From the NCBI GenBank assembly GCA_031413715.1, contig JANOFO010000010.1, positions 302 to 64,301 of the forward strand: a stretch of DNA of 64,000 nucleotides, read 5' to 3'. The position numbers and the translations under genes are program-made. The notes under the pieces were generated by a model, which did not search any database, had not been told where the DNA came from, and saw only the letters and a program-made list of their open reading frames with translations. The DNA is from Minisyncoccota bacterium. Lineage in GTDB: Bacteria; Patescibacteriota; Minisyncoccia; Phycocordibacterales; UBA9973. This document shows, piece after piece, positions 1 through 64,000 of this stretch (its first letter is position 1; every line of letters begins with the position of its first letter).

Positions 1-2
1 AG

Positions 3-260
3 GCTGCACACTATCTCGCTGGATTCTTTTGGACGTTTATGGTGATGGTGACGTTTGTGGTTATGTTCTCGGGCGTTGCATACGGCGCATGGGAATTTCT
101 CCAGCCGCTTCGCCCGTCCGCTGCCGAATCGGTTTCGGTGCCGCAAAAAAAGGTATTTAGTACGAGTGAATTGCAAAAAATGCTCGAGACACTCGGCAAC
201 CGTGCGCAGCAATATCAAAATGCAAAAATCGCTCCGGTTCCCGTGAAAGATCCATCGTGA
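3..260 (+). CDS. C-terminal part of a gene running off the window start (hydrophobic, membrane-like); no recognisable family
   Basis: Reading frame is open back to position 3 with no upstream stop; first in-frame ATG at 39; higher GC than surrounding sequence. Confidence 0.3.
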   Translation, partial: AAHYLAGFFWTFMVMVTFVVMFSGVAYGAWEFLQPLRPSAAESVSVPQKKVFSTSELQKMLETLGNRAQQYQNAKIAPVPVKDPS

Positions 261-314
261 TCTAGGGTTGGATTGCGAGGTGGGGAGCTGGTAGGATGGG
301 GAAGTGGAAAAAGC

Positions 315-386
315 GCCCTTGTAGTTAAATGGATATAACTGCGGACTTCTAAGCCGTAATTCGAGGTTCGATTCCTCGCGGGGGCA
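315..386 (+). tRNA. tRNA-Arg (anticodon TCT)
   Basis: Cloverleaf built by hand: acceptor gcccttg/cgggggc (two G-U pairs), D-stem gtta/taac, anticodon loop cttctaa with U33 and A37, T-arm cgagg-ttcgatt-cctcg; 72 nt; no encoded CCA. Confidence 0.55.
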
Positions 387-535
387 CAAAAGCGTAAAGT
401 TCAAAAGAGTACTCTGCAGTACTCTTTTGCGCTTTTGTGAACCGGAGCGATATTTTGCGAGCACGCAAAATCGCGAGGTCGGGTCGGGAAAGTTTTGCCT
501 GACGAGGCAAAACTTATCGTAACCAAATTTATTCC

Positions 536-865
536 CTATATACTCGGATCTCTATATGAAGGAGGGTTTGATTTCAATTCACCCTCTGTATTGGCTTTCT
601 GATCGAACAAATCAGTCGTAGTTTTAAAAAGATCTTCTCTAAGCAAATTAGTATTCTCTTCAAAGGCAGGCGTAGCTTGAAATACTTGGTCATTCTTTAT
701 CTCATAGAGAAGATAGAGGCTAAATATTATAAGGATCAAAACAATCACAAAGAAAACCCAGAGGAGCATCTTCCAATGTCTATGAGGATTCGGAAGCATG
801 CGTGGAGATACACTTTTTGTAGGTTTTTTAAATATATTTTTAATTTTATCAGTGAAATTTTTCAT
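536..865 (-). CDS. small membrane protein, possibly pilus-assembly associated
   Basis: Single TM helix; immediately downstream of the PilM/N/O-like genes on the same strand. Confidence 0.3.
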   Translation of the reverse strand: MKNFTDKIKNIFKKPTKSVSPRMLPNPHRHWKMLLWVFFVIVLILIIFSLYLLYEIKNDQVFQATPAFEENTNLLREDLFKTTTDLFDQKANTEGELKSNPPSYRDPSI

Positions 866-868
866 AAT

Positions 869-1423
869 TTATGATGATGTAAGTACACTAAAGGATATAA
901 CCGCCTGCCACGATGTGACTTCGGTTGTCTTGGATACTCCTTTTACGTCTGTACGTACTAACTGCGTCATTTCACTAAGATACGTATTGATTATGTGGAT
1001 CTGGTACGGAGAATTTTCAAGAAGCATGATAGTCCGCATGATGCTTGTAAAAGTTCCATTGGCGGTTATGTCCAACATAAGTCTGTTTGAAGTGTTAGGT
1101 GACAGATTAAATCCTTTGACTTTTATCTGTGCCCCTGTTATTGGTCCTAGTCTTTCCAGATATTCAATAAACGAATCAATTGCGGCGGAGCTTACAAAAT
1201 GACTATCAATGATATCTTTTGTATTTTGTATTTCCGCAATTCTTTTCTCCAAATCAGTCGCATTTTCTTTCTTGGCGATTTTACTTGCAAGTGTCGCAGC
1301 CAGATTAGAGGTGTGTTCGTTTTTATTTTTTATGATATGAAAGAAAAATAAGAGAGTAGCGCATGAAAAGAGCGCGAGGAATATTGAGAGTGAAAATATG
1401 AAGTTGGTGCGACTTTTTTTCAT
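869..1423 (-). CDS. PilO-like type IV pilus assembly protein (N-terminal TM anchor)
   Basis: TM anchor, then coiled-coil and globular domain; adjacent to the pilM-pilN fusion gene. Confidence 0.35.
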   Translation of the reverse strand: MKKSRTNFIFSLSIFLALFSCATLLFFFHIIKNKNEHTSNLAATLASKIAKKENATDLEKRIAEIQNTKDIIDSHFVSSAAIDSFIEYLERLGPITGAQIKVKGFNLSPNTSNRLMLDITANGTFTSIMRTIMLLENSPYQIHIINTYLSEMTQLVRTDVKGVSKTTEVTSWQAVISFSVLTSS

Positions 1424-1424
1424 A

Positions 1425-3050
1425 TTACTTCATGATAATTGAAATAGTAAAAGAAATATTGGATGGCTGTATGAAATTTGAGATTGGAATGATCACAGAG
1501 GCAAAGAGCGGGTTGTTATCAAGACTCGTTTTAAAATTCCTCAACGTAATACGATCGATAGCTGTGCCGTCTATCTTTATCGCGCGTTTACCTTGCGCAT
1601 CTTCATTGTATAGCATCTGCGAAACTGTTATCCCTTTGGGGAGATTGGTGACAAAATTCTTTAGGATAACATCACTCACCGAAGGTGACACTGGTTTTTC
1701 AGAGAGTAGGAGAGCAAGTTTAGAGTTAATGTCCTTTATCGTCTTATCGATATCAGCCGTGGTAATCTCAGGATTAGCAATATTGAAAGCCTCGAGCCTT
1801 TGGGTGGCAATATTTAACTTGGAAATTGAGAAGAAGTAGGACGGGAGGACGAGGAGTATCGCGACTACTGTGGAAAGAGCGAGAAACGAGAAACACATGC
1901 TGGCAAATCGTAGCCAGTATGTGCGACGGAGGTTATTTTTTTCCTTACTCGGGAGAACATTGATCATTGTCTGAGGTTTTTGTATGTAGTCACCGAGCGC
2001 AAGCCCGAGAACAGTCGCGTAGCCGAATGATTGTTCAAAAGACATAGAAGGAACCGAGATCTTCATATCTGAAATATTGACCCATGCATTCGCATTCTCC
2101 ACTTTGAGCATCATACTGGCTGCCAAATAATTAGAAAGGCCGACAAGATTAGCATCACCACCGCAGAGTATAATGCGATCAAGCGTCTCGTGTTTGGTCT
2201 CATCGTCTTCATGCGTCTTCCAGTATACATATTGCTTGTTAAGTTCATCGCGTAAAACTGAAATGCCGTTTAATATCGCCGGAAATATATCGTCTGCGTT
2301 AGAGGTACTCGAGAGACCGTACGAGAACTTCATCTTCTCGGCTTCCTCAAATGATATGGAGAAATTCTTGGCGATCATATTCGTAATAGAGATACCTCCA
2401 ATATCGAGGGTCGTAGTGAAAAATACCCGTCCTTTATGAGCAATCGATGCTCCGGTCCGCGCCTCGCCAAAATCTACAATGAGTATGGCACTTTCATCGC
2501 CTCGAGGTATAACCGCGCGCGCAATAGCCTGAGCCTCAAGCTCAAATGAAAGCGGAATGAGATCTGCTTTTTTAAATACAGACAAATAACTCTCAATTGT
2601 CACAGTCGCGATAGCCAGAACTTCGACGAAAATATTTTCCGCGTTTTCACTGACGATATCATAATCAAAAATAGTATCTGATGCTTTGAGGGGGATATGA
2701 TCTTCGAGCGATAGCTCGATGGCCTCTCGCAGATTTCCACTCGAGATTTTTGGAAGCTTGATTATAAAGAGATACATCTGCTCTTCGGGAAGTGAGACTC
2801 GCACGAAATGCAGACGTTCACGACGAGCAAGATCTTTGAGAATATGTATCAATTTTTCTTCATCCTCAATCTTTCCTGAAACTACTATCCCAGCTGGCAT
2901 GCTTTCGTGGCCAAAACGGCCGAGCCGCAAACCGAACGGCGTAGCTAAAAGCTCGCCATATTTTATCGATTGATCTGAAATATCAAGCGCGCATGAATTC
3001 ATCGCCAAAAATGCTGGCGTAGGAAAATAGCGACTGTACAATTGCTTCAT
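1425..3050 (-). CDS. pilM: type IV pilus assembly protein PilM (actin-like ATPase) fused to a PilN-like TM/coiled-coil C-terminus
   Basis: Actin/FtsA-like motifs (ILIVDFGEARTGASIA, TLDIGGISITN), C-terminal TM helix plus coiled coil typical of PilN. Confidence 0.7.
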   Translation of the reverse strand: MKQLYSRYFPTPAFLAMNSCALDISDQSIKYGELLATPFGLRLGRFGHESMPAGIVVSGKIEDEEKLIHILKDLARRERLHFVRVSLPEEQMYLFIIKLPKISSGNLREAIELSLEDHIPLKASDTIFDYDIVSENAENIFVEVLAIATVTIESYLSVFKKADLIPLSFELEAQAIARAVIPRGDESAILIVDFGEARTGASIAHKGRVFFTTTLDIGGISITNMIAKNFSISFEEAEKMKFSYGLSSTSNADDIFPAILNGISVLRDELNKQYVYWKTHEDDETKHETLDRIILCGGDANLVGLSNYLAASMMLKVENANAWVNISDMKISVPSMSFEQSFGYATVLGLALGDYIQKPQTMINVLPSKEKNNLRRTYWLRFASMCFSFLALSTVVAILLVLPSYFFSISKLNIATQRLEAFNIANPEITTADIDKTIKDINSKLALLLSEKPVSPSVSDVILKNFVTNLPKGITVSQMLYNEDAQGKRAIKIDGTAIDRITLRNFKTSLDNNPLFASVIIPISNFIQPSNISFTISIIMK

Positions 3051-3090
3051 ACTACTCCATTATACGCTACTTATAAATGTTATAAAAGCA

Positions 3091-3687
3091 TTATTTGCGC
3101 TTCGAGATAAGATAGTGGGCAAGTTTAACGAAAAATGGGAGGAAAGAAAACCCAATGATAAGTAAAGCTGTCGGCAAGAGGAATCGATCAGGATTAGGGA
3201 TCATCCCTCCAAGATAATATCCGAGAAGTGGGACAACAATCGCCCAAAGAATCCCACCAGAGACATTGTAAAAGAAGAATTTTTTATAATCCATCCCTGC
3301 TACGCCTGCGACAATAGGAGCAAAGGTTCTCATGATCGGCACAAAACGCGCGGCTATTATAGTTATAGGCCCGCGCTTTTTATAAAAGTTCTCTGCTCTC
3401 TCTAGTCCCTTCTTATTAAAAAATGTCGAGTTTTCTCTCTCAAATAATTTTCTCCCCATTCGCTTTCCTATCCAGTATCCGGTATTGTCTCCAAGTATTG
3501 AACCAAGCGCAACAATAATAATAAGGAGAGGGAGGGAGAAGTACCCTTCTAATGCAAAAATTCCAGCAGCGAAAAGCAATGTATCCCCTGGCAAGAAGAA
3601 CCCGATCAGCAAGCCAGATTCGGCAAAGACAACTAAGAAAATTCCGAGGAGCCCTGCTGTTTTTATAATTAAGGTAGGATCAAGCAT
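3091..3687 (-). CDS. DedA/SNARE-associated family membrane protein
   Basis: LLGIFLVVFAESGLLIGFFLPGDTLLFAAG motif; start taken at the internal Met (MLDPTLII) so it does not overlap the next gene. Confidence 0.7.
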   Translation of the reverse strand: MLDPTLIIKTAGLLGIFLVVFAESGLLIGFFLPGDTLLFAAGIFALEGYFSLPLLIIIVALGSILGDNTGYWIGKRMGRKLFERENSTFFNKKGLERAENFYKKRGPITIIAARFVPIMRTFAPIVAGVAGMDYKKFFFYNVSGGILWAIVVPLLGYYLGGMIPNPDRFLLPTALLIIGFSFLPFFVKLAHYLISKRK

Positions 3688-3688
3688 A

Positions 3689-4042
3689 TTAGCGAACGCG
3701 TGCCCCAGGATTGACCTCCCTTTCCGGCACAAGAAAAACCGGCATACCATCAATTCCATCAACTGCCATGAGCATACCATTTGATTCAACTCCTTTTATT
3801 GTGCGGGGTTCTAAATTCACTATATACAGGACTTGCTTGCCTATTAGTTTTTCATATTCTGGATAAAATTCATGGATGCCTGAAACAATCTGTCGTAATT
3901 TTCTATTCCCTTCTTCATCTTTCTCATCAAAATCTATCTGAAAGCGCAAAAGCTTATCAGTCTCTGGCACAGGTTCGACTTCTTTGATCGTCCCTAGCCT
4001 AATATCCATCTTCTTAAATTCTTCGTATGATACGTACTCCAT
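3689..4042 (-). CDS. tRNA-binding domain protein (CsaA / Myf / EMAP-like OB fold)
   Basis: KVGKIVSVE-like core (LGTIKEVEPVPETDKLLRFQIDF...VSGI), ~117 aa. Confidence 0.65.
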   Translation of the reverse strand: MEYVSYEEFKKMDIRLGTIKEVEPVPETDKLLRFQIDFDEKDEEGNRKLRQIVSGIHEFYPEYEKLIGKQVLYIVNLEPRTIKGVESNGMLMAVDGIDGMPVFLVPEREVNPGARVR

Positions 4043-4049
4043 AAATCTA

Positions 4050-5804
4050 TTATATCACTTCCGCTTGATAACACTTTTCGCAGTAAATTTTCTCAGGTCT
4101 ATCGGGAGTATACGGTGTCTCAAATTCTACTTGGCATTTCCCTTTGTGAGAATGATTAGTAAGATCACACATACAAGACCGCTGCCAAAGCTTCCAGGGC
4201 AATGTCCGCTTTGCTTGGCGTTCTGAATGTCGACAGTTGGGACAAAACGTAGGTAATGCGATGCCAAATCGCTTGTAGAAAACAAGTTCTTCTTTGCTTA
4301 TTTTAAATGCATAGGTACAAACTTCATTACATTCTGACTTATGCGCACAAGGCAAAACTTCATTGATTACCGTATCAGGAATATCATTGATCGCATCAGG
4401 GAGATCACCAAGGGTGAGAGTTGGCTGATGTTCTCGTTTGATAGGATCTCGCCAGCGGAATCCTTGGACTAAAACTTTTTCTTTCTCGATGGGAAAAAAT
4501 TCAAATGCTGCACTTTCATTATAAGCAAAGCGAGACAGATTGATTGGAAAATATTCTCCATATTTATAGACCGCTCCATTCCCTTCTATATAAGGCATCT
4601 CATTCATATGAGTGATAATCCTAGGCAGAAGTGCTTCGTATTCCTCTTTTGTATACTGCTTATTTAAAATGCAGTACTCTTTGTGCTTGATACTGGCACA
4701 ACCAAAGCAATTTTTGATATGACTAGGTCCGTCACAGTATGCAACAGTATCGGTATCACCAAGATTGTACGAAAAGAGGCAATGACTATTCCCTCGTCCG
4801 GCAACTGCAAACTCGTACGAAGATTCAGATCGCCCCGACATAGAGAAGTCATAGACATCAACAAGGTGGTTGGTAGTTATCGCTCCATATTTGAGGTTCT
4901 CACAATCTTGAATCGAGAAAGAATGTCGTACGTTTTTAGAATTAAAAATAGAATCACCCGTACAATTTTCAGACTGGAGGATGTTTGCATATTTATGGAT
5001 TGAATTCTTTATCAAGCTTTCATATTCATCATGGAGAGATTCAGCAAGGGATTGTTTACCGAGGCGATATTCAGTAATTTTTTCTTTGTAGGCTTCGGGA
5101 GTATATTGAGTATTGCGAAAAACATATGATTTATTGCGTAGATTAGAGGACATAAAGCAATTCGTGCAATTACTGCAGTCAAACAAGAATTGGGAATCAA
5201 TACACTGATGAGAGCGAGTCAGGGAGATACAGTTATAATTCCCTTTTGAATCAACAAGATCATAGCAGTTCTCGTCTTCGCGTATATTTGTACAGTCCAT
5301 GCACATTCGGTTGCCATTCTCACCTCCCCAAGAATAAAAAATATCTTCAGACCGAACAATCCCATAGGAAAGATATGTCCGTGAACTGCGATATATATAA
5401 TTAGAAAAAATAACTCCTTCGCCATTGTTGTTTTGATGTTCGAGGTGTATCTGAGGAACAGTCTTTAAAAGATCATAAAATTGCTCAAAGAATGGCCTTG
5501 AGAAATCATAGTCACGTCCACAATCCATCGCATCCCAATCATCAGAGAAATAACATTTCGTACAATACACAATAAAAGGAGAATCGGGGTGATACATAGA
5601 AAACATGGGGTCGCTGCAACGAGAACAATCTCGCTTGTAAAGTGATCGATGGTTAAGAGATGCGAGTCTTCGCCTCAATCGACAGTCTGGGCAGAACGTC
5701 GGAGGAGGAACATTCATTTTCGTATAAAAATCAAAATCTTCGGTTTCAATAATGAAATCTCGTTTACAATTCTGACAATTTTTGGTTTCTGGACTCATAA
5801 TCAT
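4050..5804 (-). CDS. cysteine-rich multi-zinc-ribbon protein, unknown function (paralog A)
   Basis: ~35 Cys, mostly in CxxC pairs; N-terminal CQNCK...FYTKMNVPPPTFCPDCRLRRRL and C-terminal FYKRFGIALPTFCPNCRHSERQ ribbons; clear paralog of 41887..43653. Confidence 0.6.
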   Translation of the reverse strand: MIMSPETKNCQNCKRDFIIETEDFDFYTKMNVPPPTFCPDCRLRRRLASLNHRSLYKRDCSRCSDPMFSMYHPDSPFIVYCTKCYFSDDWDAMDCGRDYDFSRPFFEQFYDLLKTVPQIHLEHQNNNGEGVIFSNYIYRSSRTYLSYGIVRSEDIFYSWGGENGNRMCMDCTNIREDENCYDLVDSKGNYNCISLTRSHQCIDSQFLFDCSNCTNCFMSSNLRNKSYVFRNTQYTPEAYKEKITEYRLGKQSLAESLHDEYESLIKNSIHKYANILQSENCTGDSIFNSKNVRHSFSIQDCENLKYGAITTNHLVDVYDFSMSGRSESSYEFAVAGRGNSHCLFSYNLGDTDTVAYCDGPSHIKNCFGCASIKHKEYCILNKQYTKEEYEALLPRIITHMNEMPYIEGNGAVYKYGEYFPINLSRFAYNESAAFEFFPIEKEKVLVQGFRWRDPIKREHQPTLTLGDLPDAINDIPDTVINEVLPCAHKSECNEVCTYAFKISKEELVFYKRFGIALPTFCPNCRHSERQAKRTLPWKLWQRSCMCDLTNHSHKGKCQVEFETPYTPDRPEKIYCEKCYQAEVI

Positions 5805-5831
5805 TGTAAGCTATCGCTTGGGTTGATTACA

Positions 5832-6254
5832 TTATTTCTGGTTCTTTTTATCCAAATATCTCTGCAAGATTAATGCGGCAGCGGACGCATCGACGGATGT
5901 AGCTTCCTGTTTGCTCACTTTGCGAGCATTGTTCACTTCTTTGCCACTTCTCCCCCGTGCTTCGACTGTCGTCATAAATTCTTTTTGAAAATAAATCGGC
6001 AGATCAAGCTCGGCTTCCAAGTTTCTTTTGAATTCTTCTATACTGCCCATAATCTTGTTTGGAGCACCAGAGAGATCATGAGACTCGCCGAGAACTATAC
6101 CTGCAATATTTTCTTCTCCACATATGTTATGAATAGTATCAACAAGTTCCATATTGTTCGGCACAATTTTATATGGAAAAGCCATCGTTCCTCCGTCGTC
6201 TGAAATCGCAATTCCTACTCTCTTTAAACCGTAATCTATAGCTAAATGCTTCAT
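5832..6254 (-). CDS. yqgF: YqgF/RuvX Holliday-junction-resolvase-like pre-16S rRNA nuclease
   Basis: MKHLAIDYGLKRVGIAISD N-terminus typical of YqgF. Confidence 0.8.
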   Translation of the reverse strand: MKHLAIDYGLKRVGIAISDDGGTMAFPYKIVPNNMELVDTIHNICGEENIAGIVLGESHDLSGAPNKIMGSIEEFKRNLEAELDLPIYFQKEFMTTVEARGRSGKEVNNARKVSKQEATSVDASAAALILQRYLDKKNQK

Positions 6255-6310
6255 CTATTATATAGACTATCATAATTGCGGGAAAAGGGTATTTCTGCTA
6301 TTATCTGCCT

Positions 6311-6538
6311 ATGGAAACATTTGGAGTAAGCAACATATGGGTCGTTGTTGTAGCACTAGCGTGGACGCTGCCATGGAAAGGCTATGCACTCTGGACTGCA
6401 TCAAAACAAGGGCACAAAAGGTGGTTTATCGCGCTCATTGTCTTGAATACTTTTGCACTACTAGATATTTTCTATATATTCTATATTGCCAAGAAGACTC
6501 CAAAAGATATCGGTGTCGCGCTAAAGACAAAAGTTTAA
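6311..6538 (+). CDS. small two-TM membrane protein
   Basis: Two hydrophobic helices; no family recognised. Confidence 0.3.
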   Translation: METFGVSNIWVVVVALAWTLPWKGYALWTASKQGHKRWFIALIVLNTFALLDIFYIFYIAKKTPKDIGVALKTKV

Positions 6539-6549
6539 AAATTAAATAT

Positions 6550-6636
6550 GGAAGCGTGGCGGAGTTGGTCTATCGCACTCGTCTTGAAAACGAGAGTCCC
6601 TTTAAAGGACCGTGAGTTCGAATCTCACCGCTTCCG
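6550..6636 (+). tRNA. tRNA-Ser (anticodon TGA), type II with long variable arm
   Basis: Acceptor ggaagcg/cgcttcc, anticodon stem ctcgt/acgag with loop cttgaaa, variable arm gtcc-ttta-aagg-ac, T-arm gtgag-ttcgaat-ctcac, discriminator G. Confidence 0.85.
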
Positions 6637-8199
6637 CAATACTGGTGAAGAGGTGGCGAAAGCCATCTCTCTTCCTTTATCTGCTTGGGTTTTTAGCAGT
6701 TCGTAATCTTGATTCAGCTTCGGTACCCATTCAACCAATAATTGAGCCGCATCTGTATAGAATCTCCTTATTTCAAGCCTGTTTTGCTGTAAGTTCGTAA
6801 AGATTTGAGAAAAGAGTAATCGCTTCTCATCATTGTTAGCTTTCTCATAAATTTCTCGTGCTTTGTACGCGAGTTCATGCACCGCAACTCCTAACTGTAA
6901 GTATTCATCGTTCTTGTCGCCACAACGAACCAGGGCGCTTTCAAGAGCCTCTTCCTCGGTTATCAAATCTCCAATCTTCCTCTCGAAAAATTCTGCTGGA
7001 GCCTCATGATTTATTTTTGCTTCATAGAGCTTATCCTTTTTGGTGCGAACACCTTGGAGTAGTCCATTGATGCGCTTTACGTCATTTTCGCGTTCAGTAA
7101 TCTGCTCACTGTGCTGACTTCTTAAAATATCTTCGATAGCCGAAAGTACACGCTCATCTTTTGGGGCGATGCTATCGAAAATATCAATGAGCTGTAATTC
7201 AACCCTGTCTTCTCGAATACCTGTCTTTTGAGGGCAGTTCTTGAAGGCGGTACTGTTATTACAGTGCCCGTACCAATTACCTTTCTTTTGATACCACGTA
7301 ACCATCCCACCACATCCCTCACAGAAAATCTTGCTCTTAAATAAAGCGTTGTGCTTTTGATACTTTGGATTCTTCATCTGTCGTCTCAAGACAAGTTGCA
7401 CTTTCTCAAAAACATCCCTAGCGACAAGCGACTCGTGAGTGCCAGGGTACACTTCTCCTAGCCATCGTATTTTGCCGATATAGAAAGGGTCTTGGAGTAA
7501 GTTATAGATTCGAGATTTCAATAGCATTTTGCCGCTCGTATTGCGCAATCCAGCATCGTAAAACTCTTTTTCAAGTCTCTTGAGTGAATAATCTCCCGTT
7601 GCGTACAACTCAAACATTTTCTTTATATGCACGGCAACAGCGTCATTTGGCACGTGGATTTTGTGTCCTTTCTCTCCGTCACACCTGTAACCGATAAGTG
7701 GCTTGGCAGGTAATCCACCTTGTGCGATTTTTTCCTTTTGCCCCTTCTTCACTTCTTCTGAAAGATTTGTGACATATTTTTTTGCTAGGACAATTTCAAT
7801 ATCCCATCTGAATTTCTCATCAGATTTGGCATTTTTATGAATGACAAGATTTTGTTTTACAAAATGGATTTGTCTTTCCTCATTAGCCTCAAGCCAATCG
7901 TTGATAGCTAAAGCGTCTTTAAGGTTTCTGGTAAGACGGTCAACTTTTTCGCAAAGGATATTAGTGACTTTATTTTTCTCCGTGAATTTAATCATCTCAT
8001 CAAATACCTTACGTTGCTTTGCTCCGCTTGCTGATTCTGCCATCGAAAATATCTTTACGACGGTCAACTTCTTTTTATTATCAGCATACTCTTTGAGTAA
8101 TTTTTCCTGTGAATCGAGAGAATACCCAGTTTCTTCCTGTTCTCTTGATGAGACTCGACAGTACAGTACGGCTTTTGGTTTTAGTTGGTTAGTAGTCAT
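6625..8199 (-). CDS. large serine recombinase (integrase); its 3' end overlaps the tRNA-Ser 3' end
   Basis: Resolvase catalytic domain (VLYCRVSSREQ, DRLTRN), recombinase domain, zinc ribbon (CEGCGG...HCNN...CP), C-terminal coiled coil; 524 aa. Confidence 0.85.
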   Translation of the reverse strand: MTTNQLKPKAVLYCRVSSREQEETGYSLDSQEKLLKEYADNKKKLTVVKIFSMAESASGAKQRKVFDEMIKFTEKNKVTNILCEKVDRLTRNLKDALAINDWLEANEERQIHFVKQNLVIHKNAKSDEKFRWDIEIVLAKKYVTNLSEEVKKGQKEKIAQGGLPAKPLIGYRCDGEKGHKIHVPNDAVAVHIKKMFELYATGDYSLKRLEKEFYDAGLRNTSGKMLLKSRIYNLLQDPFYIGKIRWLGEVYPGTHESLVARDVFEKVQLVLRRQMKNPKYQKHNALFKSKIFCEGCGGMVTWYQKKGNWYGHCNNSTAFKNCPQKTGIREDRVELQLIDIFDSIAPKDERVLSAIEDILRSQHSEQITERENDVKRINGLLQGVRTKKDKLYEAKINHEAPAEFFERKIGDLITEEEALESALVRCGDKNDEYLQLGVAVHELAYKAREIYEKANNDEKRLLFSQIFTNLQQNRLEIRRFYTDAAQLLVEWVPKLNQDYELLKTQADKGREMAFATSSPVLRKR

Positions 8200-8216
8200 A
8201 AATTTAATAGGGAATG

Positions 8217-8573
8217 TTATTTCTTGGTGAAGTGTCTTGTAAGAAGCACTGTCACAAGAATCGTTATTGTTAAAATAAGCGCGAACACGATTACATTTCC
8301 ATATTCATTTATGCCTACTTGTGAAGGCGCGTTCTCTGCGGTAGTTGTCGGTTGAATTTTCAAGGCATCAAGCTCACTTCGGATTTCTTGGACTTGTGTT
8401 TTCAGTTCAGTATTTTCTTGCTGGAGATTTGAGCTTGGTTGCTGATTCTGCTGTCTTTGATAGTAAGTCTGTATACACGTTTGAAACGCAGCCTCATCAG
8501 TGGTCTTACAACCTGTTGCGGTATCTTGATATTCTTTTTTGAAGTGAAGTAGGGTTGCCATTGTTGCTGGCAC
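8217..8573 (-). CDS. hypothetical Gln-rich coiled-coil protein with C-terminal TM helix
   Basis: ORF only; compositional features. Confidence 0.3.
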   Translation of the reverse strand: MPATMATLLHFKKEYQDTATGCKTTDEAAFQTCIQTYYQRQQNQQPSSNLQQENTELKTQVQEIRSELDALKIQPTTTAENAPSQVGINEYGNVIVFALILTITILVTVLLTRHFTKK

Positions 8574-8940
8574 CTACAGCTATCCATAATGCAAAAAGGA
8601 GTAGCCGAGGAGCCTGCTACCCACAAGATTGAATTGCACGAGGCAACCAATTGCGGAGGTCTCGACTACTCCTTTTCGCCCACAATTGGGGCTTAAAAAA
8701 GCAGAGACCTCGTGCACTGTTCAAAACTTATGGGTAGCATAGTAAGTATAGCAAGATGGCAGGTTTTGGCAAGTCTACTTTTTCAGATGTGGATAACGCA
8801 TCTCTTTGTAGTAGGCGTTGAAAACTTCCATAACAGTGTTTCGGAATTTCTCTGCGGGGCTGATTTCACTCCTAATTACTTTTTTATTTTTTCGCATAAT
8901 TCTAGTTGGTTAAAAATAATAATTACTATAGGGGGCAATT

Positions 8941-10686
8941 TTACCCATCATCAGCCCCAAGGGATGTTAGGGAGCAGAACATGCTGTTTTTACCGCCCTT
9001 CTTTGTGAAAAGCTGTGAGTCCTTAATCATCTCCTCAATGGCGGTCTTGAATGTGGAATGACCTGTTTTTGCACCAGTCTTTTCAACCAATTTCCATATC
9101 TCACTTTTGATTAAAGGTGTTGGCGATGCCTCTAATACTTGTTTAATAGCGACCTTCAACACTTCTTTCTTGCTCGTTTTTCCTTTGCTTCGTCCTCCAT
9201 ATTCAAAGTGCCCCTTAACGCTATCGGAGTGAAAGTTGACTACAAAAGGTTCCATTTCCTGCGCTTCTCGTAATTTATTTTGGTATATAACGACACTGGC
9301 ATCATTGCCTTTTCTATCAACTGCAAGATGACAATCAACCTGCGCAAGAATATCTGATGAGCCACGCATTTCTTGAGACGAGGTGCTAGTATCGTTTCCT
9401 TTCTTACGATGATGGTGTATGACGATGACAGCAATACCATGATTAGTAATTTCTTTTAGAAATTTCATCACTCCGCGCATTTCAGTTGCTGAATTTTCAT
9501 CTGCATTGTGAATGCAATTAAGAGCATCAAAAATGACAAGTTCAATGCTTTTACTTTTGGCATATTCAATGAGTTTTCCTACGCTCTCCTTTGTGAGCAT
9601 AAAATCTTTTTTTGAAGAGATAAAAATAGGCAGCTCTGCATTCTGTAAAAGCAACTTCGCTCTATCTTTCAAAATCCGTGGATGGTTCTCTTCATCAATA
9701 ATTAGCACTGGGCTTTGCCTAGTCTGAAATTCACCAAATACTTTTTCGCCCCCAGCTATCTTTAATGCAATATCCAGAGTAATAAAAGTCTTATAAGACC
9801 TCGGTACTCCAGAAATGATTGTGAGAGCTTCGTGTGGAATCAAACTCTCCACAAGCCACTCTGTATTTTTATATTCAGTCGTAACTAGCTGTGAAAGTGG
9901 TATTGCATCTATGCCACGGCTAGTTTTAGATTCGGTTTTTCCCGCTCTCTGTTTCAACTCTCGATTAGCGATACTGTTGAAGACTGTTTTTAATTCTTTC
10001 TCTGGAAGAGGTGGCTTATTATTTTGATTCCAGCGCTGCATACCAAACCACACCATCTCCCAAGTATCTTCTGGAAGATAGCCAAGCATTTTCCCTGCCA
10101 TCTGCGCCGATACCTCATTTCTACTTCCTTCCAGCACTGGGCTTTCGATGGTGGTTTTCCAGTCGGCAGGTTTTTCATTTTCTTCTTCAAGTACCCATTG
10201 TGGCAGGTCTGCAAAGCTAGAATCATCGGGAGAAATAATCCACTCGTAGTAATTTCCAGATTTGTGTAAGGACGGAGGCATTACTACATATCCGCCATCA
10301 GCGCGGATGTCTACTTTAGGTAAAATACCTCCTCTGGTTTTTACTTCTTTTCCTGGATGTTTATAAAAATAATGCGAACCACCTCGACCTGTTCGTGAGA
10401 CTACCGTAGGCGGTAATTCACGGGAGATACTTTCAGTAGTGTCTATATCCACAACAACAATTCCAGATATAGCGCCTGTAATAACTCCTATGTTTGCTTT
10501 TGGGAATTGCTTAAACCATTCCTCGATTTGTTCCTTTGAAGCACGGGTAGCTTGAAATGGCTTCCATTCTTTAATAAGTGGGGTTTTCCCAGCCCCTCTT
10601 ATTGGAATCACAGAGAATCCCAAGTCGTAATACCGTAGTGCAGCTATTAGGTTTTGGTTGTTATTTTCCATAAAATTATTTGGCAT
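8941..10686 (-). CDS. bifunctional primase-polymerase (Prim-Pol N-terminal domain) fused to a RecA-like AAA_25/DnaB-like ATPase; mobile-element replication protein
   Basis: N-terminal YYDLGFSVIPI...GK.P prim-pol motif; Walker A SGVPRSYKTFITLD and Walker B VLIIDEEN in the C-terminal half. Confidence 0.7.
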   Translation of the reverse strand: MPNNFMENNNQNLIAALRYYDLGFSVIPIRGAGKTPLIKEWKPFQATRASKEQIEEWFKQFPKANIGVITGAISGIVVVDIDTTESISRELPPTVVSRTGRGGSHYFYKHPGKEVKTRGGILPKVDIRADGGYVVMPPSLHKSGNYYEWIISPDDSSFADLPQWVLEEENEKPADWKTTIESPVLEGSRNEVSAQMAGKMLGYLPEDTWEMVWFGMQRWNQNNKPPLPEKELKTVFNSIANRELKQRAGKTESKTSRGIDAIPLSQLVTTEYKNTEWLVESLIPHEALTIISGVPRSYKTFITLDIALKIAGGEKVFGEFQTRQSPVLIIDEENHPRILKDRAKLLLQNAELPIFISSKKDFMLTKESVGKLIEYAKSKSIELVIFDALNCIHNADENSATEMRGVMKFLKEITNHGIAVIVIHHHRKKGNDTSTSSQEMRGSSDILAQVDCHLAVDRKGNDASVVIYQNKLREAQEMEPFVVNFHSDSVKGHFEYGGRSKGKTSKKEVLKVAIKQVLEASPTPLIKSEIWKLVEKTGAKTGHSTFKTAIEEMIKDSQLFTKKGGKNSMFCSLTSLGADDG

Positions 10687-10858
10687 TGTCTTTATTTGAT
10701 TCCTGATGGAGACGCAAATTTATTTTGGCGAGCGTAACGTAAAATGTTGCAAAGTCTTTTAGAAGTTTCTGTATCTCACTTTCAGAACGTCCCACAAATA
10801 CACCCGTCTCTTCAATAGGGATTCGCAGCTTCTCAAGTTGTTGAGCTGTGAATTCCAT
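10676..10858 (-). CDS. small hypothetical protein, translationally coupled to the primase gene
   Basis: Start taken at the internal Met (MEFTAQQ); the upstream part of the annotated ORF overlaps the preceding gene. Confidence 0.25.
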   Translation of the reverse strand: MEFTAQQLEKLRIPIEETGVFVGRSESEIQKLLKDFATFYVTLAKINLRLHQESNKDNAK

Positions 10859-10859
10859 A

Positions 10860-11102
10860 TTATTTGAGGGAATACAATCTATTTTTAAGCTGGCGAAAAT
10901 TTTGAAAAAGCGTTTGAATCGGAACATTAACAGCCTTGTCCTGCCAAAAGTCCTCAATCACTTTCTTGATGTCGTCAGTTGCGGAAAATACAAACTCGAC
11001 CCGCTTTTCGCTGGTTCGCTCCAAATCTAGCAACTCAAATTTGAGTGTGAGCAGCAAGGCTGCCAAGCCAGTGTCGCCGATGAATATCTTTGCGTTTTCC
11101 AT
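10860..11102 (-). CDS. small hypothetical protein
   Basis: ORF in a tight operon with the prim-pol gene. Confidence 0.3.
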   Translation of the reverse strand: MENAKIFIGDTGLAALLLTLKFELLDLERTSEKRVEFVFSATDDIKKVIEDFWQDKAVNVPIQTLFQNFRQLKNRLYSLK

Positions 11103-11254
11103 ACTGCGCCAGCATACTTTGGAGCAGGGTTAGGTTTATACATCAGCTTTGTGAGCCAATAAAAATAAATGATGGATAGCGTTACAGAAGAAAACAGAAA
11201 AATCCACCCATTTTAAGAGTGGCTAACTTTTTGCCTCATTGGGACTAACCCAAA

Positions 11255-11980
11255 TTAAGAGCGTATCACTAACATAAAACCATTTTGTGCCAGAATTTCG
11301 ATTGGTGCACCAATTTTTTTAATAGCATCTCTAAAATCTTGGACGGCATCTCTAACGCTTCGGTCAGTAGTGACTGGCTTATCGTCATATTCTTCGGAAT
11401 TTTTTACAAATTTACCTGCGATTGCCAGCTCCCAGATGGGTTTAAAAGCGCCTTCACGTCCAACAATTCCTTTTTTCTCTATCCGTCGAGCTTCCCACAA
11501 TAAGGCAAACATTTCCCCTCTACCTTTAGCTTTCTGGAATTTATGAAATTTATTACCGTGTGATATGCGACAAGCCTTTTTGTCAAAGAATACAGATACC
11601 TCATTTGTTACTGATTGACTTGTTTCTGGTACTGGCAATTTACTTTTATTTATCAAAATCTCATATACTTCAATATCCTCATCCGTCTGCGTATTTTCGC
11701 GTGCAACAATAAATTCTTTCTTTCCATCCTCTTTAATTTCAAATGTGCCCCAACAATACTTATATTTATTCAAAAAACCCTTCTCTTTAAGACGAAGTAA
11801 GGTGTTACGAGTATCAGGTAGGTCAAAATCTTTGGCGGTTAAGTGCTCAATGGGTACATAGAAAGGATTGGTTTTATAAGTGTGAAAATGCTCGGAAATA
11901 ATCCCCGTAAGCAGTGAGTCTTTTTCTTCGATACTCATCTCCATTTTCATAATTAAAGTCATTATATCAGAATATGCCAA
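11255..11980 (-). CDS. hypothetical protein, possible N-terminal winged-helix domain
   Basis: ORF; helix-rich N-terminus; no confident family. Confidence 0.35.
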   Translation of the reverse strand: MAYSDIMTLIMKMEMSIEEKDSLLTGIISEHFHTYKTNPFYVPIEHLTAKDFDLPDTRNTLLRLKEKGFLNKYKYCWGTFEIKEDGKKEFIVARENTQTDEDIEVYEILINKSKLPVPETSQSVTNEVSVFFDKKACRISHGNKFHKFQKAKGRGEMFALLWEARRIEKKGIVGREGAFKPIWELAIAGKFVKNSEEYDDKPVTTDRSVRDAVQDFRDAIKKIGAPIEILAQNGFMLVIRS

Positions 11981-12027
11981 TACTTGCCACAGGTGAATAA
12001 AAGAGCTACACTACAAAGGCATATCTT

Positions 12028-12222
12028 ATGAAAGAAGAAAAATACTTAACACTAAAACAAGCAGCCGAAAAATTGCATGTAAAGATGCGTACAATTTACC
12101 GTTATGTTGCCGAGAAAGAACTGCGCGCCACAAAAATCGGTTCTTGGAGAGTTGAGGAGAAAGACCTTCAGGATTTTATTGACTCCCGCTCAAACATTGG
12201 GCAACGTAAACGCTCCAAGTAG
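12028..12222 (+). CDS. excisionase-family / MerR-like HTH DNA-binding protein
   Basis: LTLKQAAEKLHVKMRTIYRYVAEKELRATKIGSWRVEEKDL is an HTH_17 excisionase-type helix-turn-helix. Confidence 0.6.
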   Translation: MKEEKYLTLKQAAEKLHVKMRTIYRYVAEKELRATKIGSWRVEEKDLQDFIDSRSNIGQRKRSK

Positions 12223-12228
12223 TCGTCT

Positions 12229-15200
12229 ATGAGTACATCACCCTACAATCGAGGTTCAGAATGGAGGAAGTGGGATTTGCAGATTCACACGCCTGCTTCC
12301 GCGCTAAATAACGGTTTCGGTTCAGACTGGGATACATACTTACAAAAACTCTTCAAAGCAGCAATAAAAGAAGACATTGCTGCGGTTGGTGTTACTGACT
12401 ATTTCCACATCGAGGGATACAAAAAGGTTAAATCTTACCTAGGTGACACCGCCAAGATGAAGGCACTATTTTCCGATGAAGAAAGAGAAGCCATTTCAAA
12501 AATACTTATTTTGCCGAACGTAGAGTTCAGACTCTTTCCAATAAATGGCAGCCGTCTAAATTTTCACGTCATATTTTCTGACACGGTTTCAGAGAGAGAT
12601 ATTGAAGATAATTTTCTTCATAACCTTCACTTCGTTCGGGAAGGTAAACCATTTGAGCCAGATGAAAAGAGCAAGCTTAAAATTGGCAACCTTGAGGAAC
12701 TTGGAAAAAAACTTAAAAGCGAGCATGAGCCTTTCCGAACAGACAGTGACCTATTCGTTGGAATGAAAAATGCCGTAGTTTCCGATGAAGAAATTTCAGA
12801 AGTATTGAGTGCAAGACCATCTGCCTTTGCAGGTAAATACGTGCTAGTAATGCCATGCGATGAGGACTTGAGCACTATTCCCTGGGATGGACAAGACCAC
12901 AACACCCGCAAGAAGATGGTACAAAAAACCAACTTCTTTCTCTCATCAAACAGGAATACTATCGACTGGGGTTTGGGCAAGAAACATGAAAATTCAGAAG
13001 ATTTCAAAAATGAATTCAAGTCTTATAAACCTTGTTTGTGGAGTTCTGATGCGCATGACTTTGATAAATTATTCAAACCCGATGAAAATCGTTTTTGTTG
13101 GGTAAAAGCTGACCCCACGTTTGCTGGTCTTCGCCAAATCATTAACGAACCTGAACAGAGAGCTTTCGTTGGAGAACAGCCCCCAAACTATAAGTATGAC
13201 CATCTAGTCATAGAAAAAATTAGTATCCCCACTTCAAATGGATGGTTTAGTGAAAATCTGGAATTGGAACTAAACAGAGACTTGGTAACCATTATTGGTG
13301 GCAGAGGTTCTGGTAAGTCCGCCCTAGCAGAGATGATTGCCTATGGAGGAGGAAGTTGGAGTGGAGGCGAAGAAGCCTTTGTTACGAAAGCCAGTGACCA
13401 CGCACAGGGTATTGAAGGTACGGAAATTACTCTTACCTGGAGTGATGGGCACACAACCACATTTCGTGTAGGCGAAAACCAGGGCGATGAGAAAAGTATT
13501 CGCTATCTTTCTCAAAACGAAATTGAAAGACTTTGCTCACATAAGAATAGTAAAGTTCTTCTTGAACAGATTGAAAGTGTTATTTTCCAAGCTTTGGATG
13601 AGACCGAACGAATGGGCACCTCATCATTTTCTGAACTCACTTCTAAAACCCTAAAGGGATTTAAATTAGAAAAGGAACAGGAAGTGAGAAAGATAAAATC
13701 TAGCGCAAATAATCTTGCATCACTACTCGAAGCAATACGACAGAAACCAGAAAAAGAGAGAACTCTTAAAGATAAAGATGTTGAGTTGAAAAAGCTCAAA
13801 AAGAGTCTCCCTGAACTTCCCGCAGAAGACAAGAAGGGTCAAGACGAACTTGCATCATTGTTATCATTAAAAACAAAGTTTGATGAGAAAATTATCGGAC
13901 TCCAAGCAAAAATTGCCGACCTTTCTGAAGTTACAACAAAGATAGGTCTTTTCCGTAGTGATGTAACGAAATTCGAGAAGGATGTAAATGTTTCAGTTAA
14001 AAAACTTCTCCCAGACTTTGGCTTATTCGCTGTGGGTCTCGATACTTCGAAGCTTGAAGGAGCAATAAAAAAAGAGAGCGGTGAAGTCGCTGACGCGCTA
14101 AAAGCATTGAAAGAGGGCGACAAAAATAAGAACGCTCAACTTTTGGGTATTGAAGTTGCAGAACTAGTATTTCCGAATGCCACAAAACTTGCAGAGGCAA
14201 TAAAGAAAAAACAGGAAGAAACTAAAGCTTCCGAGACTACTAAAATTAAGTACCAACAACAGAAAAAGACGATTGCTGAACTAGAAGCAGTAATAAAGTC
14301 ACTAGAAGTTGAAATAAAGAAAATCAATGAAGAAAGTCTGCCTGAAAGTGAAAAGGCAAAAGCTGATTGTGTAGAGGCTTATTGTGCATACATCGCTATT
14401 CTTGAACGAGAAAAGACAGAGCTTGAGAAACTTTATGAACCATTACAGAGAAATCTCCAGTCAGGTACAGAAACTAATAAGAGATTGGAATTTGAAGCAC
14501 GTCTTGATTTTGAGGTTGAGAATCATATCGAGAGAGGGTTAGGAATAATTGACCGTAATAAAAAAGGTAACTTTAAAGATAAACCAGCGTTAAAAGAAGC
14601 GTTAGAAAAATTCTGGAGCAATATCAAGAAGGATGGATTTTCCACCACAAAAATAAAGGAAGAGCTTGCCGTTCTTGATTCACAGTTTCAAGTTTATGAA
14701 GGTAAACCACGAGATGTTCAAGAACAACTACGTGCTGGCTACGGCGTGGGAGATTTCTATGAATGGTTATTTGACCCAACAAATGTAGATGTTGTCTCTA
14801 CAATCAATTTTGACAAAACAGACCTCTATCTTCTCTCACCTGGCAAGAAAGGAATCGTTCTACTTATTCTTTTCTTGCAAATAGATGGTGACGATACGCG
14901 CCCACTCATCATAGACCAGCCAGAAGAGAATCTAGACAATCTGTCTGTATACCAAGATTTGATTACTTTCTTCAAGGAAAGGAAGCTTTACCGTCAAATT
15001 TTTATTGTTACTCACAACCCTAACCTTGTAGTTAACACGGATGCAGAGCAAGTAATCGTAGCCAACTATAACGGCACTGGTACACCTCGCATTCAATACT
15101 CTGCTGGGTCACTTGAGAATCAAGCCGCTGAATTGCCAGGTGTTGAACTGGAAGATTTAGAGGACGGCATTATTGAGCAGGTCTGCAAAATTCTTGAAGG

Positions 15201-15267
15201 TGGAGAAACTGCGTTTGAAAGTCGTAAGAGGAAATACGAACTGTCAGTAAAAAGCTTCAAAAAGTAA
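12229..15267 (+). CDS. PHP-domain phosphoesterase fused to a coiled-coil ABC/SMC-like ATPase; Ppl-like candidate anti-phage protein
   Basis: PHP motifs WDLQIHTPAS, VGVTDYFH, NFHVIF, WSSDAHDF; Walker A GGRGSGKS; ~500 aa K/E-rich coiled coil; signature LSPGKKG, Walker B LIIDQPEENLD, H-loop VTHNP. Confidence 0.65.
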   Translation: MSTSPYNRGSEWRKWDLQIHTPASALNNGFGSDWDTYLQKLFKAAIKEDIAAVGVTDYFHIEGYKKVKSYLGDTAKMKALFSDEEREAISKILILPNVEFRLFPINGSRLNFHVIFSDTVSERDIEDNFLHNLHFVREGKPFEPDEKSKLKIGNLEELGKKLKSEHEPFRTDSDLFVGMKNAVVSDEEISEVLSARPSAFAGKYVLVMPCDEDLSTIPWDGQDHNTRKKMVQKTNFFLSSNRNTIDWGLGKKHENSEDFKNEFKSYKPCLWSSDAHDFDKLFKPDENRFCWVKADPTFAGLRQIINEPEQRAFVGEQPPNYKYDHLVIEKISIPTSNGWFSENLELELNRDLVTIIGGRGSGKSALAEMIAYGGGSWSGGEEAFVTKASDHAQGIEGTEITLTWSDGHTTTFRVGENQGDEKSIRYLSQNEIERLCSHKNSKVLLEQIESVIFQALDETERMGTSSFSELTSKTLKGFKLEKEQEVRKIKSSANNLASLLEAIRQKPEKERTLKDKDVELKKLKKSLPELPAEDKKGQDELASLLSLKTKFDEKIIGLQAKIADLSEVTTKIGLFRSDVTKFEKDVNVSVKKLLPDFGLFAVGLDTSKLEGAIKKESGEVADALKALKEGDKNKNAQLLGIEVAELVFPNATKLAEAIKKKQEETKASETTKIKYQQQKKTIAELEAVIKSLEVEIKKINEESLPESEKAKADCVEAYCAYIAILEREKTELEKLYEPLQRNLQSGTETNKRLEFEARLDFEVENHIERGLGIIDRNKKGNFKDKPALKEALEKFWSNIKKDGFSTTKIKEELAVLDSQFQVYEGKPRDVQEQLRAGYGVGDFYEWLFDPTNVDVVSTINFDKTDLYLLSPGKKGIVLLILFLQIDGDDTRPLIIDQPEENLDNLSVYQDLITFFKERKLYRQIFIVTHNPNLVVNTDAEQVIVANYNGTGTPRIQYSAGSLENQAAELPGVELEDLEDGIIEQVCKILEGGETAFESRKRKYELSVKSFKK

Positions 15268-15295
15268 GTCTGCTTTTAATGAAACATCTTTTTGA

Positions 15296-15324
15296 TTGAC
15301 ATATACCCCTAGGGGGTATATACT
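15296..15324 (+). promoter_or_regulatory. sigma70-like promoter (TTGACA-17-TATACT) with embedded CsoR-type operator palindrome ATATACCCCTAGGGGGTATAT
   Basis: Perfect 21-bp GC-tract palindrome at 15301-15321 sits exactly between the -35 and -10 hexamers; the csoR ATG is 8 nt after the -10. Confidence 0.55.
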
Positions 15325-15331
15325 CTTTGGT

Positions 15332-15607
15332 ATGAAATACTTAAACGAAAAAGATAAGGCAAAGATAATTCGCCGTCTTAAACTCATTGAGGGGCAAGTT
15401 CGTGGATTGCAAAAGTTAGTTGAGAATGACACCTACTGCATAGATGTCATCACCCAAACCTCTGCTGTAAAGCAGGGTCTTTCAGGCGTTGAGGATGTTC
15501 TTCTTGAAAACCATCTTGGTCATTGTGTGCGCCATCAAATGTCTTCAGGACAAGTTGATAAGGCGCAAGAAGAAGTGTTGAAAGTTTATAAGCTAAAGCG
15601 CAAATAA
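15332..15607 (+). CDS. csoR: CsoR/RcnR family copper-sensing transcriptional repressor
   Basis: [29 protein letters not shown]...HCVRH, a DUF156 metal-sensor fold; ATG at 15332 rather than the upstream TTG. Confidence 0.8.
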
Positions 15608-15612
15608 ACATT

Positions 15613-17907
15613 ATGAGCCACACAGAGACTTACAAAATAAGAGGAATGCACTGTGCATCATGCGCGGGCATCATTGAAAAAACTCTCAAGAAAACGGATG
15701 GTGTCAGTTCTGTTGAAGCAAACTATGGAACCGAGGCTGCAAAGATTACTTTTGATGAATCAAAGACAAACCCACATCACCTTTCAGAAAAGATAGAGAA
15801 GTTAGGTTATTCACTTATTGTTCCTACTGCCGATGAAATGGGTATGTCTGCCAACGAGCACGCGGCACACCTTGGTTTGAATCAATCAAAGAAAGAAAAG
15901 TTAGCGGAACTTTCAGATATGAAAAATAAAGTCATATCGGTAATTCCTCTTACCATTTTTAGTATTTTCGTGATGGGCTGGGATATTCTTGCTCAATTTA
16001 ATATCGTTTCTGTCGCTCCTTATTTCTGGAGCGAGTTTTTTCACCACCTGTTGCCTCTGATGGCTACCTATACCTTGTTCGTAGTTGGTAAACCGTATCT
16101 TCTGGGTTTTTACCGATTCCTTCGCTATGGCAAAGCAAATATGGATACGCTCATTGGTATTGGTACATCGGTTGCGTATCTCTACAGTTTTATTGTTACC
16201 GCCTTTGAAGAATCGCTCCGACCATTCATCAGTGTTGAGCATACGTACTATGACGTTACGATTGTCGTTATAGCTTTTATTACTCTCGGCAAATATCTGG
16301 AGGCGCGTTCCAAAATTAAAACAGGAGACGCAATTGAAAAGCTCTTAAATCTTCAAGCAAAAACTGCTTTAGTCATACGTGATGGTAAAGAAGTGGAAGT
16401 ACCTATTGACCAGGTGGTTCACGGTGACTTGATTGTGGTTAAACCAGCAGGCAAAATCCCCGTTGATGGCGTACTTACAGAAGGCTCATCATACGTAGAT
16501 GAAGCAATGATTTCTGGGGAACCCGTCCCCGTGGAAAAGAATGTGGGAGACACTGTGGTCGCTGGAACCATCAATACCACTGGCTCATTCACTTTCAAAG
16601 CAACAAAAGTTGGTTCGGAGACACTTCTTGCAGGTATCATCAAAATGGTGGAAGAGGCTCAAGGAAGTCGAGCACCCATACAAGCATTAGCAGATAAAAT
16701 TTCAAGTGTCTTTGTTCCAGTTGTTTTAGTTCTTTCGTTCGTTGCACTCGGCTTATGGATTGCCATTGGAACCCAGTATTTTGGCTTCTCGCAGGCGTTT
16801 TCATACGGCTTGGTGTCGTTTGTGGGAATCCTTGTGATTGCTTGCCCCTGCGCTTTGGGACTTGCCACACCAACAGCAATCATAGTAGGGGTTGGTAAAG
16901 GCGCAAAGGAAGGTATCCTCATCAAAGATGCAGGGACACTGGAAAAACTCCATAAGGTAAATGTGTTGGTTGTAGACAAAACAGGAACCATTACGAAAGG
17001 AAAACCAGAATTAGTATCAATCCAAAACTCCTCTCAAAAAAGTGATGAGGAGCTGGTTTCGTTACTTGCCTCACTTGAAAAAAAGTCAGAGCATCCTATT
17101 GCTCACGCCGTAGTTTCTTATGCAAATGAAAAGAACATTCCTCTGGCATCTGTAAGTAATTTTGACGCTATTAAAGGCAAAGGCTTGAAAGGGATGATTG
17201 AAAACACAGAATACTACGCAGGCAATACGAAGCTCATACAAGACCTCAATCTTTCATTTGATGTTCGTACTCTTGAAAAAGAAACTATGGAAGGCAAAAC
17301 GCCCGTCATTCTTGCAACTAAAGAAAAAGTATTGGGTGTGGTGATGGTAGCTGATGCTATAAAACCAGAAGCGATTGAAGCGGTGTCACGTCTCCATAAG
17401 CTCGGAATTAAAGTAGTGATGCTTACAGGGGATAATAAAAACACAGCAGCGTATGTTGCAAACCAGGTTGGTATTGATGAAGTGATGGCGGAAGTGATGC
17501 CAGAAACAAAATTGAATAAAATCAAAGAGCTGCAATCGCAAGGCAAAATTGTTGCTATGGCAGGTGATGGAGTAAATGACGCTCCTGCTCTTGCCCAGGC
17601 TGATGTTGGTATCGCTATGGCAACGGGAACCGATGTAGCGATTGAAAGCGCAGGCATCACACTTCTTCATGGTGATATTTCAAAACTCGTCAAAGCTGTG
17701 AATCTCTCGAAAATGACAATGCGCGGTATTAAACAAAATCTTTTCTGGGCATTTATCTACAACATTGTGGGTATCCCGCTTGCGGGCGGATTATTCTTCC
17801 CGATTTTTGGATGGCTGCTGAATCCAGTATTTGCAGGTTTAGCGATGGCGTTTTCAAGCGTGTCAGTGGTCGGTAACTCGCTTCGCCTTAAAGCAAAGAA
17901 ATTATGA
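15613..17907 (+). CDS. copA: copper-translocating P1B-type ATPase CopA
   Basis: N-terminal [15 protein letters not shown] motif (ACPCALG), [13 protein letters not shown]. Confidence 0.9.
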
Positions 17908-18296
17908 TTTCAAATAAATTAAAAACTATATTTGCGGTTTCTATACCAGTTTTCATAGCTCACGGAATAGAGGAGTATTTTACTGGTTTATATAATGTTG
18001 ATTCTTTCTATCAATCTTTTTCTAATCCCAAACTGGTATTTGTTATTATGGTTCTTCTTTTAGCAAATATGCTACTGATAGTTTCTTATTTTCTTGTCTT
18101 AAAAAACAAATGGGTGTTTGGATTATCAGTTTTACTTGGACTAGCCCTGATTTTTGAATTAGTTCACATTTACGAAGCTATCAAGATAGGGGGATATTAC
18201 TCTGGATTATATACCGCATTGATTTTTCCAATCGTAGGGTTTCTGCTTTGGAAAGAATTATTCAAACATTATAAAGGTCGGAAATTATTAGCTTAA
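17904..18296 (+). CDS. membrane protein (4 TM), unknown; part of the cop operon
   Basis: Hydrophobic ORF overlapping the copA stop. Confidence 0.35.
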
Positions 18297-18309
18297 CTAA
18301 AAAATTATT

Positions 18310-18531
18310 ATGAAAATATCAAAAGTATTACATACCGTTAGTGTTATCGTTGGGTTCATTGGAGTAATTACATTTCTAGGGGCAATGTTGGGTGGAGCTG
18401 ACAATAGCGTATTTGGAGTTACAAAGATAGATGCTCTTTTCTGCACAGCAATTCTTATTCTGATTGCTATCTGGATGCAAGTCGCAACAATGCATCATAT
18501 GATGCTTGAAAAAAGAGGAGAAATTGTTTAG
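18310..18531 (+). CDS. small membrane protein
   Basis: Two TM helices. Confidence 0.3.
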   Translation: MKISKVLHTVSVIVGFIGVITFLGAMLGGADNSVFGVTKIDALFCTAILILIAIWMQVATMHHMMLEKRGEIV

Positions 18532-18549
18532 TCACACCACCACGAAACT

Positions 18550-19569
18550 ATGAAAACATATACCTTTCACATAAACGGAATGCATTGCAAGGCTTGTATC
18601 TTTCTTACAGAAAGCGAGTTGATGGATGTTCCTAATGTTAGTTCTGCAAAATCAAATCTTAATACTCATACAGTAGAACTCACGGGAGATTTTGGAAATA
18701 AATCAGAAGAAGTAATTGCATCAGAATTGACTGATGTTCTCAAAAAACACGGCTACACCCTCTCTGTAGAAAAGCAAAAAAAAACTAAAAATTGGTCTGA
18801 TTTCAAAATTGCTATACCCGTAGCAATTGGGTTTGCCGTTCTTTTCGTTGCTCTGCAAAAAATGGGCATAGTGAACCTCGTAAATACGAGCAATGTTTCC
18901 TATGGTACTGCATTTGTAATTGGCATTATCGCATCGCTTTCAACCTGTATGGCGGTGGTGGGTGGGTTGCTTCTTTCTATGTCGGCAACATTTGCTAAAG
19001 AGGGAGATAAGATAAAACCACAACTTCTATTTCACGGAGGCAGAATTGTCTCATTCTTTATTCTCGGTGGTGTAATTGGAGCAATCGGTTCTGCTTTCGC
19101 ATTAAATACATCGGGGACATTTATATTGAGTGTAATTATTGGCATAGTGATGCTTATTCTTGGAATCAATCTTTTGGATGTATTCCATTTTGCAAAAAAA
19201 CTCCAGCCATCAATGCCAAAATTCTTTTCACGACACGCTCTTGGTGTATCGAAGTTCAATCATAGATTCACTCCACTTTTAGTAGGCATAGTCACTTTCT
19301 TTTTGCCTTGTGGGTTTACCCAATCAATGCAGATTTATACTCTTTCCACAGGGAGTTTTCTTAAAGGTGGCTTCACAATGCTTGCGTTTGCTTTAGGAAC
19401 TTTGCCCATACTTGCTTTAATTAGTTTCAGTTCTTTCAGTATTCATAACAGCTCCAAAGCAGGTATTTTCTTCAAGTCAGCAGGGCTTATTGTAATAATG
19501 TTTGCCCTGTTTAATCTTATCAATAGCTTGGTGGTAATCGGTTGGATACCACCTATATTTAATTTTTAG
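18550..19569 (+). CDS. HMA-domain-fused polytopic membrane protein (CcdA/DsbD- or TauE-like), putative metal handling
   Basis: N-terminal GMHCKAC heavy-metal-associated motif; Cys in TM helices (LSTCMAVVGG, FFLPCGFTQ). Confidence 0.45.
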   Translation: MKTYTFHINGMHCKACIFLTESELMDVPNVSSAKSNLNTHTVELTGDFGNKSEEVIASELTDVLKKHGYTLSVEKQKKTKNWSDFKIAIPVAIGFAVLFVALQKMGIVNLVNTSNVSYGTAFVIGIIASLSTCMAVVGGLLLSMSATFAKEGDKIKPQLLFHGGRIVSFFILGGVIGAIGSAFALNTSGTFILSVIIGIVMLILGINLLDVFHFAKKLQPSMPKFFSRHALGVSKFNHRFTPLLVGIVTFFLPCGFTQSMQIYTLSTGSFLKGGFTMLAFALGTLPILALISFSSFSIHNSSKAGIFFKSAGLIVIMFALFNLINSLVVIGWIPPIFNF

Positions 19570-19581
19570 TATAATTACTTT

Positions 19582-19971
19582 ATGAAAGGAACGATAATAT
19601 CAATCATAGCTGTAGTTGTCCTCATCGGAGGGGCTATTGTACTTACCCAAGGGGGTGGAAAGACAAATGACAATATACCCGTAAAAAATGTAACTGTGGT
19701 AGATGGAAAACAGATTATTGAAGTAACGGCAAAAGGTGGTTATCTTCCAGAGAAGAGTATCGCTAAAGCAGGCATTCCTACTGTATTAAGGTTCAATACG
19801 AGTGGAACCTTTGATTGTTCGGCTTCTGTGCGTATTCCTAGTATGGATATTAGTAAAAATCTTCCTGCGTCAGGAGCTACCGATATAGAACTTGGCAACC
19901 CTAAACTCGGCACACTGCAAGGAACCTGTGGAATGGGGATGTATCCTTTTGAGATTGAATTTCAGAGCTAG
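19582..19971 (+). CDS. secreted/anchored putative copper-binding protein with C-terminal CGMGMY motif, cupredoxin-like size
   Basis: N-terminal TM/signal; Cys/Met-rich TCGMGMYPF near the C-terminus; no His at all; sits in the cop cluster. Confidence 0.35.
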   Translation: MKGTIISIIAVVVLIGGAIVLTQGGGKTNDNIPVKNVTVVDGKQIIEVTAKGGYLPEKSIAKAGIPTVLRFNTSGTFDCSASVRIPSMDISKNLPASGATDIELGNPKLGTLQGTCGMGMYPFEIEFQS

Positions 19972-20665
19972 AAACAAAAAACCAAATAGGTAAAATTTCC
20001 CACTATAGGTATATAGAATTTTACCCATAAGAAAGAGAGGTCTACGCCCTTTTTAGTGTATCTGTTTATATTTGGTGCTAGATGGTACACAAACGTACAA
20101 CCTGGTACACATTTTGCTTATACCAGTAGGCTATCAGGTTGGTACTTTGATGGTATAGACATGACAATGAATACCTTGACCCAAATCTAGGAACAGACAC
20201 TACGTACTGGTACGTACCCAGACAAGAAAACTTTTTCTAGAAATAGCTCCTGTGACATGGGCTGTCCCTCCTAAAATAAAATCTCGCGCCAGGAAAACAC
20301 CCACCACCCCAAATACGAAAAATGGAGCTTCTATGCTCCTTTCCTTGAACCGAGTATAATAAGCCTATTAGGGGGCTGTTTAAGCCACAATAGCGAGCAA
20401 CTGACGCATCTGTTGCAGGGAGACGCTAGGATAAGGGAAGATTTCTTCCCATTTAACAGTTCGTACATAGTCCCCCCAAGCCCGCTAGCATAAATTGCTT
20501 TGCAATTTTGCGCGTAAGCGAGAAAGAGAACTACTTCTCTTTCGTGTGCGATCAATAGATTGTAACGTGAGGAAGATTCGAAAGACTTTTCGCTATCGAG
20601 TTTACTCGATCGAAAAGTACCTGGCTACGTGGTAGCTGAAAAGCGTAATCGCGGTCTCTCATTTG

Positions 20666-21274
20666 CTATAAAAGTTTGAAGTTATCTTCTTTTACCAAGA
20701 CCGCTTCATCATCTCGTAGAAGCTGTAATTTCACTTTGCCTGACCAATCCTTAAGAATCGATTGAAATTCTTGTTCGTGCTTCTCTTTTCCATAATGTGG
20801 AAGTATGACAAGATCAATTAATCCGAAACTTTCAAAGGATTTAAGATTAGGTGCCTCATCTGGATCATCGAATACTTTCACTGGCTCAATTGTTGGGCCT
20901 GCTATTACCGAACCAGCACTTGATCCAATATATATCTTACCTTCATCTATTAGTTTTACGATCACTTTATCGAATCCGCTTTTCTCGGCATAATAGAGAA
21001 GATAGAATGTATTGCCTCCAGAAACAAAAATGATATCTTTTTTGCTTAGAAACTTATAAAGTTCTTCTTCATTTTTATCTTTAATATCAAGATCTTCAAC
21101 TTCCATTCCGAGATCGACAAGTGCTTGTCGATCGGCATCCATCCAAGGCTTAGTATCGTACATATCCGCAGCTGTGGGTATAAAAGCGACTTTCATACTA
21201 GGAGTAACATGTATATTTTCTTTGAATTTATCTGTAACTACGCTAAACATAGATGTAAGAAATAGAGTTTTCAT
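20666..21274 (-). CDS. peptidase E / S51 family (cyanophycinase-like) peptidase
   Basis: IFVSGGNTFYLL and GSSAGS motifs. Confidence 0.65.
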   Translation of the reverse strand: MKTLFLTSMFSVVTDKFKENIHVTPSMKVAFIPTAADMYDTKPWMDADRQALVDLGMEVEDLDIKDKNEEELYKFLSKKDIIFVSGGNTFYLLYYAEKSGFDKVIVKLIDEGKIYIGSSAGSVIAGPTIEPVKVFDDPDEAPNLKSFESFGLIDLVILPHYGKEKHEQEFQSILKDWSGKVKLQLLRDDEAVLVKEDNFKLL

Positions 21275-21391
21275 ATGAAGATAGTATATCAGAAGACTGA
21301 CTCACATGCCTCAGCTAGGCACTCCAAAACATGCTAAAATACCCTTACAAAGGTTACAGTATATATAAATACGAAGAGCCTATTGATAAAC

Positions 21392-22156
21392 TTATTCCAG
21401 AAAAACGAGGCCGACCATTAGAACTACTCCCAAAATTAGAGAAAGCAATTGCAAGAAGGAGTCGCTTCCTTTTTTAGTTTTATGAAGTTCAGGGATCAAA
21501 TCTGCAACTGCAATATAAATAAATCCTCCGGCAGCTACTGGTAAAATCCAACTAGCAAAGCTCTCACTCGCCTCTCCCAATAGAAACACCAAAAGAACGC
21601 CGAGCACTGCTGTAATCGCTGACAAGAAGTTGAGCCATAAGGCTCGCTTTCTTGTATACCCTGCATGAAGCAATACGGCAAAATCGCCTATTTCCTGAGG
21701 TATTTCGTGAAGCATGACCGCGAGTGTGGTAGCAATACCTAATGGAACACTGACTAGAAAGCTTATTCCGATAATTACTCCATCTATAAAGTTATGAACA
21801 CCGTCTGAAAAAAGTACTAGTTTTCCCACGGGATGAATATGAGATTCATGAGTATCATCACCATGATGATGCCAATGCATAAACTTTTCCAATACGAAAA
21901 ATACAAAAATCCCTAGGATTATGAGTAAACTAATCGTAAGAGGATTAGTTGAAGTTTCAAATGCTTCTGGAATCAAGTGTATTAATGCATCTCCCAAAAG
22001 GGCTCCTACTGCCAAGCTGACCAGTAAGAAAATATACTTTTTTATAAGTTCTTCTTTCATAGAAAGAGCAAAGACTCCAATTAAAGAAATCGAGCTTACT
22101 ATGATAACAGCTATTAATGCATAGAGATATGGGGTAATCATAATTATTGGTAACAA
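21392..22156 (-). CDS. zupT: ZIP-family zinc transporter (ZupT-like)
   Basis: HEIPQEIGDFAVLL motif; His-rich loop HWHHHGDDTHESH. Confidence 0.8.
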   Translation of the reverse strand: MLPIIMITPYLYALIAVIIVSSISLIGVFALSMKEELIKKYIFLLVSLAVGALLGDALIHLIPEAFETSTNPLTISLLIILGIFVFFVLEKFMHWHHHGDDTHESHIHPVGKLVLFSDGVHNFIDGVIIGISFLVSVPLGIATTLAVMLHEIPQEIGDFAVLLHAGYTRKRALWLNFLSAITAVLGVLLVFLLGEASESFASWILPVAAGGFIYIAVADLIPELHKTKKGSDSFLQLLSLILGVVLMVGLVFLE

Positions 22157-22557
22157 CTCTTACAAAGCCCAAAGAGTTCCAAAGAGTGGTCTTTTATGTT
22201 AATAAATTTGGAAGAATTGCGAGCTATTCCTCCTAAAACTTTTTCTATAGTTTTATTTTCAAAATCCTCAACCGTATCGCATTTTAAGCAAATAATATGA
22301 TGGTGATGTTTTTCGGCAAGTTCAAAAAAGGCTGATTCCTTTCTAAAATCAATTTTTCTTAAAATTTCCGCTTGTTCAAGCAAAGATAGAGTTCGATATA
22401 CTGTTGCTTCGTTTATATCTTTATTTTTCTTTTCTTTCACTAGCTCGCGACAAACATCTTCTGCTGTTAGAGGGAGTTTGCTTTTATTAAAAATACTAAG
22501 AATAGCCAGTCGTGCTGGTGTCACCTTATACCCATTTTCTTTCAGTATTTCCTGCAT
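22144..22557 (-). CDS. zur: Fur-family regulator, probably Zur
   Basis: PARLAILSIF...TVYRTL; HHHHIIC and LKCDTVEDF metal sites; directly upstream of the ZIP transporter. Confidence 0.8.
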   Translation of the reverse strand: MQEILKENGYKVTPARLAILSIFNKSKLPLTAEDVCRELVKEKKNKDINEATVYRTLSLLEQAEILRKIDFRKESAFFELAEKHHHHIICLKCDTVEDFENKTIEKVLGGIARNSSKFINIKDHSLELFGLCKSCYQ

Positions 22558-22693
22558 TGGTTAACTATATTCTAAATGCAAATCATTTGCAAGTGGATAA
22601 CAAAGATACAAGTAACGAGCTTATCATAACTGGAAAATAAAAAGACTACTCTAAAGTAGTCTTTTTGCATGAGTGTTGTTATACTATATATAC

Positions 22694-23164
22694 ATGGAAG
22701 AGAAGAATATAAGAATAATGGAGTGGGAGGCTCCTGAATATACTCACAAGGAAAAAAGCATGGATTTCTTGTGGACAATCGCCCTTATCGCGCTCGCTGT
22801 TGCGATACTCGCACTCTGGTTCCACAATTATGTGTTTGCAATTTTTATCTTGATTTCTGGCGCATGTCTTATATTCTTTACTTTGCGTAAACCCGAGAAT
22901 ATGCACTTTGCCATTAGCACCGAAGGTGTCCAGATGGGCAAAGACAAGCATCCATGGAAAAGCATCAAGAGCTTTGATATAAAAAATGGCGAGCCTTACA
23001 ACAAACTGATGATAGTTACCTCGCGGTATTTTTTGCCGGTATATGCTATTCCCTTACCTCAATCCCTCGCAAAAGAAGTAACCGAAGATTTACTCACTGT
23101 TATTCCTAGAATTGAAATGGAGGAATCGCGTTCAATGCTTTTCATGGAGAAGCTCGGGTTCTAA
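22694..23164 (+). CDS. hypothetical membrane protein
   Basis: Start at the internal Met (MEEKN); two TM helices. Confidence 0.3.
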   Translation: MEEKNIRIMEWEAPEYTHKEKSMDFLWTIALIALAVAILALWFHNYVFAIFILISGACLIFFTLRKPENMHFAISTEGVQMGKDKHPWKSIKSFDIKNGEPYNKLMIVTSRYFLPVYAIPLPQSLAKEVTEDLLTVIPRIEMEESRSMLFMEKLGF

Positions 23165-23188
23165 ACCTTATATGCCATTTTTTATCTC

Positions 23189-23794
23189 TTAATATTCTAG
23201 CAGTTTCCCTGCTTTGATCTCTATTGGGTCGGCTTTTCTAAAATTCTTAATCATTTTTGGACTAACGATTTTGATATGAGGCGAGTCATCAAGGGAAGCC
23301 CCTATATTCCAAAGATCGTCCTCCTCGATAATCCATGACACCCCAAACTTTTTTAAATTAAATGGCTTCGAAAAGCTCTCGAGTGTTTTTCTGCCGTCGT
23401 GGTTGGTAAAGTATTCATGGAAGTAGGACATTGCCAGTTCTCGGACATTTTTATATACAGGCTCGCGATAACGGAGCACTGCGTGATTCGTTTTAGATAT
23501 GGCACCCCACCGGTCATCTTTTTTAAAGAGGGCAACGACATGATCAAAGTCTTTCTTAGAACTTTTCAAATCAAGGAGAAGTGGCTTGTGTCCATGGAAC
23601 CATAATATTGCTGCGGCCAGATACGCGCCTTCGAGGCAATGAGCTGTCCCGCGCGCAAGCGTAACACGTGGAGATGAACATGTTTCGCCATTCTTCTCAA
23701 AGTTGGGAGGAAGCGTATCGATAAAATCCTGGATCTTAGCCGGGGTATTTAATTTCTTAAAAATTTTTATTTCTTTTTTAGTGAGCCCGAACAT
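23189..23794 (-). CDS. hypothetical protein, possible transglutaminase-like Cys-His fold
   Basis: HCLEGAYLAAAILWFHG region; weak call. Confidence 0.3.
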   Translation of the reverse strand: MFGLTKKEIKIFKKLNTPAKIQDFIDTLPPNFEKNGETCSSPRVTLARGTAHCLEGAYLAAAILWFHGHKPLLLDLKSSKKDFDHVVALFKKDDRWGAISKTNHAVLRYREPVYKNVRELAMSYFHEYFTNHDGRKTLESFSKPFNLKKFGVSWIIEEDDLWNIGASLDDSPHIKIVSPKMIKNFRKADPIEIKAGKLLEY

Positions 23795-23877
23795 AAGAGA
23801 ATTATATCACTAAATAATATAAAAAAGCGCCGGTATCGACGCTTTTTAAAAATGATGAGGAGGTTATAGTTTTGAAG

Positions 23878-24333
23878 TTACTTTGAATTAAACCGCCAGT
23901 TGCTCAGCTTGATCAAAGTTATCCATTCATACCAACTTTCAATACAGAAAGCTCTGGGTTGTATCGGGATAATATCTGTCGTTTCGAACTCCTGTTTCCT
24001 TGATAATTTGATTTCTGCATCATACATCAACCCTTCATTGAAAGGGTTATCTATTTTGAGCATTGTCAAATGCTCTGTTTTTTCTCCTTTAACTTTAACC
24101 ACGCAGAGCATGGTTATTACAACAGTTTTTGCCGGGTCTATTATTTTACTTACTCGTGTAACAGATTCGACGGAGCCATTAGTACGGCGTTGGACCTCAA
24201 TCAGGATTTTCTGGCCACAGCTGATTGTATCAGATTGAATGTTTGTAGATCCTAGAAAATTTTGTTCATAGTTGTTCTGGTTCCTCACAAAAATAAAAGC
24301 AAGGAAGACCCAGATAAACAGGATACTTTTCAT
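23878..24333 (-). CDS. secreted hypothetical protein
   Basis: N-terminal signal peptide. Confidence 0.35.
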   Translation of the reverse strand: MKSILFIWVFLAFIFVRNQNNYEQNFLGSTNIQSDTISCGQKILIEVQRRTNGSVESVTRVSKIIDPAKTVVITMLCVVKVKGEKTEHLTMLKIDNPFNEGLMYDAEIKLSRKQEFETTDIIPIQPRAFCIESWYEWITLIKLSNWRFNSK

Positions 24334-24501
24334 TTTTTGTATTTTTTATGTTAAATAATTACAATACCTACAAACGTTCAAATCTTGAGCCCTTGTAGGT
24401 ATTGTAATCAGACTTTTCCTCATACTGACAGATTATGGATATTTGTCAAATAAAAATTACCTATAGCTCGTTTGTCTTATAGAATCTGATATACTCGATA
24501 T

Positions 24502-24936
24502 ATGTGGATCATCTTTGCTATAGGCGCTTCTCTATTTTGGGGACTTACCTATGTTTTCAATGAGCAGATATATAAAAAGATCTCTATCTCTACGTTCTTG
24601 GGACTAGCATCGCTTTTCATCTGTATTGTTACCATCGCCTTTTCCTATTTCTCTGGCAACTTTAGCAAAGATCTGACGACTCTCGCTTCATCACGTACGC
24701 TCATCCTATATGTTGGACTCAGTATGATATTCCTCCTCGTCGCGGAGTTGTTCATCGGATCTTCGATAACTGCCAAGAATGCCACGCTCGCCGGACTTAT
24801 CGAGATATCATACCCGATATTCATAGCTCTTTTTAGTTTCCTTCTCTTCAAGAATAGTCAAATCACCTCTTCGACCATCGTCGGAGGAGTTTTGATCTTT
24901 GCAGGAATATTTATCATCTATTATTTCAATAGATAG
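24502..24936 (+). CDS. small EamA/DMT-like 4-TM membrane protein
   Basis: Four hydrophobic helices, ~144 aa. Confidence 0.4.
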   Translation: MWIIFAIGASLFWGLTYVFNEQIYKKISISTFLGLASLFICIVTIAFSYFSGNFSKDLTTLASSRTLILYVGLSMIFLLVAELFIGSSITAKNATLAGLIEISYPIFIALFSFLLFKNSQITSSTIVGGVLIFAGIFIIYYFNR

Positions 24937-25024
24937 GATGATCGCGCTTGGCAGATTCTGGAATATAAAAGATTTAGAAATACCAAGAACTTCAAAAAGG
25001 CCATTTATATGGTAAAATCAACTC

Positions 25025-25483
25025 ATGGAATTTTCACCCCTCAATGCAAGGCCAAAAACCAAAGAAGAACTAGGAATTGAAGTTGCCCCACAATTTCATG
25101 AAAAAACAAAAGAATGTTTATCGATTTCCAATAAAATTGCCTTGTTTGTTACAAATGCTGTAGGTACACTTTGGTGTGCATTAGTATTTGCCATTTTAGC
25201 CCTTATCAGCCTTCCACAAGAAATTCATGGAGGGACTACTTCTATCATCGATTGGATAACGCAAACATTCTTGCAATTAGTCTTGCTTTCTATCATCTTG
25301 GTTGGGCAAAACATTCAAACAAAGCGTTCTGAATTAAAATCAGAAATAGACCTCAAAACTGATCTAGCTATAAAAAAAGAACTGGAAATACTAATAGGTA
25401 GGGTAGATATAATTGAAGCCGGACAAGCTAAAAAACTTGATAAAATTCTAAAAATTTTAGAAAGCAAAGGGTCTGCTAAATAA
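25025..25483 (+). CDS. hypothetical membrane protein with C-terminal coiled coil
   Basis: ORF; TM helices. Confidence 0.3.
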   Translation: MEFSPLNARPKTKEELGIEVAPQFHEKTKECLSISNKIALFVTNAVGTLWCALVFAILALISLPQEIHGGTTSIIDWITQTFLQLVLLSIILVGQNIQTKRSELKSEIDLKTDLAIKKELEILIGRVDIIEAGQAKKLDKILKILESKGSAK

Positions 25484-25564
25484 ATATGAAATTTGTAGCT
25501 AAATAGGGGCCGCTCCTGCTTCAAGGGATACTTGATCCAACATTAGTGTTTATCAAAGATATAT

Positions 25565-28441
25565 TTATAATCCTGTCACTACTTTAAGCATATGCCGTGT
25601 CTTCGAGCCGACGATACCGCTCGGTGGCTTAACAAAATATTTCAACTGGAATGCACGGACCGATACTTGTGTTTGCCTGCCATATTTTCCATCAATGATG
25701 TCCTGGTGACTTCCCTCATCGGCAAGGAGTTGTTGGAGACTCTTGACCGCTTCGCCAGCATCTCCTGGTTTCAAGTCTTTTTCGAGCACTCGAGCATCAC
25801 CCGGGATATCAAGGGTGACAAGGGATTGTGATACGAGGTTAAGTTGTTTCTGAGTTGCTACATCTGTGACACCAGTGATCGGCAGTTTGTATTTTGACTG
25901 AAATTGTTTCAAACCTTTTTCTGTCACGGCACCAAACTTTCCGTCGATAATAGTTGTCGGATAGAACTCGCCATCTAATGCAAGTACATGCTGAACATGT
26001 TCGATTTCGATATGAGTATCGCCTTTTTCCCAAACAGTTGTGAAATGTTCTTCTACGCCGAGTGGCATGATAACCGGTGTCTCACGCAACACCACTTGTC
26101 CAACTGATCCGCCACCCGATGATTTTCCGGAAGAACCTCCTCGTGAAGAAGAAAGTACTGCAATCGGTGCAAGTGAGACGCGGACTGATTCTGAATACGT
26201 TCTAGCGTGGTCGTATGAATAGAATGCGTAATAGTAGGTGGTGCCATTGTTCACATCCGTGTCAGTGAATGTTTCGCTGTCGCTTTCAAAAACGACGGTG
26301 CCATCCGCGGGCGTTGTCGGATAATTTCCCGCTTTCTTAACAATGATTGTTCGAACAAAATCGGCTTCATTTGGATTGTTCCAGGTGAAGACAATCTGCT
26401 CATCGAGGCCGGTGGCATTCACGAATGTCGGATGTGCGATTGGAAGTGAGGTTGTCGTTTCGGGAATGAACGGTTCTGCTGTTCCAGAATCTCCTCCTGT
26501 TGTGGAATTTCCGCTTTCAACAACCAACCCGTTGCCAGAATTGTCATTGATTATTTCGTTGAGAGAATCATTAGGCGATCCCACTGGAACCGAAGCAAGA
26601 GTCGTCGCTGAAACGACATTAGAAAGAACTGACCAGTCGCCAGTCTCGTACTTTTGTTTGAGAGCGAAATAATACATGGTGTTTGGACTAAGTCCTGCAA
26701 CCAGATATGTTCGCGCGGTTCCAGATGGCGAAAGTTCTGGGTATATAATCGGCGTTAGTTGTGCGGATATTGCAGCGTTCCAATTCGATTCAGTGATTAG
26801 ACTCGTGCTGTAACGCACTTCAGTGAACATACCCGCGTCGGAATCTGCTGATGAAGTGTTCCATGAAAGCTGTGCCGATGTGGCGTCATGTCCAGAAACG
26901 GAAAGGTTCGAGATCGCGCTCGGTGCAGAAACTGTTGTTGTGGCATGCGTCGTCGTGAAAGTATGATCATCCGAATAAGTAATGTCGCCTGCCACAGTTA
27001 CTGCCTTGATGCGATAGTGGTACGTCGTACTCGGGACGAGATCGTCCAAGCCAACACTCTGAGAAGACTGACTTGTTTGCATTGTTGTCGTCTGTCCGTA
27101 TTGGGTTGAGATTCCGTATTCAACGTGTCCTGTCGCAGCTATGTCCGTCGTCCATGAGACATTTGCGCTCGTAGTACTGACATTACTCGAAGAAACCGAG
27201 AGAATAGTTGCCGGAGTGGTGACGAAGATCGGCACGATAAGCGTCGAGAATTCATGAAGGTTCGACACTGTTGCAACGCTTGCGGGAGTGGGCTTGGACT
27301 TCACGCGGAAGTAATAACTAGTGTCGGGTGAAAGATTTGAAATGGTAACTGAATGGTTTGTGGTGAGATTTGAATTGAGAGTCGTATGCAAGCCAAGATT
27401 GATATTGTTGCCATATTCCGCTTGCGAATCGCTTAGTAGATCCGTCGTCCATGTGATTGTTGCAGATGTTTCCCCGATAGTCGAAGCCTCGACGCTTGAG
27501 ACAAGGAGTGTCGGCGCGATCAGTGTTCCTGTCGGAGCTGTTACGATTGTCTCACCTGTTCCCACAAGTGCCGCTGTGGTGAATGTCTCATCAGGCGTGT
27601 ACGCCGTATTTCCGATACCGTCGTGCGACGTAATGCGGTAGTGATACGTCGTGTTCGGTAACAAACTTGAGAGAGTAACGCTGTGAGCTGGTGCGTAGTC
27701 ACTGCTTGCATTAACCGTTGTGCCATAGTTCATTGTTGTGCCATATTCCACATACCCGTTAGCAACCTGGTCGGTTGTCCACGATATTCCGGCAGAAGTG
27801 GTCGTGACAGGAGAAACCGAAACTGTGAGGATGGTCGGCGGATTCGTATCAGCTTGCACCACTTCTATCGCGGTCGTGAACGAATGACCACAAGAATCCG
27901 AGGTATTATTGAAAAGGTCAGTCGCGTCAATACAGTAATAATAGGTGGTTGCTGGAGATAAGTTGAGCATCGTCGCTACATGAACAAGAGCACCGCCTGT
28001 CCCAAGAGTTACTGTTGATCCATAACTTGTCGTCGTTCCATAACGAAAATGAGAAACTGCGAGCTCGTTTGTCACCCATGCGACGGTTGCCTCAGTCGGC
28101 AACAGCGATGCCGAGACAATATCGGTTATGACCGGCGGTGTCGTATCGAAAACTGTTATTGTAGGAACAGTCGTCTCTGATCCTGTTGATGTATTAGCAG
28201 AGACAGTTGTATCCCCAACAGTGGTTGAGGTCGTATCAGTACTCGTCGTCGTTTCCGTCGTCACTGTAGGAGTAGGTTCTGGTGCCGGAGGTGTAGCCTC
28301 GACAACTGTCGGCGCGGAATTGGTCGTCCCTACATCCACTTCACCGAGTGCGAGCGCCGGAGCGATCGGCGCGAAAAGAAAAGTTATGATAATAATGAAA
28401 GATGAAAACGATTGTAATTTTTTCATAATGCATTGGGCCAA
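25565..28441 (-). CDS. large secreted surface protein: Thr-rich linker, multiple Fn3/Ig-like repeats (recurrent TTYHYRI), C-terminal tandem peptidoglycan-binding (PG_binding_1-like) domains
   Basis: Signal peptide; repeated ...TTYHYRI / TTYYYC blocks; C-terminal ITGVTDVATQKQL and DGKYGRQTQVSVRAFQLKY. Confidence 0.55.
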   Translation of the reverse strand: MAQCIMKKLQSFSSFIIIITFLFAPIAPALALGEVDVGTTNSAPTVVEATPPAPEPTPTVTTETTTSTDTTSTTVGDTTVSANTSTGSETTVPTITVFDTTPPVITDIVSASLLPTEATVAWVTNELAVSHFRYGTTTSYGSTVTLGTGGALVHVATMLNLSPATTYYYCIDATDLFNNTSDSCGHSFTTAIEVVQADTNPPTILTVSVSPVTTTSAGISWTTDQVANGYVEYGTTMNYGTTVNASSDYAPAHSVTLSSLLPNTTYHYRITSHDGIGNTAYTPDETFTTAALVGTGETIVTAPTGTLIAPTLLVSSVEASTIGETSATITWTTDLLSDSQAEYGNNINLGLHTTLNSNLTTNHSVTISNLSPDTSYYFRVKSKPTPASVATVSNLHEFSTLIVPIFVTTPATILSVSSSNVSTTSANVSWTTDIAATGHVEYGISTQYGQTTTMQTSQSSQSVGLDDLVPSTTYHYRIKAVTVAGDITYSDDHTFTTTHATTTVSAPSAISNLSVSGHDATSAQLSWNTSSADSDAGMFTEVRYSTSLITESNWNAAISAQLTPIIYPELSPSGTARTYLVAGLSPNTMYYFALKQKYETGDWSVLSNVVSATTLASVPVGSPNDSLNEIINDNSGNGLVVESGNSTTGGDSGTAEPFIPETTTSLPIAHPTFVNATGLDEQIVFTWNNPNEADFVRTIIVKKAGNYPTTPADGTVVFESDSETFTDTDVNNGTTYYYAFYSYDHARTYSESVRVSLAPIAVLSSSRGGSSGKSSGGGSVGQVVLRETPVIMPLGVEEHFTTVWEKGDTHIEIEHVQHVLALDGEFYPTTIIDGKFGAVTEKGLKQFQSKYKLPITGVTDVATQKQLNLVSQSLVTLDIPGDARVLEKDLKPGDAGEAVKSLQQLLADEGSHQDIIDGKYGRQTQVSVRAFQLKYFVKPPSGIVGSKTRHMLKVVTGL

Positions 28442-28680
28442 AAAATGTAGAGTGTGCGGTCCAATACAAAGGTTGGTTTATTATTTTTAATAATAAAGAC
28501 TGATTTATTATAACATCTGCAATAGGAAATAGCTTGCAACGACAAGATTAAAACTTTTAAAAAATTTATTCATAGATTCTTATTTCACTTTAAAATAAGA
28601 CAACCGAGACACTAAAAGGCATATTCTTAATCGAGGGAATATCATTGACATAAATAATAAATCATTGTAATGTAACTTCC

Positions 28681-29754
28681 ATGAAATTACATTGTCGTAT
28701 CTGCGGAACACCGATGCAAAAATGGGGCCATACGAGGCAAGGCAAGCCCCGATTTTTTTGTCCAAACTGCAAAAAGACGGCGACTCCCCAGCGTGATGAT
28801 GTCGAGCTTCGACAAACGGTTCATGAGATGAAAAAATGGCTTGGCGGAAAAGAAAGTCTGAGCCACATGGCTGCGCAATCTCATGTTACTCGCCAAGCAT
28901 TATGGAAACGCTTCCACCCTGTTATGGAAGCTGCTTCTATAGAACCTGATATGCCAGACCTGATCAAAACAAAAATGTTGATCGTTGATGGAACATATAT
29001 CCATGGACATACACTCTGTGCTTTGATCGCCGTCGACGAGTTCGACAAGATTTACTGGAAATTTGCATCATATGAATCATGCGCTGTGTGGATGAAATTT
29101 CTATCCTCGTTCGTCGAACCTGAGATCATTATCATGGATGGGCAGAAAGGATTGTTTTTAGCTGCCAAAACTCTATGGCCAAAAGTTGCGATTCAGCGAT
29201 GCCAATTTCATCTTGTCGCATTCGCTATTCAATATATCGGCAGACGCCCAAAAGAAAAAGTTGGTCAAGCGTTAATGGATATCCTCTATACACTCAAAGA
29301 TGCGAAAACAAAAGAGAGTCGTGATTTATGGATACGTTCATATCGAAAATGGGAAGAGACATATGAGATGTTAATTTCAGCGAAGGATACTAATAAGCAG
29401 TACCTTCGTCCTCGATTGCGTGGTGCACGATTAATTATTCGAAGAGCTCTTCCATACCTATTCACATTTCTTGATCATCCGGGATCACCCAATACTACTA
29501 ATTTAGTTGAAGGTTGGATTAATGGCGCTATGGCTGAAGCGTTGCGACTTCATCGAGGATTACGAATTAATGAAAAGAAAACGCTTGCAACCGTCATCCT
29601 TTCTGATCTGATACGCAAAAAGACGAGGGATAAATCTGTGATGGAAAGATTGAAATACGCTGCTCGCGTACGCAATGCACGAAGATTTGGAAAAAGGAAA
29701 TCGAGAAGTAATATAATACAACCTGCACTTGTTAATACAATGAAGTTGTTCTAG
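28681..29754 (+). CDS. DDE transposase with N-terminal zinc ribbon (ISL3/IS256-like catalytic signature)
   Basis: CRICG...CPNC ribbon; LIVDGTY, IIMDGQKG, and WPKVAIQRCQFHL resembling the IS256/ISL3 'P.A..QRC.FH' motif. Confidence 0.55.
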   Translation: MKLHCRICGTPMQKWGHTRQGKPRFFCPNCKKTATPQRDDVELRQTVHEMKKWLGGKESLSHMAAQSHVTRQALWKRFHPVMEAASIEPDMPDLIKTKMLIVDGTYIHGHTLCALIAVDEFDKIYWKFASYESCAVWMKFLSSFVEPEIIIMDGQKGLFLAAKTLWPKVAIQRCQFHLVAFAIQYIGRRPKEKVGQALMDILYTLKDAKTKESRDLWIRSYRKWEETYEMLISAKDTNKQYLRPRLRGARLIIRRALPYLFTFLDHPGSPNTTNLVEGWINGAMAEALRLHRGLRINEKKTLATVILSDLIRKKTRDKSVMERLKYAARVRNARRFGKRKSRSNIIQPALVNTMKLF

Positions 29755-29845
29755 TTTGGGTTAAGTAAACATTAGTGTTGGTTTTTAATTTGGGCGGCAC
29801 GAAATTCAACACAAGTGTTTATTAAAAATATCCTTGTTTAAAAGC

Positions 29846-29875
29846 ACAAAACACCTCTTGAAGAGGTGTTTTGTG
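29846..29875. terminator. stem-loop acaaaacacctctt-gaa-gaggtgttttgt, probably a bidirectional terminator
   Basis: Perfect 13-bp stem flanked by A/T runs. Confidence 0.4.
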
Positions 29876-30298
29876 TGTATCAGGATCTTCTACTTAGGTC
29901 TTCTAAAGAAGCCAGACCATATATTCATTCAAAACAGAGAAAAGTACTTATATATTAAGTATTTTTCTCTATCTTGACCAACACTTTAGTTGACTTAGGC
30001 CTAAGGACTAGATAAAAACAAACTAACTCCAGATTTCTCTGGAGCTGATTTGCCATTATCAATAACCCTACAAAACTATGAACCACATGAAGGGATAAGT
30101 CTGCCGACAACTTACCCCATGTTTAGCATAGAAATTATTTCAAAAGAAGATAAGGCAGGGTAATTTGCGCAATATGCAAACTCTGGAGATTAAGTAATCT
30201 TTTTTAAAGATTTAGATATTTAGGTCTGCCCGATACGGTAATAAAACTTGACAAATAGAAAATAGTTTGTTAGAATGCAAGTAGCCAATTGGTTTTTA

Positions 30299-31345
30299 CT
30301 AATTAATCCACAAACCAAAATAATTTCTTAACCTCATCGATAGCTTGTATGCATTCGCATGAGACAGTACTCCCAGATATGAATGGAGTGTCGCTACTAT
30401 CTTCTCCTTTTCGACCTTTCCTTTCGTGTAATCTTTAATCTTAGCTTCAAACTTTCTAATAACTCGTTTTTTAGTTCTCTTTCGCAGTAAAGTATGATTT
30501 GGGAAAACCACATATCCTAAGAAATCTACTCCTTTTGCGTACGTTAATATCTCAACTTTGTTCGGATGCAGATTCACTCCTAATCTATCTCTCAAAAAAA
30601 CATTCATTGGCTTGATAAGTTTCTCAAGATACTCCTTATCCCTTGAAACAATTATAAAATCATCAGTATATCGGGCATAATAACGAACCTTTAGAATGTG
30701 CTTCATATATTGATCAAACTCATTCATGTATACGTTGGCAAAAAGCTGTGAAGTTAAGTTGCCTATCGGCACTCCTTTCTTCTTGAATAGATCTGATTGC
30801 GTTCCACTGTAGCTTTCAACAAGATTATCTAAAAGCCATAATAAGTCAGCATCCTTAATCCTCCTTCGTAGAATTGACAACAGAATATCATGATCAATCG
30901 AATCAAAGAATTTCCTCACATCGCATTTGAGCGCATAGCATGTCTTGGTATTATTCTTGCTCTCTTTGCGCAGCATTCCTTGAACCACTTCCACTCCTTT
31001 ATGCGATCCCTTGCCAACACGGCAAGAGAATGATTCAGGAATGAAAGTAGGATCAAACACATGATTGATCGTAGACATAATTGCATGATGCAGAACTCTA
31101 TCACGAACAGTCGCTTTGTGAATATGCCGCAGCTTCGGATCGGAGATATAAAATCCGGTATACCCGGAATGCACATACGTTTTAGTTTTTAACTCCCTTG
31201 ATAATTGAAAAATATTATGTTCCAACTCCCTCTCGAATAAAAGGACATCGGGTTTTCTACCTTTACCAACTCTAAATTCCTTCCATGCTTGAAATAGCGT
31301 TTCAGGTTGAACAATCTTATTAAATAAATCTCGATATATAATCAT
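30299..31345 (-). CDS. DGR reverse transcriptase
   Basis: RT motifs present, including KFFDSIDHD and YTDDFIIV (YxDD); the DGR-diagnostic IGNLTSQLFANVY replaces the group-II QGxxxSP motif; start at MIIYRDLFN. Confidence 0.8.
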   Translation of the reverse strand: MIIYRDLFNKIVQPETLFQAWKEFRVGKGRKPDVLLFERELEHNIFQLSRELKTKTYVHSGYTGFYISDPKLRHIHKATVRDRVLHHAIMSTINHVFDPTFIPESFSCRVGKGSHKGVEVVQGMLRKESKNNTKTCYALKCDVRKFFDSIDHDILLSILRRRIKDADLLWLLDNLVESYSGTQSDLFKKKGVPIGNLTSQLFANVYMNEFDQYMKHILKVRYYARYTDDFIIVSRDKEYLEKLIKPMNVFLRDRLGVNLHPNKVEILTYAKGVDFLGYVVFPNHTLLRKRTKKRVIRKFEAKIKDYTKGKVEKEKIVATLHSYLGVLSHANAYKLSMRLRNYFGLWIN

Positions 31346-31696
31346 ATGAATGAAAACGACATACCAGTGCTGAATAAATCGTACGAACTCTACAAGTTGT
31401 TCCACGAATATCGTAAGGTTGTTCCCAAACAAGATCGCTTCACGATTTATGAACGAAGTGAGCATGTCATGCTTGGAACTATAGAACTTCTACTCGAAGC
31501 AAGCTATGGAGACAAAGCGAGGAAGTTGGTAACACTTGAAAAAGTAAGCGTGAAACTCAATGTGCTTCGTTTTCTTATTAGGTTAATGAAAGAAACAAAG
31601 ACATTTGATACCAAGAAATATATAGCACTACAAGCACTCATCGACGAGATCGGTCGCATGACCGGCGGATGGATGCGATCGCTCATAAACAAATAG
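31346..31696 (+). CDS. avd: DGR accessory variability determinant Avd (four-helix-bundle family)
   Basis: 116 aa; YELYKLFHEYRKVVPKQDRFTI...LRFLIRL...LIDEIGRMTGGWMRSL matches the Avd / 23S-IVS four-helix-bundle pattern; divergent from the RT. Confidence 0.65.
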   Translation: MNENDIPVLNKSYELYKLFHEYRKVVPKQDRFTIYERSEHVMLGTIELLLEASYGDKARKLVTLEKVSVKLNVLRFLIRLMKETKTFDTKKYIALQALIDEIGRMTGGWMRSLINK

Positions 31697-31719
31697 AATA
31701 AATAGAAAAGAGAATATTG

Positions 31720-31754
31720 CTACAAAAGGTATCCGAGAGGATACCTTTTGTAGT
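31720..31754. other. 15-bp perfect stem-loop (ctacaaaaggtatcc / ggataccttttgtag) between avd and TR
   Basis: Seen in sequence; lies 3' of TR on the minus strand. Confidence 0.4.
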
Positions 31755-31770
31755 GCAAAAAGAGATACTT

Positions 31771-31888
31771 CGGAGAACCCGGACGCAGAACCGTAATTGG
31801 CATTCGCATTGGACACATCGTTCGCGTCCATCTTAACCTTGTCGTCATTGAAGTTGACGTTCGGAGCATGACCGAAGACACCATCGCC
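31771..31888 (-). repeat. DGR template repeat (TR), 118 bp
   Basis: Aligns to 32272-32389; all 17 mismatches are T on the plus strand (A on the minus strand) in this copy against C/A/G in the other. Confidence 0.8.
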
Positions 31889-32174
31889 ACCCGGAATTTA
31901 CTCCCATCAATCCGAGCCACCAAAAATTGAAACAGTATATCGCATCTGATTCTTTCTTTTGAATTTAATTCGACAACACGCGAGGTGCGTTTGTCTTTGA
32001 TAGGAGTAAGCAGTATCTCATTTACTCGGGTTCGCTCTCGCAAGCCGTAGCCGGCGGGATTCTGACTCGTTTCTCGCAAAGAGAAAGAGTTCGGCGACAG
32101 TCATCCGTAGACGGCTGTGCATGAGCCTATACTCACTGTCACTATAGCAGATTTCAGTAGTAAAAATAGTAAAA

Positions 32175-32205
32175 GGGTTATCCGATTGTGGATAACCCTT
32201 TTTTT
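32175..32205. terminator. hairpin gggttatcc-gattgt-ggataaccc followed by T7, bidirectional terminator between the target gene and TR
   Basis: Perfect 9-bp stem with T-run on the plus side and T-rich sequence on the minus side. Confidence 0.4.
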
Positions 32206-32257
32206 AAAAAATTCGAATTCAAGATTAAAGAAATCAAAAGATCCGAGAACTCAATAT

Positions 32258-33193
32258 TCAAGATCCAATCGCGGAGAACCCGGACGCAGAACCGAAATCG
32301 GCAAACGCATAGGACACACCGTACGCGCCCATCCCAACCTCGCCGTCATGGAAGAAGACGCGCGGAGCATGACCGAAGACACCATCGCCCTTATCACTGT
32401 ACTCATCACCGGGGCAATCAATCCAAAGATCGTTGACATTGCTCAGGCGTTCAGGATGAGTGAAGATTAATGTCAGCACTTCGTATGCGCCGAGGCCAAA
32501 CTCACCGAACATAACTTCCCGGGCTCTTCTGACACTTTTTCCGGCATGATTGATGCCGAACTGAAACGGAACGAGCAGAACTCCACTCGGACGGCCTTGT
32601 GCGATCCATAATGCTTCTGTGTTCTCAGTAAGCTCACTTCCACGGCGATAATATTGCCGGCTCCATTTGCCTTCACGGTAATCTTGGAAATTTCCTCTGG
32701 ATTTTTTAATAAATCCCTGGATACGCTCCATCGGTTTTCCGTAATCCATAGCCGGATCATTTTCATGGTTGGTAAACATGCTTTCATCAAGCACGATTAC
32801 GCCCAGTCCTTCACCGAGGGATTTCTGGGAAACCATAACTTTCTGCTTTTCGGTAAGCGTCCAATTCACTTCCCGTCCCCAATCGTAAAATTGAAGAAGG
32901 GTAATTTGCAAATTAACGGGTTTAGGAACCCGATAGCCGGAAAGATAACCGTAGGCCGAGGTGACCTGCTCTTTGATGTACTTGTCCGGGGTGGCCATGT
33001 CCCGCAGGATTTCTCTGGCAGCTTTTTCCAAACGATTTTTAAAATCACTTGGTTTCATAATGATACGTTGCTGGATCAGATCTCGTGAGAGATTTGATTC
33101 TGTTGTAACCACAGCTTTAACAGCTTGTCTGCCAAATTCTACAATGCTGTCGCGTTGGTCAGGTGTCATGGATGTCATCTTGGTAGTGATCAT
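32258..33193 (-). CDS. DGR target (variable) protein with C-terminal VR, probably a C-type-lectin/FGE-like fold
   Basis: VR occupies the last ~40 codons and ends 12 nt before the stop. Confidence 0.65.
   Translation of the reverse strand: MITTKMTSMTPDQRDSIVEFGRQAVKAVVTTESNLSRDLIQQRIIMKPSDFKNRLEKAAREILRDMATPDKYIKEQVTSAYGYLSGYRVPKPVNLQITLLQFYDWGREVNWTLTEKQKVMVSQKSLGEGLGVIVLDESMFTNHENDPAMDYGKPMERIQGFIKKSRGNFQDYREGKWSRQYYRRGSELTENTEALWIAQGRPSGVLLVPFQFGINHAGKSVRRAREVMFGEFGLGAYEVLTLIFTHPERLSNVNDLWIDCPGDEYSDKGDGVFGHAPRVFFHDGEVGMGAYGVSYAFADFGSASGFSAIGS
32272..32389 (-). repeat. DGR variable repeat (VR)
   Basis: 118-bp near-copy of TR differing only at TR adenines. Confidence 0.8.
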
Positions 33194-33419
33194 CTTGTTT
33201 TAATTTATAAATGAACAAATATCTCAACAACCCTGAGATTTGGGTACTATAAAATAAAGATTACAGTGGTTATATTATATCATATATAAGTCAGATTGTA
33301 AAGCTCATTTAACCTTTAAAATCAAGCCATTTAGAGGAAATAATTACCAACATGTTGCCAACAACTCGAGCCTGGGGCTGCTTTTTAAGCTCCTCGTGCA
33401 CTAAAACCTCGCACGACCG

Positions 33420-33434
33420 TGTGATCCCGGCAGG
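33420..33434. repeat. 15-nt direct repeat of the tRNA-Arg(GCG) 3' end (tgtgatcccggcagg)
   Basis: Identical to 33681-33695. Confidence 0.5.
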
Positions 33435-33682
33435 GTAATCTCGCCTACGGCGCGTGATTGGTGGTTTGTAAACAAACAACACCAATCTTTCGCTTCCTGC
33501 ACGCGACTGAAGCAGTTCAGTCGCTCGGGAACGATTTACTTGTGACTACAAATATTTCCATCTCGTCAGCCGGAAATTTCGCAGCCCGCCCCTCGTGGTT
33601 TTGCGTGGTCGCAAAACATCACTGCGGTCATCACAAAGTGTAAAAGACCTCCGCAGGGAGCTCTTTTTGAATACGCGCTTTG

Positions 33683-33754
33683 TGATCCCGGCAGGAATCG
33701 AACCTGCATCGCAACTTCCGCAAAGTTGCGTCCTATCCATTGAACGACGGGACC
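33683..33754 (-). tRNA. tRNA-Arg (anticodon GCG, unusual for bacteria)
   Basis: Acceptor ggtcccg/cgggatc (one G-U), D-arm gttc-aatggata-ggac, anticodon stem caact/agttg with loop ttgcgga, T-arm gcagg-ttcgatt-cctgc; 72 nt. Confidence 0.55.
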
Positions 33755-33757
33755 AAT

Positions 33758-33997
33758 TTACTTTAACTTATTTTTTAAATATCTTCTCCCTGCGGCACTT
33801 TTCCAATACTTTTCTTTCTTTACAGCTTCTTCTTTTGTCTCACATTGCTCGTGATAGGCAATTTCAAAAGGAATATAGTTCTTGATTGATTTTGTCATTC
33901 CTGAATTATGTTGAGATAATCGTACTTTTAAGTCTTCAGAAAATCCCTTGTAATAGAAATTCTTGATCTTACTTTTCAAAACATAAACATAATACAT
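33758..33997 (-). CDS. small GIY-YIG nuclease domain protein (UPF0213-like)
   Basis: YYVYVLKS...YYKGFSEDLKVRLSQHNSG is a classic GIY-YIG motif; 79 aa. Confidence 0.7.
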   Translation of the reverse strand: MYYVYVLKSKIKNFYYKGFSEDLKVRLSQHNSGMTKSIKNYIPFEIAYHEQCETKEEAVKKEKYWKSAAGRRYLKNKLK

Positions 33998-34003
33998 ATG
34001 TGT

Positions 34004-34070
34004 GTCCTATCCCCGCCCGACTGAACGATCACTCCAGTCGTTCGGGCGGGCATTGAACGACGGGACCAAT
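34004..34070. repeat. duplicated 5' portion of tRNA-Arg(GCG) (9 nt + 19 nt) interrupted by a 39-nt GC-rich hairpin insertion
   Basis: gtcctatcc[ccgcccgactgaacgatcactccagtcgttcgggcgggc]attgaacgacgggaccaat compared with 33730-33757. Confidence 0.5.
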
Positions 34071-34128
34071 ATGGTTTAATCTATCTCAAAAGAAAGATAT
34101 TAGCAAGTTCTTTTATAGACTCTCGCTT

Positions 34129-35403
34129 GTGAATTTGTTAAACTTTTATAGTAAATATATGTACCGATTTGTTGCAATTTTCCGAAGCGAAACAATATAC
34201 TTCAAAGAGCATATTAGCCCTAATGTAAGGCGAGTCTTTACTTCTAATATTTTTAAGTCAATTTCTAGTCCATTAATGACGACATTTCTTAATGCGTTCG
34301 TTTTCCGGGCTAGTGGGACACTTGCTGGCGTAGCAATATATAACGTGGGGCTCTTTGTATGTTTACCGATAGCATTTTATATAAACGGTCTTTTTCTGCG
34401 CCACATAAATATTCGCATAATGCTTGCTTGGGGAGCAATTTTAGGTGGTGGTGCAAGTATCGCATTCGTTTTAGCAGGACCTACGACCATGCTTACAACG
34501 TTCTTATATGGATGTGCTTGGGGTTTAGGTAATGGTTTTTATTGGGCAAATCGTAATTATCTCGAATTTCAAGAGACGATCACATCAATGCGCCAATACT
34601 TTTATGGGCTAATTTTATCGATTACATCAATTGCAAACATCGCAGTTCCATTTATTGCTGGATGGTTTATTGTCATAGGAGAGCGCTTGAATTTATATTC
34701 AACAAAACATGCTTACTGGATAATTTTCGGTTTTTCTTTTATTCTTTTACTGATATGTGGGGCTATCATTCGCAGAGGACAGTTTGATTCACCTGCGCCT
34801 CCTGCTATTTCACGTTTGAGAATACGTCCTTTTTTAAACACTCGTAGACTTCTTTCGATAGCGTCAGGATTCACTGACGGCACAATTTCACTTACTGTGG
34901 TTCTACTTGTGCTTCTTTTGGTTGGAAATGAAGGAATTTTGGGAAGTTTGACGGGATTGGTATCTTTTGCAACTGCCGTTGCTATGTATTTATACGGAAG
35001 ATATGTAAACATAAAATATGAACTTCGAACAATGCTTGTTTCAAGTATTGTTTTTTTCCTAGCAGCAATATGCCTGATTGTTTTACCAGGTATTATAGGG
35101 ATTATGCTATATATTCTTCTGGTTGGAATCTCAACAAACTTTTTTGCGATGTCATCGAGTCCCCTACTCTTTTCCCTCGCTGAAACAGAGATGGGTCAAG
35201 ATAGTACAATGCGCTATTCTTTTATTTTTGACAATGAGCTTTTTCTTAATATCGGAAGGCTTATTGCTATAGGTATTCTTTTTCTATTTTCTTACTTTCA
35301 AACTGAAACATCTACTCTTATTTTCGGATCAGTAGCTATAGCGGGACTGCATCTCTTTATCATGGCGGCCTTTTTTGCACGCAATCAATACTCCCTAAAA
35401 TAG
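34129..35403 (+). CDS. polytopic membrane transporter (MFS-like, ~12 TM)
   Basis: Hydropathy pattern; Gly-rich helices. Confidence 0.45.
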   Translation: MNLLNFYSKYMYRFVAIFRSETIYFKEHISPNVRRVFTSNIFKSISSPLMTTFLNAFVFRASGTLAGVAIYNVGLFVCLPIAFYINGLFLRHINIRIMLAWGAILGGGASIAFVLAGPTTMLTTFLYGCAWGLGNGFYWANRNYLEFQETITSMRQYFYGLILSITSIANIAVPFIAGWFIVIGERLNLYSTKHAYWIIFGFSFILLLICGAIIRRGQFDSPAPPAISRLRIRPFLNTRRLLSIASGFTDGTISLTVVLLVLLLVGNEGILGSLTGLVSFATAVAMYLYGRYVNIKYELRTMLVSSIVFFLAAICLIVLPGIIGIMLYILLVGISTNFFAMSSSPLLFSLAETEMGQDSTMRYSFIFDNELFLNIGRLIAIGILFLFSYFQTETSTLIFGSVAIAGLHLFIMAAFFARNQYSLK

Positions 35404-35498
35404 TATTTATCATGCTAACTTTACTTGTAATACTAAACAAAATTTCTGGCCCGTATTCTGACTACTAAGTAAGAGAGGACATTTTACCCACTTGCATT

Positions 35499-35855
35499 TT
35501 GTATGACATTGTCATACAATATCACTATATGGAAAATAATAATAAAGACTATATTCTGAATATCAGGGTCTCAAAAGAGACCTACAAAAAAGTGAAGGAT
35601 ATGGCTAAAGATAACAGTGAATCTGTCTCGGCTCTAATTCGTAAGGTCCTTAAAGATAGTGAAGAGATTCTTGGAGATATTTTCCCTCATAAAAGTGGTT
35701 GGGATAGCATCAAGACGTTTAGTACAGAAAAAGCTGCACGAGACATTGTTTGCGAAAAAACAGGAAAGAAGGTAAAAAAAGGAAGTCCTGTTGTTGTCGG
35801 TCAAACGTCCTCGGGAAAACGCTACTATTTCGCTCCTGGCCATGAACCACGCTAA
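35499..35855 (+). CDS. ribbon-helix-helix (CopG-like) DNA-binding protein
   Basis: ILNIRVSKETYKKVKDMAKDNSESVSALIRKVL beta-strand/helix pattern; start uncertain (Met1 or Met11). Confidence 0.45.
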   Translation: MYDIVIQYHYMENNNKDYILNIRVSKETYKKVKDMAKDNSESVSALIRKVLKDSEEILGDIFPHKSGWDSIKTFSTEKAARDIVCEKTGKKVKKGSPVVVGQTSSGKRYYFAPGHEPR

Positions 35856-35859
35856 TCAT

Positions 35860-37266
35860 ATGGAAAGAAAAACTTTCAGACGGTGGATTAAAATCATCTC
35901 TGTTATTTCCAAATATTTCTTATTCTACAAGCTCGGGAAACACAGAAAGGATATATTTGGCAAGAGGCTTCGCTATGCTTGCGAAGAACTAGGACCCATA
36001 TTCATAAAGCTTGGGCAGATTTTGAGTACCCGGTATGATGTTCTCAGCAACGAGAACTGTACCGAGCTTCAAAAACTACTCGACCAAGTTGAACCTATCC
36101 CTCTCCAAAAGGTTGAGAATATAATTCAAAAAGATTTCGGGAAGAAATATACAGCATTATTCAAGACTTTCGATACGATACCGCTCGCATCTGCTTCAAT
36201 TGCCCAAGTACACCGAGCGACTTTGCTAAATGGCAAAAAAGTCGCTGTTAAAATACGTCGGCCGGAGGTCAGCGAGCATGTCGAATCAGACATACGTGTT
36301 CTCAAGCAAGTGGTCTCCGCATTAGAACTGTTTTCACCTACCTTGCGTCATGTTGATGGAAAACAAGTTGTCAGTCAGTTGCATGACTGGATATTGGTGG
36401 AGATGAATTTCAAGCAAGAGGTGCAGAATATTAAACAGATGAAAAGCTACCTAGCCCACGCAGCAGAATATACTAATACGTCAGATGAAGAAGCGAACAA
36501 TTTAGTAATTCCAGATGTGTATGAAGAGTACTGCACGGAAAATGTGATCGTCATGGAATTTATCGACGGTGTCCCGCTTTCAAAATTTGAGACAATCAAG
36601 GACAATCCGGAGTATAACATCATGGGATCTGCAAAAGCGATTGCAATGCTCGTTTTACGCCACTGGCTTGTCGCGTGTGACGATGAGTATGTCTTCCACG
36701 CAGACCCTCATCCCGCGAATGTGCTCATATTACCGCATGGCAGGCTCGCTCTTGTGGATTTTGGTCTGATCGGGCATCTATCTCCCGAACAAACGCGACA
36801 CACGGCTGATCTCTTTTTGGCCGTCTATGCGCGCAATCTCGAGCTTTCAATCAAATATGCACTTGCGATTCCGGGTGTCGACCATGAGAAGTACTCAGAG
36901 AAAGTACGTCCCGATATCCAAGCATACCTTCGCAAAACTCCTGCGAAAGGAATCGGCTTTTGGTTCATGGGATTTGTACGCATATTCGTAAAACACAGGG
37001 TGCCAATTCCATATGACATAATCCTCTTTGGCCGCCAGAACACCGTGGGAGATGGATTGATAAGTACAATTCTTCCCGGCAAGACGACTATTGATATCAT
37101 GGGAGAGGAACTTGCGCGAGCGCTCCGTAAAAAAATTGCCCAGAACATATTGGATGTGGATTTCACGCGACTAGCGTATGCTGTTTCCGAGGAGGTGAAA
37201 AATAGCCCAGAGAAAGTTGTTTCAATTCTTGATCGGCTTAGTAAAGACCCGTCTGCGATTTATTAG
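35860..37266 (+). CDS. ABC1/UbiB/AarF-family atypical protein kinase
   Basis: LGPIFIKLGQILSTRYDVL...ASASIAQVHRA...VAVKIRRP; start at MERKTF. Confidence 0.75.
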   Translation: MERKTFRRWIKIISVISKYFLFYKLGKHRKDIFGKRLRYACEELGPIFIKLGQILSTRYDVLSNENCTELQKLLDQVEPIPLQKVENIIQKDFGKKYTALFKTFDTIPLASASIAQVHRATLLNGKKVAVKIRRPEVSEHVESDIRVLKQVVSALELFSPTLRHVDGKQVVSQLHDWILVEMNFKQEVQNIKQMKSYLAHAAEYTNTSDEEANNLVIPDVYEEYCTENVIVMEFIDGVPLSKFETIKDNPEYNIMGSAKAIAMLVLRHWLVACDDEYVFHADPHPANVLILPHGRLALVDFGLIGHLSPEQTRHTADLFLAVYARNLELSIKYALAIPGVDHEKYSEKVRPDIQAYLRKTPAKGIGFWFMGFVRIFVKHRVPIPYDIILFGRQNTVGDGLISTILPGKTTIDIMGEELARALRKKIAQNILDVDFTRLAYAVSEEVKNSPEKVVSILDRLSKDPSAIY

Positions 37267-37400
37267 GATCACACGGTCGTGCTAGTACCAGGAGGTTATT
37301 CTATAAAACTTTTTTCCTCACATTTACACCAAAGAGAATAGGATGGAAGTACGAGCGATGCCAAGGAGAGAGATTTATAAAAATTGCTAGATGCAAATAT

Positions 37401-37679
37401 TTAAAAGCACTGCCATTCAGGCATATGCATTGCATATCTTGGAATATCAATTAGCAAACTTTTGTATGAGATATCATTGGAAGAGCTCTGTTCTTTTTCT
37501 TTAGAAACAGCTAAAATTATACGCTCACCATCTTCTCCATAATACTTTTTGAAATCGGCTTCTGCTTTTATAACAAGCAAATCAGAATGCTCTTCAAAAG
37601 AAGCGGGCTTTTTTGTTTTAGATTTTTGATCACCAATTTTAGGAGGTTTATATTCGCTCATATACAGATACTTTACCAT
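37401..37679 (-). CDS. hypothetical protein
   Basis: ORF only. Confidence 0.3.
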   Translation of the reverse strand: MVKYLYMSEYKPPKIGDQKSKTKKPASFEEHSDLLVIKAEADFKKYYGEDGERIILAVSKEKEQSSSNDISYKSLLIDIPRYAMHMPEWQCF

Positions 37680-37809
37680 GAAATGATTATTTGTATAAGT
37701 AAAGTAAGGTCAGGCGCCTTACTTCCTAAAAACATCTGTTCAAACTTCTTGAATCACTTTAGGTCATTTGTGATCTGTTCTTTCATAGGTACGGTCTGTG
37801 GAGTGTGTT

Positions 37810-38121
37810 TTAGTTTCCCTCAGCCCAAGCTTTGAGTTCTTTGTAGGTCACTTCCCCACAGACAGTCTTGTGACTTTTTTGATTTAAAAAGAAGGGTACG
37901 CCGCCGCACGGTTCCGGCTCGCAGTCGAGTTTTTCCATCAGCTTGTTATTATCTTTATTGTGCCAGATCTCTATTTTTTCAATCTTATAGCCTTCTTTTG
38001 TGAGCTTGTTTACAAGCTTTTCCATTCGTATGCAGTGGGGGCACTCAGTTCCATAAAAGAAAAGTAGGTCTGTATTTGTTTGATTCATGAACTCATTATA
38101 CCCGCACCCATGATAAAACAA
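37810..38121 (-). CDS. thioredoxin/glutaredoxin-like protein (CPHC active site)
   Basis: FFYGTECPHC motif; ~100 aa. Confidence 0.5.
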   Translation of the reverse strand: MFYHGCGYNEFMNQTNTDLLFFYGTECPHCIRMEKLVNKLTKEGYKIEKIEIWHNKDNNKLMEKLDCEPEPCGGVPFFLNQKSHKTVCGEVTYKELKAWAEGN

Positions 38122-38146
38122 AACCCCGATATGATCGGGGTTTTGT

Positions 38147-38401
38147 TTACTTTGTAATCTTTGAGAGTCTAGATTTCTTGCGAGAAGCGTTATTTTTTTT
38201 GAATATTCCCTTCTTTGCTGCCTTATCTATTGCGCTATAGGCAATTGAGAGTAATTTCTTTGCTTCGTCTTTTTTCTTTTCTTTGACGAGTTTCTCAATA
38301 TTCTTGATAGCTTCTTTGACGGCTTTTTTGTTGCGGTCATTGGCAGCTTTCTTGACGAGAGATCCTCGAAGGGCTTTTTTTGCTGATTTTGTAATTGGCA
38401 T
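38147..38401 (-). CDS. rpsT: 30S ribosomal protein S20
   Basis: MPITKSAKKALRGSLVKKAANDRNKKAVK... Confidence 0.85.
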   Translation of the reverse strand: MPITKSAKKALRGSLVKKAANDRNKKAVKEAIKNIEKLVKEKKKDEAKKLLSIAYSAIDKAAKKGIFKKNNASRKKSRLSKITK

Positions 38402-38609
38402 AATGTGTATAATTATTTATGCCTGCCTGTGCAGGCAGGTTCCCTTCCATACGAGACACGAATAAAAGGTAGTAAAGCCATCCTAACAGAAAAGGTCTAC
38501 AATGTAAACGCCCAAAGAGTAGTGCCCCGAATAATCATAGTAAGCGATCGCTTACTATGATTATAGTGGAAATATTACTAAATCAGCGCAATCTCTGTAT
38601 AATACAAAT

Positions 38610-39188
38610 ATGATCGCCTATCTAGAAGGAATAATACAAAGTTTAAACGAGAAATATCTCATTATAAATGTGGGAGGTGTCGGATACAAGGTCTTTGTTG
38701 TGGCCGATACGCTCGGTTCATATACTGTGGGCAATAGGGCTACGCTCTCCATTTATACGGCTGTTCGAGAGAACTCAATAGATCTCTATGGCTTCGTCAC
38801 TATAGATGAAATGTCATTCTTTGAACTTTTGCTTGATGTCTCAGGTATCGGGCCAAAATCCGCACTTTCCATTATTGCTCTTGCGTCAATTGATACATTG
38901 AAGCGCGCCATCGCGACCGGTGATACAAGCTACTTGAATAAAGTCTCCGGTATAGGCAAGAAGACTGCAGAGAAGATCGTCATAGAACTGCGCGACAAAA
39001 TGAAGGCGCATAAAGGAGAAGAGGGCTCGTCAAGCACACTCCGCGGTGAGAGCGACATCGTTGAAGCTCTTAAATCACTCGGCTACTCTCAATCAGAAGC
39101 TCGCGATACATTGAGACAGATACCCCCTACTATCGAAGGAACGAATGCTCGCATTAAAGAAGCTCTTAAAATCTTAGGTGGAAAATAG
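38610..39188 (+). CDS. ruvA: Holliday junction DNA helicase RuvA
   Basis: MIAYLEGIIQS...INVGGVGYKVFV N-terminus; HhH region. Confidence 0.85.
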   Translation: MIAYLEGIIQSLNEKYLIINVGGVGYKVFVVADTLGSYTVGNRATLSIYTAVRENSIDLYGFVTIDEMSFFELLLDVSGIGPKSALSIIALASIDTLKRAIATGDTSYLNKVSGIGKKTAEKIVIELRDKMKAHKGEEGSSSTLRGESDIVEALKSLGYSQSEARDTLRQIPPTIEGTNARIKEALKILGGK

Positions 39189-39200
39189 TTGATACTAAAT

Positions 39201-40136
39201 ATGCCTGAACTGCCAGAGGTTACAACTACGGTAAAAGGTTTACAAAAAGTCTTGCCAAGATTGGTTATTAAAAGTGTCTGGACTGATTTGGCAAAGAAAA
39301 ATCCTATAAAACAATTTAAAGAAACTGTTAAAAGCGAATTTTTCTTCAAAAAGTTTAAAAAGGAAGTAAGAGGTGCAAAAGTTCTAAATGTTGAACGTAG
39401 AGCGAAAAATATTCTAATCAACTTAGACAACAAAAATACCATTCTGATTCATCTAAAAATGACTGGCCATATCATCTATGGGAAATACAATTATGATAAA
39501 AAGACTAATAAATGGACCCCTGGTAAAAATGAGCGTGATGCCCTTCGCGATCCATACAATAGATTCATACATGTAGTGTTTTCACTTTCCAACGGAAAAC
39601 AGTTCGTACTTTGTGACTCCCGCAAATTTGGAAAGGTTACGATTATGCCCACGGATACTGCTCATGAAACTGTACATCTAAAAGGACTAGGTCCCGAACC
39701 TTTGGAGAAAGAATTCACATTCACTAAATTCAAAGAAGGTCTCCTAACAAAGCCAAATGGCTATATAAAAACAGTCCTTATAGATCAGAGTGTTATCGCA
39801 GGGATCGGCAACATTTACTCGGATGAAATGCTTTGGCTCTCAGGCATTCATCCTGAATCAAAACCAAAAAATATCCCAATCCCCCAACTAAAAATGCTTT
39901 ACGAGGCCATGAAGAAAGTGCTAAACAAGGGCATAGATTTTGGCGGCGACTCTATGTCTGACTATCGAGATATAAACGGCGAGAGAGGTAAATTTCAGAA
40001 CCATCACAATGTGTACAGAAAGAAGGGAGAGAGGTGTGGTAAGAAAAACTGCAAGAGTGTTATAATGAGAAAAGTTATTAATGGTCGCAGTGCGCACTTT
40101 TGTAATAAACATCAAAAATTGTATGAAAACAAATAA
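39201..40136 (+). CDS. formamidopyrimidine-DNA glycosylase / endonuclease VIII (Fpg/Nei family)
   Basis: MPELPEVTT N-terminus; C-terminal zinc finger CGKKNC...C. Confidence 0.75.
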   Translation: MPELPEVTTTVKGLQKVLPRLVIKSVWTDLAKKNPIKQFKETVKSEFFFKKFKKEVRGAKVLNVERRAKNILINLDNKNTILIHLKMTGHIIYGKYNYDKKTNKWTPGKNERDALRDPYNRFIHVVFSLSNGKQFVLCDSRKFGKVTIMPTDTAHETVHLKGLGPEPLEKEFTFTKFKEGLLTKPNGYIKTVLIDQSVIAGIGNIYSDEMLWLSGIHPESKPKNIPIPQLKMLYEAMKKVLNKGIDFGGDSMSDYRDINGERGKFQNHHNVYRKKGERCGKKNCKSVIMRKVINGRSAHFCNKHQKLYENK

Positions 40137-40179
40137 AGGCCTACCCGCAATACCTACGCGAGCAAGGCAGGCGGGAGAG

Positions 40180-40329
40180 ATGGATTTCCTTATGATGATT
40201 CTTGGATTCCTCGTACTTATATTTATCTTATGGGTCCTTTCCGGGGGTCAGAATAATGAAAGCAGCAAAAAGCCTTTTATAACACCGGGCAATGACGAAG
40301 AAGTTCCTCTGCAACCGTACGGCCGCTAA
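40180..40329 (+). CDS. small membrane protein
   Basis: MDFLMMILGFLVLIFILWVLSGG TM helix. Confidence 0.25.
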   Translation: MDFLMMILGFLVLIFILWVLSGGQNNESSKKPFITPGNDEEVPLQPYGR

Positions 40330-40817
40330 GGTCTTAATATTCTAAACAAAGCCACTCCTGCTGCGACTGCGACATTGAGCGATTCTTTTTTGCCATGCAT
40401 TGGGATTTCAGCGATGATATCGCACTCTTTTAATATTTTTTTGTCTAGGCCTTCAACTTCTGGGCCAAGGATGATTGCAATATTCTCTTTTGTTTTTATC
40501 TTGCGATAATCTTTAGATTTCTGATCTTGTTCGATCGCGATAATTGTAAAATTTTCTTTTTTAAGTTGCTTTATGAGTGGAGAGAGAGTTTTCTTGTATT
40601 CCCAAGGAATCCATGTCTCAGCCCCGAGAGCACTCTTTTGTATATCTTTTTGAACTCTTCCAAATCTATCAGTAGGTCTAGGGGTCACTCCTACGAGATA
40701 TATCTTGGATATACCTACAGCATCAGCAGTCCGGAAAATCGCCCCGACGTTTATCGCAGAGCGAATATCGGGGAGGATGAGGACAGAAGTGAATTTATTA
40801 GAGGATTGTGTTTTCAT
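40326..40817 (-). CDS. SpoU/TrmH-family RNA 2'-O-methyltransferase
   Basis: AIILGPEVEGLDKKILKECD...IPMHG...SLNVAVAAGVALF SPOUT motifs. Confidence 0.75.
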   Translation of the reverse strand: MKTQSSNKFTSVLILPDIRSAINVGAIFRTADAVGISKIYLVGVTPRPTDRFGRVQKDIQKSALGAETWIPWEYKKTLSPLIKQLKKENFTIIAIEQDQKSKDYRKIKTKENIAIILGPEVEGLDKKILKECDIIAEIPMHGKKESLNVAVAAGVALFRILRP

Positions 40818-40854
40818 TAAATCAGTTTAGAATAAGTTGGGTAGTTTTCCTTAA

Positions 40855-41739
40855 TTATTTTTTATAGGAAGAATTTATTTTCCACACACCTTTTTCGCGA
40901 AAGGCAGGGATCGTCTGTCGTTTCCCGGCATTAATAAGACTCGCCAGCGCCAATGAATGTTTTTTTGCATATTCGGCCAAAGTAATTATCTGAGATCCTT
41001 CTAAATATGCAATCCTTTTGTGTAACCCTTCAGCAAGAGCCAAGTATAGAACTTGCTCCATCTGTTTGGCTGATTTTGTATCTCTGAAATACGAGAAGGT
41101 TTTATAATAAATCTGCTTTTCTTTATCACGGATAATGATATTGGGGTATCCAAATTCTTGAAGTTGTAAATTTATCAGCACTCTACCAATGCGTCCATTG
41201 CCATCACAAAATGGATGGATAGTTTCAAACTGTAAATGAAAATATGCGATCTTTGTGAGTATATTCGCACTATGATTTTCTTTGTACTCATTAAGCAATA
41301 CTTCAATCATCCGTACCACATGTTCTGGAGCTGGAGCAATATGTTTACCAACACGTACATATTCTCCATGCTTTCGAAACCGACCTGCGATAGAGTCATC
41401 AATGCCACCTATGAGCAAGCCATGAATGAAAAGTATTATCTCTTTGTTTAGAACAATACTATCTTTTTTGACTTTGATATATTCATATACTCGAGCAAGG
41501 TTCTTCGCTTCAAATACCTCACGTAGTGAATAGTTTTTTGAAACTTCTAGATCAAGAAGGATTTTCTCAGTATCAGAAAGTGTCAATGTGCTATTTTCGA
41601 TAGCATTTGAGTTATATACTGACTCTGCAACTTCTACTTCCTCGAGCACAGTCAAAAGTGAGCCCTTTCCTTTTTTAAGAGCGTCATATTCTTTCTTTAA
41701 ACTTAAAATAGTTTGAATCTTTTTAGGAATGGTAGTCAT
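40855..41739 (-). CDS. Fic/DOC family protein (AMPylator)
   Basis: HPFCDGNGRIGR is the Fic motif HPFx[DE]GNGR. Confidence 0.8.
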   Translation of the reverse strand: MTTIPKKIQTILSLKKEYDALKKGKGSLLTVLEEVEVAESVYNSNAIENSTLTLSDTEKILLDLEVSKNYSLREVFEAKNLARVYEYIKVKKDSIVLNKEIILFIHGLLIGGIDDSIAGRFRKHGEYVRVGKHIAPAPEHVVRMIEVLLNEYKENHSANILTKIAYFHLQFETIHPFCDGNGRIGRVLINLQLQEFGYPNIIIRDKEKQIYYKTFSYFRDTKSAKQMEQVLYLALAEGLHKRIAYLEGSQIITLAEYAKKHSLALASLINAGKRQTIPAFREKGVWKINSSYKK

Positions 41740-41886
41740 AAATTAATAAGTTTATTATAGTCTATTTACGTTAAATAGTCAAGTAAAACGTAAATTTACT
41801 CTAAAATCAATACATATTTACGTTTTCCTAAACTGGAAGTCTTATATAATAAGCTGTTATTTATCGAGGCTGTGAAGAAGAGGAGT

Positions 41887-43653
41887 TTAGATTACTTCTT
41901 GTTGATAACAACCTTCACAATAGACAATTTCTGGTCGATTCGATTCATAACTTGTCTGAAACTTATTTGGACATCTATTTTCATGATTATGTTTCAAAAC
42001 TTCACACATACATTGTCTACTCCAGAGTTGAATTGGGTTTCTAAGTTGTACTCTATCGTTATGTCTACTGTTAGGACATTTACGAGGAATAGGTAAATTC
42101 ATTCTTTTGTAAAAAGATAACTCCTGAGGAAGGATTTTAAATGCTTTTGTGCAGTTATGATTCATAGCTTGCACTGAATCCGTATCCCAAGATTCACATA
42201 ATATAATGTCATTGATTATATTATCTTCTGTTTCTTTTATAGTATATGGTAATTCGTTCCATGACTTAGTAGGGGTATAATTCTTCTCTCCTGTTTCTTT
42301 CCATTGATACCCCTTATTTTGTGCTTCATTTTTATCTAATGGGAAAAACTCTTGCGCAGTGGATTCATTATACGAAAATGAAGAAAGTTCCAATGGGAAG
42401 AATTCTCCATACTGATATTCTCGTCCGTATGAATCAATATAAGGCATATCTTTCATATGTTGGCGAATTTTAGGTACTAATTCATCATATTCTTCCTTAG
42501 AATATTGTTTATTCAAAATACAGTACTGCTTTCCTCGTACTCCGATACAGCCAAATAAATGGGCAGAACTTGCTATACCGTAGCAATACTCTACATCGCG
42601 AACATTTGAAACTGCCTGCACTGTAAACCTGACATTTGCACCGCCATCGCCAAGCAATAGTGTTTCATATACCATTTCAACATTTTCTCCATACTCAGTA
42701 TAGTCATAACAGTCTCTTGAAGTTTTTGTGCTTGCAAATTGACAGTATTTGCAATCTTCAGCACCAACCATCTCATAAGACACAAGGGTATTTTTAGAAT
42801 TCTGTATATAGTCACCAGAACTATTTACATTATTTCTACTATGCATGTACTTCTGTGGATACTTTAGCCAGAGTTCTTGGGCTTCTTTATAATACTTCTG
42901 GATATTTTGGTAATTTGATAAGTCTAATTCTTTCAGTTTCTCTTCGTAATCCTCTTTTGAATACTGCTGATTAAAAATACAATATTTTTGATTTCGTAGA
43001 TTTACACACCCTACGCAATCTGTACAGTTCATGCAATTCTTTGAAAAGTAGATGTTTGAACATTCTTCACAATCCACTGAGTATAAATTTTTGTAGCCTT
43101 TTGTAATGTTTACTGACTCATAACACAAGTCTGATTTTTGGAGCATTAACACATCTTGACTGTCATTGGACATCTTTAATCCACTAGCATACATGCACCT
43201 CTCATTATGATCAGCATGGAATACCATATAACAATTCTTGAGATATCCGGCAAGATTATTATAATCACTATCAACAATAGTCTGATAATGAAGAAAAAGA
43301 CTTTGTACTGCCGCTTTTTCTTGCAATTCTTTTAACTGTTCAAAGAAAGGTTTTGAGAAATCGTAATTTGTTCCACTCTCAAGTTGATCCCAATTATCAC
43401 TCCACCAACATGCAGGACAGAAGACTTTTCTATTTACATTTGGTCCATACACAGAAAGTATGTCCTTATTACAGAGTCCACAAATACGTTTATATAAATA
43501 GCGTTCATTTCGAAAGACTAGTCTTCTTACAAGTCTGCATTCCGGACACCATGTTGGTGAAGGAACTTTTATCTTTTCGTAAAATGAAAAATCATCAGAC
43601 TCAATATTAAAGGAATTTTTACAGTTTTGGCAGTTCCGAGTTTTTTGATCCAT
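41887..43653 (-). CDS. cysteine-rich multi-zinc-ribbon protein (paralog B)
   Basis: Same architecture and conserved blocks as 4050..5804 (CQNCK..F.IE..DF.FY.K..VP.PT.CP.CRL.RRL ... CILNKQY[TS]KEEY ... CE.CYQ.EVI). Confidence 0.6.
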   Translation of the reverse strand: MDQKTRNCQNCKNSFNIESDDFSFYEKIKVPSPTWCPECRLVRRLVFRNERYLYKRICGLCNKDILSVYGPNVNRKVFCPACWWSDNWDQLESGTNYDFSKPFFEQLKELQEKAAVQSLFLHYQTIVDSDYNNLAGYLKNCYMVFHADHNERCMYASGLKMSNDSQDVLMLQKSDLCYESVNITKGYKNLYSVDCEECSNIYFSKNCMNCTDCVGCVNLRNQKYCIFNQQYSKEDYEEKLKELDLSNYQNIQKYYKEAQELWLKYPQKYMHSRNNVNSSGDYIQNSKNTLVSYEMVGAEDCKYCQFASTKTSRDCYDYTEYGENVEMVYETLLLGDGGANVRFTVQAVSNVRDVEYCYGIASSAHLFGCIGVRGKQYCILNKQYSKEEYDELVPKIRQHMKDMPYIDSYGREYQYGEFFPLELSSFSYNESTAQEFFPLDKNEAQNKGYQWKETGEKNYTPTKSWNELPYTIKETEDNIINDIILCESWDTDSVQAMNHNCTKAFKILPQELSFYKRMNLPIPRKCPNSRHNDRVQLRNPIQLWSRQCMCEVLKHNHENRCPNKFQTSYESNRPEIVYCEGCYQQEVI

Positions 43654-43740
43654 ATATTTATTATAGCAATTAATTACAGTTTGGGTCAGTAAAAACTACC
43701 TCGGTAGGATATCTCGGCTACCGCCACGGGATTGGGAAAA

Positions 43741-43793
43741 GGTTTTCGATTCCTACACACGAGACGCGTAGGTGTCTCACTCGAGGGCACAAA
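43741..43793. repeat. inverted partial copy of the tRNA-Lys T-arm plus 3' acceptor strand with a 25-nt hairpin insertion
   Basis: ggttttcgattcctac[acacgagacgcgtaggtgtctcact]cgagggcacaaa against tRNA-Lys gtaggttcgattcctaccgagggcacaaa; also a 12-nt direct copy of the tRNA 3' end at 43699-43710. Confidence 0.45.
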
Positions 43794-43895
43794 TATATTT
43801 CTTTTGTGGTCAGGCATAGTTTTCTGCTGAAAACTTGCACGACCCTGGCTCGGCACGTCTGCCTCCGCCCGGCACAAAAGTGTCCCACACTTTTG

Positions 43896-43968
43896 TGCCC
43901 TCGGTAGGAATCGAACCTACGACCATCTCCTTAAAAGGGAGCTGCTCTACCAACTGAGCTACGAGGGC
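43896..43968 (-). tRNA. tRNA-Lys (anticodon TTT)
   Basis: gccctcg-ta-gctc-agttggta-gagc-a-gctcc-cttttaa-ggaga-tggtc-gtagg-ttcgatt-cctac-cgagggc-a; followed by a terminator hairpin. Confidence 0.8.
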
Positions 43969-44367
43969 ATATAATACTATCCCGATTAGACAAAAATACC
44001 ATATTTAAAGGATTTAATCAATTTATCCACATCCATCCTTGTGGAGAATTAATTTAGGTTGTATAATGTACGTAAGTTGTTTTGTTATAAAGACTTTCCA
44101 AATCTCGCCCTGATCAAAAGGGTTCATATCGTTTTGGGAAAGGATTATATACGATTAGTTATTCAGCACTATTTTTAGATAGAGAGTGCGCAATGTTCTT
44201 TCTTTAAAAAGCCAAAAGGCTTAGGAGCTATTTCTCAAAAATTCTTTGAGGGCTTGCTCCTAAGCCTTTTCTTTTTGTCTAAAATGGAGTTATACTTAAT
44301 ACGTAATCGCTAGATATGATTGAGTAGTTTACTTGATGTCACATTATTAATTAATTTTATATAATAT

Positions 44368-44520
44368 ATGCTTACTACAATTGCAGTTATTCTTATTATT
44401 TTATGGTTACTTGGTATAATAACTTCCTATACTATTGGAGGTTTCATACACGCACTTCTCGTAATAGCAATTATTATTTTGCTTGTGCGCGTTATCAAGG
44501 GCAAAAACCCTGTAGCGTAA
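44368..44520 (+). CDS. Lmo0937-family small membrane protein (50 aa)
   Basis: MLTTIAVILIILWLLGIITSYTIGGFIHALLVIAIIILLVRVIKGKNPVA; not in the ORF track (<60 aa). Confidence 0.5.
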   Translation: MLTTIAVILIILWLLGIITSYTIGGFIHALLVIAIIILLVRVIKGKNPVA

Positions 44521-44550
44521 AGTTTCCATACTTCACTTCTAGTATGTCAC

Positions 44551-45192
44551 TTATTTAGACAAGGAGGAAAGAATGAATTGTTCAAGCCCTACAACAAAGT
44601 CAGCCTCGCCTCTATGAGAGAGGTGGTAGAGCGATACGAGTTCGCTTGACTGTCGCTTGAGACTCTCTGATGAAAATGTTTTGGTTCCATTTTGTATCAT
44701 ATTTTTTATTTTCCAGAAAAGTATGCCTGAAATCGGCTCCGGATCCACTCCTTTTGTTATAGCTTCTCTGTAGAGTATCCAGGTGTCGATTTTATCTCCC
44801 CGGCTGAATGCATCGGCTATGGAAAAAGTGTTAAATTTCAAGGATGCAGGAGAACTCTTCTCATCAAAGCGCTCAATTGTAGCGTACTTTGCGTACTTCT
44901 TATCGCTAGAACTGAGGAGCTTATCTTCAAGCAAGATAAATACTGCGGGCGAATCTTTTAGCTCTGTAAGTAATTTAGTTGAAGGAGTAATTTCACTTTG
45001 TGTTATAAAATTCTCCATTACGAATATTTGTGAGTCGCCAAAAAGACTCGCACTCGAAGCATAGGCAGTAAGTACGTCTTCTGATATGTCAGATAATGAA
45101 ATAAACGTAGGAGAGTTTGGATGGGCTACGGATTTTAAGCGTGAGTTTTTTTTCTTTGTATCATTACCAACAAAAATATAGATCATAGCCAA
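44551..45192 (-). CDS. possible DNA polymerase III delta subunit (HolA-like)
   Basis: MIYIFVGND N-terminus and overall size; weak call. Confidence 0.35.
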   Translation of the reverse strand: MAMIYIFVGNDTKKKNSRLKSVAHPNSPTFISLSDISEDVLTAYASSASLFGDSQIFVMENFITQSEITPSTKLLTELKDSPAVFILLEDKLLSSSDKKYAKYATIERFDEKSSPASLKFNTFSIADAFSRGDKIDTWILYREAITKGVDPEPISGILFWKIKNMIQNGTKTFSSESLKRQSSELVSLYHLSHRGEADFVVGLEQFILSSLSK

Positions 45193-45680
45193 GCGCTAAC
45201 CTTTTTCTTGTAATCAAGATAATCCTGTCCGTATTTCTTCTCGAGGAGAATTTCTTCTTTTTTAAGAAAAATAAATTTTGTAATGAGTGAAGCAATGACC
45301 ACAAGGATAATAGAAAATAGTGAATTAAGAACAAAAGCAAGCCCGAGTGTCATAATAGTAAGCCCAATATGCGTGGGATTGCGGCTATATTTATAAGGAC
45401 CACAGGCAAAATTGCGCTTGGAAGATTCTTCTTGTGCCATTTTTTCTTTAGAACAACTTGAAGCATGTTGTGCCCAATAAATCAGGATAGAGCCTAGAAG
45501 GATCAAAATGGCCCCTATTTGCTGATAAATATAGTCTGCAAAAATACTTATCGGAATCACAATATCAAAAACAAGCCCCAGTATTACAGCAAAAAAGAAC
45601 ATGGTGTACGAATGAGAGAGTATTATATGTACCATCCCTTCGCGACCCGATTCCTTTGTGTTTTTTTCTTCTCCTATCAT
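45183..45680 (-). CDS. isoprenylcysteine carboxyl methyltransferase (ICMT/PEMT)-family membrane protein
   Basis: C-terminal ...YSRNPTHIGL...KKEEILLEKKYGQDYLDYKKKV. Confidence 0.55.
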   Translation of the reverse strand: MIGEEKNTKESGREGMVHIILSHSYTMFFFAVILGLVFDIVIPISIFADYIYQQIGAILILLGSILIYWAQHASSCSKEKMAQEESSKRNFACGPYKYSRNPTHIGLTIMTLGLAFVLNSLFSIILVVIASLITKFIFLKKEEILLEKKYGQDYLDYKKKVSAWL

Positions 45681-45722
45681 ATATGGTTAATCCTACCACT
45701 CGGGGCATCTTTCCGCTACCCT

Positions 45723-48131
45723 TTATAAATCTCCCCACGTTTTGCCAGAGACAAAGGAAACTTCAATCGGAACTGGCTCTAGATTGGCTAAGAATTCGTT
45801 TGGAATTGCATGTTTCATGGCCTCTTCTATGATAGATACAGCTTCAGAAAGCTTTTCCTCTTTGACTTCATAGACCAGTTCATCATGCACCTGCAGAATC
45901 AGATGAGCATGCTCGGAGAGTCCTCTTTTTTTCAAATTATCTTCCGCCTGCTTCATCCCAATTTTGATAATATCAGCCGTGGCAGTCCCTTGAATCGGAG
46001 CATTCACTGCCATCCGCTCAGTCATCGCTTTAATAAATGGAATAGACGAGCGGATCCCAGGAAAGTAGCGTTTACGTCCGAACAGCGTCTCTGTGTAGCC
46101 ATGTGATTTGGCAAAATTTTTGATGCTTTCGAGATACGCTGCGATCGTGGGAAATTCTGAAAAGTAATTATCGTAGAAAATTTGTGCTTCTTTTCGGTCA
46201 GTGCCAAGATTAGCACGCAGGGCGTTTACCCCCATGCCGTACAGTATGCCGAAGTTTATAACCTTTGCGCGCCTACGCATATCGTACGTAACTTCGCTCT
46301 CAGAAACTCGGAAAACTTTCATCGCAACTGCTGTGTGAATATCTTTCCCTTCTTTAAAGGCTTTTATGAAGTATGGATCTTGTGACAAGAGTGCTGCCAC
46401 TCGAAGCTCAATCTGCGAGTAGTCAAAAGACACCAGAAGAAATCCTTTTTGAGCGATGAATGCATGGCGGATATTCTTGCCGAGTTCTGTCTTGATAGGG
46501 ATATTTTGTAAATTAGGATTGTGGGAAGAGAAGCGACCTGTCGTCGAGCCTGCGGGGATAAAATGGGCATGCAACCGGCCATCGCTTGAGACTTGATTAG
46601 GTAGCGTATCTATATATGTAGAGAGTAGTTTTTGTAATTCACGGTATTTTATAATCTCGCTTGCAATTGGGTGCAATTGGCGAAGCTTTTCAAGCTCGCT
46701 CTCTCGAGTTGACCTCGCGCCACCTGCACTTTTCTTCATGCCTTTTGCTGAGAGCTTGAGTTCGTCAAAGAGAACTTCCGCAAGCTGCTTGGGTGAATTG
46801 ATATTGAATTCCCTGCCACCCATTTTCCAAATACTTTTTTCTATTTTAGTGAGTTCATGGTGATATTCTTTGGATAATTTCTTGAGATATTCTACATCGA
46901 CTTTAATCCCATTCTTTTCCATATTTTCTATAATGGGAATAAGCGGAACTTCAATCTCTTTATAGACATAGGTGAGCCTTTCTTTCTCTATATCAGACTC
47001 TAGTTTTTTGAAGGCTTCATCCAGGGAATTACTGCCTTTATAATGAATAACATCATCGAGACTTGGATCAGTGCGCTCAGAGTTGAGTAACCAAAAGGCA
47101 ATTTTGGCTTTAGCTATTGTATATTTATCTTCTTTAGAATATGAATCTTCCGATATCTTTTCTTCTGTCGAAGTTGCAGTAACCTCAGTATCGGTAGTTG
47201 CTGTGTCTTTGTCTATTATAGCGAGAAATCTATTTTGTAAACTTTTAAATTCAACATCGCGGAAAAATCCAGCAGCCTCTTCTTTGTCCACTGTGTCCTG
47301 CCATCTATTTTTGGGTAATGCGAACGTAATAGGCGCATCGCGACGGATCGTCGCCAATGTTTTAGAGAATAGTGCTTCATCCTCCCCATCCTTTAGTAAA
47401 TTAAAAACTCTTTCAGTGATTCCAAGCGCGCGAACTTTTTCTGCGCTTTTTTTTATAGCTTGGTACATCTTCTCTATGGTTCCATACTCTACGATAAGGA
47501 TTGTGGCTGTCTTCTCGCCAATTCCTTTAATGCCAATAATATTATCAGATGGATCACCGCGGAGCCCTTTGTAGTCGGGCAAGTATTTTGGTTCGAAGCC
47601 AAATCGCTCTTTGACTTTTTCTTCATTATATAAAATAGTATCGTTGATCCCCTTCTTGAGTGTATAGACGCGAACTTTGTCATCATCTACAAGTTGAAGT
47701 GTATCCATGTCCCCTGAGGCGATAATGACATCAATATTTTTTTTGTCTCTCATTTGCTCGGTGATAGTGCCGAGTAAATCATCAGCTTCAAAACCTTCAC
47801 ACTCATACATGGGGATAGAAAAAGCTTTAAAGAAATCTCTTGAACGGATAATCTGCGCGATTAAAGCATCGTCAGTTTTCGCACGACCAGCTTTGTAATT
47901 ATCATAGACTTCATGACGGAATGTCTTCTTGGGCAAGTCAAAACAGGCCACAATATAATCGGGCTTGAGTTCAGTAACAATTTTGAAAAGCATGGTCGTC
48001 AAGCCATAGAGCGCGCCAGTTGGCTCGCCTTTGGAATTGGAAAACTCTGGCAAGGCATGATACGCCCGGTGGATAATCGCATGAACATCAAGCAAAACAA
48101 GCCTTTTATTTGTTGTTTTTTTGGCTCTCAT
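45723..48131 (-). CDS. polA: DNA polymerase I (5'-3' exonuclease + polymerase domains)
   Basis: 5' nuclease N-terminus (LLDVHAIIHRAYHA); pol motifs (RRRAKVINFGILYG, HDELVYEV); start at MRAKK. Confidence 0.9.
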   Translation of the reverse strand: MRAKKTTNKRLVLLDVHAIIHRAYHALPEFSNSKGEPTGALYGLTTMLFKIVTELKPDYIVACFDLPKKTFRHEVYDNYKAGRAKTDDALIAQIIRSRDFFKAFSIPMYECEGFEADDLLGTITEQMRDKKNIDVIIASGDMDTLQLVDDDKVRVYTLKKGINDTILYNEEKVKERFGFEPKYLPDYKGLRGDPSDNIIGIKGIGEKTATILIVEYGTIEKMYQAIKKSAEKVRALGITERVFNLLKDGEDEALFSKTLATIRRDAPITFALPKNRWQDTVDKEEAAGFFRDVEFKSLQNRFLAIIDKDTATTDTEVTATSTEEKISEDSYSKEDKYTIAKAKIAFWLLNSERTDPSLDDVIHYKGSNSLDEAFKKLESDIEKERLTYVYKEIEVPLIPIIENMEKNGIKVDVEYLKKLSKEYHHELTKIEKSIWKMGGREFNINSPKQLAEVLFDELKLSAKGMKKSAGGARSTRESELEKLRQLHPIASEIIKYRELQKLLSTYIDTLPNQVSSDGRLHAHFIPAGSTTGRFSSHNPNLQNIPIKTELGKNIRHAFIAQKGFLLVSFDYSQIELRVAALLSQDPYFIKAFKEGKDIHTAVAMKVFRVSESEVTYDMRRRAKVINFGILYGMGVNALRANLGTDRKEAQIFYDNYFSEFPTIAAYLESIKNFAKSHGYTETLFGRKRYFPGIRSSIPFIKAMTERMAVNAPIQGTATADIIKIGMKQAEDNLKKRGLSEHAHLILQVHDELVYEVKEEKLSEAVSIIEEAMKHAIPNEFLANLEPVPIEVSFVSGKTWGDL

Positions 48132-48139
48132 ACTAGTGA

Positions 48140-48574
48140 TTATAGCATTTTGATCATTCTTGTATTCTCTTTGTCGTGGGTGAGTTCTATATATATGGCA
48201 TTCTTTGGAATACATTCGGGCACATTTTCAGGCCACTCTACTATTATGAGATTATCCTTATCTTCGAGAAGTTGTACCCAACCAAGATGCAAAAGTTCCG
48301 AACCTCTACTAAGACGATAAGCATCGATGTGAGTTAATTTTTTGAAAACTGTATCTGTAGTATTATAACTTTTTATTATGACAAAGGTGGGTGAGGTGAT
48401 GTTCTCCTTTACTCCCAACTGCCGAGCGATTTCTTGAGTGAGAGTCGTCTTGCCACTGCCAAGTTCTCCTGATAAGGCAACTACCTTGGCAGTATTTAAT
48501 CCTGCCTTTTTGGCTTTACTGATCAGATCCTGTGCGACCTTGGGAAGTTGGTCGAGGGTGGTTGTCATCTTCAT
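48140..48574 (-). CDS. tsaE: tRNA t6A37 biosynthesis protein TsaE
   Basis: LSGELGSGKTTLTQEIARQLGV P-loop; IDAYRL. Confidence 0.8.
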   Translation of the reverse strand: MKMTTTLDQLPKVAQDLISKAKKAGLNTAKVVALSGELGSGKTTLTQEIARQLGVKENITSPTFVIIKSYNTTDTVFKKLTHIDAYRLSRGSELLHLGWVQLLEDKDNLIIVEWPENVPECIPKNAIYIELTHDKENTRMIKML

Positions 48575-48632
48575 CTTGACATACTAACACAAAATCCCAG
48601 AGCCAAGGCTCTGGGATTTTGCTAGAAATTTA

Positions 48633-50627
48633 TTAGTAATTTGTTGTAGTCGTATGAGCTCCTGTTGGAGTTGTCGTATGAACGACTGAACGATTACTGT
48701 AGTATCTGCGAGTAAGTAGTATGATGAGAAGAATCAAGATAAGGATCAGTAACCAGCCGATAAGGCCAATACCGAGGAACCCTGACCAGAACGCGGATGC
48801 ACCCAGAACGTTGAGATCGCGAGGATTATTCAACACATAGGCAATTGCATTTTCTTGCGCACCATTTGGACTCGTGTAAACCAAGATTGCAGTCGTGACG
48901 ATCTGCGCTGTGCCTGAAGTTATAGCTTCAACACGGCCTTGCAAATACACGACACCTTCTGCCTGAGGAAGTAAATCTTCGAGCGGAACAGTAAGTGTAT
49001 TAGTATCTAGTGAATATGTACCGCGAGAAGCGTTCGTAAGAACGATGCCTCGTGGAATGATCACTTGCAATACCGGACGAGTAAGAGTTGACTTACCGAT
49101 ATTCTTGTAAGTAACAGTGTAGTCAACGAAGTCACCAACACCGATATATTGATAACGATTTTCGATTTTTAGCATGATCGGTGACTGTGTACCGATGACA
49201 GTTGTACCCTGGACAATAACCGGTCGAACTACTGTTGTTGCGAGTGTCTGGAAAACCTGAATCTGACCGTATGAGAGGCCGCCTGAACATTGAGAAACAA
49301 GGCGGAAATAGTAAGGAAGTCCAGGAACAAGTCCACTGATCACTTCACTAAAAGCACCGTTACCAACACGAGATATTGTCTGTGAGCCAAGGTTTACTGT
49401 TGTTCCATACTGGAAGTATGAAGTACTTACATTGCCTGTAATAAGACCATTGAGTGTAGCTGTAGTCTGAGTTACATTTGTCGCAACGGTTGTAACCGCA
49501 CAGTTGTTGATGACCGGTGGCTGAATGATAATAGGATTTACATTCACGTATACAGTCTGAGATGGAGCTGATCCATTCTGACCATATGCAGTGAGCACGT
49601 AGTTGCTGTTGTTTGTGGGATAGACAGTTGCGCTGCCGCTTATATTATTGCTGATAGTTCCATTAGGACCAGATAGAGTTGCTGATGTACAGTTGTATGT
49701 ATTCCAGACAAGATTTACTGGATTACCAGACTGTACTGTAGTAGTTGTCGAACCATTACCTGTGAAGTTTGAAATTGTACAATAATTTTGCTGAACATTG
49801 TTTACATTCACATATACGCTCTGTGTTTGTGTACTACAATTATTACCGCCACTTGCGGTAAGATTGTATGAACCCGAGTATGTCGGGTATACCGTTGCGC
49901 TGCCGCTTGTGTTTGAACTTGAGAAGTTTGGACCTGAAATATTAACTGATGTATAACCAGTTGTATTCCAAACCAAATTTACAGAATTACCTGATTGAAT
50001 AGTTGTACTCTGTGAGCCGTTGGCAGTGAAGTTTGAGATTGAACAGTTGCCACCACCTCCCGTATTACCAACTTGAAAGCTGACAACAACAGAACCTTGG
50101 CTATTCCAACCTGGAGCAATTGCACCGATAGAAAGACCGCCACTTTTAATCTCAGAACCATTTTGTCCATTTAGGAATGACGCTTGTGATTGAGTCTGAT
50201 TCGGATACCAACGAGTCGATCCAAAGGTAAGTGTCTGAGAACTTGGAAGATTCACTGTGACCGTGCCTGAGGAAATACTCCCTTGATCAGAAGTAACCTG
50301 TGCAGAGAATGAATGTGATGTAGACGAACCACTCGGTGTATTTAATATGACTCGAGTATTGTTTGCAGTCTGCGGAGAACCGTTTAGATCACTTGAGTTA
50401 TGATAATAAATGCGAACGTTAATTGTTTCTCCCGGATTCGCACTGACGGAAGAGAGAGGCCAACATGGATTGTTGAGTCCTGTGTTAGTCGTAAAATTAG
50501 CGACCGCGAGTGTAGGACAGTCATTAGATGCTCCGTTCCAAAGTTCCGTAGCGAAAACACTCTGACTCCCCAAAAGGAAAACAAGAGCAAAAGATGCGAC
50601 TATTAGTTTTTTTATATATTTTTTCAT
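48633..50627 (-). CDS. large surface protein with repeated Ig/Fn3-like domains and a C-terminal TM anchor
   Basis: Signal peptide; repeated NVSGSATVYPT... blocks; C-terminal LIGWLLILILILLIILL. Confidence 0.5.
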   Translation of the reverse strand: MKKYIKKLIVASFALVFLLGSQSVFATELWNGASNDCPTLAVANFTTNTGLNNPCWPLSSVSANPGETINVRIYYHNSSDLNGSPQTANNTRVILNTPSGSSTSHSFSAQVTSDQGSISSGTVTVNLPSSQTLTFGSTRWYPNQTQSQASFLNGQNGSEIKSGGLSIGAIAPGWNSQGSVVVSFQVGNTGGGGNCSISNFTANGSQSTTIQSGNSVNLVWNTTGYTSVNISGPNFSSSNTSGSATVYPTYSGSYNLTASGGNNCSTQTQSVYVNVNNVQQNYCTISNFTGNGSTTTTVQSGNPVNLVWNTYNCTSATLSGPNGTISNNISGSATVYPTNNSNYVLTAYGQNGSAPSQTVYVNVNPIIIQPPVINNCAVTTVATNVTQTTATLNGLITGNVSTSYFQYGTTVNLGSQTISRVGNGAFSEVISGLVPGLPYYFRLVSQCSGGLSYGQIQVFQTLATTVVRPVIVQGTTVIGTQSPIMLKIENRYQYIGVGDFVDYTVTYKNIGKSTLTRPVLQVIIPRGIVLTNASRGTYSLDTNTLTVPLEDLLPQAEGVVYLQGRVEAITSGTAQIVTTAILVYTSPNGAQENAIAYVLNNPRDLNVLGASAFWSGFLGIGLIGWLLILILILLIILLTRRYYSNRSVVHTTTPTGAHTTTTNY

Positions 50628-50761
50628 ATATTTGCTATTAATTATAATTTACAATTTTAAACCTTCAACGCGTTCGACAGCGTTCAAGACTTAAAAAAGC
50701 ATTGGATCGATCATATGTTAGTACAATTGATCCAATGAAATGTTTTTAGCACAAGAAAGGA

Positions 50762-51721
50762 TTAATGGCCGGGAACCCAAACAGGTTGCCCATTGACCAC
50801 TCCCCAGTGACCTGGTGCGCCGACAGGGCCGCCAGTATTATGTGGGGGGGACCAAACAGGACCTCCTTGTCGTGGCCAAGGTTGAGGTTGATTTCTTCCT
50901 CCAAACGTAACTCCGGCAATAACAAGGGTGAAGTTCGTTTCCTTTTTTACCTTTACAGTTGGTGCGGGATTAGGATTATTGGAGTAAGTGAGAGGTGGAT
51001 TCATACCCAGAGGTGGTAAGGGTCTTTGTTCCTCTTTTTCTTCCTCTATAACAACCTTTTTTTCAGTTAAAACTTTTTCAATAACTGTTGTTGTATCCAC
51101 AACATTTTTACATGTTGTGGAGATCGTTCCGATTAATTCGGAATAATCCGGTTTGGTTGAGTTATTTTTTTCATCCACAAACTTGTGGATGATGAGTTTT
51201 AACCTGTTTTCACACAACAGGCGTGGAGCTATAACAGGAGGAGCAACATAAGGGGTGTAGTTTTTCGGATCTTCAGGATTTCCGCACGCAATCTTTGCGT
51301 AGATATCCTCAACATCTTCGTACCGCAATCCCACCCAATCACTACGCAGTCCAAGCGAACTTGTATAAACAAGTTTGTTTTGACTTCTCCCACCATTATA
51401 GTAGTTTTGACCATCATAAAATGATTGATCATAAACCGTAGAATGGTTGAGGAGCCATGTCATACTCCGTAGATCAGCTCGTAAAACGAGCTGCCTGACT
51501 TGTGGTAGTTTTGAGGTCTGCAAAATCTGGTTACCCAGCTTTGCATACTCTGGCCATAACTCGTTCCTTATAAAAGGATCTTTGGCATCCAAAATGATTT
51601 TCTGGAAGCCTTCCATTGTACGGTTAGGGTCATAACCCAGACAGGGGCTGATTTTTTGTGCTGTTGATTTTGATATGCCCAACAAAATGAGGGCAGAGAT
51701 CAAGAATGTAATGTACTTCAC
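50762..51721 (-). CDS. secreted hypothetical protein with Pro/Gly-rich C-terminus
   Basis: Signal peptide; PQPWPRQGGPVWSPPHNTGGPVGAPGHWG tail. Confidence 0.4.
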   Translation of the reverse strand: MKYITFLISALILLGISKSTAQKISPCLGYDPNRTMEGFQKIILDAKDPFIRNELWPEYAKLGNQILQTSKLPQVRQLVLRADLRSMTWLLNHSTVYDQSFYDGQNYYNGGRSQNKLVYTSSLGLRSDWVGLRYEDVEDIYAKIACGNPEDPKNYTPYVAPPVIAPRLLCENRLKLIIHKFVDEKNNSTKPDYSELIGTISTTCKNVVDTTTVIEKVLTEKKVVIEEEKEEQRPLPPLGMNPPLTYSNNPNPAPTVKVKKETNFTLVIAGVTFGGRNQPQPWPRQGGPVWSPPHNTGGPVGAPGHWGVVNGQPVWVPGH

Positions 51722-51892
51722 GATTGTTGGGTTTAAGTTAATTAATGATGTTATATCTCAACCCCAAAAAAGAGATGTAGATATCACACCATTAACTAAA
51801 CTATAGAAAACCCATTTGTCTGTATCATATCATATTCTGCAACAAATGTCAAGGACCTAGAGCTAGGGGTTATAAGCTATAATGAGTCGAGT

Positions 51893-53590
51893 ATGACCAT
51901 CCAATTTGACGATGAAAAAGAGGAGAAAGAGCTATCTGACCTACGAAAACAGGAAGAGGAAGATCTTGTACAAGCTCTCGCGGAATCAAAATATGGAGTT
52001 CCCGCAATAAATCTAAGCGCAATGCCAATCGACAACGATGCACTGCGCTCTATCGAAGAGAAAGAAGCCATCGCGCTTGAAATCGCACCATTTAAGATAC
52101 TCGGGCGTGATATTCACATCGCAGTTCGTGCGCCTCACAAGGAAAAACTAGAAAGCTTGACCCAGTACTTCACCGCGCACGGGTATATTCCGCATTTTTA
52201 TATGGCATCGCTCGGAAGCCTCAATAAAGCATGGGAGAGATACAAGGAAATATCATATGCCTCAGAATCAAAAGCAGGATCTATCGCTATCTCAGGTGAT
52301 GCGCTCAAGAAAATCATGGCTGGTATCAAAAATATAGATGATATCAAGAGTGCTATCGTCGAGACAGAAAAAGATAAATCTCATATGACATCTCACATAC
52401 TCGAGATTGCCCTTGCGGGTGCTATTGCTATAAACGCATCTGATTTGCATTTCGAACCAGAAGAAAAAACAGTGCGGTTACGTTTCCGTCTAGATGGAGT
52501 ACTCCACACTGTGATGGAAATACCGCCAGAAATACATAGATTCATAAATTCAAGAATCAAACTTTTGGCCGGACTTAAAATTACCGCTTCGTCCATAGCT
52601 CAAGACGGGCGCTTTAGCATTTTCCTCGATGAAGACGAGATCAGTCTCCGTGTCTCGCTCATCCCCGGAGCATATGGGGAATCGATAGTTATGCGTATCT
52701 TGAATCCTAAATCTATCCAAGTAAAACTTGAAGATATGGGGATAGAAACCAAGCTCTATGAAGTCTTTATGCGAGAAATAAAGAAACCGAACGGTATGAT
52801 TCTCCTTACCGGTCCGACTGGTTCGGGTAAGACGACGACGCTTTATTCCTTCCTCCAAAAGATTTATTCAACCGAGATTAAAATAATAACGATCGAGGAT
52901 CCGATCGAATATCACTTAGCAGGCATCACTCAAACTCAAACTGATTCCGAAAAAGGCTATACATTCCTAGAAGGTCTTCGCTCTGCGCTTCGTCAGGACC
53001 CAGATGTGATCATGGTCGGAGAAATTCGCGACAGTGAAACTGCGAAAATCGCAGTCGAGTCCGCGCTTACTGGCCACTTGGTGTTCTCTACTCTTCATAC
53101 AAACAACGCCGCCGGAGTTATCCCCCGCTTGATAGACCTTGAAGTAAATCCAAAAATATTAGTTTCGGCGCTTTCGCTTTCTATAGCCCAGCGTCTGGTT
53201 CGCAAGCTATGCAGTGTCTGCAAGAAAGAAGAAGCTCCTTCAGAAGAAGAGGTGAAGATAACAAGAAAAGTGAGCGATAATGCCAAGGTTCACAACAAAG
53301 ACTTCAATAATTACGGAGTAGATATGAGCTCTCTAAAGATATATAAAGCCGTCGGCTGCGGAGAATGCAACAATACCGGCTACAATGGCCGTATTGGAGT
53401 ATTTGAAGCAATTCACAATGATGCTCAGATAGAAAAAATGATTCCAAACAACCCAAGTGAACGCGAAATCAAAGAAGCAGCTCAAAATCAAGGCACTCTC
53501 GATATGAAAGAGGATGGCATAGTAAAGATTCTCAAAGGCATAACTTCTTATGAAGAAGTCGGATCTGTTGTAGACTTTTACGAAGAGTAA
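51893..53590 (+). CDS. pilB: type II/IV secretion ATPase PilB/GspE
   Basis: Walker A LTGPTGSGKTTT, GEIRD, C-terminal tetracysteine CSVCKK...CGECNNTGY. Confidence 0.85.
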   Translation: MTIQFDDEKEEKELSDLRKQEEEDLVQALAESKYGVPAINLSAMPIDNDALRSIEEKEAIALEIAPFKILGRDIHIAVRAPHKEKLESLTQYFTAHGYIPHFYMASLGSLNKAWERYKEISYASESKAGSIAISGDALKKIMAGIKNIDDIKSAIVETEKDKSHMTSHILEIALAGAIAINASDLHFEPEEKTVRLRFRLDGVLHTVMEIPPEIHRFINSRIKLLAGLKITASSIAQDGRFSIFLDEDEISLRVSLIPGAYGESIVMRILNPKSIQVKLEDMGIETKLYEVFMREIKKPNGMILLTGPTGSGKTTTLYSFLQKIYSTEIKIITIEDPIEYHLAGITQTQTDSEKGYTFLEGLRSALRQDPDVIMVGEIRDSETAKIAVESALTGHLVFSTLHTNNAAGVIPRLIDLEVNPKILVSALSLSIAQRLVRKLCSVCKKEEAPSEEEVKITRKVSDNAKVHNKDFNNYGVDMSSLKIYKAVGCGECNNTGYNGRIGVFEAIHNDAQIEKMIPNNPSEREIKEAAQNQGTLDMKEDGIVKILKGITSYEEVGSVVDFYEE

Positions 53591-53864
53591 CAAAACACCC
53601 GATTAATCGGGTGTTTTGTTATGGAAGAAAAAATAAATCTCTAAACAATCTTTTGAGGGCATGCGCCCCCAAAATAACGTATGATTAGAGGATAGACCCA
53701 GTAGATATAAATATAACCAGAACGTCCTCCGCACATATATAGAGCACGGGGCCGATTGCTTAGAGATTTATGTCCTCTTCACGAAAATGCTATAATTGAT
53801 GGATAAATCAGAGTAAAAAGACTTGCTAGATTTCTGAGTAAGAGTATAGCATATCAAAAGCCCG

Positions 53865-54866
53865 ATGTCAAGCGAAACTAATAAAGAACCAATAACTAAA
53901 GACGAGGGATTTTTGGACCAAACACTGCGTCCAGGAGCTTGGGATGACTATATAGGACAAGAAAATATCAAGGCTAACCTTAAAATTTTGCTTACTGCTG
54001 CAGAGGAGCGCTCTCATCCAGCCGAGCACATCCTTTTCTACGGACCTCCAGGCTTGGGCAAGACAACGCTCGCTCATCTGATAGCTAAAGAGACGCGCAG
54101 GCAGATCAAGATCACTTCTGGCCCAGCTATTGAGAAGGTGGGTGACCTAGCATCTATATTAACCAATCTCTCCTCGGGGGACATTATATTCATAGACGAG
54201 ATACATAGGCTGAACAAGATGGTGGAAGAAGTCCTCTATCCTGCTATGGAGTCAGGCATGCTCGATATCATAATCGGCAAAGGCCCATCAGCTCGAACAA
54301 TTCAGCTTGAGCTACCGCCATTTACTCTTATTGCTGCAACAACACGCATTGCACTTCTCTCTGCTCCCCTTCGCTCGCGTTTCTCGGGCGGGACATTTAG
54401 ATTGGAATTTTATACAGATGAAGAAATCAAAAAGATCTTGGCTCGCTCCGCAAAAATCTTGGGTATTGAAATATCGGGCGAAGCATTCGACGAGATCGCC
54501 AAGCGAGCCCGCTTCACACCGCGTACTGCAAACTACCTCCTAAAGCGTTGTCGTGATTACGCTCAAGTCCACAAGATACCTATGTCTAAAGATGCTGTAA
54601 AGAAAGCCTTGGCTCTACTTGAAATAGATGAGCTTGGCTTGTCTGCTTCTGATAGAAGAATATTGGAAATAGTAATCAGTAAATTTAATGGTGGACCGGT
54701 AGGACTTAAAACGATAGCAGCCGCAACATCAGAAGAAGAAGGAACGATAGAAGAAGTCATCGAGCCATACTTGATCCAACTCGGACTCCTCGAGCGCACA
54801 ACCCGCGGACGCACTGTCACCAAGAAAGGGTATGAACATTTAGGATTTGATTATAAAGAAAAATAA
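53865..54866 (+). CDS. ruvB: Holliday junction branch-migration helicase RuvB
   Basis: LRP...DYIGQE...LFYGPPGLGKTTLA; arginine finger region. Confidence 0.9.
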   Translation: MSSETNKEPITKDEGFLDQTLRPGAWDDYIGQENIKANLKILLTAAEERSHPAEHILFYGPPGLGKTTLAHLIAKETRRQIKITSGPAIEKVGDLASILTNLSSGDIIFIDEIHRLNKMVEEVLYPAMESGMLDIIIGKGPSARTIQLELPPFTLIAATTRIALLSAPLRSRFSGGTFRLEFYTDEEIKKILARSAKILGIEISGEAFDEIAKRARFTPRTANYLLKRCRDYAQVHKIPMSKDAVKKALALLEIDELGLSASDRRILEIVISKFNGGPVGLKTIAAATSEEEGTIEEVIEPYLIQLGLLERTTRGRTVTKKGYEHLGFDYKEK

Positions 54867-54921
54867 CCCTTTGCCTCAGCTTGGGGTTATTATTTTAATA
54901 TCTTTCTTATTAAATTAAAGG

Positions 54922-55416
54922 TTAAAAAATTGGAGCCGGTTGAGGTATGATAATGAGTGTTTTTTCCTTTTTAACAACCTCAAAGATGTCGTCAATGTTA
55001 CTGTATCCTATATAACTTGAATCAACTATCCAGTCATCCCCCTCTCCACTCCAAAACAGTTCGCAAATTAATTTATGACCTTCCTCGTTTTTTAAAAAAA
55101 AGAAATAAGTATTTTCTGAAGTAATAATTTTGGGGCCTACTTCAAAAATATCGCTGATCTGTTTTATATTTTGCCAGAAAATCTTTTTCCGGTCATCAAC
55201 TATTAATGATACTCCGATTAATGTCTGTGAAAGATTGATATCTCTCTTTAACAATTGTTGGAAATGAAAAACATCAACCGGAATTACTTCTTTATCGAAT
55301 TTAAATTCTTCGAGTTCAGTACTTAAACTAACAATTTTTTCTTTTCCTTTGTTTTCTTTGTTATATTTAAGATTACTTGAAGCAACCTTAAAATAACTTT
55401 CATAATTTTTTTTCAT
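54922..55416 (-). CDS. hypothetical protein
   Basis: ORF only. Confidence 0.3.
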   Translation of the reverse strand: MKKNYESYFKVASSNLKYNKENKGKEKIVSLSTELEEFKFDKEVIPVDVFHFQQLLKRDINLSQTLIGVSLIVDDRKKIFWQNIKQISDIFEVGPKIITSENTYFFFLKNEEGHKLICELFWSGEGDDWIVDSSYIGYSNIDDIFEVVKKEKTLIIIPQPAPIF

Positions 55417-55648
55417 ATATTTAGTTTAGTGGGTTTATCTAAAGCCTCAAAACAAGGACTTAAATAAACTAACTAAACTAAATAGATACGTGGTTATTTT
55501 TATTGTTTATAACATAAAAAACCGACTTTTGTCAAGATCAACTATACTTTGGCTTTTTTATACCGCTATTGGTGGAAAATTGTGTTTTCTCAATATTAAT
55601 GAGATTTTTTATTGCAAACTACTGTCATTAAACGTAAAATCTACCTAT

Positions 55649-56194
55649 ATGAAAATACTAGCCATAGATCCGGGGTTTGAGCGAGTAGGAATCGCCGTCA
55701 TAGAACATATTGAGAAGCAAAAGGATGTTTTGCTTTATTCAGATTGCTTTAAAACCAAGAAAGAATTTCGCTTCCACGAACGTCTATCTCAAGTAGGCAA
55801 GGAGATTGAGAAGATAATCAAAAAATACAAGCCTGAAGTTATGGCGATTGAGAAGCTTTATTTTACTACCAATGCAAAGACAGTTATGAATGTCGCTGAA
55901 GCTCGGGGAGTAATTGTTTACTCTGGATCGAGGAATGGCCTAGAAATATGCGAATATACTCCCCCTGAGATAAAGGTAGCAGTTACAGGATACGGAAAAG
56001 CTAGCAAGGACATGGTTATCCGTATGGTTCCTAAGCTTATAAATATGAAGACAAATATAAGCCGTGCTTCAAAGGACGTTGCACGGCATGATTTCGCTAA
56101 ATCAGACGATGAATTAGACGCAATAGCAGTAGGTCTTACTTGCTTGGCCCAAGAGAGGTTTTCCACAGGGGGTAAGGTATTGCAAAGGAAATAG
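55649..56194 (+). CDS. ruvC: crossover junction endodeoxyribonuclease RuvC
   Basis: MKILAIDPGFERVGIAV; start at the internal Met of the annotated ORF. Confidence 0.8.
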   Translation: MKILAIDPGFERVGIAVIEHIEKQKDVLLYSDCFKTKKEFRFHERLSQVGKEIEKIIKKYKPEVMAIEKLYFTTNAKTVMNVAEARGVIVYSGSRNGLEICEYTPPEIKVAVTGYGKASKDMVIRMVPKLINMKTNISRASKDVARHDFAKSDDELDAIAVGLTCLAQERFSTGGKVLQRK

Positions 56195-56248
56195 TATTTT
56201 GTTACAAATAGTGCATTACAATGTTTGTGAAAAAATAATTAATTTAAC

Positions 56249-56413
56249 ATGAGTTATAACGATGACGAAGAATTAAAAATAGGAGAAATTGCAGAAGAAG
56301 ATGATGATCTAGGCATAGGTCCTGATGCTGATGGACCGATTGATGACGATATATTAGGCAATGATGACGATCTTATAGAAGGCTTCGCTGATATAGATGG
56401 ATCATCTTACTAA
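56249..56413 (+). CDS. small highly acidic protein (54 aa, Asp/Glu-rich)
   Basis: MSYNDDEELKIGEIAEEDDDLGIGPDADGPIDDDILGNDDDLIEGFADIDGSSY; ORF only, below the track cutoff. Confidence 0.25.
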   Translation: MSYNDDEELKIGEIAEEDDDLGIGPDADGPIDDDILGNDDDLIEGFADIDGSSY

Positions 56414-56428
56414 AAACGAAAACAAACT

Positions 56429-56459
56429 AAAACCCCGCACTGTGCGGGGTTTTAGTTTT
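56429..56459. terminator. rho-independent bidirectional terminator aaaaccccgcac-tgt-gcggggtttt
   Basis: GC stem flanked by A-run and T-run, between convergent genes. Confidence 0.55.
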
Positions 56460-57650
56460 CTAGTTAATTATCTTGCAGAATCTTTTTTTGCCGATGCGAT
56501 AGACGCCTGTCTTTGCTTTGACATTATGATCTGCTATTTTTTCATTACTATCGAGATTCGTAATCGCGTGTTCGTCTACAAGGCGACGAAATTCGCTCTT
56601 TGAAGAAACAAGTTCGTGCCTAAGAAATACATCTACTAAGAAAGTATCTTTTTCTGCTTTTATCTCCGGAAGATTGAAAGGGATTTCACTCTTTTGAAAT
56701 ATTTTTGTGAAATTTGCTTCAGCATCTTTTGCTTTCTTTTTTCCATGATAGATAGTTGTAATATCGCGAGCTAGTCTCATCTTCAAATTTTTTGGATTTA
56801 CCCCTTCTGCCATTTCTTTAGCTATATTTTCAAGTTCCATTATAGAGACATCCGTGCAAAGTTCGAATGCAGGGATGATAAGTCCATCGGTCCAGCTCAT
56901 AATCTTGCCATACATGTCGGTGGCACTATCCGACAGTGTAACCATATTACCTTCGGTTTTTCCCATTTTCTTGCCGCTACTATCTTCTAGTAATTTTACG
57001 GTCATTACAAACTTTTCTTTATTTTTGAGAGTCTTCATAAGGTCACGGCCGACTAGCATGTTGAATGTCTGGTCATTGCCACCAATCTCACCATCAACAT
57101 CCATAGCTACACTGTCATAGCCTTGCATGAGTGGATACATGAATTCGTGTATTAAGATAGGTTTGCCTTCTTCGTTACGTTTCTTGAACATGTCGCGCTC
57201 AAGCATTTGACTAACAGTCATATTAGAACCAAGAGAGAGTACCTCTGCAAAATTCATTTTGCCAAGCCATTTGGAGTTGAATTTAAATTGCGCGGCATTT
57301 TTTCCAGAAAACGATATTATGTGGCTTGCTTGCTTTTTATAAGTCTTTAAATTAGAAAGGACCTCTTTATGAGTTAATTGCTTGCGGGTTGCTGATTTAT
57401 CAGTTGGATCCCCGATCATCGCAGTGAAATCTCCCATAAGAAGAATAACCTTATGTCCCAGTTTTTGAAATTCCCCTAGTTTTTTAAGAGGTATAGCATG
57501 CCCCAAGTGCAATGTAGGACCAGTAGGATCAATACCTAAATAGATAGTGAGTTTCTCTCCGCGAGCAATTTTTGAGGTGACAAACTCTTTTGAAGGATAT
57601 ATGTTTGATATTCCTCGAGTAAGCAATTCATCATCTTTGTCATCAGTCAT
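56460..57650 (-). CDS. tyrS: tyrosyl-tRNA synthetase
   Basis: HLGHAIPLKKLGEFQKLGH (HIGH region), KMGKT (KMSKS), C-terminal S4-like domain. Confidence 0.9.
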   Translation of the reverse strand: MTDDKDDELLTRGISNIYPSKEFVTSKIARGEKLTIYLGIDPTGPTLHLGHAIPLKKLGEFQKLGHKVILLMGDFTAMIGDPTDKSATRKQLTHKEVLSNLKTYKKQASHIISFSGKNAAQFKFNSKWLGKMNFAEVLSLGSNMTVSQMLERDMFKKRNEEGKPILIHEFMYPLMQGYDSVAMDVDGEIGGNDQTFNMLVGRDLMKTLKNKEKFVMTVKLLEDSSGKKMGKTEGNMVTLSDSATDMYGKIMSWTDGLIIPAFELCTDVSIMELENIAKEMAEGVNPKNLKMRLARDITTIYHGKKKAKDAEANFTKIFQKSEIPFNLPEIKAEKDTFLVDVFLRHELVSSKSEFRRLVDEHAITNLDSNEKIADHNVKAKTGVYRIGKKRFCKIIN

Positions 57651-57718
57651 GTGCCTATTTTACCATATAAATAAGGCTTTGTCCGTAGTCTTTGTCGGGT
57701 ATGATATGATAGTAAGAC

Positions 57719-60313
57719 ATGAAAAAAAATAGAAATTATAGAAAGATTTTCAAAAAACATTATAAAAGAGTAAAAATTTACCTCGATAAGCTAGAAGATG
57801 GGATCCTCAAGAGACTGCGGAAGCATTCCTTTAAGAATTGGATCTTTACGGTAATCGGGGCCGGAGTCCTTTTGTTTGGGATTTTCGCTATTTGGGTCAG
57901 CACACTTAAACTACCGGACTTTAAAACATTTACGGAGCAGAAGATACAGAGCTCGACTAAAATATATGATCGGACAGGAGAAATACTCCTATATAATGCA
58001 AACCAAGATCTAAAGCGGACGGTCATTCCTTATGAAGCGATGGGTACGAATATAAAAAATGCTGCAGTCGCTATAGAAGATTCAGAATTTTATAACCATA
58101 ATGGCATACGATTAAAGTCAATCTTCCGAGCAACCATCTGGGCAAAACTGACAGGAAAGAGAGTGACTGGCGGATCGACAATAACCCAGCAATTAATTAA
58201 GAATACCCTGCTCACTGCAAAAAGGACGCCATCGCGAAAAATAAAAGAATGGATACTGTCAATCAAGCTTGAGCGCGTCATGAAAAAAGATGAGATCCTT
58301 GCTTCATATTTAAACGCCGCGCCCTATGGCGGAAATATATACGGAATAGAAGAAGCATCAAAAGCATTTTTTGGGAAAGAACCATTAGAACTTTCTCTCG
58401 CAGAGTCAGCATACCTAGCTGCTATCCCCAATTCCCCGACATACTACTCTCCATACGGAAAAAACAAAGCGCGGTTGGACGAGCGCAAGAACCTCGTGCT
58501 CAATAGAATGCTTGATCTTGCGTTTATAACAAAAGAACAATATGACAGCGCGCGAAGCGAGGCAATCGTTTTTCAAACACAACAGCCGCTTCATATCGCA
58601 GCGCCTCATTTTGTTTTCTTTATTATGAACTACTTACAGGAAACATATGGAGATGATGCAGTTACTTCAGGAGGACTTAAGATTATAACAACTCTCGATT
58701 ATGAACTGCAGAAAAAAGCAGAAGAGATCGCCCTTAAACATGCTACAGAAAATGAAAAAAGTTGGAATGGCAAGAATGCCGCCGTGGTTGTGATAGATCC
58801 AAAAACCGGACAGATACTTTCGATGGTTGGGTCACGCAATTACTTCGACAAAACAATAGATGGCAACTTTAATGTCACGACTGCTGCTCGTCAACCGGGG
58901 TCGTCTTTCAAACCTATTGTCTATGCCAAAGCTTTCGAAGAAGGTTTTACTGAGAGTACGACACTATTTGACTTGAAGACTGAATTCAATTCATCATGCG
59001 GACCGACTAGTACTCCCCTGCCAGGACATGGTGGAGCAGATTGTTATTCGCCGGTTAATTTCGATTCCAATTATCGCGGACCAATGACACTCAAAGAGGC
59101 TCTTGCTCAGTCGATAAACGTAGTTGCGGTAAAACTGCTATATCTAGTTGGTGTACCAGACTCTCTTAAGATGGCTCATGATTTGGGCATCAGCACACTC
59201 AACGACCCGACCAGATACGGACTCTCGCTTGTGATTGGAGGTGGAGAAACAACACTTCTTGATATGACGTCTGCATATGGAGTCTTTGCAAATAGTGGTA
59301 TCCGAAATCCCACAACAGGTATTCTTTCTATAAAAAATGACAAGGAAAATATTTTAGAAGAATATAAAGATAAATCGTATCAAGTGCTTGATCCAAACGT
59401 TCCGAGAATATTAGCAGATATATTATCAGATAATAACGCTAGAACTCCGACATTTGGAGCAAATTCGGCTTTGGTGATACCTGGAAGAGAAGTTGCGGTT
59501 AAAACAGGTACTACTAATGACAATAAAGATGCGTGGACTATAGGCTACACTCCTTCAGTGGCCGTCGGAGTATGGGTGGGTAACAATGAGAATACTCCGA
59601 TGAAAAAAGGCGGTGTGGCTCTTGCTGGTCCGATATGGAATCAAGTTATAAAAGAAGCGCTTAAAAATAAGCCAGTCGAGTCCTTCGAGGAGCCGGCTCC
59701 TATTGATCCGAATTTGTCTCCAATACTTCGAGGCTTCTGGCAAGGTGGAGATACGTTTGTTACTGATACTATTTCCGGAGGGCTTGCTACTGAATACACA
59801 CCAACAGGTACTCAGAAGGAGCAATCGATTACAAATGTGCATACAATCCTTTATTGGATAGACAAGAGTAATCCAGTGGGACCACGGCCTATAAATCCAC
59901 AAAGCGATCCTCAGTACCCAAACTGGGAATATGGAGTACAGAAGTGGTGGGGAGTAAATAGAGGTAGCTACCCTGCTATTACCGAAGCAAACCAGCCTAT
60001 TGGTTATGATCCTGTTCATACAATCAGCTCTAAGCCGGTATTCCAAGTTAATGGACTTCAAAACACACCTTATAAAAAGAATCAGATTATCCCCATCATG
60101 ATTACAAATCAAAGTCATTACCCAATTAAGAAAATCGATGTCTTTGTAAACAGCACCTATCTTACTTCGTTAAAATCAAGTCCATGGAATACATCATTTA
60201 CCCCGAGTAACATAGAGAGTATTTCATTGAACAATACGATCAAGGTTATCGGTTACGACATCTTGGGAAATTCTGGAGAAGTAACAGTTCCATTCTCAGT
60301 GGAAAGTAATTAA
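57719..60313 (+). CDS. class A penicillin-binding protein (PBP1a: glycosyltransferase GT51 + transpeptidase)
   Basis: GT51 motifs (EDSEFYNHNGI, GGSTITQQL); TPase SSFKP and KTG(T); N-terminal TM. Confidence 0.85.
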   Translation: MKKNRNYRKIFKKHYKRVKIYLDKLEDGILKRLRKHSFKNWIFTVIGAGVLLFGIFAIWVSTLKLPDFKTFTEQKIQSSTKIYDRTGEILLYNANQDLKRTVIPYEAMGTNIKNAAVAIEDSEFYNHNGIRLKSIFRATIWAKLTGKRVTGGSTITQQLIKNTLLTAKRTPSRKIKEWILSIKLERVMKKDEILASYLNAAPYGGNIYGIEEASKAFFGKEPLELSLAESAYLAAIPNSPTYYSPYGKNKARLDERKNLVLNRMLDLAFITKEQYDSARSEAIVFQTQQPLHIAAPHFVFFIMNYLQETYGDDAVTSGGLKIITTLDYELQKKAEEIALKHATENEKSWNGKNAAVVVIDPKTGQILSMVGSRNYFDKTIDGNFNVTTAARQPGSSFKPIVYAKAFEEGFTESTTLFDLKTEFNSSCGPTSTPLPGHGGADCYSPVNFDSNYRGPMTLKEALAQSINVVAVKLLYLVGVPDSLKMAHDLGISTLNDPTRYGLSLVIGGGETTLLDMTSAYGVFANSGIRNPTTGILSIKNDKENILEEYKDKSYQVLDPNVPRILADILSDNNARTPTFGANSALVIPGREVAVKTGTTNDNKDAWTIGYTPSVAVGVWVGNNENTPMKKGGVALAGPIWNQVIKEALKNKPVESFEEPAPIDPNLSPILRGFWQGGDTFVTDTISGGLATEYTPTGTQKEQSITNVHTILYWIDKSNPVGPRPINPQSDPQYPNWEYGVQKWWGVNRGSYPAITEANQPIGYDPVHTISSKPVFQVNGLQNTPYKKNQIIPIMITNQSHYPIKKIDVFVNSTYLTSLKSSPWNTSFTPSNIESISLNNTIKVIGYDILGNSGEVTVPFSVESN

Positions 60314-60573
60314 CGTATATCATTAAAGCGCTTGGCTGGAAGGAGACTGGAGAGGTCTTTGAGTATTCCTTGTTTATGAATTAAAATTTCATTACGAAGC
60401 ATTGGAGAGCCTTGTATATATATGTTTATACCGCGGACTTTGATTGCTGAAGCTTTGATCGGCACCGATATGTGTTTTGTTATTATGTTTGCAATAATTT
60501 CATTACTGGCTTCGCCTTCAAAAAGAATTTTTTTAAACTTATCGAGAAAATTTACAATAGGGTTGTAGTCCAT
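60310..60573 (-). CDS. DUF721/DciA-like small protein downstream of dnaN
   Basis: 87 aa; VRGINIYIQGSPMLRNEILIHKQGILKDL pattern; position immediately after dnaA-dnaN. Confidence 0.4.
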   Translation of the reverse strand: MDYNPIVNFLDKFKKILFEGEASNEIIANIITKHISVPIKASAIKVRGINIYIQGSPMLRNEILIHKQGILKDLSSLLPAKRFNDIR

Positions 60574-60574
60574 A

Positions 60575-61672
60575 TTACCTATTCATTGGCATCACCAAAT
60601 ACATAAAGGATGGGTCGCCGACAGGGTGTATGATCATAGGTCTATTGTTGCCATTGAGCTCGAGATTAAGGCTATCAGAGGCAATAGACTGGAAACAATC
60701 AATAATATATTTATAGTTAAAATTCGCTGATACGCTTTCACCTTTGAGCGCTCCAGTTAGAAATGTGCTGTTCTCGCCAATGTCTGCATTTTTGGCTTCT
60801 ATCTCAAATACTTTTTCTTGGGGCTTAACTGTGATTGTAATCTGGTTGAATTTATCGGAAAAAATATTAGAAACCTTTAGAGAGGATATAAAGTCCTGCT
60901 TGAGAACTGTAGCTTCTGTACCAGAACTTTTGGGAATGATTTGCTTATAGTCAGGGAATGATCCATCTACAACACGGGATGTCAGATATATGCTTGGGGT
61001 GGATAAGGATAATTGATTTTTAGCAAGGGTTATTTTAAGGTCGTCACTTGATCCTTCAAATACTTTTATTATTTCAATACTATTTTTGAGAGGTATAAGA
61101 ATCCCACCAAAGGAAAGTTTTTGTTTGATTTTAACTTTTTTCTCTGCTAGGCGAAACGAGTCAGTTGATACGAATACAAGAGTATCATCTTCTGGGTATA
61201 TATAAATACTACCAATCTCGGGTTTAATTTCAGAAATTGAAGCTCCGTAATAAACTGATTTTATACCTTCAATAAATTTTTTTGCCGGTATGATGAATTC
61301 TTCCCCTGTAATACTTGGAATGGTTGGGAAATCTTCGTGAGAAATACTTTTTAGTAAAATAGTGTTTGTTTCTGTTTTCACCGACAGGTTACCATTAATT
61401 AATTCAAAGTTAATATTTTTATTTCCACTTATAACTGAGAATAATGATGAGAGTATATCTCCACGAATAGCCACCATACCCTCCTTTTCAACTTTGGCTG
61501 GTATGGTTATTTCTATACCTATACTCAGATTGGTGGCACGAAGCTTAAGTGTATTTAGAGAAGCAACCCACAGAACTGAGCCTAAAACAGGCAGTGTAAG
61601 ATTTTTACCTGTTAGTCGTTCAGCAATGATGAGAGCGCTCTTAATTTTTTCTACATGGCATTCTAATTTCAT
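60575..61672 (-). CDS. dnaN: DNA polymerase III beta sliding clamp
   Basis: MKLECHVEKIKSAL...; three-domain size, 365 aa. Confidence 0.85.
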   Translation of the reverse strand: MKLECHVEKIKSALIIAERLTGKNLTLPVLGSVLWVASLNTLKLRATNLSIGIEITIPAKVEKEGMVAIRGDILSSLFSVISGNKNINFELINGNLSVKTETNTILLKSISHEDFPTIPSITGEEFIIPAKKFIEGIKSVYYGASISEIKPEIGSIYIYPEDDTLVFVSTDSFRLAEKKVKIKQKLSFGGILIPLKNSIEIIKVFEGSSDDLKITLAKNQLSLSTPSIYLTSRVVDGSFPDYKQIIPKSSGTEATVLKQDFISSLKVSNIFSDKFNQITITVKPQEKVFEIEAKNADIGENSTFLTGALKGESVSANFNYKYIIDCFQSIASDSLNLELNGNNRPMIIHPVGDPSFMYLVMPMNR

Positions 61673-61882
61673 ATTATTCTTATAACTATCTATTAATAAT
61701 TTATTACTATTACTATCTCTGTTAATATGTGGATTACTTTTTTTAATATTACTACATAAGAACTTTTACAGTATTTATAATTCATAACTCTTTGACTATT
61801 TGTGGATTACTTTCAAGAAATTTTATTAACCAAACTTTTCAACATTCTTGATTTCTTTAAACAGATCTTATCCACATCATTA
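61673..61882. promoter_or_regulatory. AT-rich dnaA-dnaN intergenic region with DnaA boxes (oriC candidate)
   Basis: ttatccaca at 61868-61876 (perfect); two tgtggatta (one mismatch) starting at 61736 and 61801; very AT-rich. Confidence 0.5.
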
Positions 61883-63244
61883 TCATTTAAACATAATTCG
61901 TATTTTTTCTATCTCTTGTAATAATGATGGATCAGTTTTTAAATCATCTCGTATTTTTAAATGAGAGTGTATGACCGTTGTATGATCCCTACCCCCCATT
62001 TTTTGTCCTATAAGTGGATATGAGATATTAAAATCTTCCCGTAGTATATACATCGCTACTTGACGCGCCCGAACGATCTCTTTTCGGCGGGTTTTTTCGT
62101 AAATTATATCCTCTGTTATTCCATACTGATCAGCGATAATACGTACGATATCTTTAATAGCAACGGTTTTCTTGGGTTTGATATTATTTTTAATTAATGT
62201 TTTAACCTCATTCAAACCCAGAGATTTATTTTTAAGCTCTGACTGGCAGATAATGGTATTAAGGCTACCCTCCAATTCGCGGATATTACCCTCTAAAGAT
62301 GTTGCCAAATATGCTACGACATCAGGTTCGACAATGCAGCTCGTAGACTCAAATTTCGCTTTTATAATAGCCACTCTAGATTCATAATCCGGCTCTACGA
62401 TCTGAACGGTCATACCCGAGGCAAACCTAGACTGTAGCCGATCTTCTAATCCTTGGATGAAGTTCGGGTGTTTGTCGGATGAGAATATTATTTGTTTGTT
62501 GCTTTCATAGAGAGTATTAAACAGATGGAAGAGTTCTTCTTGCGTCTTATCCTTACCGGATATGAACTGAATATCGTCCATGATGATAACATCGTATTTG
62601 CGATACTTCTCCTTAAAAGAATTTGGATTCTTGTTTTGGATTGAATTTATATAATCGATTGCAAAACGTTCCAAGCTTACGTAATATATCTTTTTCCCTG
62701 GGTGCTTCACTTTTATTGTGTTTCCAATAGCTTGAATCATATGAGTCTTACCAAGTCCTGTTCCGCCATAAATGAAGAATGGGTTATAATTTTGCCCAGG
62801 ATTTGTAATAATGGCCTGTGCGACAGCATACGCAAGTTCATTGAAAGGTCCTACAATAAAGGAATTAAAATTATATTTAGGATTTAAATTATCATCTTTG
62901 TTTATATAAAGATCACCAAGAGGTAATTCTTTATTTATATTTATAACTGTCTTCACTATCTCATCATCGGAAGATTTATTTGTTTCTGTGTGTTTAGAAA
63001 TTATATACTCAATACTTCTGATACTATCTTCATGAGTAATGAGAGTTTTTAATATGAGTTTATGAAATTTATTATACAACCAGTCCTTAACGAATTCATT
63101 TGGTACCCCAATATAGAGTGTACCTGTATCTTCTTTAACAATAGATGTATTCTTAAACCAGGTAGTGAAATTAGCCTTTGATATATTTTGTTCTATCTCG
63201 GTGAGACTTTTAGTCCACAACTCTTTTGTATTCATAGTGCGCAT
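61883..63244 (-). CDS. dnaA: chromosomal replication initiator DnaA
   Basis: AAA+ Walker A GGTGLGKTH; C-terminal DNA-binding HTTVIHSHLKI. Confidence 0.9.
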   Translation of the reverse strand: MRTMNTKELWTKSLTEIEQNISKANFTTWFKNTSIVKEDTGTLYIGVPNEFVKDWLYNKFHKLILKTLITHEDSIRSIEYIISKHTETNKSSDDEIVKTVININKELPLGDLYINKDDNLNPKYNFNSFIVGPFNELAYAVAQAIITNPGQNYNPFFIYGGTGLGKTHMIQAIGNTIKVKHPGKKIYYVSLERFAIDYINSIQNKNPNSFKEKYRKYDVIIMDDIQFISGKDKTQEELFHLFNTLYESNKQIIFSSDKHPNFIQGLEDRLQSRFASGMTVQIVEPDYESRVAIIKAKFESTSCIVEPDVVAYLATSLEGNIRELEGSLNTIICQSELKNKSLGLNEVKTLIKNNIKPKKTVAIKDIVRIIADQYGITEDIIYEKTRRKEIVRARQVAMYILREDFNISYPLIGQKMGGRDHTTVIHSHLKIRDDLKTDPSLLQEIEKIRIMFK

Positions 63245-63362
63245 TATACTACTTTTTAAAATTTTGCTAATTATTAAATATCTGGATTAACCTGTTAACA
63301 ACATGTGGATATGTAAACACCTATCCCTTGACAACATAACTGTTTTCCGATAGTATCCAGTT
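63245..63362. promoter_or_regulatory. dnaA upstream region with DnaA-box-like sites
   Basis: tgtggatat (63305) and tctggatta (63282) resemble TTATCCACA in reverse complement. Confidence 0.3.
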
Positions 63363-64000
63363 ATGTTAAAAGAAGACCGTTATGGGATAAAATCCCTCCA
63401 CAGAGATTTCCCCACAGACGAGGCTTGCCTTGAATTCATTTTCAATGCGCTTCATTCTAAAACTTGTTCTTGCGGTGGAATTTACCGGCTCATCTCCGGA
63501 AGAAGGCAGTTTCAATGTTCTCAATGCCGCTTTCAGATCGCTCCCACTGCAAATACTATCTTCCATAAATCAGAAACACCGCTCACAACTTGGTTCTCGG
63601 CTATTTTAATATTCTCAAATGCCAAGAGTGGCATATCAGCCAATGAACTAGCACGACAGCTTGAACTTTATTACAAGACAGCATGGAGAATATTATATTT
63701 GATTCGAAAAGCCCTTACCCAAGATACTGACAAACTCTCCGGTGATGTCGAAATGGATGGAGCATACTTCGGTGGCCGGAGATATGGAGGCAAGGATAAT
63801 AAGGGAAGCAAGGCTTTGAAGGCTAAGTCAGCAGTTATGGCTGCCGTTGAGCGCGGAGGAGATATCAAAGCCGAGGTAGTATCGGATATGACAGCCGATA
63901 GCCACTGGGGATTTATCCAGAAGAATATCAGTCAAACAAATACAAGATTATTAACAGACAAAAGTAACCGGTATGATAATGCAGCTTCTGGATATAAAAG
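63363..64000 (+). CDS. IS1595-family transposase, N-terminal part (runs off the window)
   Basis: Own translation: ...CSCGGIYRLISGRRQFQCSQCRFQIAPTANTIFHKSETPLTTWFSAILIFSNAKSGISANELARQLELYYKTAWRILYLIRKAL...VEMDGAYFGG matches the IS1595/ISXO2 zinc-ribbon plus DDE N-terminus. Confidence 0.75.
   Translation, partial: MLKEDRYGIKSLHRDFPTDEACLEFIFNALHSKTCSCGGIYRLISGRRQFQCSQCRFQIAPTANTIFHKSETPLTTWFSAILIFSNAKSGISANELARQLELYYKTAWRILYLIRKALTQDTDKLSGDVEMDGAYFGGRRYGGKDNKGSKALKAKSAVMAAVERGGDIKAEVVSDMTADSHWGFIQKNISQTNTRLLTDKSNRYDNAASGYK

Follow-up and report, generated by a model that had tools for sequence, protein, structure and literature searches.

A chromosomal diversity-generating retroelement of Patescibacteria with a predicted structured leader RNA before its template

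Does a 118-nt repeat pair lying beside a reverse transcriptase (RT) gene in a Patescibacteria (CPR) genome belong to an intact diversity-generating retroelement (DGR), and what RNA would carry its template? We addressed this question within a window of 64,000 nt, the whole stretch of DNA that was analysed. The reading that we favor, with a probability of about 90%, is an intact chromosomal Patescibacteria DGR, comprising a target gene that bears the VR, a separately promoted DGR RNA of ~420 nt, an inverted avd gene and an RT, and whose homing mechanism we infer. The features are collected in Table 1.

Table 1. Features of the DGR locus, in window positions
Feature	Position	Strand	Remarks
DGR reverse transcriptase, 348 aa	30299..31345	-	Pfam RVT_1; PDB 8ub7_A match
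avd, 116 aa	31346..31696	+	opposite to RT, TR and target; Pfam bAvd
Post-TR stem-loop	31720..31753	.	perfect 15-bp stem, 4-nt loop, 18 nt after TR; inverted repeat I9
Predicted TR-enclosing long-range duplex, 3' strand (AGUAUCUCUUUUUGC)	31755..31769	-	starts 2 nt after TR
TR	31771..31888	-	26 adenines, codon positions 1 or 2 only, 7 AAY codons
Predicted DGR-RNA leader 3' domain, P4 and hairpins P5, P6	31895..32026	-	covariance model R2; 12-bp closing helix P4; ends 7 nt before TR
Predicted TR-enclosing long-range duplex, 5' strand (GUAAAUGAGAUACU)	32012..32025	-	RNAduplex with TR 3' flank
Predicted DGR-RNA leader 5' domain, helices P1-P3	32019..32138	-	covariance model R1
Predicted extended -10 for DGR RNA, TGcTATAGT	32141..32149	-	ends 2 nt before conserved RNA start
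Intrinsic-terminator-like hairpin after target gene	32171..32202	-	13-bp stem, then T run
Target gene, 311 aa	32258..33193	-	helical N-terminal region; putative C-type-lectin-like C-terminal domain carrying VR
VR	32272..32389	-	target codons 269-307; substituted codons span 278-300
IMH-like VR 3' end	32272..32294	-	identical to TR end 31771-31793; read from sequence
Promoter-like site, target gene	33274..33302	-	TTTACA-17-TATAAT with TG, ~80 nt 5' of ATG; consensus match

The repeat pair and the protein-coding genes

The original prediction described a 118-bp repeat whose second copy falls in the last ~40 codons of a 311-aa minus-strand ORF, and took the locus to be a DGR. The repeat lies exactly where it was placed, with 86% identity and a spacing of 501. 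Realignment, with the template bases tabulated, returned 17 mismatches in 118 positions, every one of them at a minus-strand adenine of the first copy (TR), and none of the 92 non-A TR positions differs from the VR. Seen on the plus strand, where the first copy has T, these are eight T>C, seven T>A and two T>G changes. Seventeen mismatches placed at random over the 118 positions would all hit the 26 adenines with a probability of 2.2e-14. The TR adenines are distributed with 10 in codon position 1, 16 in position 2 and none in position 3, and up to 1.4e15 protein variants could be reached through them. The VR is in frame and stops 11 nt short of the TGA. Both repeats close with the same A-free 23 nt of 70% G+C, directly after which they diverge. 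No second VR was found in the window. Exact-pattern scans of JGI metagenome contigs gave no other VR variants, when the VR was searched with N at all TR-A sites, and no match to the IMH-like end.

The RT aligns across residues 4-340 with bRT of Bordetella phage (8ub7_A, 328 aa; E 9e-45), which is its best solved homologue; group II RTs reach E 5e-20. The DGR-diagnostic block and the YTDDF motif anticipated for this protein are both present (IGNLTSQLFANVY, of the form IGxxxSQ and here IGNLTSQ), and R74 and I181 of bRT, known adenine-mutagenesis residues, have conserved counterparts. Scans of Pfam and NCBIfam returned no DGR-specific RT model for this protein, and the top NCBIfam matches, to group II and Drt/retron models, stay far under their cut-offs. 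The start of the RT also needed correction. The ORF is open to 31465, but the additional 40 codons overlap avd without homology support, and the form in the database record has 348 aa; the start is thus most likely at 31345.

The Avd-like gene does adjoin the RT gene, as predicted, but its orientation required correction to the plus strand, opposite to the RT. The two genes stand head-to-head with their start codons back to back (CAT then ATG), and avd is inverted in all 48 related loci in which it was detected. Avd scores 63.5 bits against Pfam bAvd (cut-off 40) and 79.1 bits against NCBIfam DivGenRetAVD, just under the cut-off of 80, with a weak match to Bordetella Avd/Bbp7 (4dwl; E 0.006). 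Adenine-only mismatches, an RT matching bRT and an Avd passing Pfam bAvd thus support the DGR interpretation. With adenine-only TR/VR differences, a DGR-type RT, an in-frame VR and Avd, the locus is a DGR, and it is probably intact and active.

The target protein has no Pfam domain (FGE-sulfatase and DUF1566 included), signal peptide or membrane helix, and no sequence similarity to solved structures. It belongs to a family of ~1,800 proteins restricted to Patescibacteria, with a conserved scaffold and a hypervariable C-terminus, and the end of the VR encodes a conserved YGSASGF motif. In a confident model of the target, the top fold matches are to CLec proteins and are weak; Foldseek of this model against the PDB gave nothing significant.

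On the minus strand the order is target, TR, reversed avd and RT. Thirty-nine related Patescibacteria loci have this gene order, again with A-biased TR/VR pairs. In the text of Wu et al. [quoted passage not shown] Decay is seen in some related loci. The target of L001 is inverted, and of the 35 TR/VR mismatches of that locus 18 fall at non-A sites; the RT of L063 is fragmented; and at L065 a target homologue is present, but neither RT nor Avd lies within 4 kb of it.

The predicted RNA around the template

The ~245 nt 5' of the TR (32138-31895, minus strand) appear to form a conserved multi-helix RNA, preceded by a predicted extended -10. Covariance models for its two domains match the window in the expected place and order. 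R1 scores 33.5 bits over the full model length (E 7.7e-6 over 630 kb) and R2 reaches 42.5 bits (E 9.3e-6) with a window copy free of non-canonical pairs. In the R1 domain, 92% of the cells are paired across 36 loci, with compensatory changes in 33 of 34 pairs; across 51 loci the R2 domain has 95% of cells paired and compensatory changes in 22 of 23 pairs. Taken together, 55 of 57 pairs are compensatory, and the 92-95% of paired cells compares with 63% in shuffles. Covariation of this kind indicates that the leader is a conserved, highly structured RNA and not a mere spacer.

All 33 scanned loci carry a TAnnnT hexamer, which in 20 of them ends exactly 2 nt upstream of the point where the R1 model begins; TGn often stands directly 5' of it (alignment A3). 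A sigma70-like site at 31963-31934 was also considered as the TR promoter. It was rejected because it falls inside the conserved P4-P6 domain and because the conserved -10 lies at 32141-32149.

Neither the window nor five related loci gave an Rfam match at the gathering threshold. RT-7 RNA (RF03028) was discarded as the identity of the leader, with a 22-bit fragment in the window against a cut-off of 116.8, as was RT-16 RNA (RF03019), which reaches 24-25 bits in L021 against a gathering score of 50 and has no match in the window. Matches to BTnc231 and GibS are far under gathering and simply reflect the terminator hairpin. RT-16 is one of the 'RT' motifs in Weinberg et al. (2017, PMC5737381), structured RNAs that, like the leader, adjoin RT genes; RT-10 of the same study corresponds to the Bordetella Sp region. 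The sub-gathering RT-16 alignment in L021 covers exactly the 3' leader domain, and the two share a AAUAAAAUACA-stem, a stem-GGUG and a closing helix followed by UACAUU.

The leader is also predicted to pair with the TR 3' flank over 13 bp (RNAduplex -14.7 kcal/mol). This pairing is locus-specific: the cognate flank ranks first of 40, and cognate against non-cognate permutation over the 40 loci gives p<5e-5. A local leader hairpin (CUUCA...UGAAG) would compete with the long-range duplex, and covariation in L040, L020, L039 and L010 favors the latter. It is possible that the RNA may switch between the two.

Between the TR on the minus strand and the end of avd on the plus strand lies a terminator-like stem-loop, which is a candidate Avd-binding stem-loop. 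A hairpin just past the detected TR end occurs in 38 of 40 loci, and 28 of these 38 have in common CUCC..GGAG and UUUU with covarying inner pairs. These flank stems were counted by an anchor-based approach; RNAalifold predicted no pairs, owing to misalignment of the variable stems by MAFFT. Handa et al. (bioRxiv 10.1101/2023.10.23.563531) described a stem-loop just 3' of the TR and an upstream-downstream duplex around it. Both are predicted here, in the order opposite to that in Bordetella.

Alternative explanations

The locus could be a decayed relic that has kept its parts and lost homing, with a frozen VR. Decay of this kind is seen among related loci (L001, L063 and L065), and the two JGI metagenome contig scans found no population variants of the VR. 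Nevertheless, the absence of any mismatch at 92 non-A positions counts against a frozen VR, since a frozen element would gather such differences, as in L001. The RT ORF, which keeps its catalytic YTDD and motif residues, is intact, and so are Avd, the predicted leader helices, the enclosing duplex and the hairpin. We therefore regard a relic as unlikely. A plain segmental duplication of a gene 3' end, beside an unrelated group II intron or retron-type RT, would fit the identity of the NCBIfam RT matches, all far below cut-off. It is refuted by the adenine-only mismatches (P 2e-14) and by the homology to bRT (E 9e-45, where group II RTs reach 5e-20; the motif is IGxxxSQ and not the group II form); the adjoining Avd and the recurrence of the cassette in 39 loci also oppose it, and its probability is negligible.

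The genomic neighborhood bears on whether the element is carried by a phage or another mobile element and serves host switching by varying a receptor-binding protein. The element has a Mutator-family transposase to one side and, to the other, a GIY-YIG gene and a tRNA-Arg of which duplicated fragments are present; many DGRs are phage-borne (PMC8144416). Conversely, no phage structural family was found among the large ORFs scanned against Pfam, the neighbors are cellular (PolA, PBP1, PilM, P-type ATPase and ABC1 kinase), and the target lacks a tail-fibre domain. Moreover, CPR clade-2 DGRs are reported to be almost wholly cellular (PMC8144416). The specific case of a tRNA-integrated island found no support: the tRNA-Arg fragment repeats are local only, with none beyond the RT, and no distal tRNA repeat encloses the DGR. 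A mobile origin thus appears even less probable than a relic, and an intact chromosomal DGR remains the preferred reading.

Proposed mechanism, comparison with known DGRs and significance

For the intact chromosomal DGR, we propose an RNA of ~420 nt made up of the ~245-nt structured leader, the 118-nt TR, a short flank that base-pairs with the leader, and a terminal stem-loop; from these elements we infer a minus-strand transcript running from ~32135 to ~31715. On the model of the homologous Bordetella phage system, this structured RNA would be bound by RT and Avd, and the long-range duplex would close the TR into a loop. Complementary DNA would be copied from the TR, from a presumed priming site, with random nucleotides opposite the 26 adenines, and would then replace the VR, the A-free IMH-like 3' end marking the boundary. 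Homing could in this way recode 17 codons (270-300), which would lie on a putative C-type-lectin-like surface, and so yield up to ~1e15 protein variants. Binding of a ligand by the target and present homing activity are likewise presumed.

One close counterpart is the DGR of Bordetella phage BPP-1 (mtd-avd-TR-brt; complex PDB 8ub7 series). Its RT is homologous over the full length (E 9e-45) and shares IGxLTSQLFANVY, YxDD and the residues equivalent to R74/I181. Both elements also have an Avd accessory protein, adenine-only TR/VR differences, a VR at the gene 3' end, in a CLec-like domain that is putative here, and an A-free, GC-rich IMH-like end. However, avd lies 5' of the TR in BPP-1, whereas here it is on the opposite strand, between TR and RT. 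The 140-nt Sp of BPP-1 is 3' of the TR; here the structured RNA of ~245 nt is 5' of it. After the TR, the duplex strand comes before the stem-loop, the reverse of the Bordetella order. BPP-1 is phage-borne, while the present element is cellular and its target has no tail-fibre identity. In sequence, the target is also unlike the CLec variable proteins of other DGRs (Mtd, TvpA 2y3c and FGE-like targets), its family being Patescibacteria-specific.

The CPR/DPANN DGRs (Paul et al. 2017, as cited in the text of PMC5758913; clade 2 of Roux et al. 2021, PMC8144416) have Patescibacteria hosts, as here, and the same avd/TR/RT core, with no known difference. CPR DGR targets are reported to be without a recognisable Pfam or transmembrane domain, which is also true of the 311-aa target. 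The element is therefore ordinary for Patescibacteria and a DGR of established type.

A broader reading, which we put forward tentatively and at somewhat less than even odds, is that the CPR/DPANN DGR clade uses a rearranged, undescribed DGR RNA. In such an RNA, a six-helix domain of ~245 nt 5' of the TR, with its own extended -10, would replace the 3' Sp scaffold; the leader-flank duplex would close the TR, and a U-tract stem-loop would form the end. It would represent a new family distant from RT-16, and the inverted avd would be a genomic consequence of this layout.

CPR DGRs are well documented, and one more cassette leaves the picture unchanged. The function and site of action of their targets are left open in the literature (PMC8144416); for a family of ~1,800 members that is confined to Patescibacteria and has neither signal peptide nor membrane anchor, the model with CLec-like matches is a starting point. 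What the present analysis adds is the leader RNA, which deserves follow-up. Together, the leader, promoter, TR-enclosing duplex and post-TR hairpin likely make up the full DGR RNA of the clade. Reconstitution of a CPR DGR from RT, Avd and the ~420-nt RNA thereby becomes designable, and so does a direct comparison with the Bordetella ribonucleoprotein, in which the scaffold RNA is on the other side of the TR.

Repeat pair and protein components

A direct-repeat search covering 29000-35000 found one long direct repeat, 118 nt in length, 86% identical and with a spacing of 501, which bears out the template repeat (TR) and variable repeat (VR) of the original prediction. The mismatches had been claimed to be limited to template adenines, and on realignment all 17 lie at T of the plus strand (A of the minus strand) in the first copy; the second copy carries C at eight, A at seven and G at two of these plus-strand positions. 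The first copy has 26 minus-strand A positions, and none of its other 92 positions differ. The chance that 17 random mismatches would all fall on the 26 A positions is 2.2e-14. Homology ends abruptly on both sides of the repeat. Scanning the window on both strands, with any base allowed at the A positions, revealed no further VR; thus, the diversity-generating retroelement (DGR) has one VR.

The VR is in frame and occupies codons 269-307 of the 311-aa target, at its C-terminal end as predicted, with 11 sense nucleotides between its end and the TGA. The TR adenines occupy codon positions 1 (10) and 2 (16) and never position 3, seven TR codons are AAC or AAT, and the substituted target codons span 278-300. 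The 17 adenine-containing codons allow about 1.4e15 possible protein variants, and a stop can arise by mutation only at the two AAG codons. The final 23 nt common to both repeats are free of adenine and have a G+C content of 70%, matching in appearance what is expected of an IMH/IMH* pair (the A-free 3' ends of VR and TR).

The reverse transcriptase (RT) ORF matches Pfam RVT_1. Among solved structures 8ub7_A comes closest, with E 9e-45 across residues 4-340; from its sequence we take this 328-aa reverse transcriptase to be the Bordetella bRT. Group II intron RTs reach 5e-20 at best. In the alignment, IGNLTSQLFANVY faces IGSLTSQLFANVY of bRT and YTDD faces YMDD, confirming the DGR motif block and catalytic motif read from the sequence. 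R74 and I181 of bRT, residues with a role in adenine mutagenesis, are kept. The RT ORF is open as far as 31465. However, the 8ub7_A alignment begins at residue 4 when the RT is taken as 348 aa long, those of related loci begin at residues 1-8, and the public collection entry for this RT is a 348-aa protein. The start is therefore assigned to 31345, and the 40 extra codons are probably untranslated.

Besides its Pfam match, Avd scores 79.1 against NCBIfam DivGenRetAVD (cut-off 80) and weakly matches Bordetella Avd (4dwl, E 0.006). The predicted adjacency to the RT holds, as the two ATG codons directly abut (CAT/ATG), but avd lies on the strand opposite the RT and all other DGR parts. Apart from this strand and the RT start, the prediction of a complete DGR stands. 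A consensus scan of the region found no promoter-like site ahead of the RT. The region's best sigma70-like match (TTGACA-17-TAGAAT plus TG, 11/12) lies just past the RT stop, on the strand opposite the RT and pointing to avd about 1.07 kb away.

Coordinates of the DGR, its RNA elements and neighboring features
Feature	Position	Strand	Remark
Mutator-family (IS256-like) transposase ORF	28681-29754	+	flanks DGR on RT side
Palindrome	29845-29875		perfect, 15 bp
Sigma70-like match	30248-30276	+
RT	31345-30299	-	348 aa
avd	31346-31696	+	Pfam bAvd 63.5 bits, cut-off 40
Post-TR hairpin	31753-31720		perfect 15-bp stem
TR	31771-31888	-
R2 match	32026-31895	-	42.5 bits, E 9.3e-6; 51 loci matched overall
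R1 match	32138-32019	-	33.5 bits, E 7.7e-6; 36 loci matched overall
-10-like hexamer TGCTATAGT	32149-32141	-	directly 3' of target terminator hairpin
Target terminator hairpin	32202-32171	-
VR	32272-32389	-
Target ORF	33193-32258	-	311 aa
tRNA-Arg(GCG)	33682-33754	-	tract 33420-34067
GIY-YIG ORF	33758-33997		79 aa

Related cassettes and the target family

A genome scan with the RT gave 62 loci, nearly all from Patescibacteria, with identities up to 62%. In 48/48 loci with a detected Avd homologue, avd sits immediately upstream of the RT and on the other strand. An A-biased TR/VR pair is present in 39 of these 48, arranged as in the window: target with VR, about 300-400 nt, then TR, reversed avd and RT. 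Wu et al. (PMC5758913) state that the B3 layout accounts for 90% of their CPR set, and a CPR-restricted DGR clade and DGR enrichment in CPR genomes have been reported (Roux et al., PMC8144416). Given this shared order and the CPR literature, the cassette is a typical CPR DGR.

The target has no sequence match in Pfam, NCBIfam or PDB. Its homologues at E<=1e-3 number 1,798; among the best 120, most are about 290-320 aa long, and those with a named source are from Patescibacteria. In an alignment of 41 members the scaffold is well conserved (QFGxxHxGxSVRRAREV, LTHPERL, DLWIDCxGDEY), and a hypervariable stretch coincides exactly with the VR, closing with a conserved YGSASGF. Fold comparison gave 7.6 for the Bd2740 C-terminal domain, 6.6 for Lcl, 6.1 for intimin, 5.7 for both SUMF2 and PvdO, and 5.2 for the DGR protein TvpA. 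Foldseek placed similar proteins on top without significance, so a CLec fold is taken as likely for the modeled target. Hydropathy indicated no membrane helix or signal peptide, as reported for CPR targets (PMC8144416).

Among the RT-related loci, a target of this family occurs in L001 only, and therefore targets and RT lineages are not strictly linked. Other members adjoin Avd and RT (L063, L064) or stand alone (L065). One lies beside a fragmented RT (L063:1941-4873), and another has no RT or Avd within 4 kb (L065:4001-4957); part of the ~1,800-member family is thus probably no longer diversified. L001:3058-4605 holds the closest RT relative (62%), with its target inverted relative to the TR. 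Its TR and VR are only 73% identical, 18 of the 35 mismatches being at non-adenine sites, and it is probably a decaying DGR.

A conserved leader RNA beside the TR

The target-to-TR interval of 383 nt has alignable counterparts across related loci (65-80% nucleotide identity over 180-330 nt), despite a locus G+C spread of 0.28-0.56. RNAalifold on 16 leader regions predicted 54 pairs, 43 of them with compensatory changes. We built covariance models for the 5' half (R1) and 3' half (R2) of the leader, and in a 630-kb search space their matches fall at the same place in many loci. Both window matches are full-length and adjacent, R2 ending 7 nt before the TR; the R2 copy has no non-canonical pairs and the R1 copy about ten. 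Paired cells amount to 92.4% for R1 and 94.9% for R2, against 63% in shuffled and about 35-51% in slid controls, with compensatory changes in 33/34 and 22/23 pairs. Each alignment was fitted to its own model, which raises the pairing somewhat. Even so, the comparison with slid controls and the diversity of pair types make the predicted structure convincing.

R2 also matches two DPANN archaeal loci, where it lies immediately 5' of the TR (L049:213-312 and L060:4786-4889; Woesearchaeota, Nanoarchaeota), whereas the Bacteroidales DGR loci L054-L057 lack it. All 33 loci examined carry a TAnnnT hexamer, often with TGn in front of it; in 20 of them it ends exactly 2 nt ahead of the R1 start.

No Rfam match reached the gathering score in the window or five related loci; the window gave only a 22-bit RT-7 fragment match (cut-off 116.8). 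RT-16 (RF03019) aligns exactly onto the R2 domain of the related locus L021, sharing several single-stranded motifs, at a sub-threshold 24-25 bits (gathering 50). RT-1 to RT-19 are motifs close to RT genes; RT-10 was placed in the Bordetella TR-RT interval, and DGR membership of others was speculated (Weinberg et al., PMC5737381). The leader may therefore be distantly related to a motif that is catalogued but unexplained.

A hairpin starts 1-18 nt past the detected TR end in 38/40 loci. In 28 of the 38 it takes the form CUCC...GGAG, with covarying pairs inside the stem and UUUU after it. The window and its closest relatives have instead a hairpin whose stem stands between an A-tract and a T-tract. 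Transcripts of the TR and, from the other direction, of avd could both end at this hairpin. Its stem (ACAAAAGGTATCC...GGATACCTTTTGT) resembles that of the post-target hairpin (AAAAGGGTTATCC...GGATAACCCTTTT), a similarity that may have arisen by chance or be left over from the duplication that made the TR.

The short segment between TR and hairpin has its complement in a conserved stretch of the leader immediately 5' of P4, the closing helix of the R2 domain. The consensus pairing is between AAAUGAAG and CUUCAUUU. The window has GAGAUACU opposite AGUAUCUC, with five more pairs besides (predicted -14.7 kcal/mol). Both segments change together between loci (e.g., L040, L020, L010, L028, L033). 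In an all-against-all test, cognate pairings averaged -6.0 versus -3.9 kcal/mol for non-cognate ones, 0/20,000 permutations reached the cognate mean, and the window's own flank ranked 1 of 40 against its leader. Because this complementarity is locus-specific, the TR is predicted to be a loop closed by a duplex beside P4. The leader UGAAG that pairs with the flank has an alternative partner, CUUCA, a few nt upstream (L021:4303-4335 and equivalent sites in relatives), and the Rfam RT-16 alignment shows this local hairpin too. The two pairings exclude each other and could act as a conformational switch.

In the Bordetella RNA, an Avd-binding stem-loop directly follows the TR, and the RT-binding elements all lie inside the 140-nt Sp, 3' of the TR; stem-loops and upstream/downstream duplexes were predicted in 207/278 DGRs, CPR included, within a region reaching from 40 nt before to 100 nt after the TR (Handa et al., bioRxiv 10.1101/2023.10.23.563531). 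The window's predicted elements fit this scheme but depart from it in three ways. The large structured part is found 5' rather than 3' of the TR, the upstream duplex strand is ~120 nt ahead of the TR, and after the TR the duplex strand precedes the stem-loop. We propose that the leader would serve as the RT-binding scaffold, and the post-TR hairpin as Avd-binding element and also terminator.

Genomic setting and activity

The neighborhood is cellular (PilM, PolA, class A PBP, P-type ATPase, ABC1 kinase), with no indication of a prophage. The palindrome lies between the transposase and the RT. Beyond the target are a GIY-YIG gene and a tRNA-Arg, fragments of which are duplicated. The first 17 nt of the tRNA recur exactly at 34051-34067 and the last 15 nt at 33420-33434 (chance expectation 0.04 or less), and a 40-nt GC-rich hairpin breaks the upstream 5' fragment. 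The GIY-YIG ORF follows this fragment and is therefore located between it and the full tRNA. The arrangement resembles the outcome of nested insertion events at a tRNA gene.

The zero non-adenine differences and the intact genes and RNA elements suggest an active DGR, in contrast to the decayed TR/VR pair of L001. The element belongs to a well-known kind, and its conserved leader RNA is the part worth follow-up.

Follow-up and report, generated by a model that had tools for sequence, protein, structure and literature searches.

The window, a stretch of 64,000 nucleotides from a Minisyncoccota bacterium contig, carries a complete and apparently active diversity-generating retroelement (DGR) of the type found in the candidate phyla radiation (CPR)/Patescibacteria. 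The explanation that best accounts for the locus as a whole, and which we hold with considerable confidence, is a DGR of architecture B3 whose RNA is structured and transcribed from a promoter of its own. An avd gene on the opposite strand is what CPR DGRs normally have, and the layout has been catalogued before; it is not new and is of no importance in itself. The less ordinary part, as far as sequence indicates, is a TR RNA that would have its own promoter and begin with a conserved, structured leader of 240 nt pairing with the segment just after TR. This RNA anatomy is the interest of the locus and deserves follow-up.

Among the features by which DGRs are recognized are a reverse transcriptase (RT) motif of the form [I/L/V]GxxxSQ (QGxxxSP in group II intron RTs), an adenine-only pair of template repeat (TR) and variable repeat (VR) whose VR lies towards the 3' end of an ORF, and the presence of Avd. 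All three are found here. The RT (348 aa, minus strand, 30299-31345) matches Pfam RVT_1 with an E-value of 7.7e-27 and contains the motif PIGNLTSQ, which is invariant in 30 relatives. Its sequence places it in a large Patescibacteria/CPR clade, with 7376 homologues at E <= 1e-20, and all of those bearing a source name are CPR taxa. The original prediction assigned avd (accessory variability determinant) to the strand opposite the target gene, TR and RT, and profile searches of the plus-strand ORF in question (116 aa, 31346-31696) bear this out: it scores 63.5 bits against Pfam bAvd (PF22296; cut-off 40, E 2.9e-17) and 79.1 bits against NCBIfam DivGenRetAVD, just below the cut-off of 80. A retron identity was considered and rejected, as the score on the NCBIfam retron model is 63.5 bits (cut-off 235) and the RT motif, Avd and TR/VR pair are those of a DGR.

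The target gene, taken from the ORF list, encodes 311 aa on the minus strand (32258-33193) and carries VR in frame at its 3' end, corresponding to the C-terminus of a protein that matches no Pfam family even at E <= 10. In DGRs generally, the variable protein bears its VR within a C-type-lectin or Ig fold. VR (118 nt, 32272-32389) stops 13 nt short of the target stop codon and is an ungapped match, at an offset of 501 nt, to TR (118 nt, 31771-31888); both are read on the minus strand. TR is rich in AAC and AAT codons, and its final 23 nt form an A-free, GC-rich, IMH-like 3' end that is identical in VR. The two repeats differ at 17 positions, 17/17 of them TR adenines and all at codon position 1 or 2. 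In 52 related loci, as in the window, TR is situated just upstream of the avd stop codon and the mismatches are adenine-specific, with at most one exception.

Along the minus strand come first TR (31888-31771), then avd, encoded on the plus strand (31346-31696), and last RT (31345-30299). This core order, TR-(avd)-RT with avd reversed in between, is architecture B3 as defined by Wu et al. (2018; NAR 46:11; PMC5758913), where it accounts for 90% of their CPR DGRs. Order, orientation and host group are the same there as here, and the gene layout does not differ. The suggestion that the locus might be an unusual or new architectural variant is therefore set aside, the more so as avd is opposite to RT and adjoins it in 77 of 77 informative related loci. 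These loci come from many studies, and all those fetched are from CPR. The sole locus with avd on the RT strand (L036) is uninformative, with no TR detectable within 9 kb.

The minus strand downstream of VR contains a motif array, a terminator-like hairpin and a promoter-like box. The array consists of YTTG(R) motifs spaced at 7-8 nt (32203-32271); it fills the interval between the end of the VR homology and the hairpin and includes the target stop codon. HTTG occurs 4.5 times in the 75 nt after VR, versus 1.6 times after TR and 1.33 times in random windows, and over 53 loci the commonest distance from one TTG to the next is 7-8 nt. The hairpin was originally described as a 9-bp GC stem with a T-run about 70 nt 3' of VR, and this description holds, with the core at 32175-32198 beginning 74 nt past the VR end. 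Counting the A/T extensions, it has 13 pairs (32171-32202) with T runs on both strands, and the terminator scan accepts it as intrinsic-terminator-like under a rule requiring a GC-containing stem followed by a T run (13 pairs, tail ACTATTTTTA). In 75% of the 53 loci a hairpin of at least 8 bp is found no more than 120 nt past VR; 27 of 45 have a T-rich tail, and the stems covary in an alignment of the spacer. Beyond the hairpin is an extended -10 promoter-like box, TGCTATAGT (32141-32149), an instance of a conserved TGnTAnnnT found in 36 of 53 loci versus 15% of background windows and located mostly 222-260 nt upstream of TR (range 222-329). Because the target gene is followed by a putative terminator and then by this conserved box, a transcript of TR distinct from that of the target gene is very probable, as had been proposed. 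Transcription of the target gene (33193 to 32258) would stop at its own terminator (32202-32171), and a separate promoter (extended -10 box, 32149-32141) would drive the DGR RNA.

Downstream of the box and upstream of TR lies a covarying leader RNA of ~240 nt, all elements of which are on the minus strand. Its 5' domain (32036-32129) comprises helices H0-H3. H0 (32129-32125/32095-32091), H1 (32118-32113/32102-32097) and H3 (32059-32054/32041-32036) covary in a sequence-only alignment (A3), and the loops of H1 and H3 have a YACGG motif in common; H2 (32089-32081/32075-32066) was identified by eye only and is left out of the pair counts. RNAalifold runs on slices of the MAFFT alignment do not recover H0, H1 or H2, and H0 and H1 were defined by hand and then pair-counted. 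The 3' domain (31894-32022) is built on a long-range helix found by RNAalifold, P5 (32009-31999/31908-31898), which encloses hairpins P6 and P7 together with conserved AAUWAAAUWCA and GGUG motifs, and the domain stops ~10 nt before TR. RNAalifold gives it 31 pairs, each with compensatory changes. The same is true of all 42 counted leader pairs (H0, H1, H3 and the 3' domain), for which 87.9% of cells are paired, where shuffles give 57% and slid controls 39-47%; the covariation score is 0.79 versus 0.14-0.20 in slid controls. A covariance model (R1) has one match in the window, at this domain (74.2 bits, E 2.5e-13). Of 80 loci, 73 have a single match each, among them 21 loci that had no part in building the model. 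Wherever R1 matches, the leader adjoins TR.

An Rfam search of the hairpins and leader returns no named family, the only hits being sub-threshold RT-7 and RT-9 matches and chance miRNA-like matches. RT-7 (RF03028) reaches 22 bits against a gathering threshold of 116.8 through a local match to its first hairpin only (window 32004-32066), and it has no match at the gathering threshold in 16 relatives. RT-9 (RF03080; threshold 46.1 bits) has no match in the window and a sub-threshold match of 30.3 bits in the leader of one relative (L042). Both families, reported by Weinberg et al. (2017; PMC5737381), are likewise structured RNAs adjoining RT genes, and leader helix H3 is a match, below threshold, to the RT-7 5' hairpin (CCAGAGU..stem..GuCAaGgC..stem..AGaGUG), but only local parts of either family align and the scores are far under the gathering thresholds. 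In that study some RT motifs are speculated to work in DGRs, and RT-7 and RT-9 are given no assigned function or link to TR.

On the other side of TR, a perfect 15-bp hairpin with a UCUC tetraloop and no bulges (31720-31753) begins 18 nt after TR and lies 23 nt after the avd stop codon. The perfect stem had been predicted correctly, and only its end, given as 31754, was one base too far. Its membership of a conserved TR-RNA feature, raised as a point to check, is supported by the relatives, in which a stem of at least 8 bp follows TR in 46 of 53 loci (87%) versus 10.7% of control windows (60 nt each, n = 2120). The stem begins at a median of +14 after TR, and stem sequences are unrelated between loci. 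Among 47 relatives, 34 have a hairpin that overlaps avd at the ORF's 3' end, so the hairpin tracks TR and not the avd stop. In 35 of the 47, the stem is followed on the TR-sense strand by a T-rich tail, with 5 or more T among the next 10 nt. The terminator scan does not list the window hairpin, because its T4/U4 run is inside the stem.

This hairpin may be an Avd-binding stem-loop, a bidirectional terminator or both. Handa et al. (2024; bioRxiv 10.1101/2023.10.23.563531) characterize the Avd-binding stem-loop as lying just downstream of TR with a stem of ~9-11 bp and usually a tetraloop; it is found just 3' of TR in Bordetella and predicted in 207 of 278 DGRs, including those of CPR. The hairpin here fits in position and shape (15-bp stem, tetraloop). 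It differs in that the window stem is fully paired, whereas in Bordetella flipped-out bases mediate the contacts made by the Avd pentamer. The Avd-binding and terminator roles are compatible with each other. A narrower alternative, in which the hairpin is only a bidirectional intrinsic terminator between convergent avd and the TR unit and has no role in an RT-Avd RNP, would suit a stem that reads AAAA-GGTATCC/GGATACC-TTTT on both strands, the nearby avd stop upstream on the plus strand and the T-rich tails of the relatives. We consider it rather unlikely: where the hairpin is inside the avd ORF it is no avd terminator, an A-rich tract precedes it in just 5 of the 47 relatives, the conserved feature is its distance from TR, and a stem-loop at the same position binds Avd in the sole solved DGR RNP. 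Our preferred reading is that the hairpin is the counterpart of the Avd-binding stem-loop, by analogy with Bordetella, and that it probably also ends most DGR-RNA transcripts and may, at this locus, end the convergent avd mRNA.

Between TR and the hairpin, 2 nt past the end of the TR/VR homology, is an 8-nt strand, a' (AGUAUCUC, minus strand, 31762-31769). Its perfect complement, strand a (GAGAUACU, minus strand, 32012-32019), stands 2 nt upstream of the 5' strand of P5, and the two are paired in the MFE fold. Locus-specific complementarity between these strands is 7.23 versus 5.48 +/- 0.16 in 1000 cross-locus permutations, a signal ~11 standard deviations over the permutations, and negative controls are flat. 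In this clade the covarying partner of the post-TR sequence is ~130-140 nt upstream of TR, within the leader. The register of the duplex relative to P5 differs by subgroup, with a 2-nt linker here and ~6 nt in a distant group, which weakens a single mechanistic reading of the duplex. A second pairing, of the conserved P7 loop (GAGAGUAUUCAA) with a CUCUC box after TR, was tried and rejected, with 5.70 versus 5.92 permuted and hence no excess.

The position of this partner bears on the alternative that the functional priming and RT-binding RNA is 3' of TR, in antisense avd, as in the Bordetella phage, and that the leader is an unrelated 5' UTR or sRNA. Such an organization would agree with the putative cPRT Stop duplexes that Handa et al. 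(2024; bioRxiv 10.1101/2023.10.23.563531), using 40 nt before and 100 nt after TR, report for 207 of the 278 Avd-containing DGRs in their set, which includes CPR. It would also agree with the rarity of extended -10 boxes upstream of RT (6 of 51 loci), so that antisense avd is probably transcribed. However, the antisense avd segment +45..+145 has no locus-specific complementarity to the TR 3' end (z = 0.1) or to the 40 nt upstream of TR (z = 0.8), and it is the leader segment, at z ~11, that pairs with the post-TR segment. The leader, moreover, occurs once per locus and always beside TR. A comparison of post-TR +1..+45 with the 40 nt upstream of TR likewise gives no signal (z = -1.3), and no partner of the post-TR sequence is detectable downstream in this clade. 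We therefore regard a 3' location of the functional RNA as quite improbable.

In the mechanism that we propose, the DGR RNA would consist of the ~240-nt structured leader, TR, strand a' (8 nt, paired with the leader) and the 15-bp hairpin. P5, ending ~10 nt before TR, and a:a', directly after TR, would clamp both TR ends, and roles of these helices in priming and stopping are suggested by the Bordetella duplexes. RT-Avd would copy TR with adenine mutagenesis, and the cDNA would replace VR. Components, coordinates, conservation and RNA helices are observed here, while Avd binding, termination, RT read-through and any part that the helices play in priming or stopping are argued from analogy. A more general proposal, which we offer tentatively as one possibility, is that CPR B3 DGRs use a circularly permuted DGR RNA, in which one strand, forming both the start/primer duplex at the TR 3' end and the stop duplex just 5' of TR, has moved from the 3' spacer, its place in Bordetella, to the 240-nt structured 5' leader. 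RT-binding elements would then also be part of the leader, the Avd-binding hairpin and its U tract would form the 3' end of the RNA and the 3' side would be freed for inverted avd. The VR-specific TTG array (7-8 nt), and not a hairpin adjacent to the IMH, would mark the recipient site.

Comparison with the DGR of Bordetella phage BPP-1 (Handa et al., 2018; 2024) shows where the two agree. Both have RT and Avd, adenine-specific transfer from TR to VR, an A-free, GC-rich 3' homology and a tetraloop stem-loop just 3' of TR, which in BPP-1 is the Avd-binding element; the post-TR hairpin here has its analogue in Sp3-33 of the Bordetella RNA. The TR ends are held in both by two neighbouring duplexes whose partner strands are 2 nt apart (Sp47-56 / G57 C58 / Sp59-70 in Bordetella; 32019-32012 / GC / 32009-31999 here), so that P5 and a:a' mirror the adjacent template:primer and 'cPRT Stop' duplexes. 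The differences are that avd is inverted here, that the strand pairing with both TR flanks is in the 240-nt 5' leader instead of the 140-nt 3' spacer and that the VR hairpin is ~70 nt away instead of next to the IMH, with the TTG array following VR. Retron msr-msd RNA shares a topology of 5' strand, structured RNA, template and complementary closing 3' strand (like a1/a2). This likeness is one of topology only, as the locus here has a DGR-clade RT, Avd and TR/VR, and no branching G or msDNA is implied. The accessible portion of Wu et al. (2018; PMC5758913) makes no mention of the abutting starts, leader RNA, closing duplex or TTG array, and some of the RNA features may already be in the main paper on CPR DGRs, by Paul et al. 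(2017; Nat Microbiol).

Reverse transcription in DGRs has been modelled mechanistically for a single phage element only, and the case for conservation of that model in CPR was built on no more than 40 nt of sequence before TR and 100 nt after it. If the partner is indeed upstream, in the leader, the most numerous DGRs in nature would organize their template RNA differently, and the orphan Rfam "RT" motifs would gain a function. The leader, TR and hairpin together also provide a concrete construct for reconstitution and for retargetable mutagenesis tools.

The RT and avd genes diverge from abutting starts within the palindrome CATATG (31343-31348), where 31343-31345, read in reverse complement, gives the RT ATG and 31346-31348 is the ATG of avd. 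This arrangement, with no intergenic promoter space, is as originally described. The palindromic junction alone speaks for an assembly inversion at 31345/31346, a scenario with practically no chance of being correct given an independent Logan contig that is 100% identical over 29972-32294 and spans the junction, the orientation common to all 77 informative loci and the published B3 architecture. Because that contig is identical and the 77 related loci are arranged alike, the junction is not an assembly artefact.

Abutting starts imply that the expression signals of each gene would be inside the other gene or further upstream. The only candidates of the promoter scan upstream of avd are at 31189-31218 and 30927-30954. 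The sequence TATAAT at 31337-31342 was rejected as an avd promoter, as it is too near the ATG and its predicted start site falls after the start codon. For RT, the rarity of extended -10 boxes upstream of the gene suggests that transcription probably continues through antisense avd; an RT mRNA that reads through antisense avd, as had been suggested, is plausible, and RT is probably made by read-through of the DGR RNA. A counterpoint is that a terminator-like hairpin with a U tract is in the way in most relatives. The gap between the RT and avd start codons ranges from -36 to +88 nt in the relatives. The CATATG junction itself recurs in four of them (L001, L004, L005 and L039), and overlapping starts in CATG are found in L002, L055 and L077.

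A complete DGR is present at the locus, as established by ORF listing, profile searches and repeat alignment in the window. The RT gene (30299-31345, minus strand, 348 aa) matches Pfam RVT_1 with an E-value of 7.7e-27 and encodes the DGR-type motif PIGNLTSQ. The plus-strand ORF at 31346-31696 (116 aa) scores 63.5 bits against Pfam bAvd (cut-off 40) and 79.1 bits against NCBIfam DivGenRetAVD (cut-off 80), which bears out its proposed identity as avd, and the start codons of the two genes abut within CATATG (31343-31348). TR (31771-31888) and VR (32272-32389), both 118 nt long and on the minus strand, align without gaps, with 17 mismatches. Every mismatch is at a TR adenine and affects codon position 1 or 2 in the 311-aa target ORF (32258-33193), a restriction by which the element looks active. 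A hairpin with a perfect 15-bp stem and a 4-nt loop follows TR at 31720-31753, and a second hairpin follows VR, with a 9-bp core (32175-32198) that reaches 13 pairs with its A/T extension and is terminator-like in a terminator scan. The features described in the original prediction are confirmed in the sequence; only the end of the post-TR hairpin had been placed one base too far.

The RT has 7376 homologues at E <= 1e-20, and those with a named source come from Nomurabacteria, Paceibacterota or Minisyncoccia. Gene order is compared across 80 related genomic loci, whose labels are nearly all Patescibacteria/CPR. In 77/77 informative loci, defined by an upstream side that is present and contains Avd, the avd gene adjoins RT directly and runs on the other strand. 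In 52 loci and the window, a TR whose mismatches are adenine-specific is positioned just upstream of the avd stop codon. The opposed orientation is thus as predicted, but its description as an unusual layout or architectural variant does not hold: in the cassette classification by Wu et al. (2018; PMC5758913) it corresponds to architecture B3, TR-(avd)-RT with parentheses marking the reverse strand, which dominates in CPR DGRs and makes up 90% of the CPR set in that study. The flagged feature is therefore real but is a known and dominant CPR architecture, and both hairpins can be explained by known types of element. An assembly inversion at the RT/avd junction, which would also place avd on the opposite strand, is excluded by an independent Logan contig identical to the window across 29972-32294. 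Among relatives, the RT and avd start codons are separated by distances of -36 to +88 nt; the distance is within 4 nt in 12/51 cases (window included), below 22 nt in 31/51, and exactly 0, giving CATATG, in the window and in related loci L001, L004, L005 and L039. The inverted avd characterizes the family; fusion of the start codons recurs in it without being fixed.

As no intergenic space is available, signals for the expression of avd and RT must be located within the partner gene. Upstream of avd, where the sequence is antisense RT, extended -10 boxes are enriched (22/51 loci); upstream of RT, where it is antisense avd, they are rare (6/51 loci versus 15% background). These motif counts fit the predicted read-through of RT transcription across antisense avd, although the terminator-like hairpin after TR would limit it. 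No Shine-Dalgarno sequence was found before either start codon in the window.

The hairpin after VR is best read as the target gene's terminator. Comparable hairpins occur after VR in 75% of loci, start at a median of +59, and carry T-rich tails in 27/45. Directly 3' of this putative terminator, an extended -10 box (TGnTAnnnT) is found in 36/53 loci versus 15% of background windows, mostly 222-260 nt upstream of TR (range 222-329); the window copy is TGCTATAGT (32149-32141). The two signals together support the earlier proposal of a TR transcript separate from that of the target. The 70-nt stretch that links VR to the target terminator (32203-32271, minus strand) carries an array of YTTG(R) motifs at 7-8-nt spacing, and the same array occupies the equivalent position across the 53 related loci. 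HTTG averages 4.5 copies per 75 nt after VR versus 1.33 in random windows, at least five copies per 75 nt are present in 49% of loci versus 1.1% of random windows, and CTTG is enriched 5.8-fold. The array is absent after TR (1.6 HTTG per 75 nt) and so sets VR, the recipient, apart from TR, the donor, as a recipient-site signal would need to.

The ~240 nt from the extended -10 box to TR form a conserved multi-helix RNA rather than a spacer, based on a plain MAFFT alignment of 53 loci. RNAalifold identifies 31 leader pairs, each with compensatory changes, and two helices added by hand before counting bring the set to 42 pairs. Across these 42 pairs, 87.9% of cells are paired versus 57% in column shuffles and 39-47% with slid partners, and the covariation score is 0.79 versus 0.14-0.20 for slid partners. 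A covariance model of the leader 3' domain has a single match in the window (31894-32022, 74.2 bits, E 2.5e-13) and matches 73/80 loci once each, including 21 outside its training set. In three loci (L019, 311-417; L062, 239-375; L036, 5509-5625) the match is on the strand opposite to RT. In L036, avd follows RT on the RT strand and a TR was not found. All three look like rearrangements of the cassette. A search of the leader against Rfam returns sub-threshold matches only: the first hairpin of RT-7 resembles leader helix H3 (22 bits, threshold 116.8) and RT-9 resembles the leader of one related locus, L042 (30.3 bits, threshold 46.1). Both are orphan 'RT motifs' from the study by Weinberg et al. 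(2017), which ties RT-10 to the Bordetella spacer and guesses that other RT motifs act in DGRs. The matches suggest that RT-7 and RT-9 may be DGR leaders.

In the minimum free energy fold of the window RNA, GAGAUACU (32019-32012) pairs with AGUAUCUC (31769-31762). Two nucleotides separate the leader strand of this closing duplex from the 5' strand of the long-range helix P5, which follows it, and another two separate TR from the second strand downstream. The best-scoring pairing of these segments reaches 7.23 across 53 loci, versus a mean of 5.48 +/- 0.16 and a maximum of 5.96 in 1000 cross-locus permutations. The sequences diverge widely between loci (for example AGAAAAAGAA/UUCUUUUUCU, GAGAUGGAA/UUCCAUCUC, AGACAAGAC/GUCUUGUCU and UAUAGACAUU/AAUGUCUAUA). 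In the same cross-locus test, no signal arises when other leader windows serve as partners, or when the antisense-avd region is set against either the 3' end or the 40-nt upstream flank of TR (z from -1.4 to 0.8). Helix P5 comes to within ~10 nt of the start of TR with its 3' strand, so that TR is predicted to be held at both ends by two helices with adjoining partner strands in the leader. The Bordetella RNP likewise has two adjacent duplexes 2 nt apart, template:primer (Sp47-56 with TR118-129) and cPRT Stop (Sp59-70 with a segment just upstream of TR), but there both partner strands are in the 3' spacer rather than the 5' leader. We infer that the CPR RNA reaches a Bordetella-like geometry from the 5' side, effectively a circular permutation, and its topology is retron-like. 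The helices themselves are directly supported by the comparisons, while priming and stopping roles for P5 and the closing duplex would follow by analogy. This RNA organization (own promoter, structured leader, leader:post-TR duplex and TTG array) was not found described in the literature available to us, a scope that excludes Paul et al. (2017).

The post-TR hairpin is conserved with TR: a stem of at least 8 bp lies within 60 nt 3' of TR in 46/53 cases versus 10.7% of 2120 control windows, with a median start of +14 and stem sequences unrelated from locus to locus. In the nearest relatives it sits between TR and the avd stop codon. With TR ending as close as -9 to +30 nt to the avd stop, the hairpin overlaps avd at its 3' end in 34/47 relatives, and therefore tracks TR rather than avd. 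Cryo-EM by Handa et al. (2024) showed that the first structure downstream of the Bordetella TR, Sp3-33, is an 11-bp stem capped by a tetraloop and gripped by all five Avd protomers, and such stem-loops were predicted 'just downstream of TR' in 207/278 Avd-containing DGRs, CPR included. The window hairpin matches Sp3-33 in position and shape and fits a candidate Avd-binding stem-loop. It also looks like a terminator in 35/47 relatives, where a T-rich tail (typically GAGUUUUGUUUU) follows on the TR-sense strand. The window hairpin has a U4 run within the stem and reads identically on both strands; it could terminate the DGR RNA as well as the convergent avd mRNA, but is not called by the terminator scan. 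In most of the distant relatives (L027, L037, L039, L045, L078 and ~30 more loci), the post-TR hairpin and its U tract, CUCYCC...GGRGAG UUUUGUUUU, fall in the 45 nt that follow TR and lie antisense within the last ~10 avd codons, so that one piece of DNA encodes both the C-terminal tail of Avd and the DGR RNA 3' end.

Several other features surround the cassette. A GIY-YIG ORF (33758-33997, minus strand, 79 aa; Pfam E 1.9e-14) is flanked by 34-nt direct repeats (33738-33771 and 34051-34084, 85% identical) that contain the 5' end of tRNA-Arg(gcg) (33682-33754), and together these look like a small mobile insertion beside the tRNA. An exact 15-nt repeat, TGTGATCCCGGCAGG, at 33420-33434 and 33681-33695 (261 nt apart) is found just upstream of the target gene; it duplicates the tRNA-Arg 3' end and may be a scar of integration into the tRNA. 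About 550 nt past the 3' end of RT is a Mutator/MULE-family transposase ORF (28681-29754, plus strand, 357 aa; Pfam Transposase_mut, E 2.3e-09). The 958-aa Thr/Ser-rich ORF at 25565-28441 (minus strand) combines a hydrophobic segment at its N-terminus with repeated ~90-aa modules and looks like a large surface protein.

Follow-up and report, generated by a model that had tools for sequence, protein, structure and literature searches.

The window analysed here, a 64-kb stretch of DNA, comes from an AT-rich bacterial genome (Minisyncoccota bacterium), probably one of the Patescibacteria (CPR), and contains an intact tRNA-Arg(GCG) gene that is flanked on both sides by partial repeats of itself. 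The interval of interest, 33420-34070, has an MFS-like gene and a DGR as its neighbours. An earlier note on this DNA had described the tRNA, a 15-nt direct repeat, several hairpins, a GIY-YIG ORF, a duplication of the tRNA 5′ end that contains a 39-nt hairpin, and the DGR, and each of these was found again where it had been placed. The features are listed below from the 5′ to the 3′ side of the tRNA.

34078-34106, minus strand: promoter-like TTGCTA-17 nt-TAGATT, a short way upstream of the 5′ fragment of the displaced tRNA
34051-34067, minus strand: displaced 5′ end of the original tRNA, nt 1-17 (GGTCCCGTCGTTCAATG), identical to nt 1-17 of the intact gene
34012-34050, no strand assigned: 39-nt hairpin with palindromic ends CCCGCCCG...CGGGCGGG, between tRNA G17 and G18
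34004-34011, minus strand: remnant of tRNA nt 18-25 (GATAGGAC), a repeat of the intact gene
33758-33997, minus strand: 79-aa stand-alone GIY-YIG ORF (Pfam PF01541, E=1.9e-14)
33682-33754, minus strand: intact tRNA-Arg(GCG) (ARAGORN; Rfam tRNA model, 58.6 bits)
33681-33695 and 33420-33434, minus strand: 15-nt direct repeat TGTGATCCCGGCAGG, an exact copy of the tRNA 3′ end
33562-33681, minus strand: terminator-like hairpin and "module X", with hairpins GTTTTGCG-ACCA-CGCAAAAC and AAATTTCC-[GGCUGACGAGAU]-GGAAAT
33421-33561, minus strand: "tRNA-skeleton" structured repeat (covariance model R1, 84.3 bits, E=1.6e-22)
32258-33193: DGR target gene
32272-32389 and 31771-31888: DGR VR and TR, respectively (TR/VR identity 86%)
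31346-31696: DGR bAvd
30299-31465: DGR RT, downstream of tRNA-Arg(GCG)

The DNA between the tRNA and the 3′ repeat has a GC content of ∼50%, compared with 24-33% in the flanks, and folds better than shuffled sequences on both strands (z of -3.85 and -5.15); among its hairpins is gcgactgaa-gcag-ttcagtcgc at 33503-33524. Elsewhere in the window, a serine recombinase gene overlaps a different tRNA; no repeat of the 3′ end of tRNA-Ser that could delimit an island next to this recombinase was found.

Architecture of the 5′ cassette

The 5′ side of the locus is occupied by a cassette of ∼315 bp that is located in the D-arm of the original gene and consists of the 39-nt hairpin, the remnant of nt 18-25, the gene for the 79-aa GIY-YIG protein and an additional copy of tRNA nt 1-25. 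These new nt 1-25 are joined to the old nt 26-73, and the product of this junction is the intact tRNA. The original nt 1-17 persist upstream within a duplicate ("att" plus nt 1-17) that spans 34051-34070. The ORF is closely fitted to the surrounding tRNA sequence, with 3 nt between its stop codon and tRNA nt 1 and, at its other end, an AGGA in the nt 18-25 remnant 7 nt before the ATG, which may act as a ribosome-binding site. In relatives, the D-arm remnant is longer, reaching nt 30-33, and runs straight into the ATG.

Because TTGCTA-17 nt-TAGATT fell below the threshold in a scan for the sigma-70 consensus, we treat it as a putative promoter. A TTGC(N)A-17-TA(G/A)ATT layout also precedes the 5′ fragment at three related loci (L005, L011 and L013). 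The element is presumably the native promoter of the tRNA, which would now drive the fragment, hairpin, ORF and tRNA together, and it lies ∼310 nt from the intact gene.

Occupied and empty sites

A metagenome scan with the uninterrupted tRNA-Arg(GCG) as query yielded 120 loci, 105 of which had enough upstream sequence to be assessed. The cassette was present at 2 of these 105 and at one more locus with a shorter flank (L085), or about 3%. At thirteen metagenome loci the tRNA was 100% identical to the intact tRNA of the window and had no cassette, and the upstream hairpin was present only at the loci that carry the ORF.

One occupied locus (L006) could be aligned with two orthologous empty loci (L154 and L141), with flanks that are ∼80% identical. 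The additional DNA in L006 comprises a hairpin, GATAGGAC, 6 nt, the ORF, 2 nt and a second copy of nt 1-25, and the native upstream flank is contiguous with the upstream copy of nt 1-17. An ortholog of the window's own locus was not present among the 120 metagenome loci, and the empty-site evidence therefore comes from relatives; the orthologous empty sites demonstrated are all in Patescibacteria. The earlier note had read the arrangement as insertions at a tRNA gene and had suggested a small GIY-YIG cassette whose 5′ portion of a tRNA regenerates the gene. Both proposals are supported; for the second, L006 differs from the empty loci by exactly the parts listed above. The note had also reasoned that an identical arrangement throughout related genomes, with no empty-site variants and no other copies of the insert, would argue for a fixed feature; instead, such variants are common, as the two orthologous loci and the thirteen identical tRNAs illustrate.

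Linkage to tRNA-Arg among relatives

Relatives of the GIY-YIG ORF were collected with one genome per species (461 relatives), and the best 80 of the 461 loci were examined. At 78 of these 80 loci the ORF is directly adjoined by an uninterrupted, same-strand tRNA-Arg, which lies ∼12 nt upstream in 51 and downstream, at 0-10 nt or overlapping, in 27; in the remaining two, the ORF abuts hairpin-interrupted copies of tRNA-Arg. Nearly always, a partial tRNA-Arg copy that breaks at nt 17/18, in the D loop, is found across the ORF from the intact one, and the stop codon of 44 of 89 ORFs is the TAG of tRNA nt 8-10.

Among these best 80 of 461 relatives the cassette family was found in Patescibacteria, where the host anticodon is GCG, and in Bacteroidota, where it is CCG or CCT. 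Isolates with the cassette include Niastella yeongjuensis DSM 17621, Cecembia lonarensis LW9, Indibacter alkaliphilus LW1, Pleomorphovibrio marinus and Agriterribacter humi. The CCG and CCT hosts are intermixed when the GIY-YIG proteins are clustered, which points to host switching. Single genomes can have two occupied isoacceptor genes (L014/L037 and L072/L077), and tandem arrays of cassette units, indicative of serial insertion, are present at L040 and L078. At three loci (L011, L013 and L143) the cassette lies within a split native gene, and the acceptor stem of the intact tRNA is foreign. Since this stem differs from that of the native gene, the cassette can import its own tRNA.

These comparisons show that the cassette is inserted DNA that regenerates an intact tRNA, is sporadic in its distribution and is specific to tRNA-Arg, and that the tRNA-Arg(GCG) at 33682-33754 is a functional gene regenerated in this way.

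The GIY-YIG protein

A total of 146 homologues of the 79-aa protein were detected; look-ups of the exact protein yielded the same strain alone, at 100% identity, and thus provided no comparison. Residues Y16, K17, G18, H30, N31 and E62 are invariant among the homologues and R26 is nearly so; in a set of 30 sequences, Y5, Y16-K17-G18, R26, H30-N31 and E62 were all invariant or nearly invariant, and the catalytic residues are thus conserved. The AlphaFold2 model (pLDDT 94.6) is a three-strand sheet with helices, and its best structural matches were the UPF0213 protein BH0048 (1zg2, the top match) and the Slx1 nuclease domain (7cq3_A, TM 0.73, rmsd 1.7 Å). By its motifs, catalytic residues and fold, the protein thus belongs to the GIY-YIG superfamily (PF01541). 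It also has the features of the UPF0213/YhbQ-like group, namely a single domain of ∼80-100 aa and sequence similarity to EF2693 and BH0048, and a profile search of PDB sequences returned 1YWL (E=9.8e-8) and 1ZG2 (E=7.1e-7).

The protein matched the PHROG 314 family "homing endonuclease" (E=3.5e-6), and the catalytic domain of I-TevI was a weak fold match (TM 0.53). The protein consists in its entirety of a catalytic domain and has no DNA-binding domain, so that the separate, tethered DNA-binding domain of I-TevI and the Seg proteins is missing; the presence or absence of the gene at a conserved site, which also characterises that group, was observed in the comparison of L006 with L154 and L141. 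Searches of phages, plasmids and viral contigs with the GIY-YIG protein revealed no relatives that might be vectors.

The palindromic hairpin inserts

In the tRNA-Arg genes of related loci we found 68 copies of the D-loop hairpin, representing 48 different sequences (median folding z, -2.5); the inserts are usually 27-28 nt long in Bacteroidota, and those of Patescibacteria 35-47 nt. The hairpin was present at tRNA nt 17/18 in all 10 assessable GIY-positive CPR loci, compared with none of the 103 GIY-negative loci. Its orientation varies: the hairpin of the window is flipped relative to those of L004, L006, L010 and L011, and exact reverse-complement versions occur at the same site in different genomes. 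Similar hairpins are located at nt 35/36, 50/51, 55/56 and 61/62 of redundant tRNA copies, and in 1.26 Mb of related loci such hairpins are almost solely confined to tRNA-Arg contexts. A search for other copies of the 39-nt hairpin, as the earlier note had suggested, found it once in the 64-kb window and nowhere else there; the homologous inserts are those in related loci. The many scattered intergenic copies that mark a dispersed REP/MITE-like element are missing from the window and the related loci. We conclude that the 39-nt hairpin is a conserved part of the cassette and not an independent later scar.

An alternative that we regard as unlikely is that the hairpins themselves are the mobile units. 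They would be MITE-like palindromes that insert into the loops of tRNA-Arg DNA, and the GIY-YIG protein would be a transposase-like, structure-specific helper nuclease that cuts extruded hairpins or folded tRNA DNA, with the ORF spreading only by tandem duplication or by recombination between tRNA copies. The distribution of inserts over nt 17/18 and the four additional sites, sometimes nested and in both orientations, would fit this scheme, as would the tandem arrays of units and a protein fold closest to the nuclease domain of Slx1, a cutter of branched DNA. However, hairpin and ORF arrive together when occupied and empty sites are compared, the 103 GIY-negative loci in Patescibacteria include no case of a hairpin without the ORF, and the window holds no second copy of the hairpin.

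Proposed spread of the cassette

We infer from the sequence relationships that the cassette is a homing-type selfish element specialised on tRNA-Arg and that its spread is driven by the nuclease. The nuclease would cut a tRNA-Arg gene that has no cassette, possibly while that gene is folded, and repair would then copy the cassette, with the tRNA sequence flanking the ORF serving as homology arms that are portable between species. Expression of the ORF would come from the tRNA promoter, and deletion of the ORF would be slowed by the hairpin and the truncation, which interrupt the homology between the tRNA copies. For the homing cassette suggested in the earlier note, insertion and restoration of the gene are supported, and nuclease-driven homing is our interpretation.

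We class the cassette as homing-type, and not as a proven homing endonuclease, because the DNA-binding domain is absent and site-specific cleavage is a prediction. Among the points against homing is that the intact tRNA next to the ORF is identical to the tRNAs at empty sites. Because the ORF-adjacent tRNA equals the empty alleles, no self-immunity is visible, unlike what classical homing endonucleases need. Taken together, the bare catalytic domain, the Slx1/UPF0213-like fold and the missing self-immunity and vector make it a serious alternative that the protein acts structure-specifically, its substrate being the hairpin or tRNA DNA in folded form. In its explicit form, which we consider rather improbable, the Slx1-like protein recognises folded nucleic acid and not sequence, the target being either the extruded hairpin or the tRNA-Arg cloverleaf as it can form in supercoiled or single-stranded DNA, and pairing might be aided by the tRNA fragments on the flanks. 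If true, such structure-guided insertion would account for junctions and hairpins in the D, anticodon and T loops and for an enzyme of 80 aa being enough, and the tRNA-skeleton repeat on the 3′ side could be a second case of targeting directed by structure or pairing.

It is quite improbable, in our view, that the cassette is not mobile at all, and that the GIY-YIG protein is a conserved partner of tRNA-Arg in processing, repair or regulation, with the pseudo-tRNA and hairpin forming a vertically inherited cis-regulatory leader. A role of this kind would agree with the strict linkage to tRNA-Arg in two phyla, the stop codon of the ORF inside the tRNA and the intact, well-conserved protein. It does not agree with the carriage of the cassette by just ∼3% of CPR tRNA-Arg(GCG) genes and its absence beside identical tRNAs, nor with the existence of orthologous empty sites. 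Additional evidence against a fixed partner comes from the foreign tRNA in place of the native one in L011 and L013, from the occupation of two isoacceptor genes in one genome, and from the tandem arrays and decaying copies, which are common.

The structured repeat on the 3′ side

The 15-nt copy on the 3′ side is made up of the T-stem 3′ strand, the acceptor 3′ strand, A and CA. When up to three mismatches were allowed, three matches to the 15-mer were found where 0.59 were expected, and none of 100 shuffles reached three. The repeat extends weakly into the T loop (GATTA-CCTGCC compared with GATT-CCTGCC); a third copy, which might delimit a larger island with the DGR inside, was looked for without success. 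Two units follow the tRNA on this side. Homologues of the first, module X, stand behind tRNA-Arg(TCT), at 385-530, and, in L165, behind an identical tRNA; they have compensatory changes in the hairpins, and the copy after tRNA-Lys aligns just partly. The second unit retains the acceptor and T stems of a tRNA, and the 15-nt copy forms its 3′ terminus. Its parts in the window are as follows.

33526-33532: acceptor-5′-like strand
33504-33523: hairpin P1
33496-33500: T-stem 5′ strand, GCAGG
33457-33486: hairpin P3
33442-33453: hairpin P4
33423-33434: T-stem 3′ strand and acceptor 3′ strand

The order of elements is acceptor-5′-like strand, AG, P1, CGT, T-stem 5′ strand, two hairpins, T-stem 3′ strand and acceptor 3′ strand; relative to a tRNA, one hairpin substitutes for the D and anticodon arms and two hairpins for the T loop. 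Both the acceptor stem and the T stem match those of the preceding tRNA, whatever its identity. We had considered a reading of the 3′ element in which the 3′ end of the tRNA recurs in inverted orientation, perhaps with a guide-like role, and dropped this for the simpler skeleton reading, in which the formerly "inverted" segments are the 5′ acceptor and T-stem strands on the same strand.

The skeleton copy of the window folds with an MFE of -48.1 kcal/mol (z of -4.77). An alignment of 11 compact copies, with 34 consensus pairs, was the basis of the covariance model. Changes on both sides were observed at 24 of the 34 pairs, and 94.9% of cells were paired compared with 76.5% in shuffles, a value as high as the former being reached in 0 of 500. 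Within the window, the model identified a further copy at 43695-43807, downstream of tRNA-Lys(TTT) (49.3 bits), and an orphan copy at 20521-20660 (35.9 bits). In 100 metagenome loci it gave 52 matches; of 50 that were examined, 44 lie directly after a tRNA on the same strand (Arg, Lys or Ser) or in tandem behind such a copy, and 22 of 50 family members have the terminal repeat of the tRNA 3′ end. No Rfam family similar to the 3′ structured repeat was found for the window interval or for six related loci.

GC-rich hairpin DNA follows the tRNA in all CPR relatives except L004, which has the GIY-YIG cassette but lacks the 3′ element; conversely, a GIY-YIG gene is missing from most of the loci where that element occurs. 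The skeleton family is independent of the cassette. The 3′ repeat and hairpins are thus not scars of the same element and belong to a separate family that also occurs after tRNA-Lys and tRNA-Ser. From the pattern of its copies, we take the skeleton to be a non-autonomous repeat, or perhaps the gene of a small RNA, that would propagate at the 3′ ends of tRNAs; tandem copies could result from slippage between repeats. The interval 33420-34070 is, in sum, a single intact tRNA-Arg(GCG) with two unrelated tRNA-associated elements, one on each side, and its best explanation, which we hold to be probable when both halves are taken jointly, is that the gene has been colonised on the 5′ side by a homing-type cassette and on the 3′ side by a tRNA-skeleton repeat.

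A direct repeat of a tRNA 3′ end is the classic signature of integration, and the serine recombinase gene that overlaps another tRNA of the window might encourage the view that the repeats are att-site scars of tyrosine- or serine-integrase islands that had entered the tRNA and have since been deleted. We consider this very unlikely: no integrase or other recombinase ORF lies in the interval, between the repeats or beside them, the repeats enclose a member of a conserved, covarying family and not a random remnant, and integrase elements are not known to make a duplication of the tRNA 5′ end broken at the D loop.

Introns and ribozymes

When scanned against Rfam, the interval, the entire window and six related loci gave tRNA matches only, and no intron family was found in the interval even at E values up to 10. 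A group I intron is not indicated, as there is no Rfam ribozyme core and an uninterrupted tRNA is present. A hammerhead-like sequence (CUGACGAG) proved to be simply a conserved loop with no ribozyme match. An archaeal origin, with split or BHB-intron tRNAs, had been prompted by the GCG anticodon and the DGR, and was rejected because the window encodes bacterial PolA, PBP1A and PilM.

Removal of the insert restored a valid tRNA in just 15 of the 68 interrupted copies, and these copies are therefore relics and not spliced genes. The proposal that the hairpins are RNA-level mini-introns in functional interrupted tRNAs, with the GIY-YIG protein as an intron-associated homing endonuclease, draws on inserts that are mostly in loops, on ten interrupted copies identical to their intact neighbour over nt 17-73 and on L066, where every copy within 6.7 kb is interrupted, but it is hardly credible, and mostly excluded, given that 53 of the 68 copies are not tRNA-like without the insert, 78 of 80 loci have an adjacent intact copy, the inserts are found in either orientation and match no Rfam ribozyme, and the archaeal splicing endonuclease is not known from bacteria.

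Relationship to known elements

Full-text literature searches found descriptions of neither the cassette nor the 3′ structured repeat, and the cassette is apparently undescribed so far. Phage T4 SegB (PMC2330249) is encoded by a GIY-YIG gene in a tRNA cluster and resembles the present case in the location of such a gene among or next to tRNA genes. In T4-like free-standing GIY-YIG genes, flanking DNA is co-inherited with the nuclease gene, and presence/absence polymorphism is also found here. SegB reportedly has extra DNA-binding regions, is phage-borne and shows no partial tRNA duplication. In contrast, the 79-aa protein is a bare catalytic domain, and the cassette is chromosomal, always in tRNA-Arg, equipped with a conserved hairpin and able to regenerate the gene via partial duplication.

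The size and single-domain build of the 79-aa protein are those of UPF0213 (YhbQ-like) proteins, which also provided the best fold matches and, among solved structures, the best sequence matches; we know of no link between UPF0213 proteins and tRNA genes or hairpin elements. Slx1 acts on branched DNA with Slx4 in eukaryotes. REP/RAYT elements and MITEs are short GC-rich palindromes with inverted ends that occur in many copies, in either orientation, with one small enzyme gene. The hairpins described here are likewise short GC-rich palindromes in multiple copies and either orientation with one small enzyme gene, but they are confined to tRNA-Arg genes and pseudogenes, and their partner is a GIY-YIG nuclease, not an HUH/Y1 transposase.

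Integrative elements that target tRNA genes likewise leave a gene fragment and supply the missing part, so that a working tRNA persists; in an archaeal tRNA-Thr, a 5′ fragment remains upstream of an insert that carries a recombinase (Sugahara et al. 2012, PMC3293823). Such elements are kilobases long and encode a recombinase, and the bacterial ones usually replace the 3′ part of the gene, whereas the present cassette is ∼315 bp, encodes a nuclease domain only, replaces the 5′ part and breaks the gene in the D-arm.

If our reading is correct, the cassette would be a compact selfish element of ∼315 bp that lives only in arginine tRNA genes, repairs the gene that it interrupts and may use the tRNA's own promoter. 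Where the host tRNA has been replaced by an imported one, as in some lineages, the cassette would be hard to lose. The same reading would provide a function and a genomic context for the tiny GIY-YIG proteins that form a large, unannotated family in Bacteroidota and Patescibacteria, as well as a natural example of portable homology arms. It would also identify a precisely targeted nuclease of very small footprint, testable in cultivable Bacteroidota.

The 3′ repeat is comparable to tRNA-like noncoding RNAs, such as the tRNA-like domain of tmRNA and the Y RNA YrlA (PMC4201824), in which acceptor-like and T-like stems are kept and the rest consists of other helices. It differs from them in that it has no Rfam family, its T loop is replaced, it copies the preceding tRNA and it occurs in tandem. 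Absent from Rfam, the tRNA-skeleton repeat is a separate and abundant structured element of CPR genomes.

Multiple and chimeric tRNA units at cassette loci

In three related loci of Saccharibacteria type, L011 (4234-4528), L013 (4234-4428) and L143, the cassette, with its hairpin, D-arm remnant, GIY-YIG ORF and partial tRNA copy, is followed by an intact foreign-type tRNA-Arg, past which lie one or two more tRNA units with a hairpin in the D loop; the final unit is a chimera of foreign and native tRNA. Two further loci carry tandem arrays of units:

L040, 3224-4400: tandem array
L078, 3720-3990: tandem array

In both arrays, several units of 79-97 nt with the ORF deleted, each made up of the ORF tail, tRNA nt 1-17, the hairpin and nt 18-30, lie 5′ of the intact tRNA. 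On its 3′ side in L040, units of 372 nt are repeated, each containing the ORF and a tRNA interrupted twice. In L066, tRNA-Arg(CCT) occurs in two near-identical copies (90-250 and 2456-2850), each interrupted by hairpins in its D and T loops and with every stem intact; an uninterrupted copy was absent across this 6.7-kb locus.

In a separate assembly made independently from this strain (L002/L003, window 33707-36617), the sequence breaks off within tRNA-Arg(GCG), at 33707. Repetition of tRNA-derived sequence, or variation within the population at this locus, may be the cause.

Skeleton repeat and module X elsewhere in the window

The covarying tRNA-skeleton repeat (scored with covariance model R1) and module X, the hairpin module between tRNA-Arg(GCG) and that repeat, recur in the window:

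43695-43894 (-): second full skeleton copy (43695-43807, 49.3 bits) and a partial module-X-like segment, 3′ of tRNA-Lys(TTT) (43895-43968)
385-530 (+): module X homologue, three hairpins, 3′ of tRNA-Arg(TCT) (315-387)
20521-20660 (+): orphan skeleton copy, 35.9 bits, E=2.8e-8

The acceptor-like and T-like stems of the tRNA-Lys copy agree with tRNA-Lys and not with tRNA-Arg, and a partial module-X-like segment precedes it. The module X homologue consists of a terminator-like hairpin, a ATTTTGCGAGCACGCAAAAT hairpin and a CUGACGAG-loop hairpin, and is accompanied by neither a skeleton repeat nor a GIY-YIG gene. The orphan copy is flanked by convergent ORFs, with no tRNA in its vicinity.

Other elements in the window

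6625-8199 (-): large serine recombinase gene, within region 6550-8199
12229-15267 (+): TrlF-family AAA-like ATPase, 1012 aa, 628 bits
30299-33193: complete DGR (RT, bAvd, TR, VR and target gene)

The recombinase gene shares 13 nt with the 3′ end of tRNA-Ser(TGA) (6550-6637), an overlap suggestive of an integrated element; no further copy of the tRNA 3′ end was found within the 64-kb window. The ATPase also resembles the anti-phage protein Ppl, more weakly.

In the DGR, the bAvd gene lies on the strand opposite to the RT gene and overlaps its start. TR (31771-31888) and VR (32272-32389) are 86% identical, and VR lies at the 3′ end of the target gene, whose 311-aa product had no Pfam match. On another CPR contig (L099), an RT 47% identical to that of the window adjoins the contig's own tRNA-Arg(GCG).
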